Assembly: GCA_963701965.1 (NCBI GenBank)
Contig: OY969695.1
Span: 2,304,001 to 2,368,000 of the forward strand
Direction: 5' to 3'
Source: an uncultured Gemmatimonadales bacterium
GTDB taxonomy: Bacteria > Gemmatimonadota > Gemmatimonadetes > Gemmatimonadales > Gemmatimonadaceae
DNA length: 64,000 nucleotides
Shown here: positions 1 to 64,000 of the stretch, piece after piece
Position numbering within the stretch: the first letter of the stretch is position 1
How the letters are laid out: every line of letters starts with the position of its first letter
Program-made: the position numbers and the translations under genes
The notes under the pieces: model-generated
Seen by the model: the letters and a program-made list of their open reading frames with translations, nothing else
Databases searched by the model: none
Told to the model about the DNA's origin: nothing

Positions 1-235
1 GATCCCGGTCCAGCCGCTTCCAGAACTCGACATGCCGCGCCCCTTCACTGCCGACGAGCGCCGACTCGGCGACTTCGCCATCAAGCCAGGCATGCACGAG
101 TTCCGTGGTGCGCGACACGCCGATCGGGACCTCTCGGTCCGAGACGCGGCGAGCCGGCGGCCGCGAGACGTCGCGCAATGGGCGCGGGCTCTCGACTTTG
201 TCGATCGGCTCCGGCGCATTCAGGTCATCATGCAT
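1..235 (-). CDS. Putative anti-sigma factor, N-terminal part (runs off window start)
   Basis: Not in the ORF track. ATG at 235 overlaps the sigma factor stop (TAATG coupling). The frame is open to the window edge: MHDDLNAPEPIDKVESPRPLRDVSRPPARRVSDREVPIGVSRTTELVHAWLDGEVAESALVGSEGARHVEFWKRLDRD. HAWLDGE resembles the LxxYLDGEL helix of anti-sigma domains. Confidence 0.6.
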   Translation of the reverse strand, partial: MHDDLNAPEPIDKVESPRPLRDVSRPPARRVSDREVPIGVSRTTELVHAWLDGEVAESALVGSEGARHVEFWKRLDRD

Positions 236-876
236 TAGGCGTATTTCTCCTCTAAAAGGACCTGGAGCGCCTCGCGAGCGCGGTGCACGCGCATCTTGAG
301 CGCCCCAACCGTAGTACCGAGCAGATCAGCCATCTCTTCGTAGGACCGACCTTCCACGTGTTTCATGACGAACGCCTCGCGCAACGACGGCGCCAGCGCC
401 GCCAGAGCCCGGTCGAGGTCCCCCCTCAACTCCGTCCGGTCGAGATCTTCATCAGGAGTCGCGTATCCAGACGGCTGGTCGTCCTCGTCGTAACTGAGAT
501 GCGTGCGCCGGATGTTCTTGAGCCAATCCTTGCACCCATTGGCGACGATTCGGAATACCCAAGCGTCGAACCGCCCCCGCACCTCGGCCAGATGTTGATA
601 AGCTTTGATGAAAGACATCTGGAGGATGTCTTCCGCAACATCAGGGCTCCCAGTCATGCCAAGAGCGTGCCGATAGAGCGGGTCGCTATAGCGCCCGATC
701 AGCATCGAGAACGCTTCGCGATTCCCCGCCAGGACCCGCGCGATGATTTGCTGGTCCGCCTCCAACTGATCGGCCTGGGCCGCCGTGACAGTGCTTTTCA
801 CGGCGCTAGCATAACGCGTTTGCTCCGTACCGGATAGCCCCACGGACGAGTCCGCGTCTTTGATCGTGGCTGTCAC
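235..876 (-). CDS. RNA polymerase sigma factor, sigma-70 ECF subfamily
   Basis: Region 2 (AEDILQMSFIKAY, FDAWVFRIVAN) and region 4 (LREAFVMKHVEGRSYEEMADLLGTTVGALKMRVHRAR). Confidence 0.95.
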   Translation of the reverse strand: MTATIKDADSSVGLSGTEQTRYASAVKSTVTAAQADQLEADQQIIARVLAGNREAFSMLIGRYSDPLYRHALGMTGSPDVAEDILQMSFIKAYQHLAEVRGRFDAWVFRIVANGCKDWLKNIRRTHLSYDEDDQPSGYATPDEDLDRTELRGDLDRALAALAPSLREAFVMKHVEGRSYEEMADLLGTTVGALKMRVHRAREALQVLLEEKYA

Positions 877-884
877 GGCGTGAT

Positions 885-911
885 GACGCGTACTCCCAGG
901 ATGACGTCACA
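885..911 (-). promoter_or_regulatory. Putative ECF-type autoregulatory promoter
   Basis: Minus strand reads TGTGAC (911-906), a 17 bp spacer, then CGTC (888-885), just upstream of the sigma gene start. CGTC is a common ECF -10 motif. Confidence 0.45.
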
Positions 912-929
912 CTGCTGGCGGATATCGTT

Positions 930-2024
930 TTATCGAAGCCGCACGTGGTACAGATACTCGGTGACCCCCGATGCCCGATATCGGCGGTTGTTACCATCTC
1001 GGTCCGCCCGATATCGTCGATACGAATAGGAAAACTGTCGCACTGGCGCCACAGCCCGGCGTCCGAGAATCGCTTTGAAGTCCGCATTGGCCAGAATCCC
1101 CTCCGAGTTGTAACTCACCAGAACGTGCCGCGCCCCGGTCGCCGCCAACAGATCGTCCAGCGCCTTGGCGACCCGGGACGGCCTGCACCACGCGCTCGGG
1201 GGCGTGCGGTCGACCGGTAAGCCGGTCTTCCCGCGGACCTCCGGCGTCGCCGTGAACCATCCCGTGGCGATCAGCTCCGGTATATGGTAGTACCCGGAGT
1301 ATTGTCGGCCGTTGTACGGCGGATCTACATAGAGCAGGTCAACGGGACCCAATCGCCCGGCGATCGCCGCCGCGTCTCCCATGTGCGCCCGGGCGCCCGC
1401 GGCGCGAGAGACGGGACGGTCCGGGTCCACGCGAAACGGCCGCAGGGCATTCGGCTGCCACTGCTTGATGTACGCCGCGTAAATGCCCGCCGTGTTCGCG
1501 ACCCGGTCGGCCCCCTCGATGATGGCGGCCAGCAGGAGATAGTAGGCATCGTCGCTGACCAACGCGTCCGCATGCCACCGGTGCAAGGCGTGTCGCGCGC
1601 CGTCGATCCGCCGCGCATTCTCATCGGTGAAGTACATCCGGCCCCCCGCGGGCGCGAAATGCCGCGACAGGAATCCGGTCTCCGGCGCCACGCAACTGGA
1701 GAGGTACTCGGCCAACACGCTCAGACCATCGCGGGCGGCCGGCCGAAAGGCCGGCGACTTGAGCGCGCGGCGCACGTCGGCGTCGCCCGCCGCCACGCGC
1801 GGCACGCTGGGGCCGCGTCGGGCGACGACATACGCGCGTTGAAAGACGTAGGAGTACGTCATCACGTCGCTGGAATCGACCCGCCAGCCAATGCCCTTGA
1901 GCGCGCGCCCGACGGCCGCCGTGCCCGCGAACGCGTCGTGCGCGCGACCCGGCGCAATGCGCAACTGCCCGAGGGCATCGGCCAGAAAGGGGAGCAACCG
2001 CGTTTTGTTGCCGATGTAGCGCAC
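930..2024 (-). CDS. N6-adenine DNA methyltransferase, D12/alpha class (M.NlaIII/M.HpyI-like), orphan
   Basis: N-terminal RYIGNK, motif I DAFAGTAAVG, catalytic LLYVDPPYN, plus ADRVANTAGIY and VSYNSEG blocks that I recall from CATG-specific methyltransferases. Confidence 0.9.
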   Translation of the reverse strand: MRYIGNKTRLLPFLADALGQLRIAPGRAHDAFAGTAAVGRALKGIGWRVDSSDVMTYSYVFQRAYVVARRGPSVPRVAAGDADVRRALKSPAFRPAARDGLSVLAEYLSSCVAPETGFLSRHFAPAGGRMYFTDENARRIDGARHALHRWHADALVSDDAYYLLLAAIIEGADRVANTAGIYAAYIKQWQPNALRPFRVDPDRPVSRAAGARAHMGDAAAIAGRLGPVDLLYVDPPYNGRQYSGYYHIPELIATGWFTATPEVRGKTGLPVDRTPPSAWCRPSRVAKALDDLLAATGARHVLVSYNSEGILANADFKAILGRRAVAPVRQFSYSYRRYRADRDGNNRRYRASGVTEYLYHVRLR

Positions 2025-2064
2025 GGGCGAATCATGCGCGTCTCGCGCCGTATCTACCAGAGCA

Positions 2065-3042
2065 CTACCAGAGCGTCGCGTGCCCCACGATCACGGAGCC
2101 GATCAGGCGGGCCGCCGGCCCGCCTTGATATTCGCGCGCCTGCGTGGTCAGCCGGAGCTCGACGGTGTAGCCAAAGAGACGCATTCCCGGCCCGATGTCC
2201 GTTTCCGACGTCCACGGCAACAACTGCGCGTGCGCGCTGCGCTGGAACGTGCTCCCGTCGAGGAAGATGTTGTGCAGCACCCACTGTTCGTGCGCGCCCA
2301 CGGCCATGTAGACCTGGAGCTGCGACGTGTCGCGCAAGAGGCCAAAGCGCGCGCGGGCGCCCACGCTGGTGCCCGTGCGCACGTTGCCGATCGCCGCGTC
2401 CCAGTCGGGCACCACCTGGAGCGACACATCGCGCGTGAGCTTGGCATCGACCGCCAAGTAGCGCTCACCGTACTGCACGATGAGGCCCGGTTCGAACGGC
2501 AGCTGGTGGCGCCACCCGGGCACCGGCGGTCCCAATCCCGTGATCTGGTGAAACGTGTTCTGCGTCCACGCCGCCAGCGACGGCGGGCCGATGACGCCGA
2601 TATCCGCGGTCAGCGTCCGCGAACGAAATGCGCTCACCGTCGTCGTCGAGAGCTCGGCGTACAACCAGCCGGCATAGGGCCGCTGATTGGGCCCCGGATT
2701 CATCGGGGCCCGCGTCGGCGTATAGATCTCTTGTCCGATCGTGATCTGCTGCGTGGCGCAGCCCTCGTCGGTGCCGACCGTGCGGCACGACGGCGCGGCC
2801 GTCAGGAGCCGCGAGAACCAGGGCATGGGCGCGATGTCGATCGACACGCGCAAACCCTGGGTATAGTTGTCATCCGCGCGCCGGTGCGACGGGACCCAGA
2901 CCGCGAGATTCCCGTTGTCCTCCTGCACGGACCAACTCCCGGGTTGCTGCGCCCCGCTGCCGCGCGCCGCCAGCATCCCGATCGCCACCACCAACCATGT
3001 TCGACCAAGTCTTTCGCGCATAGGCCACCGCCTATCGTGCAA
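2065..3042 (-). CDS. Lipid A 3-O-deacylase LpxR family (DUF2219) outer-membrane protein
   Basis: Signal peptide, then DDNYTQGLR, GQEIYTP, RPYAGWLY, GPPSLA..QN and NIFLDG motifs. True start may be the ATG near 3021. Confidence 0.8.
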   Translation of the reverse strand: MHDRRWPMRERLGRTWLVVAIGMLAARGSGAQQPGSWSVQEDNGNLAVWVPSHRRADDNYTQGLRVSIDIAPMPWFSRLLTAAPSCRTVGTDEGCATQQITIGQEIYTPTRAPMNPGPNQRPYAGWLYAELSTTTVSAFRSRTLTADIGVIGPPSLAAWTQNTFHQITGLGPPVPGWRHQLPFEPGLIVQYGERYLAVDAKLTRDVSLQVVPDWDAAIGNVRTGTSVGARARFGLLRDTSQLQVYMAVGAHEQWVLHNIFLDGSTFQRSAHAQLLPWTSETDIGPGMRLFGYTVELRLTTQAREYQGGPAARLIGSVIVGHATLW

Positions 3043-3103
3043 TCGTCCGGCCGAAACAACTCACTGGTGAGGGTATTGGTTCCGATGGGTGCCGCCATGG
3101 TCG

Positions 3104-4195
3104 TCAGGGAAACGCGCGCCATCCGCGGGCGCGCACGCGCACGCCGTGCTCATCGAGACGCGGCGGTGGATACCGCACGGCACCGGGCACACTCGGTGCC
3201 ACGCCCGTCAACGGCGAGCACTCGACTTCGGCCAACGCTTCGCGCACCGACTTCACGGTGCCGTGCGGCACACCGGCGCGCGCCAAGCGCAGGATCCATT
3301 CGCCCGCGGACCGCTCCGCGAGTCGCGCGGCCACAGCGCCCACGACCCGGTCGCGCTGCGTGACACGGCCCGCATTGGTCCGTAACGATAAATCGGCGGC
3401 GAACGCGGACAGTTCCAGCGCCTCGGCGCATCGCACCCACTGCGCATCGCTCCCCACCGCGACCACAATGGGCCGATCGGCAGTCTCGAAAAGTTGGTAG
3501 GGAACGAGATTCGGATGCGCATTGCCCCACCGCGCCGCATCGCGGCCGGTCACCAACGTGTTTTGGGCGACATTCACCAGCGCCGCCGCGGCGCTGTGGG
3601 CGAGCGAGATCACGATCCGCCGCTCGCCGCCACGATCACGGGAAAAAAGCGCGCCAAGAATGGCAATGCAGGCGTCTTTCCCGGCGAGCACATCGGCGAG
3701 GGCGACGCCGACCTTCATCGGCGCGCCGTCAGGCTCGCCCGTGATCGCCATCCAGCCACGCTCGGCCTGCACCGCAAAGTCGTATCCGACGCGAGAGTCG
3801 TCGCGCCCAAACCCCGCGATCGTACACCAGACGAGTCGCGGACACTCGGCGAGCACAGCGGCAGGATCGAGCCCGCGGCGGGTCAGCGCGCCAGGTAGAA
3901 AATTGTCGACGACAACATCGGCCTCGACCATGAGGGACCGGATCAGCCGCTGGTCGAGGGGGTCATCGAGGTCGGCCGCCAGACTCCACTTGTTTCTGTT
4001 CACGCTCAGGAAATAGGCGCTCTCCCCCGCCTCATCGAATGGCGGCCCCCACCCGCGCGTGTCGTCACCCGAGCTCGGCCGTTCAACTTTGATGACATCG
4101 GCGCCAAGGTCGCCAAGCATCATCGTGCAGAGCGGACCGGCAAGTACTCGCGTCAGATCGAGGACTTTGATCGTACTGAGATTATATTGTTGCAT
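3104..4195 (-). CDS. CoA-transferase family III (CaiB/BaiF)
   Basis: VLDLTRVLAGP, LGADVIKVERP, NRNKWS and GYDFAVQAE motifs. Start trimmed to the ATG at 4195. Confidence 0.92.
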   Translation of the reverse strand: MQQYNLSTIKVLDLTRVLAGPLCTMMLGDLGADVIKVERPSSGDDTRGWGPPFDEAGESAYFLSVNRNKWSLAADLDDPLDQRLIRSLMVEADVVVDNFLPGALTRRGLDPAAVLAECPRLVWCTIAGFGRDDSRVGYDFAVQAERGWMAITGEPDGAPMKVGVALADVLAGKDACIAILGALFSRDRGGERRIVISLAHSAAAALVNVAQNTLVTGRDAARWGNAHPNLVPYQLFETADRPIVVAVGSDAQWVRCAEALELSAFAADLSLRTNAGRVTQRDRVVGAVAARLAERSAGEWILRLARAGVPHGTVKSVREALAEVECSPLTGVAPSVPGAVRYPPPRLDEHGVRVRARGWRAFP

Positions 4196-4349
4196 TACTG
4201 TTGTGATTAAGTCGGCATTATTCGTGATTTCCACGAGTGCTGTGCGGTGCGTGGCCCATCGCGTAATCTCCGAGGGCAACTTGCGTAGATGACGAACAAT
4301 CATATACTTACCGCCGCGCGTGGGTCTCACCACTCGGAGCACGCACCCC

Positions 4350-4974
4350 ATGGCGGATAAGCCGCACACAACTGACCCGAAGCCGGCACCGGAGCCAGCG
4401 GCATCCACCTCGACTGGCAACTCATCCCCGCCGACGCCGCCGAAGCGCAGTCCCGGCCATCGAGGGGCCGATGTCCGGGATACGGTCGCCGAGATGGCGG
4501 CCAAGGCCCAAGAGATCAGCCAAGAGGCTGGCAGCAAGAATGGCGTCGGCCATGCGCGACGTCATCAGTGCGGCTGCCGGCATGGCATCGTTCGCCGCCG
4601 ACAGTGCGCGCGATCTCGTCCAGTACATGGTGCGGCGTGGTCAGATGACGCAAGAGGAAGCCGACAAGCTGATCCGGGAAGCGGAGGAGGCGGCTGGCAA
4701 GCGGAACGTCAACCTGCCGTTGCCGCCATCGAAGCAGCCCAAGCCTCCGGCACCTGTCGCGCCGCCGATCGCCGTAGCTCCTCCCGTCAGTGTCGCGCCA
4801 GCAGCTGCGCCACCGGTCGAGGTCAAGGCCGCGCCAAAGGCGCCGCCGAGCCATCCCGCACCGGCCGCCGTCGCCAAGCATCCGGTGAAGAAGGCGGCGG
4901 CCAAGACGCCGGTCAAGAAAGCCAAGGCGCCCGCCAAGGTGGTCGCCAAGAAGAAGCCCGCGAAAAAGCGCTAA
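4350..4974 (+). pseudogene. Phasin/PhaF-like protein with Pro-rich linker and Lys/Ala histone-H1-like tail; apparent +1 frameshift at 4539
   Basis: Frame 1 MADKP...AQEISQEAGSK joins frame 2 MASAMRDVISAAAG...VRRGQMTQEEADKL...KKPAKKR if one A is removed from AAG-A-ATG. May be a sequencing error, or two coupled ORFs. Confidence 0.55.
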
Positions 4975-4983
4975 GCTACCCGC

Positions 4984-6864
4984 TCAGCGTAACACCGGCT
5001 CGCCGACGATCGCCGCCGTCTGCCCCGACGTGCGGCGATCTTGCGTCGCCAGCACGTCGAGCACGTGCGCGCAGTTGATCAGCGCGATGTGCGTGAACGC
5101 CTGCGGAAAGTTGCCGAGAAACTCACCGGTGCGCGGGTTGAGCTCTTCGCTATAGAGCCCGAGATGATTGGCGTGCGTCAGCATGCGCCGAAAGACGCGC
5201 TCGCCATGCTCCCGCTCGCCGCTCAACGCGAGGGCCTCGGCGAGCCAGAAGGTGCAGATGGAAAAGACGCCTTCCCCTCCGGGAAGCCCATCGTCATTCC
5301 GGTAACGGTAGACCATTTCCTGGTCCCCGGACGTCAACTCCCGGAGCACCGCCTTGACGGTCCCCACAACCCGCGGATGATTCCGCGGCAAAAACCCCAT
5401 CATGGGAATGACCAGATTCGAGGCGTCGAGCGCATCGGTCCCATAGTACTGAACGAAGCTCTGCTTGGCCTCGCTCCACCCATTGGCCATGACGTCCTGA
5501 TGGATGGCCTCCCGCTCCGCCTCCCACCGCTCGATCGGCGCCGGCAGCACGAATTCCTTCGCCATGCGAATGCCCCGATCCAGCGCCACCCAGCACATGA
5601 CTTTACTCATGACGTAGTGCTGGAGCGTCCCACGGACTTCCCAGATGCCGCTGTCCGGCAGCCGCCAGTTCGCCGCCACCCACGACACCAGCCGCTCCAG
5701 CGTGACCCACGTCCCCTCGGACACCTCGTTGCTGCGGCTCCAGAGATACGCGGTCTCCAGCAACTCGCCGTACACGTCGAGCTGCAGCTGCCCATACGCC
5801 GCGTTCCCGACCCGCACCGGCCCCGAGCCCTGATAGCCCTCGAGATGCGGCAGGATCTCCTCGGTCAACCGCCGCCGCCCGTCGATCCCATACATGATCT
5901 GCAGATGCGTATCGGTCGTCTTCCGCGCCACGCGCTTGAGGAACGACATGAACCGGTCCGCTTCTTCCGAGTGCCCGAGGATGCTCAACGAGTACAGCAC
6001 GAAGGCCGAGTCCCGGATCCACGTGAACCGGTAGTCCCAATTCCGGACGCCACCGATCTCCTCCGGCAGCGACGTTGTCGCCGCCGCCACGATCGCCCCC
6101 GTCGGCTCATAGCACAGGAGCTTGAGCGTCAACGCCGACCGCTCGACCGCCGACCGATAGGGACCCGCGTAGTTGATGCGGCTGCCCCACTGCAGCCAGA
6201 ACGCCTCCGTGTCCGCCAGCCGCCGCTCCGACTCGTAGGAGCCCACCGGGCGGACCTCGTCGTCGTCATAGCGGAGCGCAAACCACGTCGACTCGCCCGC
6301 GCGCAACTTGAGGCGCACGCGCGCCATGCCGTCCTCGAGCGTCCACCACAGGTCCTGTGGCGCCGCCAGTGTGGCGACCTTGTCCTCCGCATCGGTGGCG
6401 AGCACGCCATGGCGGCGTGGATGCACATAGGTCGTGCCCGCGCCGTAGTTGAAGCGCGGCGCGAACTGCACATCCATCTCCACCTCGCCCCGCACACAAC
6501 TCAGCCCGCGATGGATCTCCGCGAACGGCCGGGCCGCCCCGCTCGGGGCGATGGGCATGAAGTCCGTGAGCTCGAGGATGCCGCCATCCGGCGTGTGGAA
6601 CGTCGTCACCAGCACGCACGTGCCCGGGCGATACCGCTGCTCGACGCTGTAGCCGCCCGCAGGCCGGATGGCGAAGTGGCCGCCGGCCCCGCTGTCGAGC
6701 ACCGCCCCGAACAACGACGGCGAATCGAAACTGGGAAAGCAGCACCAATCGATGGATCCCGACCGGCAGACCAACGCCGCCGTGTGCAGGTCCCCAATGA
6801 TCCCATAGTCGGAAATCGCGGCGTACCGGCCCGTGAACCCGATACCGTCCTCGCCCGACGCCAT
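4984..6864 (-). CDS. Glycoside hydrolase family 15 (trehalase/glucoamylase-like)
   Basis: AAATTSLPE, RNWDYRFTWIRDS, QLDVYGE, GIWEVRG and LYSEE..GNFPQAFTH motifs. ATG at 6864 is coupled to the otsB stop. Confidence 0.93.
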   Translation of the reverse strand: MASGEDGIGFTGRYAAISDYGIIGDLHTAALVCRSGSIDWCCFPSFDSPSLFGAVLDSGAGGHFAIRPAGGYSVEQRYRPGTCVLVTTFHTPDGGILELTDFMPIAPSGAARPFAEIHRGLSCVRGEVEMDVQFAPRFNYGAGTTYVHPRRHGVLATDAEDKVATLAAPQDLWWTLEDGMARVRLKLRAGESTWFALRYDDDEVRPVGSYESERRLADTEAFWLQWGSRINYAGPYRSAVERSALTLKLLCYEPTGAIVAAATTSLPEEIGGVRNWDYRFTWIRDSAFVLYSLSILGHSEEADRFMSFLKRVARKTTDTHLQIMYGIDGRRRLTEEILPHLEGYQGSGPVRVGNAAYGQLQLDVYGELLETAYLWSRSNEVSEGTWVTLERLVSWVAANWRLPDSGIWEVRGTLQHYVMSKVMCWVALDRGIRMAKEFVLPAPIERWEAEREAIHQDVMANGWSEAKQSFVQYYGTDALDASNLVIPMMGFLPRNHPRVVGTVKAVLRELTSGDQEMVYRYRNDDGLPGGEGVFSICTFWLAEALALSGEREHGERVFRRMLTHANHLGLYSEELNPRTGEFLGNFPQAFTHIALINCAHVLDVLATQDRRTSGQTAAIVGEPVLR

Positions 6865-7679
6865 TATTGCGCAGCGGCACGCGCCGCCGCCAGCCATGCC
6901 AGCAGTGAGCCCATCTCCATCGGATTCGACACGACAAACTCCGCCGCCGTCTCGTGCGTTCCCTCGCCGCCGCCGTCGACGTGCACCGTCACCGCCCGCG
7001 GCAAGCGCGCGCGTAACGTCCGAAACGCATCCTCATCGGTCACGTCATCCCCGGCAAACAGCACGGATGCGTCACTCCCCACACCGCCCACGCGCTCGGC
7101 CAACGCCAGCACGGCGGTTCCCTTGTCCACCGGCACCGGTGGTCTCAATTCCATGACCTTCTTCCCCTCGGATACCACCAACCCGTAGGTCGCGGCCACG
7201 CGCGCGACCATCTCATGGAGCTCGGCCTGCGGCACGCGGTCGGCCTCGGCCCCCCGATAGTGTACCGTCACGGTCCACCGTTTGTTCTCGATGATGACGC
7301 CGCGCCGCCCGACCAGGGCGGCGGCCAACGCATCGGTCGCTTCGCCCACGGCTTCCTCGAACCGGGCCACATCGCGCTCCACCGCGATCTCGCCGTCGGG
7401 CGCGATGACCTCCGCGCCGTGGTTCCCGACGACCCACGCCCGGTCGACGGCGACCAGCCGCCGCGCGTCCTCCGCCGACCGCCCGGAGACCACCCCGACA
7501 ATGACGCCCGGCGCGTCCGCCAGCGCGGCCAGCGCCATGCGCGTCGGCGCCGGCACGACCGCATCCGACGGCCGAGGCGCGATCGGCGCCAGCGTCCCGT
7601 CGACATCGAGCAATACCACTAACGGCGTACCCGCCAGCCGGGGCGCAATGCGCTCCCGGGTGTCCGTTTCGAGCGTCAC
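6864..7679 (-). CDS. otsB: Trehalose-6-phosphate phosphatase
   Basis: HAD motifs DVDGTL, SGR, GNHGAE, DKG and GDDVTDEDAF. GTG at 7679 overlaps the otsA stop. Confidence 0.93.
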   Translation of the reverse strand: MTLETDTRERIAPRLAGTPLVVLLDVDGTLAPIAPRPSDAVVPAPTRMALAALADAPGVIVGVVSGRSAEDARRLVAVDRAWVVGNHGAEVIAPDGEIAVERDVARFEEAVGEATDALAAALVGRRGVIIENKRWTVTVHYRGAEADRVPQAELHEMVARVAATYGLVVSEGKKVMELRPPVPVDKGTAVLALAERVGGVGSDASVLFAGDDVTDEDAFRTLRARLPRAVTVHVDGGGEGTHETAAEFVVSNPMEMGSLLAWLAAARAAAQ

Positions 7680-9181
7680 GAGCCCGCGGGGGCGTGCATC
7701 TCCAACAATGCGACCACGCGATCGGTGATTGCGTGCAACCAATCGAAGATCGTGGCGTGTCGCAACCGCTCCCGCATCTCGTGCATGCGCGCCCGGCGCT
7801 GCACCGGCGACATCTCCAGGGCGTTCCGAATGCCGGCCGCGAATCCGTCGACATTGAAAGGATTCACCAGGACGGCGCCGTCGATCTCCTCGGCCGCGCC
7901 CGTGAACCGGCTCAGGACGAGCACGCCGCGCTCGTCGATCTGACACGCGAGGAACTCCTTGGCCACCAGGTTCATCCCATCCTGGAGCGATGACACCAGG
8001 CACAAGTCCGCCGACCGATAGATCGCGGCCAACTCGGGGGCGTCGGCGTTCTCCGTGATCACGACAATGGGCGTCCAGCCCGGGGACGCGAACCGCCGGT
8101 TGATCTCCTCGGTCAGCGCCACGACTTCCGCCTGCAGCGCGCAGTACGGCGCCAACTCCGACCGCGACGGAGTGGCGACGACGAGCATGGTGAATCTCCC
8201 GCGCAGCTCCGGCGTCTCCTGCCACAGGAGATCGAGCGCCCGCAAGCGTTCGGGAATGCCCTTCGTATAGTCGATCCGGTCGACGCTCACGCCGAGCTGT
8301 TTGCCGTCCGCGGCGTAGCGCCGCCGCAACTCGGCGGCGTGTTGCGCCACGTCGGGGGCCTCGGCAATGCTCTCGAAGCGCTCGACGTCGATACTGATCG
8401 GAAAGGCGCCCACCGACATCGTCCGGCCGTCGTACGTCACCGTCCGCGCCTCGCGATCGACCGTGGCGCCCGGTAAGAGCTCGGCGACGCACGCGAGAAA
8501 ATTCTGCGCGTACCGGTCGGTGTGAAAGCCCAGCAGATCGTTTCCCACGAGACCCCGCAAGATCCCCTGGTAGACACCATACGGCAGCAGGTGCAGAATC
8601 TCCGGCGGCGGAAACGGGATGTGCCAGAACTGATGAATGAAGAGCTCGGGGCTCTCGTCGCGGCTGACCGACCGGCGGAGCAGGTTGGCCACGAGCGCGA
8701 ACTGATAGTCCTGAATCCAGACAATGGGCCGGCCGCCGACCCGCCTCGCCTCCTCGAGGACCGCTTCGGCGAATCGCGCGTTGACCGCCTGATACCGGTC
8801 CCACTGATCGGCCCGGAATTGATAGTGGTGTACAAGCAAATGGCAGAGCGGCCACAGCACGCTGTTCGCGAAGCCAAGGTAATAGCCCTCGACATCGGCC
8901 TCATCCAGCCACACGCGCCGCAGCGTATACTCCGGCTCCTCGGGCGGAGGAGGCACGCGCAGCCGCCCGTCCAAATCCGCGGTGGCATGGTCGGCCGAGC
9001 CCGATCCCCACGCGACCCACACCCCGTGGGTGCGGCGGAGCGTCGGGTCGAGGGCGCTCACGACCCCGCCGGGCGGGGATCGCACCTCGATGGCTCCGCG
9101 GTGCGACACGTGCTCGTACGGCTCCCGATTTGAGAGCAGAATCAGTGTCCGACCTTCCAGGACAGAGGCGACGTCAGCCAT
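7676..9181 (-). CDS. otsA: Trehalose-6-phosphate synthase (GT20)
   Basis: SNREP, GFANSVLWPLCH, WIQDY, HIPFP, VDRIDYTKGI and DGMNLVAKE motifs. Confidence 0.95.
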   Translation of the reverse strand: MADVASVLEGRTLILLSNREPYEHVSHRGAIEVRSPPGGVVSALDPTLRRTHGVWVAWGSGSADHATADLDGRLRVPPPPEEPEYTLRRVWLDEADVEGYYLGFANSVLWPLCHLLVHHYQFRADQWDRYQAVNARFAEAVLEEARRVGGRPIVWIQDYQFALVANLLRRSVSRDESPELFIHQFWHIPFPPPEILHLLPYGVYQGILRGLVGNDLLGFHTDRYAQNFLACVAELLPGATVDREARTVTYDGRTMSVGAFPISIDVERFESIAEAPDVAQHAAELRRRYAADGKQLGVSVDRIDYTKGIPERLRALDLLWQETPELRGRFTMLVVATPSRSELAPYCALQAEVVALTEEINRRFASPGWTPIVVITENADAPELAAIYRSADLCLVSSLQDGMNLVAKEFLACQIDERGVLVLSRFTGAAEEIDGAVLVNPFNVDGFAAGIRNALEMSPVQRRARMHEMRERLRHATIFDWLHAITDRVVALLEMHAPAGS

Positions 9182-9229
9182 GGAATCAATGACGGCGCAA
9201 CACGCGTGCCGCACTAGCTTACGCCTCTT

Positions 9230-9448
9230 ATGGCCGAGCTAACCACTGCCCAATATGACGCGCTCGAGCGCGCCATAACGAACTCGACCCGCATCGCCAT
9301 CTATCGGCGGGGCACCGAGTATGTCGTGATACCGACGCGCCTCATCTTTGCCGGCGGCCGGGAATCGCTCCAAGCCCGGCACCCGACGACCGGAGACCCG
9401 ATCAGCCTCTTCATCGATGAGGTCGAGTCGATCGATGTCGTCGGTTAA
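9230..9448 (+). CDS. Small hypothetical protein (72 aa)
   Basis: First gene of a tightly coupled operon, overlaps the rnhA start, and has a globular beta-rich composition. Confidence 0.65.
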   Translation: MAELTTAQYDALERAITNSTRIAIYRRGTEYVVIPTRLIFAGGRESLQARHPTTGDPISLFIDEVESIDVVG

Positions 9449-10052
9449 GTCACTGGTCGCCGTTTATGCCGACGAATCATGTCTCGGCAACGGCCGAGAG
9501 GGTGACAATCCGGGTGGCGCCGGCGCGCTGCTCGAATATCGTCGGAGCAATGGCGCCATCGAGCGGCGTGATCTGTGGACCAGCGAGCGGGCGACGACGA
9601 ACAACCGGATGGCTCTGCGGTCGGTGATCGAGACCTTTCGCGCGCTCGCCGCCCGGCCCTGTCGCGTGGTGTTCACCAGCGATTCGCGATACCTGATCGA
9701 CGGACTCGGTGATTGGGTCTTCGGCTGGGCGGCGCGCGGATGGGTCCGCAAGGGAGGGCCCATCGAGAATCTCGCGCTGTGGCATGAGGCGATCGACGCC
9801 GTGCGGGCGGGCGATCATGAGGTCGCTTGGCGCTGGGTACGCGGCCATGCCGGCCACCCGCAGAACGAGTACGCGAATCACCTGGCCACGCGCGCCGCGG
9901 CCCAACAATCGGTTTCGAACGGCGTCGTACCGTCGGAATTCGACGCGTGGCTCGGCGAGCAGCCCTCGTTGAAGCCGCTGGCCGAGTTTCCCGACGCCGA
10001 GGCCTTCGTGCCATCACGATCGTTACCGGCGCGACCGCCGGCGCGTCGATAG
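9435..10052 (+). CDS. rnhA: Ribonuclease HI
   Basis: YADESCLGN..PGGAG, TTNNRMAL, FTSDSRY and WVRGHAGHPQNE motifs. Confidence 0.92.
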   Translation: MSSVKSLVAVYADESCLGNGREGDNPGGAGALLEYRRSNGAIERRDLWTSERATTNNRMALRSVIETFRALAARPCRVVFTSDSRYLIDGLGDWVFGWAARGWVRKGGPIENLALWHEAIDAVRAGDHEVAWRWVRGHAGHPQNEYANHLATRAAAQQSVSNGVVPSEFDAWLGEQPSLKPLAEFPDAEAFVPSRSLPARPPARR

Positions 10053-10055
10053 AAT

Positions 10056-10241
10056 ATGGTGAAATACCTGATTCTTCTCGCCATCGGCGTCGCGGTCGGT
10101 TATGGTCTGGGGTTTCAGGACGCGAAGCAGAACGACCAGAACGTCGTCGCGCGTCTCGTCGGCGCGGTGGGCGGCGCGAATCGCGACAAGGTGCGCGCGG
10201 ACGTGGACGCGCAAATGGACCGGGTTGAGAAAAAACCGTAG
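10056..10241 (+). CDS. Small membrane-anchored hypothetical protein
   Basis: N-terminal hydrophobic helix followed by an amphipathic tail. Fits the operon spacing. Confidence 0.65.
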   Translation: MVKYLILLAIGVAVGYGLGFQDAKQNDQNVVARLVGAVGGANRDKVRADVDAQMDRVEKKP

Positions 10242-10244
10242 TGG

Positions 10245-10880
10245 GTGATCGCGATGGATGATCTGGATCGGCTGTTCCGTAGGCTCGTGGTCAACATCCG
10301 GGCCGACTATCCCGCGTATCTCACGAATCCGTTCCCGGTCGCGGAGCTCTACCAGAGTATCGTGCCCTACCGGCACAACCGGTCGGAGTTGGAGATCGGC
10401 GTCCCCGGCGACTACGAATTGGCGCTGACGCGGCTGCTGGCCGGCGAGCGGGGATACGTACTCGGTGACGCCGCGATGCAGCACGCAATGCGGCAGGCCA
10501 CGGAAACCACCGCGTTCACCTATCGCAATTACGCCGCGTCGGTGATCGAGATCTCGGCCGATGCGGTGCGCGCGATCGATGACCAGATGAAGAAGCAGAA
10601 CGCGCGCACGCCCACGCCCACTGTGTCGCCCGCCACCCGCCCGGCGGCCGCGGCGCCCACGACCATTCTGGCGACCGGACCGTGCATGTTCTGCGGCGGC
10701 CCGCTGCCCGACGATCGCCGCATCACGTTCTGTCCCCACTGCGGACACAACGTCACCGTGAGACTGTGTCCCGCGTGCAGTGCGGAGCTCGAGGTCGAGT
10801 GGCGATTTTGTCCCGTCTGCGGGCGCGAGGTCGAGCTGGAAGCTCCCGAGGCAGCCGTCGAGAGCGACGCGCCGATGTAG
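10245..10880 (+). CDS. Double zinc-ribbon domain protein
   Basis: Four CxxC motifs (CMFC, CPHC, CPAC, CPVC) at the C-terminus after a Pro/Thr linker. Confidence 0.85.
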   Translation: MIAMDDLDRLFRRLVVNIRADYPAYLTNPFPVAELYQSIVPYRHNRSELEIGVPGDYELALTRLLAGERGYVLGDAAMQHAMRQATETTAFTYRNYAASVIEISADAVRAIDDQMKKQNARTPTPTVSPATRPAAAAPTTILATGPCMFCGGPLPDDRRITFCPHCGHNVTVRLCPACSAELEVEWRFCPVCGREVELEAPEAAVESDAPM

Positions 10881-10898
10881 CACGATGTAGGTTTCGGG

Positions 10899-11960
10899 AT
10901 GCGCGCGTTTCGAGTGGCAGTGGTCCTTGGGCTCAGCCTCATAGGTCTCGCCGCACCACTGCACGCCCAATGGCCGATCAAGACGCGGGAACACGTCGAC
11001 CTGTGGCTCACCGCGTTCGCCGAGTTGAACGGAGACACGGCGGCAAAAGTCCCGACCTACCGCCGCGACTATCTCGAGACCATCGCGTTCGCCGAGAATC
11101 AGCACGGCCTCCTCACATCGCTCGATTCGGTCCACGACCGGTTGCAGGCGCACTGGGACGTCACCCCCACGCTCGCCGGTGCCCGGTCGCTGGCCCTCGA
11201 CGCGGGGACGTGGGAGGAGATGAACTCGGCGATCGACCTGTACTTGGAGCCGGCGCCCAAAGACCAAGGAGGCGGCGGGATCACGTTCGGGGGTCCGAAG
11301 CGACCCAAGCCCGACCCCAAGGCCCCGAAGCCCGACGTCTACAACCGGCTGCCCGATTACTTCTCGACGCCCAATGACCGGCAGTGGCTCGGCGAGCTGG
11401 CGCACGGGCTCGATGGCATGCGGTCGCAGTTCTACCATAGTTGGTGGGTCGCCGAACAACGCCGCCGGCTGCCCGTGCTGGTGGCGACCGACTCGGTGTG
11501 GCGGCGCGTCTACCAACCCAAGCTGCAAGGGTTTCTGACCGCGACGCACCAAGGCACCGGTGAGATCATTCTGTCCCTGCCCGTCAATGGCGGTGGCGTG
11601 GCGCTGCAACTGCCAAACGGCCCCAAGTCTATCGCCGTCCCGTTCCCGGACAGCGCCGACGCCGCCGTCGAAGTCGTGTACGTCTTCGCGCACGAAGCAG
11701 CAAAGACGGTCGCCGCCGACGCCATCACTGCCGGCACGACAGCCGACGAGCGACGGAATGGGATCGCCGCCCAGTACGCCGAGGCCCTCGCCGTCCGTGG
11801 CGGCGCCCTCTTGCTCCAACGGACGGCGCCGGAACTGGCCAGCGGCTATGCCCGATACTATTCGCGGGGCGGGGACCCGGCGGCGCTCGCGTCGCAGTTC
11901 CCGCTACCGGATAAGATCAGGGACGCGCTGGCGCACCAGATCGATCTCGCTATCAAATGA
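10899..11960 (+). CDS. Secreted hypothetical protein with degenerate zincin-like motif
   Basis: Signal peptide ending LHA-Q, and FAHEAAK followed by a downstream AEALA. Confidence 0.7.
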   Translation: MRAFRVAVVLGLSLIGLAAPLHAQWPIKTREHVDLWLTAFAELNGDTAAKVPTYRRDYLETIAFAENQHGLLTSLDSVHDRLQAHWDVTPTLAGARSLALDAGTWEEMNSAIDLYLEPAPKDQGGGGITFGGPKRPKPDPKAPKPDVYNRLPDYFSTPNDRQWLGELAHGLDGMRSQFYHSWWVAEQRRRLPVLVATDSVWRRVYQPKLQGFLTATHQGTGEIILSLPVNGGGVALQLPNGPKSIAVPFPDSADAAVEVVYVFAHEAAKTVAADAITAGTTADERRNGIAAQYAEALAVRGGALLLQRTAPELASGYARYYSRGGDPAALASQFPLPDKIRDALAHQIDLAIK

Positions 11961-12784
11961 GTGTCCCGGTCCGCTATTCTTCAGGAACGATGGACGACCT
12001 CCCCGCACCGGTGCCCGCCGGCGCGCTCGACCGCGCCGCGGTCGAGCGCGTCCTGGCCCGGGCGGCGGAGTTGCAGTCCCAGGGTGTGGGCGACGATCCG
12101 GCGGATGTCATTACTGACGCGCAGTTGATCGCCGCCGGCAGCGAGGTGGGCCTCTCGCTCACACACCTCCGCCAGGCCATCGCCGAAGAGCGGACGCGCG
12201 TGGGCATCCCGCTGGAGCGCGGTCTCCGCGCCCAGGTCGCGGGCGCCGGCACGGCTTCGGCTGGCCGCACAGTCGCCGGGACACCCGGCGCGGTGCTGGC
12301 GGCGCTGAATCAAACGCTCGTGCGCGACGAGAGCATGGCAGTCAAGCGCCGGTACGCCGAGCGCTGGACGTGGGAGCCGAAACGCGACTTCTGGGCGATG
12401 TTCCGCCGGCTTGGCGGCTGGCGCTTCGACCTCCAGTACGCCAGCGAAGTCGCGGCGACCGTCGTGGCGGTGGATGAGCAGCGCGTGGCGGTCCGTCTCG
12501 ACGCCGACGTCTCGCGCACACGCGATGCCCGGCTGGAGCAGGGGGCGGGCGTCGCGGCCGGCGGCGTGGCGACCGGCGTGGCGATGTTCGGGATCGGCAC
12601 CGCGGTTGCGCACCTGGTGGTCGCGGCGGTGGCCGTCACGGCCACCCTGCCGGTGATCGCCGGGATCGCGGGCGGATATATGTTGGCGCGCCGGCATCGC
12701 CAGACCGTGGAGCGGACGCAACTGGCGCTGGAGCAGGTACTCGATCGCCTGGAACATGGGGAACTGCGAGGGCGGCTGCCGTGA
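11957..12784 (+). CDS. Hypothetical membrane protein
   Basis: AVERVLARAAELQ N-terminal helix and two C-terminal TM segments. Overlaps both neighbours by 4 bp. Start may be the ATG at 11990. Confidence 0.7.
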   Translation: MSVPVRYSSGTMDDLPAPVPAGALDRAAVERVLARAAELQSQGVGDDPADVITDAQLIAAGSEVGLSLTHLRQAIAEERTRVGIPLERGLRAQVAGAGTASAGRTVAGTPGAVLAALNQTLVRDESMAVKRRYAERWTWEPKRDFWAMFRRLGGWRFDLQYASEVAATVVAVDEQRVAVRLDADVSRTRDARLEQGAGVAAGGVATGVAMFGIGTAVAHLVVAAVAVTATLPVIAGIAGGYMLARRHRQTVERTQLALEQVLDRLEHGELRGRLP

Positions 12785-13662
12785 TCGACTCGGTCGGAGT
12801 GCTCGGCGGTGGGCTCATGGGGAGCGGCATCGCCGAGGTTTCGGCACGCGCCGGTTTGCCGACGTACGTCAGAGAGGTCTCGGCGGAACTGGCCGACAAG
12901 GCGCGGCGGGCCATCGAGAAGTCGCTGGAGCGCGGCGTCGATCGCGGCAAGCTGACGCGGGGGGAGCGCGACGCGGCGCTGGCGCGCCTCGCGTTCGGCA
13001 CCGACCTCCAGGCCGCGGCCGTCGGCAAGATCGTGATCGAAGCGGTCGTCGAGGACATCGAGGTCAAGAACCACCTGTGGCGAGAGCTGAACCGGCTGGC
13101 GAAGCCCGAGACCATCTTCGCGTCGAACACATCGAGCCTCACGATCGCCGCCATGGCCATGGCCAGCGGGCGACCGGATCGGCTGATCGGGCTCCACTTT
13201 TTTAATCCCGTGCCGGTGATGCCCCTGGTCGAGGTTGTCCGCACCATTGGGACGAGCCGGGAGACGTTCGATGCGGCGGTCGCGCTGGTGACGCGGCTGG
13301 GCAAAGAGCCGATCGCCGCCAAGGACGCATCGGGGTTCATCGTGAACCGGCTCCTCGTCCCCTACATGCTGGACGCCGTGCGGGCGTTGGAGCAGGGGGT
13401 CGGCGCGACCCACGCCATCGATACCGCCATGCGGCTCGGCACGGGTCACCCGATGGGGCCCCTGACGCTGCTCGACTTCGTTGGCATCGACACGGCGTGC
13501 CGGATCGCCGAGATCATGTTCGACGAATACCGGGAAGAGCGGTTCGCCCCGCCGCCGCTGCTGCGCCGCATGGTACTCGTGGGCTGGTTCGGCCGGAAAT
13601 CCGGCCGCGGGTTCTACGACTACGCGACGGACCCACCGCAACCCACCGACCTAGGTCTGTAG
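12781..13662 (+). CDS. hbd: 3-hydroxybutyryl-CoA / 3-hydroxyacyl-CoA dehydrogenase
   Basis: GGGLMGSGIA Rossmann motif, ASNTSS, GLHFFNP, GFIVNR and PMGP. Confidence 0.93.
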   Translation: MIDSVGVLGGGLMGSGIAEVSARAGLPTYVREVSAELADKARRAIEKSLERGVDRGKLTRGERDAALARLAFGTDLQAAAVGKIVIEAVVEDIEVKNHLWRELNRLAKPETIFASNTSSLTIAAMAMASGRPDRLIGLHFFNPVPVMPLVEVVRTIGTSRETFDAAVALVTRLGKEPIAAKDASGFIVNRLLVPYMLDAVRALEQGVGATHAIDTAMRLGTGHPMGPLTLLDFVGIDTACRIAEIMFDEYREERFAPPPLLRRMVLVGWFGRKSGRGFYDYATDPPQPTDLGL

Positions 13663-15212
13663 TGCAGGGTCCGCCCGGATTTCTCGGCGCGTTCCGCGAC
13701 GACGTTCCCGCCCGCGCCGTGTACTCCGAGGCCGCGGGCATCGCGCGGATCACGCCGCTCGCCGTCGCCGTTCCCACGAGCGCCGACGACGTCGTAACGC
13801 TGGTCCGCTGGGCGAAGGCCACGCGGACGCCGCTCATCCCGCGGGGATCGGGGAGTAGCATGGCGAGCGGCGCGATCGGCCCCGGGGTCATCGTCGATCT
13901 GAGCCGCCTCGATACGATGCAACCCGTGGACGCGGCGCACCGCCGGGTGTGGGTCGGCCCGGGCGCGCTGCGCGACGCCGTCGATGCGGTCGCGGCGCGC
14001 GAGGGGCTGCGCTTTCCGGTCGACCCGTCGAGCGGCGCCTTCTGCACGATCGGCGGAATGGCCGCCACGAACGCCGCCGGCGCGCACGCGCTGCGCCTCG
14101 GCGCCATGCGGCGCTGGGTCACGGCGCTCGACTGCGTGTTCGCCGACGGCCGTCGCGAAACGATCCGCCGCGGCGGGGGCGCCGCCGCGCGTCCGGCGCT
14201 CGGGGTCAGAAAAAATTCCTCGGGATACGCGATCGGCGGGGAACTGATCGATCTGCTGGTGGGCAGCGAGGGCACGCTGGCCCTTTTCGTCGGCATCGAG
14301 TTGGCGCTGGACGCGCGGCCGGCGGCCACGGCGAGCATCCTGGCGGCGTTCCCCACCCTGGAGTCCGCGGTGGCCGGCTCGGCGGCGGCCCGTGACGCGG
14401 GCGCGGCGGCCTGCGAGTTACTCGACAAGACGTTTCTCGACGTCGCCGAGGGCGCCGCGGCGGCGGCGGGATGTCCGCCGCGGACCGAGGCGGTGCTCTT
14501 GATCGAGATGGAGGGCGGCGCCGCGGGCGCCTACGCGCTGGGCCAGGCGTTGGCGCGCGCGGGCGCGAGCCGCGTCGACGTGGCCCGCGATCCGGCGGCG
14601 GAGCGGGCGCTGTGGGCGCTGCGACATGCGGCCAGCCCGATTTTGGCGCGGCTGGATCCGGCGCTCAAGTCCATGCAGTTCATCGAGGACGGCGCGGTGC
14701 CGCCGGTCCGCCTCGCGGAGTACGTGCGCGGGGTGCGCGAGGCGTTGACGCGACACGGTGTCCGCGGGGTCATTTTTGGACACGCGGGCGATGCGCACAT
14801 CCACGTCAATCCGCTGATCGACACGCGCACGCCCGACTGGCGCGACCGGGTCGAAGCGCTCCTGGCCGACGTCGTGGACCTGACGGCGCGACTTGGCGGG
14901 ACGCTGAGCGGGGAGCACGGCGATGGGCGGCTTCGGACCCCACTGCTCGACGCCGTGTGGGACGCGGCGGCGCGCGAGTGGTTCGCGGACGTGAAACGCC
15001 AATTCGATCCGGACGGCATTCTGAATCCGGGCGTGAAGGTCCCCGTCCCCGGGCAGCGGGCGCTCGAGGACATCAAATACGATCCCGATCTCCCGGCGCT
15101 GCCGGCTGCTGCTGCCGCGGTGCTGGCCCGGGTCGAGCGCGACCGGGCATACGCGGCGTCGCGTCTCGCGTTGCTCGACGCCGCCGCTCCGCCTCGGGAC
15201 CCCGTCTCCTAG
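13662..15212 (+). CDS. FAD-binding oxidoreductase (GlcD / D-lactate dehydrogenase family)
   Basis: IPRGSGSS, TIGGMAATNAAG, GSEGTL, GHAGDAHIH, SGEHGDG and FDPDGILNPG motifs. GTG overlaps the upstream stop. Confidence 0.88.
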   Translation: MQGPPGFLGAFRDDVPARAVYSEAAGIARITPLAVAVPTSADDVVTLVRWAKATRTPLIPRGSGSSMASGAIGPGVIVDLSRLDTMQPVDAAHRRVWVGPGALRDAVDAVAAREGLRFPVDPSSGAFCTIGGMAATNAAGAHALRLGAMRRWVTALDCVFADGRRETIRRGGGAAARPALGVRKNSSGYAIGGELIDLLVGSEGTLALFVGIELALDARPAATASILAAFPTLESAVAGSAAARDAGAAACELLDKTFLDVAEGAAAAAGCPPRTEAVLLIEMEGGAAGAYALGQALARAGASRVDVARDPAAERALWALRHAASPILARLDPALKSMQFIEDGAVPPVRLAEYVRGVREALTRHGVRGVIFGHAGDAHIHVNPLIDTRTPDWRDRVEALLADVVDLTARLGGTLSGEHGDGRLRTPLLDAVWDAAAREWFADVKRQFDPDGILNPGVKVPVPGQRALEDIKYDPDLPALPAAAAAVLARVERDRAYAASRLALLDAAAPPRDPVS

Positions 15213-15235
15213 CACGGCATTGTGCCCCTATCTTT

Positions 15236-15276
15236 GATCTCGCCGGATCGGATCTCGCGCCACCGGATCTCGCGCC
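15236..15276 (+). repeat. Three GATCTCGC copies at 15-bp period upstream of thyX
   Basis: Copies start at 15236, 15251 and 15266. The last two extend to an identical 13-mer, CGGATCTCGCGCC. Confidence 0.7.
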
Positions 15277-15323
15277 TTCGCCGTCGTACCGTTCTCCCAA
15301 CTCTATTCTACCTTATAGAACAA

Positions 15324-16073
15324 GTGCTCTACCGCGCCCCGGTCGTTTCCGTGCTGTCCCGTCCCGTGTTCACGGAGCCCGCGCACTTGCCGGTGCACTG
15401 GCTCGGCGACAGCACGGACGGCGAGCGCCTCGCCGAGTTTGCCGGGCGGCTGTGCTACATGAGCCAGTCCAATCCGGCCGAGCGGGAGACCCGCGCCTAT
15501 CTGGAGAACATCAAGCGCCAGCGCCACGGGAGCGTCCTCGAGCACGCCAACTACTCGCTGCTCCTCGAGGGTGTGAGCCGCTCGCTGACGCACGAGTTGG
15601 TGCGACACCGGGCCGGCTGGGCCTTCTCGCAGTTGTCCCAGCGCTACGTCGACGAGTCCGAGGCCGCCTTCGTCGTTCCCCCGGCGATCGACGGCGACGC
15701 CGCGTTGGAGGCGGAGTGGCTCCGCCAGGTCGAGGAAGCGCAGACCACGTACGTGCGGCTGGTCGGGGAGCTCATGGAGCGCTACACGTGGGTCGCCGAC
15801 CGCGTGCACCGGCGGAAGATGGCGCGGGAAGCCGCGCGCGGCGTGCTCCCGAACTCGACGGAGACGAAGATCGTCGTCACCGCGAACGCCCGCGCCTGGC
15901 GGACGATGCTCGAATTGCGCGCGGGCGAGGGCGCCGACCTCGAGATCCGGCGACTCGCCGTCGCCGTGCTCCGGGTCCTCCGCGATGAGGCGCCCGCGTT
16001 CTTCTCCGACTTCGAGATCTACGTCGCCGACGACCGCCGCGACGCCGCGCGCGTCGGCTATCACAAGGTCTAA
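15324..16073 (+). CDS. thyX: FAD-dependent thymidylate synthase
   Basis: HGSVLEH, the RHR-x7-SQRY signature (RHRAGWAFSQLSQRY), EAARGVLP and EIR. Start uncertain (15222, 15324 or 15351). Confidence 0.93.
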   Translation: MLYRAPVVSVLSRPVFTEPAHLPVHWLGDSTDGERLAEFAGRLCYMSQSNPAERETRAYLENIKRQRHGSVLEHANYSLLLEGVSRSLTHELVRHRAGWAFSQLSQRYVDESEAAFVVPPAIDGDAALEAEWLRQVEEAQTTYVRLVGELMERYTWVADRVHRRKMAREAARGVLPNSTETKIVVTANARAWRTMLELRAGEGADLEIRRLAVAVLRVLRDEAPAFFSDFEIYVADDRRDAARVGYHKV

Positions 16074-16119
16074 ATCAGAGCAAATCGCCAGAGTCTTTCG
16101 CGAAACGCGAGACGAGTCA

Positions 16120-16148
16120 TTGCGCGACAAAATCGTAGTCGGTATACT
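16120..16148 (+). promoter_or_regulatory. Sigma70-type promoter of the ATP-grasp/GNAT/KamA operon
   Basis: TTGCGC (16120-16125), 17 bp, TATACT (16143-16148). Palindrome TTTCGCGAAA at 16096-16105. AAAGGA ribosome-binding site before ATG 16218. Confidence 0.65.
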
Positions 16149-16217
16149 CCCGCCAATTCGTAACTGGCATCGCTCTTGCGCGTCCGTTGCACGAGGCTCA
16201 CGCACGCAAAGGACCGG

Positions 16218-17396
16218 ATGACGAGAATCGGATTCTCCTACAATCAGAAGCCAGAGCCCGATGCCACGGATCGAGGGCTGAGCGCCGCGAGTGGAGCGGT
16301 CGCCGGCAACGACGAAGACCCGGCTCGGGACGACGAACCTCCCAGTAGTCGCGCCGCGGCGCGCCGACTGGGAGCCGGCGCTTTTGGCCGCCGGGCGCTC
16401 GCCGAGCTCGAAGCCGACGACGAGTTCGCCGAATGGGATGATCCCCAGACCATCGATGCCGTCGAGCACGCCCTGTCCGCGCTGGGCGAGGTCGTGCGCT
16501 TGGAGGCGACGGAAGACTTTCCCGAGCGGCTGCGCGATGCCCGCCCGGATATCGTCTTCAACATGGTCGAGGGCCTGGGCGGGGCGAACCGCGAGGCGTT
16601 GGTGCCGGCGATCTGCGAGTTCTATGGAATTCCCTATTCCGGCAGCGACGCGTTCACGCTCGCGTTGTGTCTCGACAAAGCGCGGACCAAGGAGATCCTG
16701 TCCTACCACCGGATCCCGACCGCCGCGTTCCAGGTCGTCCACCACATCGACGACCTGGCCGCGCTGCGCCGGTTGGCCTACCCGCTGTTCGCCAAGCCGC
16801 TCCACGAAGGGTCCTCGAAGGGCATCACCGAGCGGAACCTGTGTCGCACCACGACCGAGCTCGACGCCCAAGTCGGCTTTCTGCTGGAGCGGTACCACCA
16901 GCCGGTGCTCGTCGAGGAGTTCCTGTCCGGCGACGAGTTCACCTGCGCGGTCCTCGGCAATGGCGCCGCGGCACAAGTGCTGCCGATCGTCGGCATCGAC
17001 TTCGGCGCCCTGCCACCCGGCGCGCTACCGATCTACGGATTCGAGGCGAAATGGCTCTGGGACCGGCCCGACAACCCGCTGCGGATCTTCGCCTGTCCGG
17101 CGCCCATCGATGATGAGCTGCGCCAGCAGATCGAACGCGTCTCCCTGGCCGCGTACCGCGTCCTCGGCTGCCGCGACTGGTCGCGGGTCGACGTCCGATT
17201 GGACGCCGCCGGTGTACCCAACGTCGTCGAGGTCAACCCGCTTCCGGGCATGCTCCCCGATCCCGCGGACAATTCCTGCTTTCCGAAAGCAGCGCGGGCG
17301 GCGGGGATGACGTACGATGAGTTGATCCAGACGTGTCTACTCAACGCCGCCGAGCGGCAACACGTGCACATCAAGGCCAAAGGGAGAGGGGCGTGA
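16218..17396 (+). CDS. ATP-grasp amide-bond ligase, D-Ala-D-Ala ligase-like (non-canonical)
   Basis: FNMVEG, LCLDK, KPLHEGSSKGI, VEEFL, SRVDVR and EVNPLPG motifs. Lacks the GGxSxE N-terminal motif of true Ddl. Confidence 0.88.
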   Translation: MTRIGFSYNQKPEPDATDRGLSAASGAVAGNDEDPARDDEPPSSRAAARRLGAGAFGRRALAELEADDEFAEWDDPQTIDAVEHALSALGEVVRLEATEDFPERLRDARPDIVFNMVEGLGGANREALVPAICEFYGIPYSGSDAFTLALCLDKARTKEILSYHRIPTAAFQVVHHIDDLAALRRLAYPLFAKPLHEGSSKGITERNLCRTTTELDAQVGFLLERYHQPVLVEEFLSGDEFTCAVLGNGAAAQVLPIVGIDFGALPPGALPIYGFEAKWLWDRPDNPLRIFACPAPIDDELRQQIERVSLAAYRVLGCRDWSRVDVRLDAAGVPNVVEVNPLPGMLPDPADNSCFPKAARAAGMTYDELIQTCLLNAAERQHVHIKAKGRGA

Positions 17397-18445
17397 AAGT
17401 CGCGATTCTATTTGATGGCGCCTCGGCCCTGGGCAAGACGCCCGACATGCTGATCCTCGAGGCGGTCGAGGCGGTCGAGCACGTGTTCGCGGACGACGGC
17501 CACGAAGTCGTGCGCATTCCCGTCAATCCGGACGCCCGCTGGATCGAGCGAATGCGGAAGGCGAAGTTCGACCTCGCCTTCAATCTGTGCGAGGGCGTCG
17601 ACGGCGTCGCGTCGTTGGAGCCCGCGGTCGTTTCGGTGCTGGAGCTTCTCGGCGTCCCCTACAGTGGCAGCTCCAGCGCGACCACCGCCCTGTGTCTGCG
17701 CAAAGATCTGGTGAACAGCCTCCTCGACCGGTTCGGGCTCCCCGTGCCCCGTTGGTCGGTGACCCGCCCGGGCGGCGCCCTGCCCGCCGTGGGATTCCCG
17801 GCGATCTGCAAGCCGGCGGCCGAGGACGCATCACTCGGCGTGGAGCAGCGGTCGGTCGTCCGGACGGGCCGCGCCCTCGCCGAACGGATCGACGCCATGC
17901 ACGAACGCTGGAACGACGTGATCGTCCAGCGCTACATCGACGGCCGCGAAGTGAACGTGGGCATCATCGGGGACCGTGTCCTCCCGATCGCCGAGGTCGA
18001 CTTCGGCGCCATGCCCCGCGGGATGTGGCGGATCGTCTCCTATCGTTCGAAATGGGTGACCGGGAGCGACGAGGACCTCGGAGCCGCGCCCCAATGCCCG
18101 GCCGACCTCCCGTCCGAGCTCACCGCCGAGATCGTGACCGTCGCGCTCGCCGCGTGGCGGGCCGTCGGCGGCACCGGCTATGGTCGGGTCGACATGCGCA
18201 TCGACCGCGCCGGCCGCCCGTGGATCCTCGAAGTCAACGCCAACCCCGACTTGAGTCCCGGCGCCGGTCTCTCGCGGATGGCCGAGACGTTGGGACTCGA
18301 CTATGGCGCGCTCATTCGTCTCATCGCCGCGCAGGCGCTTGCCGTACGGGCGGACGTGTCGGCCGACCAGTGGGCGCTCACGCAGCAGCTGTCGGGCGTC
18401 GAGCTGACGCTCGACACCGGCGCGCCGGCCGCCGCCACCGGGTGA
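17393..18445 (+). CDS. Second ATP-grasp ligase, D-Ala-D-Ala ligase-like (non-canonical)
   Basis: FNLCEG, KPAAEDASLGV, GRVDMR and EVNANPDL motifs. GTGA overlap with the first ligase. Confidence 0.88.
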   Translation: MKVAILFDGASALGKTPDMLILEAVEAVEHVFADDGHEVVRIPVNPDARWIERMRKAKFDLAFNLCEGVDGVASLEPAVVSVLELLGVPYSGSSSATTALCLRKDLVNSLLDRFGLPVPRWSVTRPGGALPAVGFPAICKPAAEDASLGVEQRSVVRTGRALAERIDAMHERWNDVIVQRYIDGREVNVGIIGDRVLPIAEVDFGAMPRGMWRIVSYRSKWVTGSDEDLGAAPQCPADLPSELTAEIVTVALAAWRAVGGTGYGRVDMRIDRAGRPWILEVNANPDLSPGAGLSRMAETLGLDYGALIRLIAAQALAVRADVSADQWALTQQLSGVELTLDTGAPAAATG

Positions 18446-18948
18446 CGACGCGACCGCTGACTCGGCACGACCGCGAGTCACTGGAAACCCTCATCCTCGC
18501 GACCGGCGCGTTCTCGGCGTCCGAGACCGATGTCGCGCTGCAGGTGTTCGACGAAGCCTTCCCGCCCGACGAGGGCACGGGCGATCCCGACTACGCGTTT
18601 CTGGGCGTATGCGACGCCGCGGACACCGCCCGGCTCCTCGGGTACGTCTGCTATGGTCCGATTCCGGGCAACGACCGCGGATACGACGTCTATTGGATCG
18701 CGGTCCATCCCGGCGTCCAGCACCGCGGGCTCGGCACGGTGCTCATGCACGAGGTCGAGTCCCGCCTCGCCGCCTGGAGCGCCCGCCTGATCGTCGTCGA
18801 AACCTCCGGCCGGGCCGCCTACGCGCTGACGCGCGCGTTTTATGCAAGGCTCGGCTACACCGAGTCGGGCCGGGTCCGCGGCTTCTACGCTCCGGATGAC
18901 GATCGGGTGCTGTTCACCAAACGCCTAAAAAGCTCTGGTGCCGCATGA
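18442..18948 (+). CDS. GNAT family N-acetyltransferase
   Basis: YWIAVHPGVQHRGLGT acetyl-CoA motif A and RAFYARLGY. 4-bp overlaps at both ends. Confidence 0.9.
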   Translation: MTTRPLTRHDRESLETLILATGAFSASETDVALQVFDEAFPPDEGTGDPDYAFLGVCDAADTARLLGYVCYGPIPGNDRGYDVYWIAVHPGVQHRGLGTVLMHEVESRLAAWSARLIVVETSGRAAYALTRAFYARLGYTESGRVRGFYAPDDDRVLFTKRLKSSGAA

Positions 18949-20027
18949 GCGAATGGCAACAGGTCCTCAAGAATCAGAGCGTCGCGACGCTCACCGCGCT
19001 TGCCGAGCGGTTCGGGACGGAGCAGATCGACGTCGACGCGCTGGCCGAGGCCTTCGACCGGTTCCAGATGCGGATCACTCCGGCGGCCCTCGATCTCATC
19101 AAGGCCCCCGACGATCCAATGTGGCGCCAGTACGTCCCCACGGTGGAGGAGCTGGACGTCGTCGACGGCATCACGGACTCCCTCGACGAGGACGCGGACT
19201 CCCCCGTCCCCAACATCACGCATCGGTATCCCGACCGGGCGCTCTTTCTCGTGAGCCCGGTCTGCGCGTCCTACTGCCGGTTCTGCACCCGCCGGCGGAA
19301 GGTCGGCGATCCCGAGAAGATCCCGCTCAACCAGTACGACTCCGCGTTCGCCTACCTCCGGGCCCACACCGAGATCCGCGATGTGATCCTGAGCGGCGGC
19401 GATCCGATGATGCTCTCCGACCGGCGGCTGGAGTATCTGTTCGAGCAGCTCCGGGCCATCCCGCATATCGAGATCATCCGGATTGGCAGCCGGATTACGT
19501 CCCATCTGCCCGAGCGGATCACGCCCGAGTTCTGCGAGATGGTCCAGAAGTACCATCCGGTCTACATGAACACCCACTTCAATCACCCGGATGAATTGAC
19601 GCCCGCCGCCGTGGCGGCGCTGGACCGCCTGTCCAAGGCGGGCATCCCGCTGGGGTGTCAGACCGTGCTGCTCAAGGGCGTCAATGACGATCCCGTCGTC
19701 ATGAAGGCCTTGATGCATGCGCTGCTCAAGGCCCGGGTCCGGCCCTACTACATCTATATGGCCGACCAGGTCGCCGGTGGCGAGCACTTCCGAACCACCG
19801 TCGAGAAGGGACTGGAGATCATCGCCGCCCTGCGCGGGTGGACGTCGGGACTCGCTGTCCCCCACTTCGTGATCGACGCCCCGGGCGGAGGCGGCAAGGT
19901 GCCGCTCCTACCCGAGTACGTCGACGAGATCACGGACGAGAAGGTCGTGTTCCGGAACTTCCGCGGGCAGCGCTTCGAATACCGGCAGCCCAGAGCAACA
20001 GCCAAAAGCAACTCCATCAGACAATAA
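18945..20027 (+). CDS. kamA: KamA-family radical SAM/PLP enzyme, probable lysine 2,3-aminomutase
   Basis: THRYPDR, CASYCRFCTRRR, LSGGDP, HFNHPDE, QTVLLKGVND and PLP lysine in DAPGGGGKVP. Confidence 0.92.
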   Translation: MSEWQQVLKNQSVATLTALAERFGTEQIDVDALAEAFDRFQMRITPAALDLIKAPDDPMWRQYVPTVEELDVVDGITDSLDEDADSPVPNITHRYPDRALFLVSPVCASYCRFCTRRRKVGDPEKIPLNQYDSAFAYLRAHTEIRDVILSGGDPMMLSDRRLEYLFEQLRAIPHIEIIRIGSRITSHLPERITPEFCEMVQKYHPVYMNTHFNHPDELTPAAVAALDRLSKAGIPLGCQTVLLKGVNDDPVVMKALMHALLKARVRPYYIYMADQVAGGEHFRTTVEKGLEIIAALRGWTSGLAVPHFVIDAPGGGGKVPLLPEYVDEITDEKVVFRNFRGQRFEYRQPRATAKSNSIRQ

Positions 20028-20036
20028 AAGCGGCGA

Positions 20037-20567
20037 TTAGTCGCCCTCCGTGTCATAGGCGAGGCCGTCGGCTTCGCGGAACGTGTCGAGCAGTGACTCC
20101 CCCGTGAGGCGCATCGCCTCGGTGAGCGGGGTCATCGAGAAACCGATCGCGCGCCGCGACCCTTCCGGCCAGTCCGGCATCGAGAGCCCCGCGACGAGTC
20201 GCCGGATGATCTGGCCGAACTCGCCCAGCAACCGACCCGCCGTCTCGCGCAGCGTGTCGAACGGGATGGTCAGATCCCGGATCACCATCTGGCCCGTGGT
20301 GGAATCGCGCCACGCGGCATCGCCGACGGCGCCCCGCTCCGGCCAGATACCGAGATTGCGGATCGTCCCTGAATGCTCGTCCGGCGTGCGGTTGGTTTCG
20401 ACCGCGGCCGCCAGCGCCAACGCCAGTGTATCCGGTGTGGGTTGACCATAGAGCGTCACCACATTGCGCGGCGGCCGATCAGGATACTGGGGCGCCGGCA
20501 CCAAATTCACATGCGCGAGCACTGGTGAGTGTTCGGGGTGATCCTCGAGCATGACGAGGACGTCCAT
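20037..20567 (-). CDS. Hypothetical protein
   Basis: 176-aa ORF with a strong AAGGAGG ribosome-binding site before ATG 20567. No recognised motif. Confidence 0.7.
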   Translation of the reverse strand: MDVLVMLEDHPEHSPVLAHVNLVPAPQYPDRPPRNVVTLYGQPTPDTLALALAAAVETNRTPDEHSGTIRNLGIWPERGAVGDAAWRDSTTGQMVIRDLTIPFDTLRETAGRLLGEFGQIIRRLVAGLSMPDWPEGSRRAIGFSMTPLTEAMRLTGESLLDTFREADGLAYDTEGD

Positions 20568-20631
20568 TCCCCTACCTCCTTGTTAGTTCCATGTACGAGC
20601 CAAGTGCCGGCAAAGTTCCCTCTATTATCGG

Positions 20632-21075
20632 CTACTCTCGGGCAAGAGCTATACCGCCAGCCAGGGCACACGCTAACACGATGTAGAACAACGCTGCTTG
20701 CGCGGGGAACGCTGTCAGATCGTTGCCGAAGCGCAACAAAGATGCGGCAAGCAATGCGTTGAGCATCCAGATCGCAATGCTGCTCAAGATCGCGACAACG
20801 ACCAGCCGCACGCCTTTGAGGCGCGCGGCGAGCGCCGCGAACGCGAGGCCCCAGAAGAGGGCGATCACCGTGTGCAGTGTGATCCCCGTCACAGTCGCGA
20901 CGGCGGTGGACGGCGACGCCGCCGGCGCGAACGCAGCGAGCAACTGGCGCCCGGCAGCGGCAAACGGGTTGTAGTGTTCGGCGTGCGCGAGGCCGAGGAG
21001 AACACCGGCAGTCGACGACGCGGCCAGCGCGCCGGTAATCAGGCCGAATCGGAAGCGATCCACGGTGTCATGCAC
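20632..21075 (-). CDS. Hypothetical integral membrane protein (about 4 TM)
   Basis: Four hydrophobic segments, one containing His (GITLHTVIALFWG). Start uncertain. Confidence 0.65.
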   Translation of the reverse strand: MHDTVDRFRFGLITGALAASSTAGVLLGLAHAEHYNPFAAAGRQLLAAFAPAASPSTAVATVTGITLHTVIALFWGLAFAALAARLKGVRLVVVAILSSIAIWMLNALLAASLLRFGNDLTAFPAQAALFYIVLACALAGGIALARE

Positions 21076-21177
21076 GCGCGAAAGAAAATGCCCAATGATC
21101 GGACGTCTCAAGGGCGTTTTTCGCACTACCCGGCCGGCCGGGGTTGCCGGGTGCGCTCACCCTTACCAGTATTGGAC

Positions 21178-21894
21178 ATGGGGCAGACCGCGGCTTACCC
21201 GGCGACAATCCTGGTAGTCGAGGACCGTCTGGAGGTCCTGGAGGTCGTGCGCCGCTCCCTGACCAGCCACGGCTACACGGTGCGGACCGCCGAGGACGGC
21301 GAGAGCGGGCTCAATCTGGCCCTGGATCTCAAGCCCGATCTCATCATCCTCGACATCGGGTTGCCCAAGCGGAACGGCCTGCACGTGGCCCGCGAGCTGC
21401 GCAACCGCGCCTATCGTGGGCCCGTCCTCATGCTCACGGCGCTGGACACCGTCTCGGACAAGGTCGTCGGCTTCGACGCCGGCGCCGATGACTACCTGGC
21501 CAAACCGTTCGACTTCGAGGAGCTGTTGGCGCGGGTCAAAGCCCTGCTGCGCCGCTCCACCATACGCGCCGACGACACCATCATGCGCGTGGAGGACCTC
21601 ACGCTCTCGCCCCTGACCCGCGAGGTCACGCGGGCTGGCGAACTGATCCCGCTGACCGCCAAGGAGTACTCCCTCCTCGAGTACCTGATGCGCAATTCGG
21701 GGCGGATCATGACGCGCGAGCAGATTACCGAGGAGGTCTGGAAAGCGGACCTCGACGGGTCGTCCAACGTGGTCGACGTCTATATCAGCTATCTCCGCCA
21801 GAAAATCGACGCGCCCGGGCGGACGCCCCTGCTGCACACGATCCGCAAGAGCGGGTACTGCCTCAGCCCGACCCGGCCATCGTCGCGTAGTTAA
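21178..21894 (+). CDS. OmpR/PhoB-family response regulator
   Basis: ILVVED, DLIILDIGLP, MLTA, GADDYLAKPF, and a winged helix LTAKEYSLL..VVDVYISYLRQK. Confidence 0.95.
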   Translation: MGQTAAYPATILVVEDRLEVLEVVRRSLTSHGYTVRTAEDGESGLNLALDLKPDLIILDIGLPKRNGLHVARELRNRAYRGPVLMLTALDTVSDKVVGFDAGADDYLAKPFDFEELLARVKALLRRSTIRADDTIMRVEDLTLSPLTREVTRAGELIPLTAKEYSLLEYLMRNSGRIMTREQITEEVWKADLDGSSNVVDVYISYLRQKIDAPGRTPLLHTIRKSGYCLSPTRPSSRS

Positions 21895-21924
21895 CGCCAG
21901 TCCCGGGGCGCTCGTCCAACTCGT

Positions 21925-23463
21925 ATGCGCCTCTTTGTCCTGGCGGTGGCGGTGGCGGTCCTGGCGATGGCGTGTGCGGGCCATCACGGACCGCCCGAAG
22001 GGCACGTGACGCCCCTGGCCGCCGTTTCCGACAGCGGTCGCGAGTTGACGGCCGATCAACAGGTCTACCAGGCGCTCGCCCGCCTGACGTTCGGCCCCGG
22101 GCCTGGCGACGTGGCGCGCGTGCGGGCCATGGGCGTGGACCAATGGATGGCGGCCCAATTCACGCCGTCGAAACTGGATGACCGCGCCACGGAGCGGTTC
22201 GTCGCCGACCATTTCCCCACGAGTTATCCGCCACCCGGCCGCGCGCGCGGCGCCGACTCGGCGGCGCGGAAGGCACGGGCCCAGGAGCGCCGGCAAGTCG
22301 TCGCCGACCTCCAAACGGCGCGCGTGGCGCGGGCAGTCATGACCACCCGGCAACTCCAGGAAGTGATGGTCGACTTCTGGGAGAACCACTTCAACGTGTT
22401 CGTCGGCAAGGGCGGACCGGAGCCCTACCTGCTCTCCAGCTACGAGCGCGCGGCGATCCGGCCGTACGCGCTCGGACGGTTTCGGGACCTGCTGGGCGCC
22501 GTGGCCCAGAGCCCGGCGATGCTCTACTACCTCGACAACTGGGAGAGCGGGCGGCGCCGGGGGCTCAACGAGAACTACGGCCGCGAGCTGCTGGAGCTGC
22601 ACACCCTCGGGGTCAATGGCGGCTACACCCAACAGGACGTGATCGCGGTCGCCCGCGCCTTCACGGGTTGGTCCTTCGTCGGGCTGGCGCAGCCGAACGC
22701 CGGGGACTTCGTGTTCCGTCCCGCCGATCACGATACGCAAGAAAAGCGCGTCCTCGGCCACACCATCGCGGCCGGCGGCGGCATCGCGGATGGCGAGGCC
22801 GTGCTCGACATCCTCGCCCGGAGCCCGGCCACGGCGCGGTTCATCGCCCGCAAGCTGTGCGTGCGATTCGTCAGCGACAGCCCGCCGCCGGCGCTCGTGG
22901 ATCGCGCTGCCGCCCGTTTCACGGAAACCGACGGCGACCTGCGCCAGGTGCTGTGGACGATCGTGACGTCCCCGGAGTTCTGGTCCCGATCGGTCTATCA
23001 TGCCAAGGTGAAAACTCCGTTCGAGGTCGTGGTCAGCGCGTTGCGGGCGCTGCATGCGGCACCCGACAGCACACCGCGCACGGCCCAGATCGTGGCGCGT
23101 CTGGGCGAGCCGATCTTCGGACACCAGGCGCCGGACGGCTACGCCGAGACGGGCGAGAGTTGGATGAACACGGGCGCCATCCTGGGGCGGATCAACTTCG
23201 GGTTGGCGCTGGCGGCCAACCGTGTCCCGGGCGCGTCGGTGGCCGGGTGGCCCGAGGCGGCCGAGCTCGCGGGGGCGCCGCGCGACGTGCAGGTCGACCG
23301 CGTCGTGGGCGCTCTGTTGGAAGGCGGCGCGTCGCCCGACACGCGTCGGATCCTGCTGACGGGGACGCATCCGATGCTCGGCGGCAAGCCGGCCGAGCAG
23401 ACGGCCGGGTTGGCACAGGTCGTGGGTCTGGCGTTGGGTTCGCCGGAATTTCAGCGTCGCTGA
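21925..23463 (+). CDS. DUF1800 family exported/lipoprotein
   Basis: Lipoprotein-like signal (LAMAC), FWENHFNV, SPAMLYYLDN, NENYGRELLELHTLG and SPEFQRR. Confidence 0.9.
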   Translation: MRLFVLAVAVAVLAMACAGHHGPPEGHVTPLAAVSDSGRELTADQQVYQALARLTFGPGPGDVARVRAMGVDQWMAAQFTPSKLDDRATERFVADHFPTSYPPPGRARGADSAARKARAQERRQVVADLQTARVARAVMTTRQLQEVMVDFWENHFNVFVGKGGPEPYLLSSYERAAIRPYALGRFRDLLGAVAQSPAMLYYLDNWESGRRRGLNENYGRELLELHTLGVNGGYTQQDVIAVARAFTGWSFVGLAQPNAGDFVFRPADHDTQEKRVLGHTIAAGGGIADGEAVLDILARSPATARFIARKLCVRFVSDSPPPALVDRAAARFTETDGDLRQVLWTIVTSPEFWSRSVYHAKVKTPFEVVVSALRALHAAPDSTPRTAQIVARLGEPIFGHQAPDGYAETGESWMNTGAILGRINFGLALAANRVPGASVAGWPEAAELAGAPRDVQVDRVVGALLEGGASPDTRRILLTGTHPMLGGKPAEQTAGLAQVVGLALGSPEFQRR

Positions 23464-23477
23464 TCAGGAGATCCCAA

Positions 23478-24713
23478 ATGCAACGCCGCGTCTTCATGAA
23501 GTCCGGTGCCATGGCGCTGGTGACCCTGGGCCTCAGTCCACGGTTCCTCCGACGGATGGCCTTCGGGATGGATGTCCGAAACAGCAAACGCACGCTCATC
23601 TGTCTTTTTCAGCGCGGCGCCGCCAATGCGCTCAACATCGTGGTGCCACACGGCGAGCGGACCTACTACGCCCTGCGGCCATCGATCGCCATTCCGCGCC
23701 AGACCGTCCTCGATCTCGACGGATTCTTCGGCTTCCACCCATCGCTCGCGGCGCTCAAGCCGCTGTATGACCGCGGGCTCTTGGCGCCCGTGCACGCCGT
23801 CGGCTCGCCCAGCGCGACCCGGTCGCACTTCAATGCCCAGGACTACATGGAGACCGGCACGCCGGACGATAAGAGCACGCCCGACGGTTGGCTCAACCGG
23901 TATCTGGCCGCCAAAGGCACATGCGCGGAGTGCCAGTTGACCCCATTTCGGGCGGTCTCGCTCACGGCGCAGACGCCGCGGATCCTCGAGGGTCCGGCGC
24001 CGACGGTCGCGATGAACAGCCTGGCCGAGTTCAGCGTCCGCGCCACCGGGTCGGACGTCGAGCGCTTGGAAGCCCTCTATCGGACGGGATCGGCCGATCT
24101 CGTACACGGCGCCGGCAGCGAGATGTTCGACGCCGTGAAGATGCTGCAAGCGGCCAATCCCCAGAAATACACCCCCGCGGCGGGCGTCGAATATCCCAAA
24201 TCGGCGTTCGGTCTCCGGCTGCAGCAGATCGCGCAGCTGATCAAGATGGACCTGGGCGTGGAGATCGCCTTCGCCGACGTCGGCGGTTGGGACACCCACG
24301 TCAACCAGGGCGGAGCGACCGGCCAACTCGCCGGGCGGCTGGAGGATTTCGCCAAGAGCATCGCGGCGCTGGTGGCGGACCTCGGCGATCGGATGGCCGA
24401 CGTCACCATCCTGACCATGTCGGAGTTCGGCCGGATGGCCCGCGAGAACGGCAACGGCGGCACCGATCACGGGCACGCCGGCGCGCTCTTCGTCTTGGGC
24501 GGCAACGTGCGTGGTGGCACGGTCCACGGGAAGTGGCCCGGTCTGGCGCCGGAGCAACTGTATGAGAGTCGCGACCTGGCGCTCACGACCGATTTCCGCG
24601 CGGTGTTCGCCGAAGTCGCCGCGCGCCACTTGGGCGCCGGTCGACTCGACGCCATATTCCCCGGCTATGCGGGCCGGGAACAGGACTGGCTCGGCGTCTT
24701 GCGCGCGACCTAG
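23478..24713 (+). CDS. DUF1501 family Tat-exported protein
   Basis: Tat motif QRRVFMK, RSHF..QD, GGWDTH, SEFGR, NGGTDHG and DFRAV. Confidence 0.9.
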   Translation: MQRRVFMKSGAMALVTLGLSPRFLRRMAFGMDVRNSKRTLICLFQRGAANALNIVVPHGERTYYALRPSIAIPRQTVLDLDGFFGFHPSLAALKPLYDRGLLAPVHAVGSPSATRSHFNAQDYMETGTPDDKSTPDGWLNRYLAAKGTCAECQLTPFRAVSLTAQTPRILEGPAPTVAMNSLAEFSVRATGSDVERLEALYRTGSADLVHGAGSEMFDAVKMLQAANPQKYTPAAGVEYPKSAFGLRLQQIAQLIKMDLGVEIAFADVGGWDTHVNQGGATGQLAGRLEDFAKSIAALVADLGDRMADVTILTMSEFGRMARENGNGGTDHGHAGALFVLGGNVRGGTVHGKWPGLAPEQLYESRDLALTTDFRAVFAEVAARHLGAGRLDAIFPGYAGREQDWLGVLRAT

Positions 24714-24732
24714 GTCGATCGTCAGCAGGTTG

Positions 24733-25717
24733 ATGAGCCCCTATCGATTCGTTCTGCTGGCCGCGTGTCTCTTGACCGCGTGCCGAGCCCACACGCGCCG
24801 TGCGACCAGCACGGGCGACGTCCAGCCGCCGGCGACGCGCGCGGCCAACATTCACGGCAAGATCCCGATCCTCGAGTACCACCTGATCGGCGATCACGAG
24901 AGCATGTACTCCATCACGCGCGAGCACTTTCGCCGCGACTTGGAGATGCTCTACGCCCGCGGCTATCGGCCGATCACCGTCGCCCAACTTCTCGACAAGC
25001 ACATCGACGTGCCGGCGGGGATGTCCCCGGTCGTGTTCACGTTCGATGACGCGTCGCCCGAGCAGTTCCGCTACATCGAGCGCCCGGACGGCACGTTGGA
25101 GATCGACTCGACGTCGGGACTGGGGATCTGGCTCGATTTTCATCGCCAGCATCCCGACTGGGCAAATCACGCCACCTTCTGCTTGCTGCCCGGGGCGGCT
25201 GCGGGGCACAATTTCTTTGGCAACGGCGGGATCGAGGGACAGAAGACCGCGTGGCGATACAAGAAGGTCCGGTATCTCGCCGAGCAGGGCTTCGAGCTGT
25301 GCGACCACACGCTGTGGCACGCGCAGCTCAACAAGTACTCCGACGCCTTCGTCCAGGAGCAGATCGCGCGGGGGCAGTTGGCGATCGACTCGGCGGTGCC
25401 CGGCTACCACGTGCGCACGTTCGCCCTCCCGCAGGGATTGTGGCCCAAGAACCACGACCTGGCGCATAAGGGTGAATGGCGGGACCCCAAGACCGGGCAC
25501 GATGTGCCCTACAGCTTCGAATGCGGTCCTGGAAGTCGCCGGACCGCCGGCGCCCAGCCCGTACGACCCGTCCTTCAACGGCTGGCGCCTGCCGCGTATC
25601 CAGGCTTTCGGCAATGCGGTGGAGCACGTCCTCGACAACTTGGATCGGACGGGCACCCGATACGTCTCGGACGGAAATGCGACGGTGTTGCGCTCGCCGC
25701 CCGCGACGTCTAGGTAA
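24733..25717 (+). pseudogene. Polysaccharide deacetylase (NodB/CE4) lipoprotein; apparent +1 frameshift at 25520-25521
   Basis: Lipobox LTAC, PILEYH, TFDD and HTLWH. Removing one A from TTCGAATGCG gives YSFDAVLEVAG...RLPRIQ...YVSDG, a natural C-terminus. Confidence 0.75.
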
Positions 25718-25748
25718 GACGGCCTACGCCGAACCACCTACGCCCAAA

Positions 25749-25775
25749 GCGCCAACGGCGTGTTAGCGTTGGCGC
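25749..25775. repeat. 9-bp inverted repeat directly before the AraC start
   Basis: GCGCCAACG, 9 nt, CGTTGGCGC, followed immediately by GTG 25776. Confidence 0.6.
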
Positions 25776-26594
25776 GTGTCCGCCCTCTCGGTTTTGGCCT
25801 TTCTCCCCGCTCCGCTCCTGGCGCATCTGCGGGTGGTGTTGCACCCGTATCACGCGCTGACCGCCCACGACGCCTGGGAGCCGTTCGAGAACGCCGTCCG
25901 GCGCACGGCGTGGGACGCCGTCGTCGCCGATCCGTATGCCGATGGCGGTCCGCGCACGGATGATCTGGCCGCGTTGATCGAGGCGTTTCCGTCGACGCCG
26001 CTCACGCTGTACACGTGCTTCGCGCCAATGATGCTGCAGTCGCTGTCGGCGCTGGCGCGTCTGGGCGGGGGCACGCACCAGATCGTGATGCACCGCTTCG
26101 ACAATGATCCCCGGCGATTTCTGGACCTGCTGGAGCACCAGCCCACGCACGCGCTGAGCGCGTCGCTCCTGCGCTGCCTCAGCCCCGGGCTCGAGCGCCT
26201 GGCGCCGCCGATCGCGCGCGCGGTCGAGCGGCTCGTGCGCCGACCCGCGATGTTCGGGACCGCGGCCGACCTGGCGGCGTCGGCCAATGTCACCGTGCGC
26301 ACCATCTATCGGCAACTGGCGGCCGCGGGATTCGACTCGCCGCGCACCCTGATCGTGGGGGCCCGGCTGCTGCGTGCCTACGCCTACGCGCGCGACCCCG
26401 GGCAGTCCTTGGAGCACGTCGCCGCCCGCGTCGGCTACAGCGCGCCGCGCATCCTCACCCGCCACATGCGGGAGCTGGTGGGCGTCACGCCGCGCGCCGC
26501 CCGGCGGCGCATCCCGGCCGACGAATTCGTGTCGCTGCTGGCGGCGCGGTTGTATCTCGGCTGTGCTACAGCCGCCAGCCGGACAGCGTCGTGA
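25776..26594 (+). CDS. AraC-family HTH transcriptional regulator
   Basis: Two HTH motifs (AADLAASANVTVRTIYRQL; LEHVAARVGYS..LTRHMRELVGVTP) and a receiver-like N-terminus. Confidence 0.85.
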   Translation: MSALSVLAFLPAPLLAHLRVVLHPYHALTAHDAWEPFENAVRRTAWDAVVADPYADGGPRTDDLAALIEAFPSTPLTLYTCFAPMMLQSLSALARLGGGTHQIVMHRFDNDPRRFLDLLEHQPTHALSASLLRCLSPGLERLAPPIARAVERLVRRPAMFGTAADLAASANVTVRTIYRQLAAAGFDSPRTLIVGARLLRAYAYARDPGQSLEHVAARVGYSAPRILTRHMRELVGVTPRAARRRIPADEFVSLLAARLYLGCATAASRTAS

Positions 26595-27156
26595 TGGCCT
26601 GATCGAGCGCAGCCCGCTGCTCGGGCGCCTGCGCCCGGCGGCGGAGCGTTTTGTAGGCGTCCAGCGCCAGCCCCAACGCCACGGGATCATGTTCGGCGCC
26701 GGCGAGACTGGCCGCGTTGTCGGCCAGGTTGGCGCGCGCGAGATCATCGTCGGGGAACCGGTCACACACCTGCTGCCACCGCCCGACGCGTTCGCGGGGA
26801 ATCGATTCCGTCAGCGCCCACAGGTGCCAGGCGCCCCGATTGGCGGGATCCGCGGCCAGCGCCCGCGACGCCAGCGCCCCGACGACATCGGGGCCGCGAC
26901 CGGCCATCCAGTAGGCGCTGGCCAGCACCACCAGCGCGCGGGCATTCGACGGCTGGGCGGCGACGATTTGTTCGTACAAATAGCCGGCTACTTCCGGGAT
27001 GTCCCGGTACGGCTCGGCGGCCGAGATCAACGCGTCGACCGGGGCTCCCGCGGCCGCGCGCTCCAACTCGTCATGGAGCGCCGCTACGTTGGCGTGGGCG
27101 TGGTAGGCGGCGACGGCGTCGGCGACGGCCTGCTCGACCGAACGGGGTGAAGGCAT
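26566..27156 (-). CDS. TPR-like helical repeat hypothetical protein
   Basis: Repeated A..P.N..A helical pattern (QPSNARALVVLA, DPANRGAWHLWA, FPDDDLARANLA). Confidence 0.7.
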   Translation of the reverse strand: MPSPRSVEQAVADAVAAYHAHANVAALHDELERAAAGAPVDALISAAEPYRDIPEVAGYLYEQIVAAQPSNARALVVLASAYWMAGRGPDVVGALASRALAADPANRGAWHLWALTESIPRERVGRWQQVCDRFPDDDLARANLADNAASLAGAEHDPVALGLALDAYKTLRRRAQAPEQRAALDQAITTLSGWRL

Positions 27157-27198
27157 GGGCGAAAACTAGAGCACGGTCCCTGCCTCACGGGCTTGCCC

Positions 27199-27227
27199 TT
27201 GCGATTTTACGCGGGAGCGGCCATACT
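27199..27227 (+). promoter_or_regulatory. Sigma70-type promoter for rho
   Basis: TTGCGA (27199-27204), 17 bp, CATACT (27222-27227). Confidence 0.5.
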
Positions 27228-27368
27228 CGTATCTTGTTGGGGGTGCATTCGGGCATACGAAGCACCCGCCTCCAGCTTCCATATCGCGCGTGAACGCTCC
27301 GCGCTCCGAGGATAGTAGCGCAGACACTGCGCGGTGCGCGCACGACCACATACTCTACTGATAGGTGC

Positions 27369-28934
27369 ATGAACGAACGCCGACGCCCCCATCGTCGCGG
27401 CCGTGGGCCTCGCCCCTTTGGCCGTCAGCAACCCGATCAGACGGGCGAGCCGAATCCTTATCGTGACGTTCCCGATGAAGGAGGCGGCGCCGAATCGACT
27501 GCCGCGACCGGCTTGAGTCAGGGCCCGCCGGATCCGGGCAGCGAGGGACCGCCGCGCGAGGCCGCGGACGACGCGACGGGATTCGCGTCCGAGCCGACGG
27601 AACCAGTCAATACCGTACAACCGAACGATCCGCCGTCGCCGCAGCGACCCAGGCCCGAAGGCGGATACCAAGGGAACCAGCCGCAGCACAATCACCAGCA
27701 CAACGGCCGCCGGCACCAGCAGCCCCACGGGCAGGGCGGCGGACGACGCAATCGCGGGCGCGGTCCGCGCCGCGAGCATCAGCCGGCCCCGCAAGGTCCG
27801 CCAGCGCCGATCACGCCGGACGGCAATGTCGCCGGGTGGTTCGACTCGGCGCGCGAGGGCGGATTCATTCGCCGCGCCACGAACAGCTATCTCGCCGAGA
27901 ATGGCGACGCCTTCGTGCCGCCGCATCTGGTGCGGCAATACGCGCTCCGGCGCGGTGACGCCGTGATCGGCACCGTCGGACGCGACGCCCGCGGCCGCGT
28001 GACGCTGGTCGAAGCGACGCTGATCAACGACAGTGAGCCGGCGCAGATGCTGCGCCGCCCCGACTTCAGCTCGCTGACGGCCGAGTATCCGGACCGGAAG
28101 CTGACGCTGGAGACCGGGCGGCCCGCCAAGGGCGGACCCGAGCTGACGCGCCGGGCCATCGATCTCATCGCCCCGATCGGCTACGGCCAGCGGGCGCTGA
28201 TCGTGGCGCCGGCGCGGGCTGGAAAGACGATGCTGCTCCAGGCGATCACCGAGGGCGTGGCGATCAATCATCCCAACGCGGTGCTCCTGGTGCTGCTCGT
28301 GGATGAACGGCCGGAAGAAGTCAGCGAGATGATCACCTGGGGTTACGGCGAGGTCGTGGCGTCGAGCTTCGACCAGCCGGCCGAACGGCACGTCAATGTC
28401 GCCGAGATGGTGCTGGAGCGCTCCCGGCGGCTCGTCGAGATGGGGAAAGACGTTGTGATCGTGCTCGACTCGATCACGCGCCTGGCCCGCGGCCACAACA
28501 CCGTGGAGCGAGGCACGGGTCGCACGCTTTCCGGCGGCCTCAATGCCACCGCCATGGCCAAGCCCAAGGCGTTTTTCGGCTCGGCGCGCGCCGTGGCCGG
28601 CACGGTCGGCGGCGGATCGCTGACGATCATCGCCACCGCGCTCGTCGAGACCGGGTCGCGGATGGACGACGTCATCTTCGAGGAATTCAAGGGAACGGGC
28701 AACTCGGAGATCAAATTGGACCGCTCGCTCGCCGAGAAGCGCATTTTCCCGGCCATCGACATCGCGACCAGCGGCACGCGGCGCGAGGAGAAGTTGTTCC
28801 GGCCGGATCAACTCGACGGCGTGTATACGTTGCGCCGCGGCTTGCAGCAGATGCCTCCGCAGTCGGCCATGGAATGGTTGATCAAGCGGATCGCCGCCAC
28901 GGCCAACAACGACGCGTTGCTTTCGGGGTTGTAG
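27369..28934 (+). CDS. rho: Transcription termination factor Rho with long N-terminal disordered region
   Basis: PIGYGQR, APARAGKT, DERPEEV, LDSITRLAR, EEFKGTGN and SGTRREE motifs. Confidence 0.97.
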   Translation: MNERRRPHRRGRGPRPFGRQQPDQTGEPNPYRDVPDEGGGAESTAATGLSQGPPDPGSEGPPREAADDATGFASEPTEPVNTVQPNDPPSPQRPRPEGGYQGNQPQHNHQHNGRRHQQPHGQGGGRRNRGRGPRREHQPAPQGPPAPITPDGNVAGWFDSAREGGFIRRATNSYLAENGDAFVPPHLVRQYALRRGDAVIGTVGRDARGRVTLVEATLINDSEPAQMLRRPDFSSLTAEYPDRKLTLETGRPAKGGPELTRRAIDLIAPIGYGQRALIVAPARAGKTMLLQAITEGVAINHPNAVLLVLLVDERPEEVSEMITWGYGEVVASSFDQPAERHVNVAEMVLERSRRLVEMGKDVVIVLDSITRLARGHNTVERGTGRTLSGGLNATAMAKPKAFFGSARAVAGTVGGGSLTIIATALVETGSRMDDVIFEEFKGTGNSEIKLDRSLAEKRIFPAIDIATSGTRREEKLFRPDQLDGVYTLRRGLQQMPPQSAMEWLIKRIAATANNDALLSGL

Positions 28935-28943
28935 GTCCGCGCC

Positions 28944-31298
28944 TTGCTCATGGGCAAGGCGGTGCGGTGGATCATCTGGAGCGGGTTGATTTCAGCGAGC
29001 GTCGCGGCGCAGGACGTGCGCGCCCCGACCCGACGCGATCGTCCCGAAGTCACGAAGGTCCGGTTCGAGGGAGTCGTGCATCTCGACGCCGGCACCTTGG
29101 CCGATGGCATCGGCACGCAGGCCTCGCATTGCAAGAACGTGCTCTTGGAGCCGTTCTGCGTCTTCTGGAAGACGCCCCTCTTCTACCAGCGTGAGTACCT
29201 CGATCGCGAGGAGCTCAAGCGGGACGTCATCCGGGCGCTGATCTACTACTACAAGCGCGGCTACCGCGACGCGGTCGTCGACACGGCGATCGTGCCCCCC
29301 TCCGGCACCGCGGTTCAGGTCGTATTTCGCGTCACGGAAGGCAAGCCCACGCGGCTGACCCGGATACAGATCGATACGCCTCCGGGCCTGTTGTCCAAAC
29401 GCGCGCTCGGCAGCAAAACGGTGCGGATCCACGTCGGACAGCGCTTCGACCTGTTCGCCCTGGACTCGACCGTCACCAACATCCAACACGCCCTGTGGGC
29501 CCGCGGATACGCCGAGGCGCGCGTCGATACCAATACGACGCTGGCGGGCGGCGACAGCGCGGGACCGGTCGCGGCGGTCCGTCTGACCGTGAATCCCGGC
29601 AAGGTCAACACCGTCGGCGCGATCAGCATCGCGCGCGACGCGGGCGCCAAGGTGTCGGAGCAGACGGTCCGCCGATCGCTCACGTTTCGCGAGGGCGCGC
29701 TGTACAAGCGCGGCGAGGTCCAGTCCGACCAACGCACGCTGTATCAATCCGGGATGTTCCGGCGCGTGGGGATCACCGCGGCCCACGATACCACGCCGGG
29801 GCGCGACAGCGTGCGGAACATCCAGGTCCAGGTGAGCGAGGCGCCGCTGCGCGATCTGCAGAACCAGGTCGGGTTCAGTACAGTCGAGTTCTTCCAGGTC
29901 TCGAGCCGGTTCCAGAGCTACAATTTTCTGGGGGGCGGCCGGGTGCTCACGGTCACGGGCGGCCTGTCGAACCTTTTCGCGTCGGCGCTCAACGGCAAAG
30001 GGCCGTTCACCAATGTGATCGCCGCATCCGGCGCCGGCGACTTCGGCATCGACACGCGGCCGTTTCTCGAACCGACGTGGCAGCTGGGCCTCGATCTCAC
30101 GCAGCCCTGGTTCCTTGCCCCGCAGAACTCGCTGGGCGTCGGGTTGTTTGCCCGGCGGCGGAGCGCGCCCGGCGTGTTTATCGACTACGGCTATGGCGCC
30201 AACGTGACGTTCACCCGCCAGGTGTTCGATCGGGCGGCGCTCTCCTTTCGCTACCAGTACGAGCTGACGAAGACGGACGCGGCCGACGTGTACTATTGCG
30301 TGAACTTCGGCATCTGCGACCAGCCGACGATCGACGCGTTCAATCACAAGTTCCAGTCGCTCTCGCCGCTGTCGGTCGCCCTGACGATCGACCACACCAA
30401 CAACGAGTACTATTCCGTCGGCTACCCGACGAGCGGATACGCGATCAAGAGCGAGCTGTCGCACGCGTCGGCGCTCACCTTGTCCGACTTCCGGTACAAC
30501 CGTGCCGTCGTCGACGCGGCATGGTATCACGCGATCGGGGTTCCGCGCGGCGTACTCGCCCTGCGGGCCCGCGCGGGCTGGGTCCACGCGCTGGCCAGCA
30601 CGACGAAAGCACTCGGCGACACGGGATCGGCGGCGATCTTGAATCCGCGGGTCCGGTTCTACGCGGGCGGCGCGAACTCGGTGCGCGGTTTCGGTGAGAA
30701 TCTGCTGGGTCCCCGCATTTTGACCATCCCCCCGGATTCCCTCCGCTACAAAGTGGCGAAGATCAGCACGCACGTGAACAGCCTGTTCGTCTTCTGTCCA
30801 CCGTCAACACCGATCCAGGAGTGCCCGCTCAATCCGGCGCCGATCGGCTACACCGGAGCGGAAGGCAAGCCGGCCAAAGCGGTCCTGAGCGACAACGAGT
30901 TCACCGTCCGCCCGCTGGGCGGCGATCAGGTGCTCGAGGGGAGCGTCGAGTACCGGTTCCCGTTGGCGGGCGCCCTCGGCGCCGCGCTGTTCGTCGATGG
31001 CGCGATCGTCGGGGCCGGTAGCGACAATCAATCCCAGCCGGTGCAGACGGCGGGCGCGATCACGCCGGGCTTCGGCATTCGATACTATTCGTCGGTTGGG
31101 GCGATCCGCATCGACTTGGGTCTCAATCCGGTGACGACCGACAACCTGATCGTGCTCACGCAGGTGGGGGCGGGGCCGACCGCGACGCTGGTCCAGGTCA
31201 AAGGACACCGCACGTACGCGCCGGCGATCACCGAGGCGAGCTTCGCGGCCTTTTTCCAGCGGGTCCAGCTCCATCTCTCCATCGGCCAGGCGTTCTGA
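28944..31298 (+). CDS. tamA: Omp85-family outer-membrane protein (TamA/BamA-like)
   Basis: POTRA-like repeats (YKRGY, WARGY), FYAGGANSVRGF, GFGIRY..GAIRID and C-terminal SIGQAF. Confidence 0.85.
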   Translation: MLMGKAVRWIIWSGLISASVAAQDVRAPTRRDRPEVTKVRFEGVVHLDAGTLADGIGTQASHCKNVLLEPFCVFWKTPLFYQREYLDREELKRDVIRALIYYYKRGYRDAVVDTAIVPPSGTAVQVVFRVTEGKPTRLTRIQIDTPPGLLSKRALGSKTVRIHVGQRFDLFALDSTVTNIQHALWARGYAEARVDTNTTLAGGDSAGPVAAVRLTVNPGKVNTVGAISIARDAGAKVSEQTVRRSLTFREGALYKRGEVQSDQRTLYQSGMFRRVGITAAHDTTPGRDSVRNIQVQVSEAPLRDLQNQVGFSTVEFFQVSSRFQSYNFLGGGRVLTVTGGLSNLFASALNGKGPFTNVIAASGAGDFGIDTRPFLEPTWQLGLDLTQPWFLAPQNSLGVGLFARRRSAPGVFIDYGYGANVTFTRQVFDRAALSFRYQYELTKTDAADVYYCVNFGICDQPTIDAFNHKFQSLSPLSVALTIDHTNNEYYSVGYPTSGYAIKSELSHASALTLSDFRYNRAVVDAAWYHAIGVPRGVLALRARAGWVHALASTTKALGDTGSAAILNPRVRFYAGGANSVRGFGENLLGPRILTIPPDSLRYKVAKISTHVNSLFVFCPPSTPIQECPLNPAPIGYTGAEGKPAKAVLSDNEFTVRPLGGDQVLEGSVEYRFPLAGALGAALFVDGAIVGAGSDNQSQPVQTAGAITPGFGIRYYSSVGAIRIDLGLNPVTTDNLIVLTQVGAGPTATLVQVKGHRTYAPAITEASFAAFFQRVQLHLSIGQAF

Positions 31299-34200
31299 TG
31301 CGCGCCCTGCGCTGGATCGTGGGAATCGCCGCCACGGTGATCGCGCTGTCCGTGGGCACGCTCCTCATCCTGACGCAAACGGACTTCGGGCGCGAGCGCC
31401 TGCGCCGCTTGGCGCTGGGGATCGTGAACAAGAGCGTGCATGGCATCGTCCGCATCGGACACCTGAGTGGGAATCTGCTCACCGGTCTCCAGGCGGACGA
31501 CATCGCGATCACGGACAGCGCGGGCGCGCCGTTCGTGGCGGCGCGCCACGCGTCGGTGGGCTACGCGTTGGGTGATCTCTTACACCAGCGTCTGACGTTC
31601 TTCGACGTGCGCGTCGATCATCCCGTGGTCGTGATCGACCAGTCGGCGGACGGAGTCTGGAACTTCCAGCGCATCTTCGTCCCGTCCCATGCCCCGAAGG
31701 ACACGACGAAGCATGGGTTCGGCGATTGGATCGCGCTGCGGAATGTGCGCATCGTCGACGGCCGGTTCGTCATGCGGCGGCCGTGGAAGACCGACAGCGC
31801 CCCGCCGCCCGACGCCCGCCTCGTGATCGTCGGCGGGCCGGGGACGTATCAGCAAGTCATGGAGGCCGGCGCGATCAACGCGACGTTGCCGGTCGTGCGT
31901 GTGGCGGATCCGGCGTACAAGGACAAGCTGGCGCAGATCGCGACGCTCAACACCGATCTCGCGCTGTTCAAGCCGCCGATCGCCCGCGTCGATGATCTGG
32001 TCGCGACGGTGCATCTGAGCGACGACTCGCTGTGGTTCCGCGATGCGCGGCTGGCCATGCCGGGATCGACCATCGGGGTCGGCGGGCGATATGGGCTCAA
32101 GACCGAGGATCTGGACGTCACGGCGCAGGCCCGGCCGGCGGCGCTGGCGGCCCTCCGGTTTGCCTACCCGGCGTTGCCGAGCCAAGGCACGGTCGCGGCG
32201 GGCGTCGTCGTGCGTTGGCGGGGCAAGTCGCAGGATTACACCGTGAGCGGCCTCGACCTGCGTACGGGCGCGGCGCGCGCGGCGGGACATGTCGGCTTGC
32301 ACATGGGGGATTCGCTGGCGCTGGTGGGCACCCGTCTGACGTTCTCGGGGATCGACACCCGGCTCATCCATCAGGTCGTGCCCGGGGTCAAGATTCCGCG
32401 CCAAGGCGTGTTCTCGGGTAGCGCCGCGATCAATGGTAGTCTCCGCCACACGAAGCTCGACGCCGATATCGGCTTCGACGATGCGCGCGCGGGCCCGAGT
32501 CGCCTCGTCGCGCTCGGCGCCGTTGGCATCGACAGCACGAAGAACGGTCGGGTGGTCAGTGCGGAGGATCTCACGCTGACGCTGGATCAGGTCCGCGTCG
32601 CGCTGGCGCGCACGTTCGTCAAAACGCTGCCCATCGGGGGGGCGCTCTCCGGCAACGTGCATCTCGACGGATCCACCGTCACGGAGCTGACGGCGGACGC
32701 CGATCTGACGCATGTCATGCGGGGGCAACGGTCACACGTGACCGCGAACGCCAGCGCGGAGTTCAGCGGGCGGCCGCGCAATCATCCGTGGATCGATGTG
32801 AGCGCGGTAGCCGACCCCGTGTCGCTCGTCGTCGCCGGGCGCTTCGCGCCGGCGGCCGATCTCCGCGGCAGCGTCTCCGGCGTGACGCGCGTCACCGGCG
32901 ATCTCGGCGACCTGACGGTCCACTCGCGTCTCGTCGTCGCCGGCACCCCTCCGCGCCGCCGCCTCCCCGACACCCTCGTCGTCGTCGCCCCCGCCCCGGC
33001 GCCGCCGGTCACCGCTCCTGCCGCGCCACGCGATACCGCACCGGCAGCACCGGCAGCACCGGCAGCACCGGCAGCGCCAGGAGCGCCAGCAGCACCCACG
33101 CCCGCAGCGCCCGCGCCCGCAGCGCCCGCAGCGCCCGCAGCGCCCGCAGCGCCTGCGCCCGCCGCCGCGGGCGCGGACACGACGCACCGCGCGGGAGTGT
33201 CACTCCAACAGGCTTTGGCAGCGGGAGCGGTCACGAGCGAAGAAGTCCGGAGCGGTGTCCTACGGCCAACGCCTCCTCCGGTCCCGGGACCGCCGCCGGG
33301 CCGCGCCGGCCGCGAGCGCCTGTCGCTCTACCCGGGCCGCCTCGGCGCGACACCGAGCCCGGACAGCGTCCGCGCACGCGAAGCGCCGCGCGCGGACACA
33401 GCGGGCCTGGTGACGCTCGATGGCCACCTCGACCTCGCGTCGCCCGAGCGCGCGTATGACCTCCATCTGCGGGCGTCGTTGCTAGACGCACAGCTGGTCA
33501 CGTCCAAGGCGCCAGCGACGTCGGTGACGGCCACGGCCGCGATATTCGGCCACGGCACCGCACTGCCCACGATGGACGCGCACCTCGCCGCGGATGTGGC
33601 CACGTCGGTCTTCGACAGCATCGCGATCGACACGCTGACACTTCGCGCAAGCCTCGCCAACGGCGTGCTCCAGATCGACACGGCCCACGCCCGGCTACCG
33701 GGTTCAGCGGCGGATATCGCGGGCAACATCGGCCTGGTGGCCGGCCGCACCGGACGCCTCACGTACCGCGTGGCTCTCGACTCGTTGTCCACGCTCCGCC
33801 GCTTCTTCCCAGCCGACACCGGCATGCTGCGCCCAGGCCCCGGCCGGCTGGCCGAGGCCTACGCGCGCGCCCTCGGCGACACGCTGGGCACGGGGCGCCC
33901 GTTCGAGCTCCAACAGGCGATCGACACGATGGCCATGCGCCGCGACGTCTTGAGCGGCCATATCCGCGCCGCCGGCGTCGTCACCGGCTCGATCCAACGC
34001 TTCGATGTCCGCGGCCGCGCCGCCGCCACCGACATCATCGCGATGGAAAAAACCGTACGCCGGATGCGCGCCGAGTACTCCTGGCTCGGCGCACCCAGCC
34101 TGACGTCCCCGATCATCGCCGGCATTCAACTCGACACGATAGCCGCCGGCAGCTTCTCGCTCGACAGCATCGACGCCCGTATCGTCTATCACAAACCCGA

Positions 34201-36382
34201 CGGCCATCTGATCCTGCTGGTCCGCCAACGCGGCATTCCGTCGACGCCGGGCGGCCCCCCCACGCACGACCAGGAATACACGGCGGACGTCGGGTTCGGC
34301 CTCAAGCTCGACGAGCACGAGCTCCGCCTGCACTCGCTGGCCCTGACGTTCGACACCACGACGTGGACGTCACCGCCCGCCCCCGCCCAGCCGGGCCTCG
34401 TGCAGTGGAGCGACAAACGCATCGACGTGCACAACGTGGCCTTGAGCAACGGCCGCGGCGGCTCGATCGCCGTCGAGGCCGCCCTGCCCAAATCGGGCCC
34501 GCTCTCGGCCCACCTGGCCGTCCAGCACCTGGAGGCCGGCGACCTCGTCGCGCTGGCCGAGAGCAAGCTGATCGCCCGCGGCGACGTCACGCTCGACGCC
34601 GAGCTGTCGGGCACCGCGGAGTCGCCGCGGTTCACCGGCAACGCGACGATCGCCAACGGCACGTACGACGGACACATCGTGCCCGACGTGCGCTCGACAT
34701 TCAGCTACGACGGCACCACGCTGACCGGGCACGGCGAGCTCGCCACCAACGTCGGCCCAACCCCGGGCGTCGTGTTCGCGGCCGCTGACGGCCACGTGCC
34801 GATCGATCTCGGCTTCAACCATCCGGACAGCGTCTCGCGGCTCCCGAGCGACGGCCCGCTGTCCCTCGACATCAACTCCGACAGCCTGCCGCTGGAGCTG
34901 ACACCCGAGGTCGTCTCCACCGTCAGCGACGTGCAGGGACGTGCGGCGGTGCACCTCGCCGTCCGCGGCACGATCAAGAATCCGCAGCCCCGCGGCGCCG
35001 TCACCCTCGAGGGCGGTACCGTTCTGATCGTTCCCCTCGGCATTCGCTTGACGAAAGCCGCCGCCAACATCCGCGTGACGCCGGACTCGATCGTCGTCGA
35101 TTCGCTGGTGGCCACGAGCCAAGGGCATCTCCGGATGGCCGGCTCGGTCGACCTCTCCCAACGGGACGCGCTGCCGGCCGACCTCGTGCTCACCGGACAG
35201 GACGTCCGCGTGATCAATACGAAGGAGCGCGGCTGGGCGGTCGTCGACGACTCACTGGAGCTGTCGGGGCCGTTGACCGCGTTCAACTTCTCCGGTCCCG
35301 CGGTGCACGCGGTTCTCGGCGGACGCGTACACATCACCGATGGCGTGTTCTACGCCCCCGATGTCGGGCAGCGGACGCCGATCGATCTCATCGATCCGGT
35401 CGTCGCCAAGGTCGCCGATACGACGGACCGCGCCACGCAGAACGCGATCCCCCACCCGAACCAGCTGCTGAGCCGCCTGCTCATGGACGTCGAGCTGGAA
35501 GTCGATCCGCAGGTATGGGTGCGAAACAAGGACGCCAATGTCGAGATCTATACCGACGGCCCGGTCACGATGCGCATCGAGAGTCGGCGCCGCAACCTGG
35601 TGATGGACGGGCTGGTCGCCACCGAACGCGGGCAATACACGTTCATGAGCAAGCGATTCCAGATCACGAAAGGGACGGCCAACTTCGTCGGATCGAGCGA
35701 TCTCAATCCGTCGGTGCAAGCCACCGCCGTGTATCCGGTCAGCGTGCCGGGCCGCGAACCCATCAACATCCAGATCAACATCGGCGGCACGGCGCTCACC
35801 CCGACGGTGGCGCTCACCAGCGACGCCCAACCGCCGTTGTCGCAGTCGGACCTGATCTCGTACCTGGCGTTCGGCACGTCGTCGTCGTCGCTGCTCCCGC
35901 AAAGCAGCGGCGGGGGCGGGGGCGCCGGCACCGCGTCCAGCGGCCTGCCGATCGGTGAAGCGGGCCAGTACGTTCAGCAACAGCTGGCCAGCGTCGCCCT
36001 CGGGACGCTCACGCAGCAGGTGCAGGGCGACATCGCGCGCTCGCTCGACGCCAATGTCTTCAACATCACGAACAACACCGGCACGCCGCTGGAGTTGTCG
36101 CAAGCCGGCGTTACGAATTTTCTGGCGTCGACGCGGATCGAGTTCGGGAAGTATTGGACACCGCAGACTTACGTCGCGCTCAATGCCTCGCTTGCGGGCT
36201 GGAGCACGAGTCCCCCCGGCGTCTTGGTCCAACACCGCTTCGGCCTCCGGACGTCGGTCCAGGCGACGTACCAGCCGTACTATCTGCTCCAGCAGCCGAC
36301 CCTACTGCCCCTGACCGCGGGCCAGGGGTTCTTCCCCACGCAGGTGTTCGGTCTCTTCTTGCTCCGGGAGTGGCGATTCTAG
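31298..36382 (+). CDS. tamB: Translocation and assembly module TamB/AsmA-like protein
   Basis: N-terminal anchor, long beta-rich body, C-terminal DUF490-like LTSDAQPPLSQSDLISYLAFG and EFGKY. Coupled to tamA. Confidence 0.85.
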   Translation: MRALRWIVGIAATVIALSVGTLLILTQTDFGRERLRRLALGIVNKSVHGIVRIGHLSGNLLTGLQADDIAITDSAGAPFVAARHASVGYALGDLLHQRLTFFDVRVDHPVVVIDQSADGVWNFQRIFVPSHAPKDTTKHGFGDWIALRNVRIVDGRFVMRRPWKTDSAPPPDARLVIVGGPGTYQQVMEAGAINATLPVVRVADPAYKDKLAQIATLNTDLALFKPPIARVDDLVATVHLSDDSLWFRDARLAMPGSTIGVGGRYGLKTEDLDVTAQARPAALAALRFAYPALPSQGTVAAGVVVRWRGKSQDYTVSGLDLRTGAARAAGHVGLHMGDSLALVGTRLTFSGIDTRLIHQVVPGVKIPRQGVFSGSAAINGSLRHTKLDADIGFDDARAGPSRLVALGAVGIDSTKNGRVVSAEDLTLTLDQVRVALARTFVKTLPIGGALSGNVHLDGSTVTELTADADLTHVMRGQRSHVTANASAEFSGRPRNHPWIDVSAVADPVSLVVAGRFAPAADLRGSVSGVTRVTGDLGDLTVHSRLVVAGTPPRRRLPDTLVVVAPAPAPPVTAPAAPRDTAPAAPAAPAAPAAPGAPAAPTPAAPAPAAPAAPAAPAAPAPAAAGADTTHRAGVSLQQALAAGAVTSEEVRSGVLRPTPPPVPGPPPGRAGRERLSLYPGRLGATPSPDSVRAREAPRADTAGLVTLDGHLDLASPERAYDLHLRASLLDAQLVTSKAPATSVTATAAIFGHGTALPTMDAHLAADVATSVFDSIAIDTLTLRASLANGVLQIDTAHARLPGSAADIAGNIGLVAGRTGRLTYRVALDSLSTLRRFFPADTGMLRPGPGRLAEAYARALGDTLGTGRPFELQQAIDTMAMRRDVLSGHIRAAGVVTGSIQRFDVRGRAAATDIIAMEKTVRRMRAEYSWLGAPSLTSPIIAGIQLDTIAAGSFSLDSIDARIVYHKPDGHLILLVRQRGIPSTPGGPPTHDQEYTADVGFGLKLDEHELRLHSLALTFDTTTWTSPPAPAQPGLVQWSDKRIDVHNVALSNGRGGSIAVEAALPKSGPLSAHLAVQHLEAGDLVALAESKLIARGDVTLDAELSGTAESPRFTGNATIANGTYDGHIVPDVRSTFSYDGTTLTGHGELATNVGPTPGVVFAAADGHVPIDLGFNHPDSVSRLPSDGPLSLDINSDSLPLELTPEVVSTVSDVQGRAAVHLAVRGTIKNPQPRGAVTLEGGTVLIVPLGIRLTKAAANIRVTPDSIVVDSLVATSQGHLRMAGSVDLSQRDALPADLVLTGQDVRVINTKERGWAVVDDSLELSGPLTAFNFSGPAVHAVLGGRVHITDGVFYAPDVGQRTPIDLIDPVVAKVADTTDRATQNAIPHPNQLLSRLLMDVELEVDPQVWVRNKDANVEIYTDGPVTMRIESRRRNLVMDGLVATERGQYTFMSKRFQITKGTANFVGSSDLNPSVQATAVYPVSVPGREPINIQINIGGTALTPTVALTSDAQPPLSQSDLISYLAFGTSSSSLLPQSSGGGGGAGTASSGLPIGEAGQYVQQQLASVALGTLTQQVQGDIARSLDANVFNITNNTGTPLELSQAGVTNFLASTRIEFGKYWTPQTYVALNASLAGWSTSPPGVLVQHRFGLRTSVQATYQPYYLLQQPTLLPLTAGQGFFPTQVFGLFLLREWRF
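33038..33151 (+). repeat. In-frame 9-bp tandem repeats in tamB encoding (APA/PAA)n
   Basis: GCACCGGCA x4 (33038-33073), degenerate copies, then CCCGCAGCG x4 (33116-33151). Confidence 0.9.
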
Positions 36383-36424
36383 GTGCGGGCGTATGATCGC
36401 CAGCGTTGAGCATGGAGCCCAGCA

Positions 36425-36483
36425 TTGCGCATACTAAACGCAGTGTTTAGTATAGCGCAATTGTGAAGCCTCTACTAAACGCA
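36425..36483. promoter_or_regulatory. Operator-like inverted repeat upstream of the fic gene
   Basis: TTGCGC-ATACTAAAC-gcagt-GTTTAGTAT-a-GCGCAA (36425-36460), plus a repeat of TACTAAACGCA at 36473-36483. Confidence 0.7.
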
Positions 36484-37668
36484 CCAGCTAACAAAGAAGC
36501 TGGCGGACTCGGAGCGGGACGAGCTGGTCGCTACGTGCGACAGCCACAGGGCTATCGGGCTTTCATCCCGGCTCCTTTGCCACCCGTGCCGCCCCTCCGG
36601 ATCGATGGCGATCTCCAACATCTTCTCTCTGAAGCCGATCGGGCGCTCGGTCGACTAGATGGTTCGGTGCAGACCTTGCCGAACCCGAACCTTTTTGTCT
36701 ACATGTACGTCCGCAAGGAAGCCGTTCTCTCGAGCCAGATCGAAGGAACGCAGAGCTCCTTGCAGGATCTGCTCGCCGCCGAAGCCCATGTTCTGGGCGA
36801 ACGCAGCCCGCGCGATGTCGACGAAGTCGTCAACTATGTCCGCGCCATGAAAACGGGCCTGACTCGACTGGACGAGCTGCCCGTGTCGGTTCGCCTCATC
36901 CGGGAGATTCACGCCGAATTGCTGAAGGGAGTGCGCGGGTCGCGACTCACGCCCGGGGAACTGCGACGCACCCAGAACTGGATTGGTCCCGGCGGCTGCA
37001 CTCTTACCGATGCCACTTTTGTCCCGCCGCCACCAGGGGACGTACCCGAAGCGCTCGGCGCGCTCGAGCATTTTCTCCACGAAAAAGACAAACTGCCGCT
37101 GCTCGTTCAGGTAGGCTTGGCGCATTCCCAGTTCGAGACGATCCATCCATTCCTCGACGGAAACGGTCGCATAGGACGCCTGCTGATCACTTTCCTATTG
37201 TGCGAACGCGGCGCCTTGAGCAAACCGGTGCTCTACATCTCGCATTATTTCAAGCAGCATCGGCAGACGTATTACGAGTTGCTGCAAGCCGTGCGAGATT
37301 CGGGCGACTTCGAGGGATGGCTGAAATTTTTCCTCGAGGGTGTGGCCCAGGTGAGCATTCAGGCGGCCGCCACCGCACGCCGAATCCTCGAGTTGCGAGA
37401 AACACATCGCCGCGAAATCACCGCTCACATGGGTCGGGCGGCCGGCAATGGTCACCGTGTGCTGGAGCGGCTGTACGAGCAGCCCATCATGAGTGTGAAC
37501 GACGTGCAAGACCTGCTGAAGACGACATTCGCCGGCGCCAACGCCATTGTCCGACGGCTGGTCAATCTTGGCGTGCTGCGCGAGTTCACCGGACAGGCAC
37601 GGCACCGTCGCTTTCGATACGACGCCTACGTGCGCTTGTTCGAGGACGAGACGGACGCGGCGCCCTGA
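36463..37668 (+). CDS. Fic family protein (class II, N-terminal inhibitory helix, C-terminal winged HTH)
   Basis: HPFLDGNGRIGR Fic motif and SSQIEG inhibitory motif. More A/T-ending codons than neighbouring genes. Confidence 0.93.
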   Translation: MKPLLNAPANKEAGGLGAGRAGRYVRQPQGYRAFIPAPLPPVPPLRIDGDLQHLLSEADRALGRLDGSVQTLPNPNLFVYMYVRKEAVLSSQIEGTQSSLQDLLAAEAHVLGERSPRDVDEVVNYVRAMKTGLTRLDELPVSVRLIREIHAELLKGVRGSRLTPGELRRTQNWIGPGGCTLTDATFVPPPPGDVPEALGALEHFLHEKDKLPLLVQVGLAHSQFETIHPFLDGNGRIGRLLITFLLCERGALSKPVLYISHYFKQHRQTYYELLQAVRDSGDFEGWLKFFLEGVAQVSIQAAATARRILELRETHRREITAHMGRAAGNGHRVLERLYEQPIMSVNDVQDLLKTTFAGANAIVRRLVNLGVLREFTGQARHRRFRYDAYVRLFEDETDAAP

Positions 37669-37688
37669 CGTCGCGCGACGGTCGAGCA

Positions 37689-38111
37689 CTACCCGCGGCT
37701 GATCTGCTCAATGAGCTCGGCCGCGCGGGCCAAGGTCGCGCGGTCGGCAGCGGGGAGGGACGCCAGGCGCGTGGCCAGGGCAGCGACGCGGCGGGCGCGG
37801 CCGGCGGTGAGGACGCGCTGGCCCTTGACGGTGCCGCTCACCCGCGTAACCCGGGCATCGGCCGGATCTGCCGCGCGCCGGACGAGCCCATCAGCCTCCA
37901 ACGCATCCACCACGCGCGTGATGGTCGGCGGCCGGACCCCCTCGGCCGACGCCAATGCGCCGAGGGTCAGGGGCCCGCCGAACACGATCACCGAGAGCGC
38001 CGAGAGCCGCGGCGCGGTCAGCCCGGACGCGGCATCCTCCCGCCGCACCCACCGCAACAAATGAATGGCGGCCGAATGCAGGCGATCCGCCACATCGCTG
38101 GCTTGCATCAT
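37689..38111 (-). CDS. MarR-family transcriptional regulator
   Basis: LTAPRLSAL..LGALASAEGVRPPTITRVVDALEADGLV..DPADAR. Confidence 0.92.
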   Translation of the reverse strand: MMQASDVADRLHSAAIHLLRWVRREDAASGLTAPRLSALSVIVFGGPLTLGALASAEGVRPPTITRVVDALEADGLVRRAADPADARVTRVSGTVKGQRVLTAGRARRVAALATRLASLPAADRATLARAAELIEQISRG

Positions 38112-38124
38112 GGTCGACTATCAG

Positions 38125-38137
38125 TTAGCCTAGCTAA
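38125..38137. promoter_or_regulatory. Probable MarR operator palindrome
   Basis: TTAGC-CTA-GCTAA in the divergent marR/VOC intergenic region. Confidence 0.55.
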
Positions 38138-38183
38138 ATAAACACCCACCCACTGGCCGGAAACCTACACCTCGAGCGTCTCG

Positions 38184-38570
38184 ATGACCACGGATTTCGC
38201 CGCACCCAACCGCCTCGCCCAGGTCGCGATCCTGGTGCAGGACGTTGACCGCGCCGTGCGCTTTTACCGCGACACGCTCGGGCTCCGGTTTCTGTTCCAG
38301 CCCTCGCCGACGTTGGCCTTCTTTGATTTGGGCGGCACCCGTCTCATGCTCGACCGCCCCACCGAATCGGTGCCCGGGATCGGCACATCGATCTTGTACT
38401 ACGCGGTCGACGATATCAACGCCGCCTACGCGGCGCTCCTCTCACGCGGCGCGCGCTTCGAGGACAAGCCCCACATCGTCGCGCCGCTCGGCGACCGCGA
38501 CCTGTGGATGACGTTCCTGCGGGACAGCGAGGGCAATCTGCTGGCATTGTCCAGCGAAGTGCGGCGCTAA
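38184..38570 (+). CDS. VOC/glyoxalase family protein
   Basis: VQDVDRAVRFYRDTLGL and FLRDSEGNLLAL motifs. Confidence 0.9.
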   Translation: MTTDFAAPNRLAQVAILVQDVDRAVRFYRDTLGLRFLFQPSPTLAFFDLGGTRLMLDRPTESVPGIGTSILYYAVDDINAAYAALLSRGARFEDKPHIVAPLGDRDLWMTFLRDSEGNLLALSSEVRR

Positions 38571-39967
38571 CCGCGCGCCAACTCGTCCCACAGTGTGGCC
38601 ACGGCGCGCATGCCGCCCTCGAAGTTCTCGACGCTCATCCACTCGTCGGGCGCATGCGCGTTCTCGCCCGGCAGGCCGAACCCCAGCAGGAGGACCGGCG
38701 CGGCGAGGATCCGCGCGAAGTCATCGACCACCGGAATAGACCCTCCTTCCCCCTGGATGACCGGCTCCCGCCGAAACGCCGCCGCCAGCGCGCGTTTCGC
38801 CGCTTCGAAAAGCGGGCCCTTCATCTCGGCGCGCCACGGCCGCCCGCCGTGGAGATGCGTGACCTTGACCGCCACGCCCTTCGGCGCGACGCGCGCGATG
38901 TGCTGCTCGAGCAGCCGGCCGATGGCCTCCGGCTCCTGATCGGGCACCAGCCGGCAGCTGACCTTGGCCATGGCTTTCGATGGCAGCACGGTCTTGGCAC
39001 CCTCGCCGGTGTAGCCGCTCAACATCCCGTTGACCTCGCAGGTCGGCCGCGTCCAGAGTCGCTCCAGCGTCGTGTACCCGGCCTCGCCGCCCAGCGCCGG
39101 CGCGCCAACCTCGCGCCCAAAAGCCGACTCATCGAATGGCAACCGCCGGATGGCCTCGCGCGCGGCTGGGTCCCAGTCCCGGACCGCGTCGTAAAAGCCC
39201 GGGATGGCCACATGCCCGTTGGCATCGTGAAACGACGCGATGATGCGGGCCAGCGCCGTCGCCGGATTGATCACGGCACCGCCATACATGCCCGAGTGCA
39301 GATCCTGCGCCGGCCCCGAGACGTTGATCTCGAAATACGCCAGCCCGCGCAGCGAGGACACGATCGACGGTTGGCCCGGCGCGAACATCGACGAGTCGGA
39401 GATGACGACCGCATCGCAGCGCAGACGGGCCGCGTGCTCCTCGACGAACGCGGCCAGATGGTCGCTGCCGACTTCCTCCTCCCCCTCGGCCAGCACGATG
39501 AGATTCACCGGCAGGCGATTCCGGACGAACAGATGGGCCTCGATCGCTTTGACGTGCAAAAACAGCTGGCCTTTGTCGTCCACCGATCCGCGGGCGAACA
39601 GCTTGCCGTCCCGCACCGTCGGCTCGAACGGCGGCGACGTCCACAGGTCGAGCGGCTCCGGAGGCTGCACGTCGTAGTGCCCGTAGACGAGGATCGTCGG
39701 CCGCGACGGCCCCGCGCCGCGCCACTCGCCGAGGACGACGGGATGCCCGGGCGTCTCCATCACCTCGGTCGTGAGCCCGGCCGCGGTCATCGACGTGGCC
39801 AACCAGCGCGCCGCGCGCGCCGTGTCGGCGTTGTGTTCGGACTTCGCGCTGACGCTCGGGATGCGCAGGAAGTCGAATAGCTCGCGCTCGATACGGGCGC
39901 GATTGGCCGTGAAGAAGCCATCGAGATCGCGCGGGACGATGGCGGGGGTCGGAGACGTCGGAGGCAT
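38567..39967 (-). CDS. M20-family dipeptidase
   Basis: YGHYDVQP, ARGSVDDKG, EGEEEVGS, DLHSG and AHAPDE motifs. Confidence 0.93.
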   Translation of the reverse strand: MPPTSPTPAIVPRDLDGFFTANRARIERELFDFLRIPSVSAKSEHNADTARAARWLATSMTAAGLTTEVMETPGHPVVLGEWRGAGPSRPTILVYGHYDVQPPEPLDLWTSPPFEPTVRDGKLFARGSVDDKGQLFLHVKAIEAHLFVRNRLPVNLIVLAEGEEEVGSDHLAAFVEEHAARLRCDAVVISDSSMFAPGQPSIVSSLRGLAYFEINVSGPAQDLHSGMYGGAVINPATALARIIASFHDANGHVAIPGFYDAVRDWDPAAREAIRRLPFDESAFGREVGAPALGGEAGYTTLERLWTRPTCEVNGMLSGYTGEGAKTVLPSKAMAKVSCRLVPDQEPEAIGRLLEQHIARVAPKGVAVKVTHLHGGRPWRAEMKGPLFEAAKRALAAAFRREPVIQGEGGSIPVVDDFARILAAPVLLLGFGLPGENAHAPDEWMSVENFEGGMRAVATLWDELARG

Positions 39968-39980
39968 GGTCGATCGATCC

Positions 39981-41522
39981 CTAATACGCCGCGTTGATCA
40001 CGGCGGTCGGAGTGGAGGAAGTATTGGCGGCCGGCGCGGGCACCGGCCAGCTCCCGCGCCATCCGGCGCACGTCCACACGCGCCGGTCGCCCAGTAGCTC
40101 GCCGCCACGCCTGAGCTCGACGGTCTCACCGCGCAGCATCGACGTGCAGTGCGGCAGCAAGCGCACGATCGCATCGGGCGTCGATCGCTCATCGTTGAGC
40201 ACGACGAGCAGCGTATCGCCAACCCGCGCCCGATCCGGGAAACGCGGCCAGAGATCGTATTGATTGGGCCGGCCGCCGATGTTGAGCGAGAACACGGTCG
40301 GGTGGTCATGCAGATGAAACGCCAACTCGGCGGCATCCTGATACCGGTTCGCGGCGATCCACGCCGAGCCGCCGCCCCGCGCGGCGCTGAGCTCCCACGC
40401 CAGGCCCGTCCAACCCGCGCCCTGCGCCGTCGGATCGCGGCGCGCGCTCACTGGGAGAAACGGCGCCACGACTTGGGCGTAGATCGTCAGGACCATGAGA
40501 CCGCCCAGGGCGAGTCCCGCCCACTCCCATCGGGCCATTTTGTCGCGGCGCGGCCACGCCGCCCAGACGATGGCGGCCGAGAGCACCGCGGGCGCGAGCC
40601 AGTTGGGCTCCACCGAACGGCGGAGCGCTGACCACGCGAAGAACGCGGTCACGAGCGCCGCGACCGCCGCCACCATGAACACCCGCGATGGCGTCCGCCG
40701 CCCGAGCCCGCGGGCCACGGCGAGAACCAGAGCCACGAACAAGATCGGGGACACCAAGCCGACCTGGCCGCCCAGGAGATTCAACTCGCGCGTCAAAGGA
40801 CCGCTCTTCCCCTTGGGCGCGAGACCGTGGGACAGTTGGAAACGAAACGACACCCAGTCGTGTCCGCTGTTCCACAGCACGACGGGCAGAAATACCGACG
40901 CAGCCAGGGCGACGGCGACCCACGGACCGGGGCGCCGCAACTCGGCGCGCAGATCGCTCCGCGCCAGGAGCGCCACGCCGACGGCGGCGCCCAGCAACGC
41001 CGCCGTGTACTTGGCGTCCAACGCGAGCCCGAGCAGGATTCCGGTGGCCGCCCACCAGGCGGGCGACGAGGTGTCGAGCGCGAAGTCGAGCGCGAGCAAC
41101 CCCAGCGCGAGCCCGGCCAGGAGTGGCACATCGGGTGTTGCCAGCACGAGCCCCGCTCCCGCCAGCGGCAACGCGGCCACGACGAGCGCCGCGCGAAGAG
41201 CCGCGCCGGCGCCGCCCAGCCGCCGCGCCAGGAGGACGGCGGCCACCGTCGCGACATACCCGACGGCGATGACCACGCACCGCACGCCGATCCTCGTATG
41301 GCCGGCGATCGCCGTCCCCGCGCGGATCAACAGCGCGATGAGCGGCGGATGGTCGAAGTACCCCGTCGCCAGGTGCCGCGACCAGTCCCAGTAGTACGCC
41401 TCGTCCGGCACGATGGGCATGAGCGCCGCCATCGCCAGGCGGGCCATCGCGGCCACGGTCACGATGCCGAGCGGCCACGCCAGGTCCGACCGGGCCCTCA
41501 CGCGCGCGCCCGGCGACGCCAT
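39981..41522 (-). CDS. ArnT/PMT-like integral-membrane glycosyltransferase (GT-C fold)
   Basis: PDEAYYWDWS..GYFDHPPL, TPDVPL and AKYT motifs with multiple TM helices. Alternative start GTG 41501. Confidence 0.88.
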   Translation of the reverse strand: MASPGARVRARSDLAWPLGIVTVAAMARLAMAALMPIVPDEAYYWDWSRHLATGYFDHPPLIALLIRAGTAIAGHTRIGVRCVVIAVGYVATVAAVLLARRLGGAGAALRAALVVAALPLAGAGLVLATPDVPLLAGLALGLLALDFALDTSSPAWWAATGILLGLALDAKYTAALLGAAVGVALLARSDLRAELRRPGPWVAVALAASVFLPVVLWNSGHDWVSFRFQLSHGLAPKGKSGPLTRELNLLGGQVGLVSPILFVALVLAVARGLGRRTPSRVFMVAAVAALVTAFFAWSALRRSVEPNWLAPAVLSAAIVWAAWPRRDKMARWEWAGLALGGLMVLTIYAQVVAPFLPVSARRDPTAQGAGWTGLAWELSAARGGGSAWIAANRYQDAAELAFHLHDHPTVFSLNIGGRPNQYDLWPRFPDRARVGDTLLVVLNDERSTPDAIVRLLPHCTSMLRGETVELRRGGELLGDRRVWTCAGWRGSWPVPAPAANTSSTPTAVINAAY

Positions 41523-42664
41523 GCTCCCACCGCCCCCAGTCCCAGGGCCCAGACGATCCACATGGTCCGCTCGGGCCAGGAGAGCGTGGCGATCATCGTC
41601 CAGGCCACGGCCGGCGCGATCGCCCCGACGGTCTCTGGCCGCGTGCGTTCGATGACGGCGACGGCGTGCCGGCCACGCGTGAGAAGCACGCCGGTGATCG
41701 CCCCCGCCAGCGAGTCGGCCGACATGACGCGCCACCCGGGGATGACGAGGACACTCCACGCCGCCGCCGTCCAGCCGAATCCATGGTTGTCGGACCCCGA
41801 CACGACAGCGAGACCGAGGCTGTCGGCCAGCGCCAGAATGCGGGCGCGGTCCTGATCGATCGCGTCGAGCCCGCGCGGCGCCGCGTCGGACAGCTCGATG
41901 CCCTGCACGCGCGGTCGGCCAACCACCGCATCCAGATGCCCCGGCATGGTCTCGATGATCGGCCGATCGCCCACGTGCGCCGGGTCGCAGTCGCGCCCGC
42001 GGAGAAGCGCGGCCGAATCGACGGCGGTCGCGCCCAGCACCACGACGTGCTCGCGGCCGACGATGCACTCGACTCCGCTTAGCAACACCGTGCCCTCGCC
42101 CGCCTGCCGCGGATTCCGCGACGCGGCCTGGAGCGCTGCCGAGAATCGGCTATGGTCGGTGATGTAGGCCACGTCGAACCCGGCGCGCCGGTGCCACGCC
42201 CGGTTGGCGTCGTCGGTGAACCCCCGGCGCCCGTCGTGTGACGCGTCCGTGTGACTATGGAAATCGACGGCCAGCGCATCGGCGCCGGGGAGGCGCAAGG
42301 CCGCCATGGGACGCGGCATGAATACCCCCAGCGCGTAGATCAGCAGGACCGCCAGGAGCGCGATCAGCGCCGCGCGCACCTCGCCGCCCACGGTCGGCCG
42401 CGAACGGTTGAATCGCCACACGGCGTATAGCAGGGCCACCGTGGCCAGCAGCGCGAGATGCTGCCGCAGCGACAGCAGGGACAGCGCGTCACAGATATTA
42501 TTCAGTGGCGCCAGTGCCAGAAACGCGGGTGACAACGCGAGGCGGGCATCGGCGGGCCTCAGGGTGGCCGCATCGCGCAACGCCGGCTCCGACGCGATCC
42601 CACCGATCAGCACGACGGCGACCATACCAAGCGACGGCAGCCACCCGCGCAGCGGCGAAAGCAT
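41498..42664 (-). CDS. Membrane-anchored PHP-domain phosphoesterase
   Basis: [19 protein letters not shown] and GSDNHG metal motifs, flanked by TM helices. Confidence 0.82.
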
Positions 42665-42691
42665 GGCTGCAAAATGTATCCCGGTCCCCAA

Positions 42692-44719
42692 ATGGCCAAC
42701 CGACTGGCGCACGAAACGAGTCCGTACCTCCGCCAACACGCCGAAAATCCGGTTGATTGGTATCCCTGGTCTCCGGAGGCATTCGACCGCGCCCGAAAGG
42801 AGGACAAGCCGGTCCTCCTGAGCATCGGCTACGCGGCGTGCCACTGGTGCCACGTGATGGCGCACGAGTCGTTCGAGGATCCGGCCACGGCCGCGATCAT
42901 GAACGACCGCTTCGTGTGCATCAAGGTGGACCGCGAAGAGCGGCCGGATGTCGACGGCATCTACATGCAGGCGGTCCAGGCCATGACCGGTCACGGCGGA
43001 TGGCCGATGACGATGTTCCTGACGCCGGGCGCCGAGCCGTTCTACGGCGGCACGTATTTCCCGCCGCGCGACCGACACGGCCTGCCGGCCTTCAGCCGCG
43101 TACTACAGTCCGTCGCCGACGCCTATCACACGCGGCGCCCCGACGTGGAGCAATCCGCGGGACGCCTGCGGGTCCTCTACGACGCCGCCAGCGCGACGCC
43201 GGAGCCGGGCGCGACGCTCACGCCGGGGACGCTCGACCGGGCCTATCATGGCATTGCCGCCCGGTACGATGCTATCAATGGCGGGTTCGAGGGCGGGCCC
43301 AAGTTTCCGATGGCGATGGCGCTCGACTTTCTCCTGCGCACCTGGCGCCGCACGGAGCGGCGCGAGGCGCTGGAGATGGTCCGCCGGTCGTTCCAGCACA
43401 TGATCCGCGGCGGGATCGCGGACCAGATCGGCGGCGGATTCCATCGCTACACGGTCGACGCGATCTGGCTGGTCCCGCATTTCGAGAAGATGCTGTACGA
43501 CAATGCGCTCCTCGGGCGCCTCGGCGTACATCTCTGGCAAGCCACGCGCGACCCGGAAGTGCGCCAGGCGACCGAACGCACGTTCGATTGGGTCGCACGG
43601 GAAATGACCGATCCGGGCGGCGGCTTCTACGCCAGCCTCGACGCCGACTCGGCGGGTCACGAGGGAACGTTCTACATCTGGACCGCGGGCGAGATCGAGG
43701 CGGCGCTGGGCGCCGCTGCGCCGGCGGTGTCGGCGTACTACGGCGTGACGCCGGGCGGCAATTTCGAGGGCGCCAATATCTTGTCCGTCGTGGACTCCGC
43801 GGCCGCTCCGCGGGAGACCATCGAGCGCGCCCGGGCAACGCTCCTGGCGCGACGCGCGCGGCGCGAGCGCCCCGGGCGGGACGAAAAGATCCTCGCGTCC
43901 TGGAACGGCCTGATGCTGCGCGCGCTGGCCGACGCCGCCCGCGCGTTCGGCCGGGAGGACTATCGCGCGATGGCGATCGCCAACGGCGAATTCCTCGCCC
44001 GCACGATGGTCCGGCCCGACGGCCGCGTCCAACGCTCGCACGCCTTTGGCATCACCAAGATCGACGGCTTTCTCGAGGACCACGCGGCGGTGGCGCTGGG
44101 GTTCATTGGCCTCTATGAGCTCACGTTCGACCGCCGGTGGCTGGACCGGGCCCGCGCCATCGCCGACGCCATCGACCGCGCGTTCTGGGACAGCGCCAAA
44201 CAGCTCTACTTCGATACCGCCCACGACGCGGACCGGCTCATCACGCGGCCCCGCGACATCACGGACAACGCGGTCCCGTCCGGGACGTCGCTGGTGGCCA
44301 CTCTGCTGCTGCATCTCGCCGACCTGACGGGCGACCACGCCGCGCGCGTCCGCGCCGACGGGATTCTGGCCGGACTCGCCGAGCCCATGGCGCTCCATGG
44401 CCCAGCCTTCGGCTGGCTCCTCGGCGCCGCTGACGCGGCGCTCAATGGCTCGGTGCAGGTCGCCCTGGTCGGCGACCCGCCGGCGTCAGCGTTTCGAGAG
44501 CTCGAAGCGGCGGTGGCGAACCTCTATGTGCCAGCGCTGGTGCTCGCGGGCGGGCCGCCCGGTGGCGAGACGGGGATCGCGCTACTCGACGGCCGTCCGT
44601 CGATCGACGGCCGCGCCACCGCGTACGTGTGCCACGGCTACGTGTGCGACCGCCCGGTGACCGATGCCGGCGCGCTCGTGGCGAACATCACGGAGAGGGT
44701 CCGGAGCGTCCATGGCTGA
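42692..44719 (+). CDS. Thioredoxin-domain protein, YyaL/SSP411 (DUF255) family
   Basis: [44 protein letters not shown] and [11 protein letters not shown] motifs. Confidence 0.93.
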
Positions 44720-46520
44720 CCAGAAGCCGTCGTTCGTGAGGGGAATATTCTCGGGCGCGATCCACGAGTCGCTGCTCTTTCCGTACCCCGCGCCGCTCGA
44801 GGCCCGCGATCCCGCGGAAGCGCGGGTGGTCCAACGACTCCTCGCGGCGCTCCGCGAGATGCAGCGTTCGGGCCTCGTGGACTCGGCGCGCTTCGACGAG
44901 GATGAGACGATACCCGAGGATGTGATCCGGGCCTTCGCCGAGGTCGGACTGCTCGGCCTGACGATACCCAAGGCCTACGGCGGCCTTGGGCTCTCGGCCA
45001 CGGCCTACGCCCGCGTGTTCGCCACGCTCTCCCAGGTCGACGCGTCCCTCGCGGTGCTCGTCGGCGTGCATTGCGGGCTGGGCTCCAAGGCGATCGTGCT
45101 CTTTGGCAACGACGAGCAAAAGGCGCGCTATCTCCCGATGCTGGCCCGGGGCGAGACGCTGGCGGCTTACGCGCTGACCGAGCCGGAGACGGGCTCCGAT
45201 GCGCAGAACATCAAGACCACCGCCCGCCCGTCCGCCGATCGGTCGCACTGGGTGCTCAACGGGCACAAGCTGTGGATCGGCAACGGCCATCGCGCCGGCG
45301 TCATTGCCACCTTCGCCCGCACGGCGGTCGAACGCCGTGGCGAGACGGTCGAACGACCGACGGCGTTTATCATCCGCCCCGACATGCCGGGGTTCCGCGT
45401 GGTGACGACGATCCGGAAGCTGGGGATCCGCGGCTCGACACAGGCCGAGCTGGCCTACGAAAATCTTCAGGTGCCGGCCGACCACGTGCTCGGCAACATC
45501 GGGAAAGGGTTCGCCGTCGCGGTCAACGTATTGAACGGCGGCCGGCTGTCGCTGGGCGCCGGATGCGTCGGCGGCACGAAGCGCATCGTGGGCGCGATGA
45601 CGGCGTACGCGTCGTCGCGCGTGCAGTTCGGTCATCCGCTGGCGGACTTCGAGATCACGCAACGGAAGATCGCCGAGCTGGCGGCGGACGCGTACGCCGC
45701 CGATGCCATGCTCGGGCTGCTCTCGGCGACGATCGACCGCGCGGACGCCGACTACGCGCTGGAAGCGGCGTGTCTCAAGGTGTTCGCCAGCGAGCTGATT
45801 TGGCGGGCGTCGGACGAGATGGTGCAAGTCGCCGGCGGGCGGGGGTTCGTGAAGCCGTATCCGTACGAGCGGCTGCTGCGCGACGCGCGCATCAACCGGA
45901 TCTTCGAGGGCGCCAACGAGATTCTCCGGCTCTTCATCGCGCTCAACGGCCTCCAGGGACCGGCCGAGCGACTCAAGGAAGTGGGGACGGCGCTGCGCCG
46001 GCCCATTCGCCACTTCGGGCTGCTCTCCGGTTACATGACGTCGCGGGTGTCGAGTATCCTCGGCGGCGGGCCCGACCTGGCGGCCGCGGTCCATCCGGCG
46101 CTGGCCGAGCACAAGCGCTACCTGGAGAAACACATCGCCGAGTTGGCGACGGAAACCGGGCGCGCGATCACCAAGTACCGGCGGGCGATCACCGATCGGC
46201 AGCTCGTGCTGGAGCGACTGGCCAACATCGCGATCGATCTGTACGCGACGGCGGCGACGATCGCGCGGACGCAGGACCTGATCGATCGGCACGGGGCCGA
46301 CGGCGCGCGCCGGGAGATCGTGATGTGCGATCTCTTCTGCGTGACGGCCGGACGGCGCATCCGCCAGAACCGGTTGGCGCTCTCCGGCCGCGAAGACGAA
46401 GTCGATGACGCGCGGCGGGCGATCGCCGCCGCCGTCAGGTCGGCCGAGGGCTACTTTGTGGCGGACGCAGTGCTGGATGAGCATGTTCCGGCGCCGGAGC
46501 GGACTTCGGGCGCGGCTTGA
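44712..46520 (+). CDS. Acyl-CoA dehydrogenase (ACAD9/VLCAD-like with C-terminal extension)
   Basis: [31 protein letters not shown] and RIFEGANEI motifs. Confidence 0.93.
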
Positions 46521-47400
46521 TCGTGAGAATCATCACGGCGCTGACGATGACGGCCACCGCTACCAAGGTCCCACCCGTGATCGATTCGCCGGCGATCAGC
46601 CAGCCGACGAGCACAGCGATTACCGGATTGACGTACGCGTACGTGGCGAGTTTGGCGGGAGTCGTCGCGGTCACGAGGTAGGTGTAGGCCGAGTACCCCA
46701 CGATCGAGCCCAGCGTGATCAGGTACGTGAGGCCGATGAGCGACGCACCGGAGACGGCGGCGGGGTGGAATCGGGCGCCTTCGCCGAGTGCCAGTCCCAC
46801 GATGAGACACGCAATGCCTCCGGTCAGCATCTCCATCCCCGTGGTCACCAGGAGCGATTTCGGGAGATCGAGGCGCCGGCCGATGAGCGTCCCGCAGGAC
46901 CACGAGATCGCCGCGATCGTGATCAGGATCGCGCTGCCCGCACTGACGCCGCCGCCCGTGGGACGGACGAGGAGCCCGACGCCAAAGAGCCCGAGTGCGA
47001 TGCCGAGCCACGCCCGCGGCCCGGGACGCGTGCCGCCGCTCAGCCAGTCGATCACGACCAACCACAGCGGCACCGTCGCCACGATCAGCGCCGCCAAGCC
47101 CAATGGCACGCGCTGCTCGGCCACCGAGACCAGACCAATGCCCAAGAGCAGGAGCATGACCCCGCACACACTGGCGTTGCGCCACTGCCGCCAGGTCGGC
47201 ACCGCGCCTCCGCGGAGCCGGGTCCAGGCGTAGAGGATCGTGCCCGCCGTGACGAATCGCATCCCGACCATGAGAAACGGGGGGATGGTCTGGATCGCGT
47301 AGCGGATCGACAAGTACGTCGACCCCCAGATCAGATAGACCAGACCAAACGCGATCAGGATGTTGAGCCGGCGCGACCGGTCGTTGGTCTCAGGCATCAT
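46435..47400 (-). CDS. EamA/DMT transporter (YedA-like)
   Basis: VYLIWGSTY, GSIVGYSAY and YAYVNPVIAV motifs, about 10 TM helices. Confidence 0.92.
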   Translation of the reverse strand: MMPETNDRSRRLNILIAFGLVYLIWGSTYLSIRYAIQTIPPFLMVGMRFVTAGTILYAWTRLRGGAVPTWRQWRNASVCGVMLLLLGIGLVSVAEQRVPLGLAALIVATVPLWLVVIDWLSGGTRPGPRAWLGIALGLFGVGLLVRPTGGGVSAGSAILITIAAISWSCGTLIGRRLDLPKSLLVTTGMEMLTGGIACLIVGLALGEGARFHPAAVSGASLIGLTYLITLGSIVGYSAYTYLVTATTPAKLATYAYVNPVIAVLVGWLIAGESITGGTLVAVAVIVSAVMILTIKPRPKSAPAPEHAHPALRPPQSSPRPT

Positions 47401-47851
47401 GCGCCTCCACCGGAATCGCGGCGGTCTCTTTGACCGTGCTCAGGACGATCGTGGTGCGCGTCGACCGCACGGTCTCAATGGCGCCGATGCGCTCGCGGAG
47501 GAGAAACTGCAGCGCCTCGGTATTGGCGGTGCGCACCTTCACGAGAAAGCAGTCTTCGCCCGCCACGTGATGGACCTCCTGGACCTCCGGCATCGCCGAC
47601 AGCGCCCGCTCGGTCATCGGGTGCGCGAGCCGCTCGTCGGTGCGGACGAACACGAACGCCAGGAGGCCCATGTCGAGCGCCTTGGCGTCGAGGCGGGCCG
47701 CATATCCGTGGATCACGCCGCGCTCCTCGAGCTTCCGCACGCGCTCGAGGACGGCCGACGGGGCCATGCCCACCTGCCGCGCCAGCTCGGCATTGGTGGT
47801 CCGGGCTTCCGCCTGGAGGGCTATCAGGATCCTGCGGTCAATGTCGTCCAT
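47390..47851 (-). CDS. Lrp/AsnC-family transcriptional regulator
   Basis: DDIDRRIL..LQAEARTTNAELARQVG..ERVRKLEERGVI and VAGEDCFLVKV. Confidence 0.95.
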   Translation of the reverse strand: MDDIDRRILIALQAEARTTNAELARQVGMAPSAVLERVRKLEERGVIHGYAARLDAKALDMGLLAFVFVRTDERLAHPMTERALSAMPEVQEVHHVAGEDCFLVKVRTANTEALQFLLRERIGAIETVRSTRTTIVLSTVKETAAIPVEAHDA

Positions 47852-47860
47852 ACGCGTCGA

Positions 47861-47892
47861 ATATTCTGTGATAGGACTAGATCACAGAATAT
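47861..47892. promoter_or_regulatory. Perfect 12-bp AT-rich inverted repeat upstream of lrp
   Basis: ATATTCTGTGAT, 8 nt, ATCACAGAATAT, overlapping the palindrome GAATATTC (47859-47866). Confidence 0.75.
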
Positions 47893-47912
47893 AGTTCCAA
47901 TTACGGCCCTGT

Positions 47913-48920
<1,008 letters not shown>

Positions 48921-48928
48921 TGGTATGG

Positions 48929-49879
48929 CTAGTCGAAATCGAGGGCCAGATCGAGCGCCGGCGGCGAATGCGTCAGCGACCCCGCCGAAATCCAGTCCAC
49001 GCCCGTCTCGGCGATCGCGCGCACATTCTCCAGCCGGACGCGGCCCGAGGCCTCGACGGTCGCGCGATGATCGACGAGACGCACGCAGTCGGCGAGATGC
49101 GCGGGCGTCATGTTGTCGCACAAAATGATGTCGGCATTCGCTTCCAGCGCCGCGGCAACTTGCTCGATGGTCTCGCACTCGACTTCGATGCGCGCGTTGG
49201 GCGGCGCCACCTCGCGCGCACGCTGCACCGCGAGCTGGACGTTCCCATCGAGCGCGGCCAGGTGATTGTCCTTGATGAGCACCGAGCTCGCCAGATCCAT
49301 GCGATGGTTCATGCCGCCGCCGCACCGCACCGCGTACTTCTCCAGGCGCCGCCACCCCGGCGTCGTCTTCCGGGTATCGACGATCTTGGCATGCGTCCCG
49401 CGCACCGCGTCGACGAACCGCGCGGTGAGCGTCGCCACGCCCGACAGGTGCTGCATGAAGTTGAGCGCGACACGCTCGGCCGACAGCAATCCGCGCGCGT
49501 GGCCGCTCAAGAAAATCACCGGCGTGCCCGCGACGACGTGGCCGCCGTCCTCGACGTCGACCCGCATTGTGACCTTGGGGTTCAGCAGCCGAAACGCTTC
49601 CAGCGCCAAGGGAACGCCGGCGACGACGCCGGCGCGGCGGGCCACGACCATGGCCCGGGCCCGGCGGCTCGACACGACGGTGGCCACGGTCGTGATGTCG
49701 TGGAACGCGCCGTCTTCCTCGAGCGCCTGCCGCACGACGGCCGTCAGGGCGTCCTGATGCAGCGGAAACGCCAACCGTCCTTCGTCGGCGCCCAGGGCCG
49801 GCAACTCGCTCGGCGTGATCGTGCGGGGGCGCGACAGGCGCCGGTCGGCGCCGCCGTATGGCTGCTGCATTTCGGTCAT
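48929..49879 (-). CDS. nadC: Nicotinate-nucleotide pyrophosphorylase (quinolinate phosphoribosyltransferase)
   Basis: ERVALN, DTRKTTPG, NHR, LIKDNH, EVEC and EASG motifs. Confidence 0.95.
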   Translation of the reverse strand: MTEMQQPYGGADRRLSRPRTITPSELPALGADEGRLAFPLHQDALTAVVRQALEEDGAFHDITTVATVVSSRRARAMVVARRAGVVAGVPLALEAFRLLNPKVTMRVDVEDGGHVVAGTPVIFLSGHARGLLSAERVALNFMQHLSGVATLTARFVDAVRGTHAKIVDTRKTTPGWRRLEKYAVRCGGGMNHRMDLASSVLIKDNHLAALDGNVQLAVQRAREVAPPNARIEVECETIEQVAAALEANADIILCDNMTPAHLADCVRLVDHRATVEASGRVRLENVRAIAETGVDWISAGSLTHSPPALDLALDFD

Positions 49880-49919
49880 CAGCTCCTCCGGTGGGCGCCG
49901 AGTCGACCGGAGCGCCGGC

Positions 49920-50935
<1,016 letters not shown>

Positions 50936-50939
<4 letters not shown>

Positions 50940-52453
50940 CACTCGATGTGCCGATGGCGCCATTTGTCCTTGGCACGGGGGAAGTCGGCCCGATAGTGGC
51001 CGCCCCGCGATTCCTTGCGTAACAGGGCCGCCTCGGCGATGAGGAGAGCCGTGTCGACCATGTTGGCTTCTTCGGTCGCGCCGTCGGGGAGCCGCTGCCC
51101 GATCTCGGTGAGCTGGTCGACCGCCGAGCGGAGCCCCTTGGCTGTCCGGGCGATGCCGGCGTGCTCCCACATGACGGAGCGCACCCGGTCGGCCGCGACT
51201 TGGGCGGCGCCCCGATCGGTCAACTGGGGAACACTCCACATCACGGCGGGCGAGGGATCCTGACTCGGCGTCACCGTCGCCAGGTCGCGGGCCACCCGCT
51301 CGGCGAACACGAGCCCTTCCAGGAGCGAGTTCGATGCCAACCGGTTGGCCCCGTGGACTCCCGTGCGCGAGACCTCGCCGCAGGCGTACAAACGGTCGAG
51401 GGTGCTCCGTCCCTGCAGATCGACCACGACGCCGCCCATCATGTAGTGGGCGGCCGGCGTCACGGGGATGAGATCGGTCCTGGGGTCGATGCCGCGGGCG
51501 TGGCAAATGGCGAAAATGCCGGGAAAGCGGGTGTCGAAATCGGTGATCTTTCTGGCGTCGAGACGCACGGCCCCGGTCGCTTGGCGCTCCCGAAAGATCT
51601 CGCGCGCGACGACGTCGCGGGGCGCCAGCTCGGCCAGCCGATGCCGCTCGGGCATGAACCTGACGCCGTCGCCGTTGAGCAGGATGGCGCCATCGCCCCG
51701 CACGGCCTCGGAGATGAGCGCCAACGGGTTTTCGGGCGTATCCAGCGCCGTCGGGTGGAACTGCACGAACTCCATGTCGGCCAGTCGCGCCCCGGCGCGA
51801 TGGGCGATGGCGTACCCGTCGCCCGTGGCGACCTGGGGATTGGTGGTGTATCGGTACACTTGCCCGCACCCGCCCGTGGCCAGGACCGTGGCGTCGGCCA
51901 CGATCTCGACGGGACGCCCCGCCACGCTGGCCCGCACGCCGAAGCACACGCCGCCTTCGACGATCAGCTCCAATACGCGCGCGGTCTCCAGCACCGTGAT
52001 GCGCGGATTCTCGCGCACGCGCCCGGCGAGGGTCCGCGCGACCTCGGCGCCGGTCTGATCGCCGTGGGCGTGGACGATGCGCCGCCGCGAGTGGGCCGCT
52101 TCTTTCCCGAGCTTGAACCGCCCGTCTTCCTGCACATCGAAGTCGGCGCCGGCCCGATACAGGTCGCGCACCCGCGCGGGCCCTTCGTCGACCAGCACCC
52201 GGACGGCATCGGCATCACACAGCGCGGCACCGGCGGCCAACGTGTCGCGCCAATGCAGTGACGGCGAGTCCCCCGCGCCCAGCGCCGCGGCAATCCCGCC
52301 CTGCGCATACGATGTCGCCGAATCGAACAGCGATCGCTTGGTCAAGACGATGACATCATCCCGCTCGGCCGCGCGCCACGCCGTATGCAACCCCGCCACA
52401 CCGCTCCCGACCACCAGAAACCGGGTCCTGATCCGTTCGGGCGCTCCGTTCAT
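50936..52453 (-). CDS. nadB: L-aspartate oxidase
   Basis: GSGVAG, AQGGIAA, QFHPT, SEAVRG, HYMMGG and [11 protein letters not shown] motifs. Adjacent to nadA. Confidence 0.95.
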
Positions 52454-52459
52454 GCTTGA

Positions 52460-52467
52460 ATTATAAT
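52460..52467. promoter_or_regulatory. Palindromic bidirectional -10 element ATTATAAT
   Basis: TATAAT on both strands, each exactly 6 nt from a start codon (ATG 52453 on minus, GTG 52474 on plus). Confidence 0.7.
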
Positions 52468-52473
52468 CGTGTG

Positions 52474-53493
52474 GTGCGCGCCCTGGCCGCGTCGGTCGCC
52501 GCTCTGCTCATCGTCCATTTCGCCCTAGCGCTCGGCATCGCACGGGGGCATCCGCGCGGTGTGCCGGTGGGCGACAAAGCGACCGTTGGCGTCGTGCTCG
52601 ACATCGGCGGGCGGGGCGACAAGAGCTTCAACGATGGCGCGTTCGCCGGCGGCGACCGGGCCATGAAGACCCTGGGCGTCGGGGTGCGGTACATCGAGCC
52701 CGGCGATGGATCGGACCGGGAAGCCGGACTTCGGTTGTTCACGGCCGAGGGGATGCGGCTCGTCATCGGCGTCGGATTTATTTTCTCCGATGACCTGACG
52801 GGATTGGCGCGAGAGTACCCGCGGACGGCGTTCGCCGGCATCGACTTCGCGGTATCCGGACCCGTGCCGGACAACCTCGCCGCGATTCGCTTTCGGGAAG
52901 AAGAAGGTTCCTACCTCGTCGGCGCGATCGCCGCGCTGGCCGGCGGCTCCAAGCGTGTCGGGTTCGTCGGGGGGATGGACATCCCGCTCATTCACAAGTT
53001 CGAGGCCGGCTATCGCGCCGGCGTCGCCCGCGTCTGCCCGGACTGTACCGTGGTCGTGCAGTACGCCGGCGCCACGCCGGAGGCGTTTCGCGACGCGCCC
53101 CGCGGCAAGGCCCTCGCCTTGAGCCAGTATCAGTCCGGCGTCAACGTGATCTTCCAGGCCGCGGGCGCGACCGGGCTCGGCGTGTTCGAAGCCGCGCGCG
53201 AGACCGGAAAGTTGGTCATCGGCACCGACGCCGATCAGTACGCCGAAGCGCCGGGGCACGTGCTCACATCAATGGTCAAGCACGTCGACGTCGCCACGTA
53301 CGATGTCATCCGGCAGGTGCGCGACGGCACCTTTCACGGCGGCGTGCCCTCCTACGGACTGGCCGACGGCGGCATTGGCTACGTCTATGACGCGCGGAAC
53401 CGTGCGATGATCCCCGACCGCGTGCACGCCCGCGTCGACTCGCTGGCCGCCGACATTATCGCCGGCCGGATTCGCGTGCCCTCGACCCGCTAG
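52474..53493 (+). CDS. BMP-family ABC transporter substrate-binding protein (nucleoside-type)
   Basis: GGRGDKSFN, FREEEGSYL, AAGATGLG, IGTDADQ and TSMVK motifs. Confidence 0.92.
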   Translation: MRALAASVAALLIVHFALALGIARGHPRGVPVGDKATVGVVLDIGGRGDKSFNDGAFAGGDRAMKTLGVGVRYIEPGDGSDREAGLRLFTAEGMRLVIGVGFIFSDDLTGLAREYPRTAFAGIDFAVSGPVPDNLAAIRFREEEGSYLVGAIAALAGGSKRVGFVGGMDIPLIHKFEAGYRAGVARVCPDCTVVVQYAGATPEAFRDAPRGKALALSQYQSGVNVIFQAAGATGLGVFEAARETGKLVIGTDADQYAEAPGHVLTSMVKHVDVATYDVIRQVRDGTFHGGVPSYGLADGGIGYVYDARNRAMIPDRVHARVDSLAADIIAGRIRVPSTR

Positions 53494-54968
53494 TGCTCGC
53501 ACTCACCGGCATTCACAAGTCGTTCGGCGCCGTCGTCGCCAACCGGGGCGCATCACTCGACGTGCGCGCCGGCGAGATCCACGCCGTGGTGGGCGAGAAC
53601 GGCGCCGGCAAGACGACGCTCCTGCGGATCGCCTGCGGCGAGCTCGCGCCCGACGCCGGCACCGTGCGCTTCGGCGGGCGCGACGTCACCGGGTGGAACG
53701 TCTCGCAGGCGATCACCGCCGGCCTGGGGTTGGTGCATCAGCACTTCATGCTCGTGCCGCCCCTGACCGTCGCCGAGAACATCGTTTTGGGCCGCGAGCC
53801 CCGCGCCGGGCCGGCGCTCCAGCTGCGCCGCGCCGCGCGCGATGTGCGGGCGCTGAGCGAGCGCACCGGCCTGGCCGTCGATCCACGGCGTCGCGTCGAA
53901 GACCTGTCGGTGGGCGAGGCCCAGCGCGTCGAGATCCTCAAGGCGCTGTATCGCGGCGCCAACGTGCTGGCGCTCGACGAGCCGACCGCCGTGCTCTCCC
54001 CGATGGAAGTCGCCCAACTGTGGACCGTGTTGCGCGCGCTCCGGGCGGAGGGCGGGACCGTCGTGCTCATCACCCACAAGCTCGACGAAGTCATGGCCAT
54101 CGCCGACGCCGTCACCGTCCTGCGCGCCGGCGAGACCGTTGCCCGCTACGCGACGTCGGAGACCAACGCCGGCGCGCTGGCGCGTGCGATGGTGGGCCGG
54201 GAACCCACCGCTTTTCTCGCTCCCGCCGGCCCGACGACCGCGACCGCGCCGGTACTCGCGGTGAAAGATCTGACCGTACCGGGTGCGGTCGACCGTGTCA
54301 GCTTCACGGTCGCGGCCGGCGAGATCTTCGGCATCGCGGGAGTCGAAGGCAACGGTCAACGCGAGTTGATCGAGGCGATCGCCGGCTATCGGCGGTCTAC
54401 CGGGAGCATCGCGTTGGCCGACGTCCCCATCGAGCGGGAAAGCGTGCGGCGGCGCGGCGCCCTCGGGCTCGCGCACATTCCGGACGACCGGCATCGGCGC
54501 GGCCTGGTGTTGGACTATACTGTCGCCGAGAACCTCATCCTGGGGCGTGAGGAGGCCTTCGGCCGGTGGCGGCTCGATCGCGCCGCCGTCCAGCGGCACG
54601 CCGAGCGGTTGATTGGATCATTCGATATCCGGCCGGGTGATCCCCGCCGGATGGCGCGCACCCTCTCCGGCGGCAATCAGCAGAAGATCGTCGTGGCCCG
54701 GGAGATGGCCGGCGTTCGCGACTTCGCCGTGTTGTTGGCCGCGCAACCGACGCGCGGCGTCGACATCGGCGCCATCGAGACGATCCACTCACATCTCCGC
54801 CTGGCTCGGGCCGAAGGCCGGGCCATCGTACTCGTCTCCGTGGAGCTGAGCGAGCTGCTGGCGCTCGCCGACCGCATCGCCGTCATGCTGCGCGGAAAAT
54901 TCGTCGCCATCATCGGCCGCCCCGAGGCCGACGTCGGCATCCTCGGCCGCTATATGGCCGGCGCTTGA
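53493..54968 (+). CDS. ABC transporter ATP-binding protein (two NBDs, CUT2/nucleoside type)
   Basis: GENGAGKT, VHQHF, LSGGNQQK and QPTRGVD motifs. Confidence 0.93.
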   Translation: MLALTGIHKSFGAVVANRGASLDVRAGEIHAVVGENGAGKTTLLRIACGELAPDAGTVRFGGRDVTGWNVSQAITAGLGLVHQHFMLVPPLTVAENIVLGREPRAGPALQLRRAARDVRALSERTGLAVDPRRRVEDLSVGEAQRVEILKALYRGANVLALDEPTAVLSPMEVAQLWTVLRALRAEGGTVVLITHKLDEVMAIADAVTVLRAGETVARYATSETNAGALARAMVGREPTAFLAPAGPTTATAPVLAVKDLTVPGAVDRVSFTVAAGEIFGIAGVEGNGQRELIEAIAGYRRSTGSIALADVPIERESVRRRGALGLAHIPDDRHRRGLVLDYTVAENLILGREEAFGRWRLDRAAVQRHAERLIGSFDIRPGDPRRMARTLSGGNQQKIVVAREMAGVRDFAVLLAAQPTRGVDIGAIETIHSHLRLARAEGRAIVLVSVELSELLALADRIAVMLRGKFVAIIGRPEADVGILGRYMAGA

Positions 54969-54969
54969 G

Positions 54970-55977
54970 ATGAGACGACTCGGCCCCGTCATCATCGGCG
55001 CGCTCATCGCGCTCGTCGTCGGCGATTTGCTCATCATCGCCGTCGGCCAGTCCCCCAACGCCGTCTATCGGCTGCTGTTCGAGGGCACGTGGGGCAATCC
55101 TTACGGCGTGGCGCAAGTCCTGTACAAAGCGACGACGTTGACCTTCACGGGACTCTCGGTGGCCGTCGCCCTCCAGTGCGGATTGTTCAATGTCGGCGCC
55201 GAAGGCCAATTGGCGGCTGGCGGCTTCGCCGCCGCCGCGGCGGGGCTCCTGATCCCCAGCGCTGTGCCCGCGCCAATTGCCGTGGCGATCTGTGCGCTGG
55301 CCGCCGTAACCGGCGGAGCGGTCACGGGCGCCGTGCCGGGCGCGCTCAACGCGTGGTTCGGCGCCAACGAAGTGATCACGACGATCATGCTGAACTTCGT
55401 CGTGCTGTTCTTGTTGAACTGGGTGGTGACGGCGCATCTCCACGTGCCCGAGACCGTGCATACGCCGGCGTTGACGCTGGGCACCGTGCCGCGTCTCTCG
55501 GCATTCGTGCCCGCCTTTCACGGGTCGGCCGCGAACGTCACGATCTTCTTCGCCCTCACCGCCGCCGTCGCCAGCTGGTGGCTGCTCTTTCGCACGCGCT
55601 ACGGCTACGAAGTGCGGGCCGTCGGCCTGGCGCCCGACGCCGCCGAGGCAGCCGGGATCACGCCGGCGCGCGCCCGCTTCATGACCTTCGTGGTCGCCGG
55701 CGCGTTGGCCGGTCTGGGCGGCACGAATTTCGTGCTCGGCTACAAGCACTATTACGAAGATGGATTCGCGGGCGGCGCCGGCCTCGTGGGCATTGCCGTC
55801 GCTCTCGCCGGCCGCGCGAACCCCTTCGGGCTCATCGTCGCCGCCCTGGCCTTCGCCACGCTGTCGCAAGGCGGCCTGGCCATCCATGCGGTCGTCCCCA
55901 AGCAGATGGCCGAGGTGCTGCAAGGCGTGGTCATTCTCGTCATTGCGGCCGCCAGCGGCCGGCGGGCCAAGTCGTGA
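54970..55977 (+). CDS. ABC transporter permease (nucleoside type)
   Basis: GLFNVGAEGQ and NEVITTIMLNF motifs. Confidence 0.92.
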   Translation: MRRLGPVIIGALIALVVGDLLIIAVGQSPNAVYRLLFEGTWGNPYGVAQVLYKATTLTFTGLSVAVALQCGLFNVGAEGQLAAGGFAAAAAGLLIPSAVPAPIAVAICALAAVTGGAVTGAVPGALNAWFGANEVITTIMLNFVVLFLLNWVVTAHLHVPETVHTPALTLGTVPRLSAFVPAFHGSAANVTIFFALTAAVASWWLLFRTRYGYEVRAVGLAPDAAEAAGITPARARFMTFVVAGALAGLGGTNFVLGYKHYYEDGFAGGAGLVGIAVALAGRANPFGLIVAALAFATLSQGGLAIHAVVPKQMAEVLQGVVILVIAAASGRRAKS

Positions 55978-56819
55978 ACGCGCTGGGATTTATCTGGCAG
56001 ACGCTGCGCATCGCCGCGCCCTATCTGTTCGCGGCCGCGGGCGGCACCATCGCCGAGCAATCGGGCATCGTGAGCCTCGATCTCGAGGGGTACATGCTGG
56101 CCGGCGCGTGCGCGGCCGCCTTTGGGTCCTACTATGCCGGTGACATGTGGACCGGCGTCGTGTGCGGCGCCGCGGGCGGCGCCGCGCTCGCCGCGCTCCA
56201 CGGCATCGCCACGATCCGCTACCGCGCCGATCAGATCGTGTCGGCGATCGCCATCAACATTCTGGCGATCGGCCTGACCCGGTTCGCCCTCCGCGTCGCC
56301 TTTGGCAGCTCATCGAACTCGCCCCGCATCCCCGGCGTCGCGGGCGGCGCCTTCGTGATCGCCGGCTTGCTCGTTATTCCCGTGGTGGCCGCGATCATCG
56401 CCTGGACTCCCTTTGGCCTCCGCCTGCGCGCCGTTGGCGAATATCCGGGGGCCGCCGCATCGGCCGGGGTCCACATCGCGCGCATTCGCGCGATCGCCGT
56501 GCTGCTCTCTGGTGTGCTGGCCGGCCTCGGTGGCGCGTACCTGGCGCTGGATCAACACCAGTTCTCCGACCAGATGACCGCGGGCCGCGGCTTCATTGCG
56601 CTGGCGGCCGTGATCTTCGGCCGTTGGCGCCCGCTTTACGTCGGGGCCGCCTGTCTCTTGTTCGCGGCCGCGGAAGCCCTGGAAATCAATCTGCAAGGGG
56701 TCAGCGCCGTTCCTTCCCAATTTGTTGCAATGATCCCGTACGTCCTCACTATCGTAGCACTCACGGGTCTGGTAGGTCGGTCCGTCCCTCCGGCCGCCTT
56801 GGGCAACCCCGAACGTTAG
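55974..56819 (+). CDS. ABC transporter permease, second subunit
   Basis: EQSGIVSLDLEG, GLRLRAVGE, GRGFIALAA and IPYVLT motifs. GTGA overlap with the upstream permease. Confidence 0.92.
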   Translation: MNALGFIWQTLRIAAPYLFAAAGGTIAEQSGIVSLDLEGYMLAGACAAAFGSYYAGDMWTGVVCGAAGGAALAALHGIATIRYRADQIVSAIAINILAIGLTRFALRVAFGSSSNSPRIPGVAGGAFVIAGLLVIPVVAAIIAWTPFGLRLRAVGEYPGAAASAGVHIARIRAIAVLLSGVLAGLGGAYLALDQHQFSDQMTAGRGFIALAAVIFGRWRPLYVGAACLLFAAAEALEINLQGVSAVPSQFVAMIPYVLTIVALTGLVGRSVPPAALGNPER

Positions 56820-56828
56820 ATTTGCCCT

Positions 56829-58103
56829 GTGAACCGGAAACTGCTCATCCTCATCATCACGGCCGGCGTCGACATGATGGGGACGTTTCTTGTACTCCCC
56901 ATTCTTCCGTTCTACGCCACGCGGCTCGGCGCCAACGCGTTTATCGTGTCCTGCCTGACCGCTTCGTTCAGCCTCGCGACGTTGCTCTCGGCCCCGTATT
57001 GGGGCCGTTTTTCCGACCGCCATGGCCGGAGACCCGCCCTGCTGATCGCGCTCGGCGCATCGGCGATCGGGTACGTGATCTTCGCCTTCGCGAACTCCGT
57101 CCCTTTGCTGCTGCTGTCGCGCATCGTCCAAGGGGCCGGCGGTGGCACCGTAGGCGTCATTCAGGCGTACGTCGCCGACGCGACCGAACCCAAAGGCCGC
57201 ACCCGTGCGCTCGGATGGCTGTCCGCGGCCACCAATGCCGGTGTGCTCGTGGGCCCCGCGATCGGGTCCCTGTCGTACCAGCTTGGCGAATATGCTTTTC
57301 ACTTGAACGGGCACTCGTTCATGCTCGGCAGCCACACGCCGGGCCTGCTCGCGGCGCTCGTCTGCGTCTGCAATAGCTACTTCGTCTGGAAGAATCTGCG
57401 CGAGACGCGCGTGATCTCCTCGTCGAAGGCGGTCCGCGTCGAGCGCTCGACGCAGGTGATCTGGAACATCATCCGGCATTCCGATCGACCGGCCTCGCGG
57501 CTCATCTGGATCTACGCCATCGCGCTCGGGGCTTTCTACGGTGTGACGACCGTGATGGTCCTCTACCTGGGCTTCCGGTTCAACTTCAACGAGAAATCGA
57601 TCGGCCCACTGTTCTCGTACATGGGGATGATCTCCATCATCGCCCGTGCGGGGCTGCTCGGGCCGGCCATCGACCGATTCGGCGAGGCCCGGCTCTCGCG
57701 CGTCGGGACGGTGATGCTGGCGCTGGGCCTCGTGTTGGTCCCACTGGCCCCATCCGTGTTCGCATTCTATCTGGTGGTGCCGCTCCTCAACATCGGCACG
57801 GCCTTCACGTTTCCCGGCGTCACGGCGTTGCTCTCCCGCGTGATCCCGGTCGACGAGCGGGGCCTGTACATGGGCGCCCAGCAATCGTTCGGGGGCGTGG
57901 CCCGGGTGCTGTTCCCCTTGGGCGCCGGGCTACTCTACGTCACCGTGGGCCACGGCGCGCCATTCTGGATCGCGGCCACGCTCGTCATGGCCACGCTGCT
58001 GCTGGGACTCGATATGGAGAGCTACGTGCGCCCCGAACCAGCGCCCGTCCCCGCGGCCATCACCCCGAGTGAGGAAGTGACGACGTCTCGGGTGAGTGGA
58101 TAG
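56829..58103 (+). CDS. MFS transporter, TetA/DHA1-like
   Basis: GRFSDRHGRRP motif A, RIVQGAGGG and QAYVAD, about 12 TM helices. Confidence 0.92.
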   Translation: MNRKLLILIITAGVDMMGTFLVLPILPFYATRLGANAFIVSCLTASFSLATLLSAPYWGRFSDRHGRRPALLIALGASAIGYVIFAFANSVPLLLLSRIVQGAGGGTVGVIQAYVADATEPKGRTRALGWLSAATNAGVLVGPAIGSLSYQLGEYAFHLNGHSFMLGSHTPGLLAALVCVCNSYFVWKNLRETRVISSSKAVRVERSTQVIWNIIRHSDRPASRLIWIYAIALGAFYGVTTVMVLYLGFRFNFNEKSIGPLFSYMGMISIIARAGLLGPAIDRFGEARLSRVGTVMLALGLVLVPLAPSVFAFYLVVPLLNIGTAFTFPGVTALLSRVIPVDERGLYMGAQQSFGGVARVLFPLGAGLLYVTVGHGAPFWIAATLVMATLLLGLDMESYVRPEPAPVPAAITPSEEVTTSRVSG

Positions 58104-58647
58104 GCGGGTGGACCGCCTCGCCGATCGCCTCGGACACGTTCACCTGCAGGCTCTTCGCCAAGGCCAGACCACGCGTCTGCAGCCACTCCACCGGCCAGCG
58201 CAGCGCCTCATTGACCGTCGCTAGGAGCGCGCTCGACTCGGGCGTGGGGACCTGCGCCTTGGAGATGGACACATCGATCTCGGCCAACGGCGCGCTGGGC
58301 AGCGGCAAGAGCGGCTTCCCACCCGTCTCCCGCGCCCGGCGGGCAACCGCGTCGAGCACGCGCACGAGATGCCGCAGCATGTAGTCGGGCCGTGGCCGCG
58401 CTTCGATGATCAGCCGCGTCAACTTGGACCGCAGCGTGGGATCGATCCGCCCGGTCCGCATCGCATCGAGCACGGCGAAATACAGCTTCTTCGCCCGACG
58501 CTCGACCGCGTGCGCGGCATACGCGCCGGCGACCGGCACCGGGGGCACGGGCAGACGGAATTTGTACCGGGGGACAGCGTCGCTGTCCGCACGGCCGTGA
58601 ACGACCAGGGCTGGTGCACGGCGCGCTGGACGCGTCCGGTTACGCAT
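58060..58647 (-). CDS. Hypothetical protein
   Basis: 195-aa ORF with a GGAGA ribosome-binding site, filling the gap between MFS and ndh. No recognised motif. Confidence 0.5.
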   Translation of the reverse strand: MRNRTRPARRAPALVVHGRADSDAVPRYKFRLPVPPVPVAGAYAAHAVERRAKKLYFAVLDAMRTGRIDPTLRSKLTRLIIEARPRPDYMLRHLVRVLDAVARRARETGGKPLLPLPSAPLAEIDVSISKAQVPTPESSALLATVNEALRWPVEWLQTRGLALAKSLQVNVSEAIGEAVHPPIHSPETSSLPHSG

Positions 58648-58719
58648 GACTCGGTATCTCCCTTCTCCTCACGAACGGGGACGCGCGGGAAGATAGATTG
58701 GCCACACGCCGGGAGCCAG

Positions 58720-60042
58720 TCACTTTGCGGCGACAACTCTCATATACGGCCGCGCCTCACTTGCTACGGCGGTGTCGCTCTCCAACGGTGATGTGATGAT
58801 CCGCGACCCACGCTGGTACGTGAAGTACGCATAGGCCCACTCAACGAGCACGCTGAGCCGGTTTCGGAAGCCGGCGAGATACAGGATGTGCACGAAGAGC
58901 CACAGGAACCACGCCAGGACGCCCGTAACCCGGACGAAGCCGAAGTTGGCGATGGCGCGGTGGCGGCCCAGGGTCGCCAGATCGCCTTTGTTCACATAGT
59001 GGAACGGTTTTCGGGAACGCCCGGCTAGCGAAGCAATAATGCTCGCGCCCGCGTGCCATCCGCCCTGCATCGCTCCGGGGGCCACCCACGGCACGGGCGC
59101 CCCGTTCTTCCCCGGCACGGTCGCGAGATCGCCGACGACGAACACTTCCGGATGCCCGGGAATCGAGAGATCGGGCTCGACCTCGACGCGCCCGGCGCGA
59201 TCGAGTGGCACGCCGAGGGTCCGGGCCAGCGGTGACGCGGCATTCCCCGCGGCCCAGAAGATCGTGCGTGTCGGGATCCGCTCATCGCCGACATACACCG
59301 TATCGGGCTCGACCCGGGTCACCATCGCGTTGAGACGCACATCCACCCCCAGTTTGCCGAGGTCCCGCACCGCGTGATCGGCGAGCGACTGCGGAAACGC
59401 GGGCAAGAGACGCAATGTGCCTTCGAGCAGAATGACCTTCACGTCGCGCAGATCGGCGCGCCGAAAATCTCCGCGAAACGCCACGTGCGACACCGGCGCC
59501 AGGATGCCCGCCAACTCGCAACCCGTCGGTCCGCCGCCGACGACCACGAACGTCAGATACTCCTGACGCTCGATCGGATCATCGGTCCGCTCCGCCACCT
59601 CCAAGGCATCGAGAAAACGATTGCGGATGACGACGGCATCGCGGAGACTCTTGAGCCCGGGCGCCAACGCCTCCCACTCCGGATGCGAGAAGTACGAGTG
59701 GCGGGCGCCGGTGGCCACGATGAGATAGTCGTACGAGATCGACTCGCCGTGATCGAGCTCGACGATCCGGTGCGCGACGTCGATCCGCGTGGCCTCGGCC
59801 ATGAGGACTTCCACGTTCTTCTGCTTCCGCAGGAGCCAACGGATCGGCGTCGCAATGTCGCTGGGCGCCAGCGTGGCCGTCGCCACCTGATACAGCAGTG
59901 GCTGGAACAAGTGATGGTTCGCGCGATCGACGAGTGTGATGTCGACTGCCGCGCGCTTCAACCGCTGTGCCGCCTTGAAACCGCCGAACCCCCCACCGAT
60001 GATCACGACGCGCGGCCGGGGACGATCGCCGTTCATCGCCAT
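58720..60042 (-). CDS. ndh: Type II NADH dehydrogenase
   Basis: GGGFGG, FQPLLYQVAT, GGGPTGCELAG, WAAG and WLFVH motifs. Confidence 0.93.
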   Translation of the reverse strand: MAMNGDRPRPRVVIIGGGFGGFKAAQRLKRAAVDITLVDRANHHLFQPLLYQVATATLAPSDIATPIRWLLRKQKNVEVLMAEATRIDVAHRIVELDHGESISYDYLIVATGARHSYFSHPEWEALAPGLKSLRDAVVIRNRFLDALEVAERTDDPIERQEYLTFVVVGGGPTGCELAGILAPVSHVAFRGDFRRADLRDVKVILLEGTLRLLPAFPQSLADHAVRDLGKLGVDVRLNAMVTRVEPDTVYVGDERIPTRTIFWAAGNAASPLARTLGVPLDRAGRVEVEPDLSIPGHPEVFVVGDLATVPGKNGAPVPWVAPGAMQGGWHAGASIIASLAGRSRKPFHYVNKGDLATLGRHRAIANFGFVRVTGVLAWFLWLFVHILYLAGFRNRLSVLVEWAYAYFTYQRGSRIITSPLESDTAVASEARPYMRVVAAK

Positions 60043-60057
60043 TCTTAACTATAACCA

Positions 60058-61737
60058 CTAGTGGATCGGTTGCTCGGTCAGCTCGATGCGGCCCGCGGCG
60101 CCGATGAGGCGCGCAGCCAGAGTGATCAATAGCACGATGCCGATGAGCAGCACGCTGAAGGCGGCCGCGGTGCCGAACGCGAAATCACGGATCTGCGCCA
60201 GGATCTCGATGGAAATGGGGCGATTCGCGTGTGTATAGAGCACCACCGACGCGACGAATTCGCCAACCGCTGTGATCGCCGCGAGTTGAGCGCCGGCGAC
60301 CAAACCCGGCCGTGCGGCGGGCAACATCACGCGCCGCAACACCAGCCACCAGTTTGCGCCGAGCCCGCGCGCCGCGTCCTCGAGCGAGGGATCCATCTGG
60401 CGTAGTGAGCCCTCGACAGCCGAGGCCACGAGTGGAACGCCGCGGATGAAGTACGCCAAGGGGAGGATCCAGAAGGATCCCACGAGCAACAGCCGGAGCG
60501 TCGCCGCGTCGTTGCGATTGAACGTCGACGCCAGACCAATGGCAACAGCGGTGGCGGGGATGGCCCACGGCAGCGCGACGAGAAACTCGAGCAGCCGCCG
60601 CCCCGGGAATTTGCGCAGCGCAATGAGGTAGGCTGCGGCCGAGCAGATCACGACGTTGCCCGCGGTGGCCAGGAGCGCCATCTCGACGCTGCTCCACACC
60701 GGTCTCCACAGATCGGGATCCGTCGCCAGGCGGCGGAAGTTGTCCAAGGTGTACGCCGGCGGCAGCACCTGCGTCGTCCACGCCCCGTCCTTGGCGAACG
60801 ACACGAGCACGATCATCAAGTGCGGCAGAATCAGCACCGTGACCGCCGCCGCGGCCGCAGGCAGCGTCAGTGCCCGCAGCATCGGCGACCGCACGCGCTG
60901 GCGCGTGATGCCGCCCTTGCCCAGCGCCGCGTACCGGCGGCGGCCCTCGAACCAGCGCGACAACCACAACGCGGCCAACGCCGCCAACGCCAGCACCGTG
61001 GTCTCGACGTAGGCGACACCGACGTTGCCGTTCAAGCGCGAGACCAGGATCTGGGTCGAGAGCACGCGCAGCCCGCCGCCGAAGATGTACGGCGCGGAGA
61101 ACGAGCCGAGGGAGCTCATGAAAACGAGCAGCATGGCGCCGGCGAGCGCGGGCGTGAGCAGCGGGATCGTGACGCGGCGGAGCCGCCGCACGGTGCCCGC
61201 GCCCAACCCCGCCGCCGCTTCGTCCAGTGACGTGTCGTAGCGTTCGAGGCCGGCCGCGACGAACATGTACACATACACATACATCGTGTAGGCGTGCACG
61301 AAGACGATCGCCCATCCCCCGCCCAGCGTCCATGGGGGCGTGTCGCGGTGCAAGAGCGCCTGCACCGCTCGCGTCACCACCCCGCTCTCTCCGTACAGGA
61401 AGAGAAACGCCACCACCCCGACGAGCGGCGGCAGCGCCGCCGGCAGCGTCGCCACCGCGCGGAGCAGGAGGCGTCCGCGGAATTCGATCCGGGTCAGTAG
61501 AAAAGCGAGGGGAAGGCCGATCGCCGTCGACGCGATGACCGAGACCACCGAGATCCAGAGACTCGTCCACAGCGCTTCGCGGTCCGCGGGGCTCGCCGCG
61601 AACGCGTGCCAGTAGCCCAGGCCGCGGCCAAAGCTGCCCGCGAGCACGGCGGCGTTGGGGTATACCACGGACCAGAGCAGCACGGCGAACAGCGGCCATG
61701 CCAGGAGCGGAACGCGGTTACGCGTAGCCGAGCCCAC
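60058..61737 (-). CDS. ABC transporter permease, Fe3+/thiamine/polyamine type (two fused TMDs)
   Basis: Two EAA loops (LDEAAAGLGA, LEDAARGLGA). Start GTG 61737 is uncertain. Confidence 0.9.
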   Translation of the reverse strand: MGSATRNRVPLLAWPLFAVLLWSVVYPNAAVLAGSFGRGLGYWHAFAASPADREALWTSLWISVVSVIASTAIGLPLAFLLTRIEFRGRLLLRAVATLPAALPPLVGVVAFLFLYGESGVVTRAVQALLHRDTPPWTLGGGWAIVFVHAYTMYVYVYMFVAAGLERYDTSLDEAAAGLGAGTVRRLRRVTIPLLTPALAGAMLLVFMSSLGSFSAPYIFGGGLRVLSTQILVSRLNGNVGVAYVETTVLALAALAALWLSRWFEGRRRYAALGKGGITRQRVRSPMLRALTLPAAAAAVTVLILPHLMIVLVSFAKDGAWTTQVLPPAYTLDNFRRLATDPDLWRPVWSSVEMALLATAGNVVICSAAAYLIALRKFPGRRLLEFLVALPWAIPATAVAIGLASTFNRNDAATLRLLLVGSFWILPLAYFIRGVPLVASAVEGSLRQMDPSLEDAARGLGANWWLVLRRVMLPAARPGLVAGAQLAAITAVGEFVASVVLYTHANRPISIEILAQIRDFAFGTAAAFSVLLIGIVLLITLAARLIGAAGRIELTEQPIH

Positions 61738-61987
61738 GGACGATGTCGCGGAGATCTTCGTCGGAGAGGCGCGCGAGGTCCGCCCAGCTCGCCGTCGCGT
61801 ACGGAACGGCGTAGAACGCACCCGTGCTCGACTCGAAGAAGAGTCGCGGAGGGCTGGGCGGCAGCGCGGCGCGCGCTTCGCGGACGCGGAGATCCAGCGG
61901 GAGGTCGGATGGCCACGCCTCCCACAACATGCCGTCACACACGAAGCGCCGCCGTTTCTGATCTATCTGAGCCATGAGTGCGTACAC
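61718..61987 (-). CDS. Small hypothetical protein inside the ABC operon
   Basis: 89-aa ORF filling the gap between ATPase and permease, with pattern RRF..DG..WEAW...LFFES...W..LSDEDL. Confidence 0.65.
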   Translation of the reverse strand: MYALMAQIDQKRRRFVCDGMLWEAWPSDLPLDLRVREARAALPPSPPRLFFESSTGAFYAVPYATASWADLARLSDEDLRDIVRGLGYA

Positions 61988-61992
61988 CCACG

Positions 61993-63099
61993 TTAGCCGG
62001 CCTCCCCTGCGGAGCCGGTAACAAGCTGGTACCCCGCAGGCTCGCGTCCGGTCGCGACCACAGGCACCGGCTGGCGTACAATGCGCACGGCCGCCAAGTC
62101 CCCTTCGTCAGCCACGCGCTCGCTGCACGCGACTTCGACCTCCGGCCCCCGGTCGAGCTGCACGCGATAGTGGTACGACGACCCGGCGAACCGCCGGCTC
62201 TTCACGACGCCGGGCCACGTCTCCGGCGCCCCCGCCGGAGCGAACCCCAGCGCTTCGGGACGCAGCACCGCCAGCATCGTCTTCCCCGTCTCCGCTGTTC
62301 GCACGACTCGGACCACACGGTCGACACCCGCGACGCGAATCACGGCCTTGTCGTCTCCTTGCGCTTCCGCGGGGAGCAACGTGCCCCGCCCGACGAACTC
62401 GGCGACCTCCCGACACGCCGGCGTCTCGTACAGCGCTTCCGGCGTGCCGACCTGGAGCAGGCGGCCTCGACTGAGGAGCGCCACGCGGTCGGCGATCGCG
62501 AACGCGTCCTCCTGATCGTGGGTGACGAACAACGCCGTCACGTTCTGGCGGCGGAGCATGGCCCGGAGCTCATCGCGCATCGACTGCCGGAGCGTGGGAT
62601 CGAGATTCGACAACGGCTCATCGAGAAGCAGCACCCGCGGCTCGATGACCAGCGCCCGCGCCAGCGCCACGCGCTGCTGCTCGCCGCCGGAGAGCGCCTG
62701 CACCGGCCGCGGCCCCGCGCCATCGAGGCCGACGCCCGCCAGCGCGGCCTGCGCCCGCACGCGACGCGCGGCCCGCGCGACGCCCCGCGCCTCCAAACCA
62801 AACCCGACGTTGTCCTCGACCGTCAGATGCGGAAACAGCGCGTAATGCTGAAACACCATCCCGAAGTCCCGCCGCTGCGGCGGGAGGTTCGTGATGTCCT
62901 TCCCATCGAGGATCACCGCGCCGGCATCCGCCGGCTCGTAGCCCGCGGCGATGCGCAGCGTCGTCGTCTTGCCCGACCCGCTGGCGCCGACGAGCGCCAA
63001 CAGCTCTCCCGACGCGACCTCGATCGACACTCCGTCGACAGCCACCTTCGCCGCGAACCGGCGCGTGACGCCGCGGAGCGACAGCGTGCCCGCGGTCAC
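61993..63099 (-). CDS. ABC transporter ATP-binding protein (FbpC/PotA-like, TOBE domain)
   Basis: GASGSGKT, VFQHYALFPH, LSGGEQQR, DEPLSNLD and VTHDQ motifs. Confidence 0.93.
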   Translation of the reverse strand: MTAGTLSLRGVTRRFAAKVAVDGVSIEVASGELLALVGASGSGKTTTLRIAAGYEPADAGAVILDGKDITNLPPQRRDFGMVFQHYALFPHLTVEDNVGFGLEARGVARAARRVRAQAALAGVGLDGAGPRPVQALSGGEQQRVALARALVIEPRVLLLDEPLSNLDPTLRQSMRDELRAMLRRQNVTALFVTHDQEDAFAIADRVALLSRGRLLQVGTPEALYETPACREVAEFVGRGTLLPAEAQGDDKAVIRVAGVDRVVRVVRTAETGKTMLAVLRPEALGFAPAGAPETWPGVVKSRRFAGSSYHYRVQLDRGPEVEVACSERVADEGDLAAVRIVRQPVPVVATGREPAGYQLVTGSAGEAG

Positions 63100-64000
63100 C
63101 CGCGGCGACGGATATGGGAGTCCCAGTACGTCATCCAACTATCGAGGCTGTCGGCGAGGAGCGCCCGGTTGACCGGCATGAGCTTGATCTCGCGCCGCGC
63201 CGCGCGGACCCATTCCGGCAGCGAGTCCTCGGGAATGTCGGTGCGGGCCGGGATGCGGTTCTGCTCGCGCGCCGCCACCAGGAGCAGCGGCTCGCTGGTG
63301 ACGAACTCGTAGAACGCCTTGGCGGGCACGGGGTGGGCGGATCCCTTCACCAGCGCGATAGCGTCGACGAGGAGCGGCGTACCACTCGTCGGGATCTTGT
63401 ATTTGACCGGAATGCCGAGGCGTTGCTGCAAGCTGGCAATGTCGGGCATGTCGAACAGCGTGATCAACCCCTCTTGCCGGCCGAGCTTCTGAAAGAGGAT
63501 CGTCGGGTTGAGCGTGTACTCCTTGGTATTGGCGTCGAGACGGCGCAACCAGTCCCATCCCGCGGCGGTCGATCCCGTCGCGGCCACGGACCGCGACAGG
63601 ATCGCGCCGAAGATCTCGCGCATGCTGCCCGAGGCCACGGGATCCCGAATGAGGAGCTTGCCCTTCCATCGGGGATCCAGGACATCGTCCCAATCCTTTG
63701 GCGCGACGGAGTCGGGCACCGCCACGCTGTTGTAGCCGATGACCTCGGGGGTCAGGTACGTCCCGTACCACCGGTTCGCGCTGTCCCGCGCTTCCGCCGG
63801 GACATACTCGGCCCACGTGGGCGTATAGGGATCGAGGAGACCCTCCTTCGCCGCCCGCTCAAAGGCGTCCGCCGGCGCGCCGAACCACACATCGGCCTGC
63901 GGGTTGACCGACTCCGCGCGCAAGCGATCCAACACTTCCTGCGCGCCCATGTCCACCCATTGGACGTCGATCTCGGGATGCGCGGCCTCGAACCGCTTGG
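63096..64000 (-). CDS. ABC transporter substrate-binding protein (Fe3+/polyamine type), 5' end outside window
   Basis: RLRAE..NPQADVWFG, PKDWDDVLDP.WKGK and DPVASG motifs. Frame is open to the window edge. Confidence 0.9.
   Translation of the reverse strand, partial: KRFEAAHPEIDVQWVDMGAQEVLDRLRAESVNPQADVWFGAPADAFERAAKEGLLDPYTPTWAEYVPAEARDSANRWYGTYLTPEVIGYNSVAVPDSVAPKDWDDVLDPRWKGKLLIRDPVASGSMREIFGAILSRSVAATGSTAAGWDWLRRLDANTKEYTLNPTILFQKLGRQEGLITLFDMPDIASLQQRLGIPVKYKIPTSGTPLLVDAIALVKGSAHPVPAKAFYEFVTSEPLLLVAAREQNRIPARTDIPEDSLPEWVRAARREIKLMPVNRALLADSLDSWMTYWDSHIRRRG

Follow-up and report, generated by a model that had tools for sequence, protein, structure and literature searches.

We propose that four genes in the window (the 64,000-nucleotide stretch of DNA analysed here, from a Gemmatimonadales bacterium) form an operon that produces a small, cytoplasmic, polyamine-like beta-lysine amide, and that its output is tuned by a ribosome pause in the first gene, a reading to which we assign a probability of about 40%. 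Within this reading, the most likely product is di- or tri-beta-lysine with a charge set by acetylation. The initial annotation had described four overlapping genes and, indeed, the open reading frames meet at GTGA, GTGA and ATGA junctions (Table 1). Its broader interpretation, that of a conserved beta-lysine amide pathway with ligases other than Ddl, gained support from synteny, gene fusions, replacement of the aminomutase and retention of the GNAT; the part concerning control by an upstream palindrome had to be given up.

Table 1. Features of the operon and its upstream region (positions in the window)
Feature	Position	Strand	Description
Palindrome TTTCGCGAAA	16096-16105	.	Present, not conserved, probably chance
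Sigma-70-type promoter TTGCGC-17-TATACT	16120-16148	+	Loose form in 56/56 upstream regions
Sigma-54-type -24/-12 box TGGC-N7-TTGC	16165-16179	+	16 nt downstream of the -10 hexamer
lig1	16218-17396	+	ORF of 392 aa from ATG; Ddl-fold ATP-grasp ligase with disordered insertion (residues 20-53)
DDEPPS motif (codons ending CCT CCC AGT)	16329-16346	+	Lies in the lig1 insertion; likely pauses translation or acts as a sensor
lig2	17393-18445	+	ORF of 350 aa; second Ddl-fold ATP-grasp ligase
GNAT	18442-18948	+	ORF of 168 aa; small acetyltransferase, orthologue of PDB 2R7H (Dde_3044)
kamA	18945-20027	+	ORF of 360 aa; KamA-family radical-SAM aminomutase, likely lysine 2,3-aminomutase

Hundreds of bacteria from soils and sediments have the four genes together. 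In a sample of 151 Gemmatimonadota genomes, lig1 was present in 74 and absent from 77, and orthologous kamA was found in 64, all of them lig1 carriers. Many Desulfobacterota and Planctomycetota also carry the set, wrongly annotated as D-Ala-D-Ala ligases. Since this misannotation affects about half of the sampled Gemmatimonadota, a common small molecule of soils and sediments may have gone unrecognised. Synteny in other genomes, which had been suggested as a check, was evident, with the order lig1-lig2-GNAT-kamA kept in 54 of 56 related loci; these loci and genomes were counted together with their kin and are not independent samples. Natural fusions join ligase to ligase and ligase to GNAT, and there is one example each of kamA-lig1 and lig1-lig2-GNAT. 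Among the compared loci there was no recurrent extra amino-acid-making gene, exporter or NRPS in the operon core, no recurrent wall, membrane or export gene around it, and no recurrent compatible-solute transporter or channel nearby. In other Gemmatimonadota classes, 11 of 12 loci with KamA genes had no such ligase nearby, the remaining one (L228) having a 725-aa ligase-domain protein in its vicinity.

Both ligases share the ATP-grasp fold of D-Ala-D-Ala and Van-type ligases along with the catalytic Lys, Arg-x-Asp and Glu-x-Asn, a pattern matched by 134/150 lig1 and 133/133 lig2 sequences (Arg, Asp, Glu and Asn are kept in every lig2). They differ from these enzymes in that GGxSxE and the D-Ala-site His are replaced, conserved acidic residues standing in place of the D-Ala site, and in being dispensable and encoded outside wall clusters. 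Their database names and nearest structures (DdlB for the lig1 model, which has a pLDDT of 87, falling below 50 at residues 20-53) would make them ordinary D-Ala-D-Ala or Van-type ligases, yet this is very hard to credit. Neither reaches any Ddl or Van profile cut-off (TIGR01205, 155/246 bits for lig1 and 123/246 for lig2; NF002378, 187/243 and 151/243), and neither contains the Ddl N-terminal domain PF01820, PF07478 being the only domain in lig1. GGxSxE, reported as missing from both enzymes in the window, is indeed found in 0/150 lig1 and 0/133 lig2 sequences (0/283 ligases), lig1 is missing from 77/151 genomes, and the host encodes a separate canonical ddl above cut-off, with PF01820 and GGxSxE, elsewhere in its genome. 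In a quick tree lig1 and lig2 formed separate groups, with deep support below 95 and a long Ddl branch. The two may act as a heterodimer, an idea drawn solely from the natural lig1-lig2 fusions; a predicted complex of the pair scored 0.69 and one control scored 0.78.

KamA is likely a lysine 2,3-aminomutase. As initially described, its CxxxCxxC, both Asp residues and the PLP lysine are in register with the Clostridium enzyme 2A5H (E 4e-110), where the last three are presumably D293, D330 and K337. The two Asp residues of lysine 2,3-aminomutase bind the lysine epsilon-amine. They are kept together with the PLP lysine in 69/70 Gemmatimonadota KamA and 52/53 other copies. KamA passes the family profile TIGR00238 (288.5 bits, cut-off 199.2); its best equivalog is the lysine 2,3-aminomutase model TIGR03820, although at 431 bits it stays below the cut-off of 525, which the operon copy of another locus (L151) passes at 540 bits. 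The C-terminal tail of lysine 2,3-aminomutase is missing. Ten lig1 genomes lack orthologous kamA, and eight of these have a Streptomyces-type lysine aminomutase, which keeps both Asp residues, spans five genera, lies mostly within an apparently catabolic cluster and in one case sits directly behind the GNAT. No KamA was seen in 2 of the 74 lig1 genomes, of which one (G031) breaks after the GNAT and the other (G125) is 94% complete. Similarly, in 3/3 genomes where the GNAT is absent from the operon it is kept elsewhere. Because a lost kamA is replaced and a departed GNAT is retained, all four functions seem to be needed, with beta-lysine as the probable substrate.

The GNAT is an orthologue of the structural-genomics protein 2R7H, Dde_3044 of Desulfovibrio G20 (profile E 8e-57; Foldseek TM 0.87/0.92, rmsd 1.6), which is known as a structure named 'putative D-alanine N-acetyltransferase'. 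We found no activity for 2R7H in the literature searched; the available part of one paper mentions only Dde_3047 and not the operon (PMC8836040). An identity with AblB was ruled out by a search of the genome, which gave no match to TIGR03827, a control having matched in 6 of 14 genomes. The GNAT is fused to a deacetylase in 13 of 80 kamA-first-type loci, a sample consisting of the best matches to lig2.

Beta-lysylation of EF-P was ruled out for the host genome, in which no EpmA exceeded the cut-off (the best match to TIGR00462, below cut-off, is LysS) and the EF-P tip is Asn (loop PGNLR), with no modifiable lysine. The beta-lysine 5,6-aminomutase of lysine fermentation (kamDE; family PF09043) had no match in the host, nor in the control genomes. 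A survey of polyamine genes found a deoxyhypusine-synthase-family member, likely part of another polyamine route, in 132/151 genomes, and a clear spermidine synthase in only 1/74 lig1 genomes. Given this likely separate route, the product does not appear to be a simple polyamine substitute, and a role of the operon in replacing polyamine synthesis was rejected.

Upstream of lig1, the palindrome TTTCGCGAAA is present as reported. It occurs in only 1/56 upstream regions, the window's own, with five copies genome-wide, and therefore has no support as a regulatory site; we discarded it as an operator. The TTGCGC-17-TATACT promoter fared better, a loose form of it being found in 56/56 upstream regions (those of 55 relatives and that of the window); shuffling gave a mean of 1.1 and at most 4, and the pattern was composed after the sequences had been seen. 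A generic sigma-70 scan did not include TTGCGC-17-TATACT among its hits. The TGGC-N7-TTGC box, which we take to resemble the sigma-54 -24/-12 consensus, was present in 51/56 upstream regions (shuffle mean 0.2, maximum 2) and in 0/30 of a second sample, chiefly of a sister family. The genome contains rpoN, split into two pieces. Rfam families gave no leader match across 10 loci including the operon in the window. Neither the sigma-54-type box nor the Glu-Pro-Pro motif figured in the initial annotation.

The motif takes the form acidic-Glu-Pro-Pro-Ser/Gly with rare codons (CCT, AGT/GGT), and its location follows gene order. In lig1-first loci it is found in 66/68 Gemmatimonadota lig1 and 0/70 KamA, and in kamA-first loci in 46/52 KamA and 0/68 lig1, the Glu being residue 12 in 87/105 motif-bearing KamA homologues. 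The Ser codon in lig1 is AGT in 63/63 cases (background 7%), the Pro codon is CCT in 43/66 lig1 and 39/46 KamA, and the DDEPPS copy in the window is the only codon-exact one in the genome, where 2488 gene proxies were compared. In the sister family the motif was found in 4/21 loci with kamA and 0/7 without, and it was absent from the single locus of a further family. Therefore the motif is not required, and a universal rule that the first gene carries it was abandoned. An overlapping leader ORF with its stop codon at the motif was also rejected, the -1-frame stop found here not being common to all loci, as was a conserved RNA helix or anti-Shine-Dalgarno hairpin, there being no shared partner between -170 and +120 at 67 + 46 sites.

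The DDEPPS motif is likely a ribosome pause that controls operon output, as its codons and placement suggest. According to the available parts of the sources, pauses with a regulatory role are known at CCC/CCU pairs and at acidic-Pro motifs (PMC12856214), and in AZIN1 a PPW stall is triggered by polyamines (PMC9082881). It is doubtful, by comparison, that the motif serves for protein docking, as a peptide of which each enzyme complex needs one copy, or as a binding site in the RNA or DNA. A single copy per operon, on either protein, would fit docking, the CCTCC core, being complementary to Shine-Dalgarno sequences, could act at the RNA level, and groups differ in the distance from the start codon (about 12 against 28-45 codons), which favours something other than a pause. 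However, a peptide role leaves the AGT and CCT preferences unexplained, and the motif-bearing loop is disordered in the structure model and does not dock on lig1; an RNA site accounts neither for the free third positions in the Asp and Glu codons nor for the lack of a conserved pairing partner.

In the pathway that we envisage, KamA would convert L-lysine to beta-lysine, as its residues and the aminomutase replacement suggest. Next, lig1 and lig2, with their catalytic residues intact, would each form one amide bond via an acyl-phosphate, with beta-lysine as the donor and, from the absence of other genes, a beta-lysine amine as the putative acceptor. By acetylating a free amine the GNAT would block it, a step that the GNAT-deacetylase fusion of some operons could reverse. 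Finally, the motif with its slow codons may arrest ribosomes under poor EF-P rescue or at high polycation levels, which would lower the first gene and then the rest through the overlapping reading frames. A bolder version, which we consider unlikely, has a widespread pathway make an acetylatable oligo-beta-lysine polycation independently of the ribosome by the first ATP-grasp beta-lysine ligases, with the product sensed by an EF-P-dependent Glu-Pro-Pro stall that is re-installed in a different enzyme upon gene-order change. If true, this stall would be the equivalent in bacteria of the eIF5A/polyamine sensing known from AZIN1.

Other products can be drawn from the same genes. The ligases could couple beta-lysine, or its acetylated form, with an acceptor drawn from general metabolism (a polyamine, for example, or one of the proteinogenic amino acids), so that the product would be a mixed amide and not an oligomer. 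The deacetylase family of the GNAT-deacetylase fusion includes acetylpolyamine amidohydrolases, and the two distinct ligases, 34% identical to each other, suggest two different amide bonds; the deoxyhypusine-synthase-family gene in most genomes points the same way, as does a Thioflavicoccus plasmid with a related ligase beside diamino-acid genes (dat, sbnAB) and kamA. Nevertheless, the operon has no recurrent gene for making an acceptor, and spermidine synthase is clear in just one lig1 genome, leaving a mixed amide a somewhat unlikely product. Attachment of beta-lysine, acetylated or not, to a macromolecule (peptidoglycan precursor, lipid or protein) would suit the Ddl fold, the position of a lone lig1 on a viral contig, with glycan and methylase-like genes around it, a related ligase in a kamA-like/GGT/7TM cluster of Bradyrhizobium, and the Nostoc cluster of lysine 2,3-aminomutase and Ddl-like ligase proposed, in the available part of the paper, as a peptidoglycan modifier (PMC5987646). 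This is improbable when set against the lack of recurrent wall, membrane or export genes around the operon, the canonical ddl in the genome, and the EF-P tip Asn with no EpmA over cut-off. More improbable still is a neutral or zwitterionic osmolyte made by extending the AblA/AblB route to N-epsilon-acetyl-beta-lysine. Known osmolyte synthesis pairs an aminomutase with an acetyltransferase, under salt induction in Methanoperedens according to the available text (PMC11337218), and the sigma-54-type box would suit a stress-controlled operon, but the GNAT is unrelated to AblB at the family level, no compatible-solute transporter or channel recurs, and a high-flux osmolyte pathway would sit badly with slow codons pausing ribosomes as the first gene begins.

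A polyamine-like beta-lysine amide, if true, would add beta-lysine-specific ATP-grasp ligases and would give a function to structure 2R7H. The claim that the pathway is undescribed stands insofar as no characterised product was found for the gene set in the literature searched (Iyer et al. 2009, outside that search, may describe the neighbourhood); it does not stand for the underlying idea, since a 2018 Nostoc paper, in its available part, predicted beta-lysine transfer by a Ddl-like ligase beside a lysine 2,3-aminomutase, with no named acceptor (PMC5987646). This 'D-Ala-D-Ala ligase 3', an MXAN_4097-like amidoligase, resembles the operon enzymes, compared by description, in lacking the Ddl N-terminal domain and adjoining the aminomutase, whereas its cluster has one ligase, SET methyltransferases and a MATE pump in place of two ligases and a GNAT. 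As far as the accessible text of PMC11337218 describes it, the AblA/AblB pathway likewise places a lysine 2,3-aminomutase next to an acetyltransferase; the operon differs in its 168-aa 2R7H-type GNAT, two added ATP-grasp ligases and a KamA under the AblA cut-off. Similarly, in the portion available of PMC2821294, the EpmA/EpmB system for EF-P includes an aminomutase homologue without the C-terminal multimerisation tail, as in the operon KamA, but the latter is far nearer to lysine 2,3-aminomutase than to EpmB (431 vs 228 bits), and there is no EpmA, an Asn at the EF-P tip and no adjoining efp. The motif itself bears on whether bacteria sense polycations by means of an EF-P-dependent stall located within the gene of an enzyme. 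With MgtL, CadC and the AZIN1 PPW uORF, as covered in the parts available of PMC12856214 and PMC9082881, it shares, close to the 5′ end, acidic residues, Pro-Pro and slow codons (CCC/CCU), and polycation-linked control would be a further likeness; in contrast to these, the operon motif, known here from sequence, lies inside an enzyme gene and on different enzymes according to gene order.

The four genes of the operon, encoding two Ddl-fold ATP-grasp ligases (lig1 and lig2), a GNAT and a KamA-type radical-SAM aminomutase, follow one another with 4-bp overlaps, and the ORF coordinates in the window bear out the initial annotation in this respect. Upstream lies thyX and downstream a convergent, unrelated gene, and the GC content of the operon is in line with that of the flanking DNA in the window. 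The host genome was assembled into one contig of 5.1 Mb with a completeness of 95%, and among the best-matching loci the closest relatives are in the Gemmatimonadales. In most Gemmatimonadales loci an FAD-linked oxidase and thyX (13497-16073 in the window) precede the operon, the thyX family being found in 66/80 loci; this neighbourhood probably reflects conserved chromosome order.

Coordinates of the operon genes in the window
Gene	Position	Strand	Type
lig1	16218-17396	+	ORF
lig2	17393-18445	+	ORF
GNAT	18442-18948	+	ORF
kamA	18945-20027	+	ORF

In both ligases the only domain match is the Ddl C-terminal one; they score under every Ddl and Van cut-off, while retaining the ATP-grasp catalytic residues. 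As had been claimed, they lack the GGxSxE of real Ddl (0/150 lig1, 0/133 lig2), and the D-Ala site is replaced by E[WF]D-type and FNxxE motifs in 146/150 lig1 and 127/133 lig2. A canonical ddl above cut-off is present elsewhere in the host genome. The predicted lig1 structure has the Ddl fold, with residues 20-53 forming a disordered loop. KamA, the sole member of its family in the host, scores under the LAM equivalog cut-off and aligns with Clostridium LAM (E 4e-110), an alignment that confirms the proposed retention of the PLP lysine and both lysine-binding Asp residues. The GNAT is an orthologue of PDB 2R7H from Desulfovibrio G20, and its assignment as AblB was rejected because it gave no AblB match. 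A profile search of the host genome found no EpmA above cut-off, and the only deacetylase gene present is unlinked to the operon. The host EF-P (L095:1498-2097) has the loop PGNLR, with Asn at the tip position modified in other bacteria.

The gene order extends across genomes. The best 80 matching loci were taken, and among the 56 with enough flank for gene order to be counted, 54 contain all four genes in order and two lack the GNAT. Within a sample of 151 Gemmatimonadota genomes, lig1 occurs in 74 and an orthologous kamA in 64 (one split by a frameshift), all of them among the 74. Of the ten lig1 genomes without it, eight, spread over five genera, carry a Streptomyces-type aminomutase that is ~60% identical to Streptomyces proteins annotated as lysine 2,3-aminomutase and keeps both Asp. 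Similarly, a GNAT orthologue was found elsewhere in the genome in 3/3 genomes whose operon lacks one. Therefore, a beta-lysine source and an acetyltransferase appear to be kept when they leave the operon, although these counts carry no statistic, since kin are not independent. In genome G141 the Streptomyces-type gene lies directly behind the GNAT; in others it lies in an apparently catabolic cluster. For example, L212-L216 place it with a GntR regulator, class III aminotransferases and aldehyde dehydrogenase-like and CoA-transferase-like genes (named by sequence reading), possibly a lysine/beta-lysine degradation route without kamDE. In G031 the sequence breaks after the GNAT, in G125 no KamA was seen, and G092, with no lig1 match, has a ninth, weaker match of the same size. 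L221-L226, from other Gemmatimonadota classes, encode a uniform KamA-like protein of 645-656 aa that has a long N-terminal domain and no ligase nearby.

Of the promoter and palindrome initially annotated, the former stood: a loose sigma-70 pattern occurs in 56/56 thyX-lig1 intervals (mean 1.1 in shuffled intervals), and the palindrome in 1/56. In addition, TGGC-N7-TTGC, which fits the sigma-54 consensus, is found in 51/56 (shuffled mean 0.2), mostly 14-19 nt downstream of the sigma-70 pattern, and in 0/30 loci of a second sample. In the host assembly rpoN was matched in two pieces in different frames (G000:C1:5046401-5047832), either a frameshift or an assembly error. Instead of the sigma-54-type box, twelve of the 30 loci of the second sample, in the sister family (L183, L187, L189-L192, L194, L197, L198, L201-L203), have a leader with a GC-rich hairpin and then a 6-T run upstream of lig1, just upstream of the ribosome-binding site. 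This element resembles an attenuator; no Rfam match to it was found.

A variable insertion follows the first strand of Gemmatimonadota lig1, and its sole conserved part is acidic-E-P-P-S, found in 66/68 parsed loci (a count that excludes 6 truncated and 2 unparsed ones) and in 116/119 homologues. KamA of this phylum never carries the motif (0/70). In kamA-first operons it sits in an N-terminal extension of KamA (46/52 intact copies, 17 truncated ones left out) and never in lig1 (0/68 parsed, 12 unparsed). A search with one such KamA, itself motif-bearing, gave a set of 120 homologues that includes many close kin; the motif is present in 105 of them, in 87 at residue 12. The lig1 Ser codon is AGT in 63/63 (background 7%), and the first Pro codon is CCT in 43/66 lig1 and 39/46 KamA motifs (backgrounds 5% and 18%); Gly is mostly GGT, and Asp/Glu third positions vary. 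The codon-exact motif is single-copy among 2488 host gene proxies, and no RNA partner common to the motif sites was found. Sister-family loci have it in 4/21 with kamA and 0/7 without, which argues against a general rule. One lig1 (L184:4241-5575, oriented) has it four times in tandem, the repeated unit being 14 residues long. Regulatory pausing is known for slow CCC/CCU pairs and for acidic-Pro motifs, with the strongest effect close to the gene start (PMC12856214), and a PPW stall in AZIN1 is triggered by high polyamine (PMC9082881).

When metagenomes were scanned with 11 aligned fused ligases, 80 loci emerged, predominantly ordered kamA-lig1-lig2-GNAT. Of these loci, 13 carry a GNAT-deacetylase gene and 7 encode a CxxCxxCC protein. 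Cluster members of ten tested lig1 bear the names Syntrophales, Desulfobulbaceae, Desulfurivibrionaceae, Desulfopila, Desulfobacteraceae and Fuerstiella, and ligase-ligase or ligase-GNAT fusions were the majority among 40 long lig2 relatives. A related ligase also occurs behind KamA-like (Arg replacing the first lysine-binding Asp), gamma-glutamyltransferase and 7TM_transglut genes (Bradyrhizobium plasmid, L091:6084-10849; NGR234, L090:9773-12855), and in NGR234 it lies upstream of a PGA_cap gene; this looks like a beta-amino-acid polymer or capsule system with an acidic substrate. A possible cluster for a diamino-acid/beta-lysine amide lies on a Thioflavicoccus plasmid (L089:4533-10014), where diaminobutyrate transaminase, sbnA, sbnB-like and related ligase genes are accompanied by a LAM-type kamA on the other strand. 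A viral contig (L176:7998-9014) contains a lone lig1 whose neighbours are methyltransferase genes and genes that seem glycan-related.

Our tentative prediction for the product, at a probability of roughly 0.4, is a short beta-lysine oligomer, chosen because the operon supplies nothing else and both ligases have acidic pockets. KamA would supply beta-lysine, lig1 and lig2 would form successive amide bonds, the GNAT and optional deacetylase would set the charge of the product, and the motif may exert feedback on translation. Around the operon loci, neither transport nor wall genes recur, and no NRPS or further amino-acid pathway does so either. A mixed amide, in which beta-lysine is joined to a polyamine or amino acid, seems rather unlikely; that the ligases modify a macromolecule is more doubtful still, and an osmolyte we consider the least probable of these products. 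A plain polyamine substitute was rejected, since 132/151 genomes have a deoxyhypusine-synthase-family gene.

No characterised product for this gene set was found in the literature searched. The closest precedent in print is a Nostoc operon (PMC5987646) whose suggested role is the transfer of methylated beta-lysine to an unspecified acceptor. Nostoc combines LAM and SET with one Ddl-like ligase, whereas the Gemmatimonadales operon combines two ligases with a GNAT and kamA.
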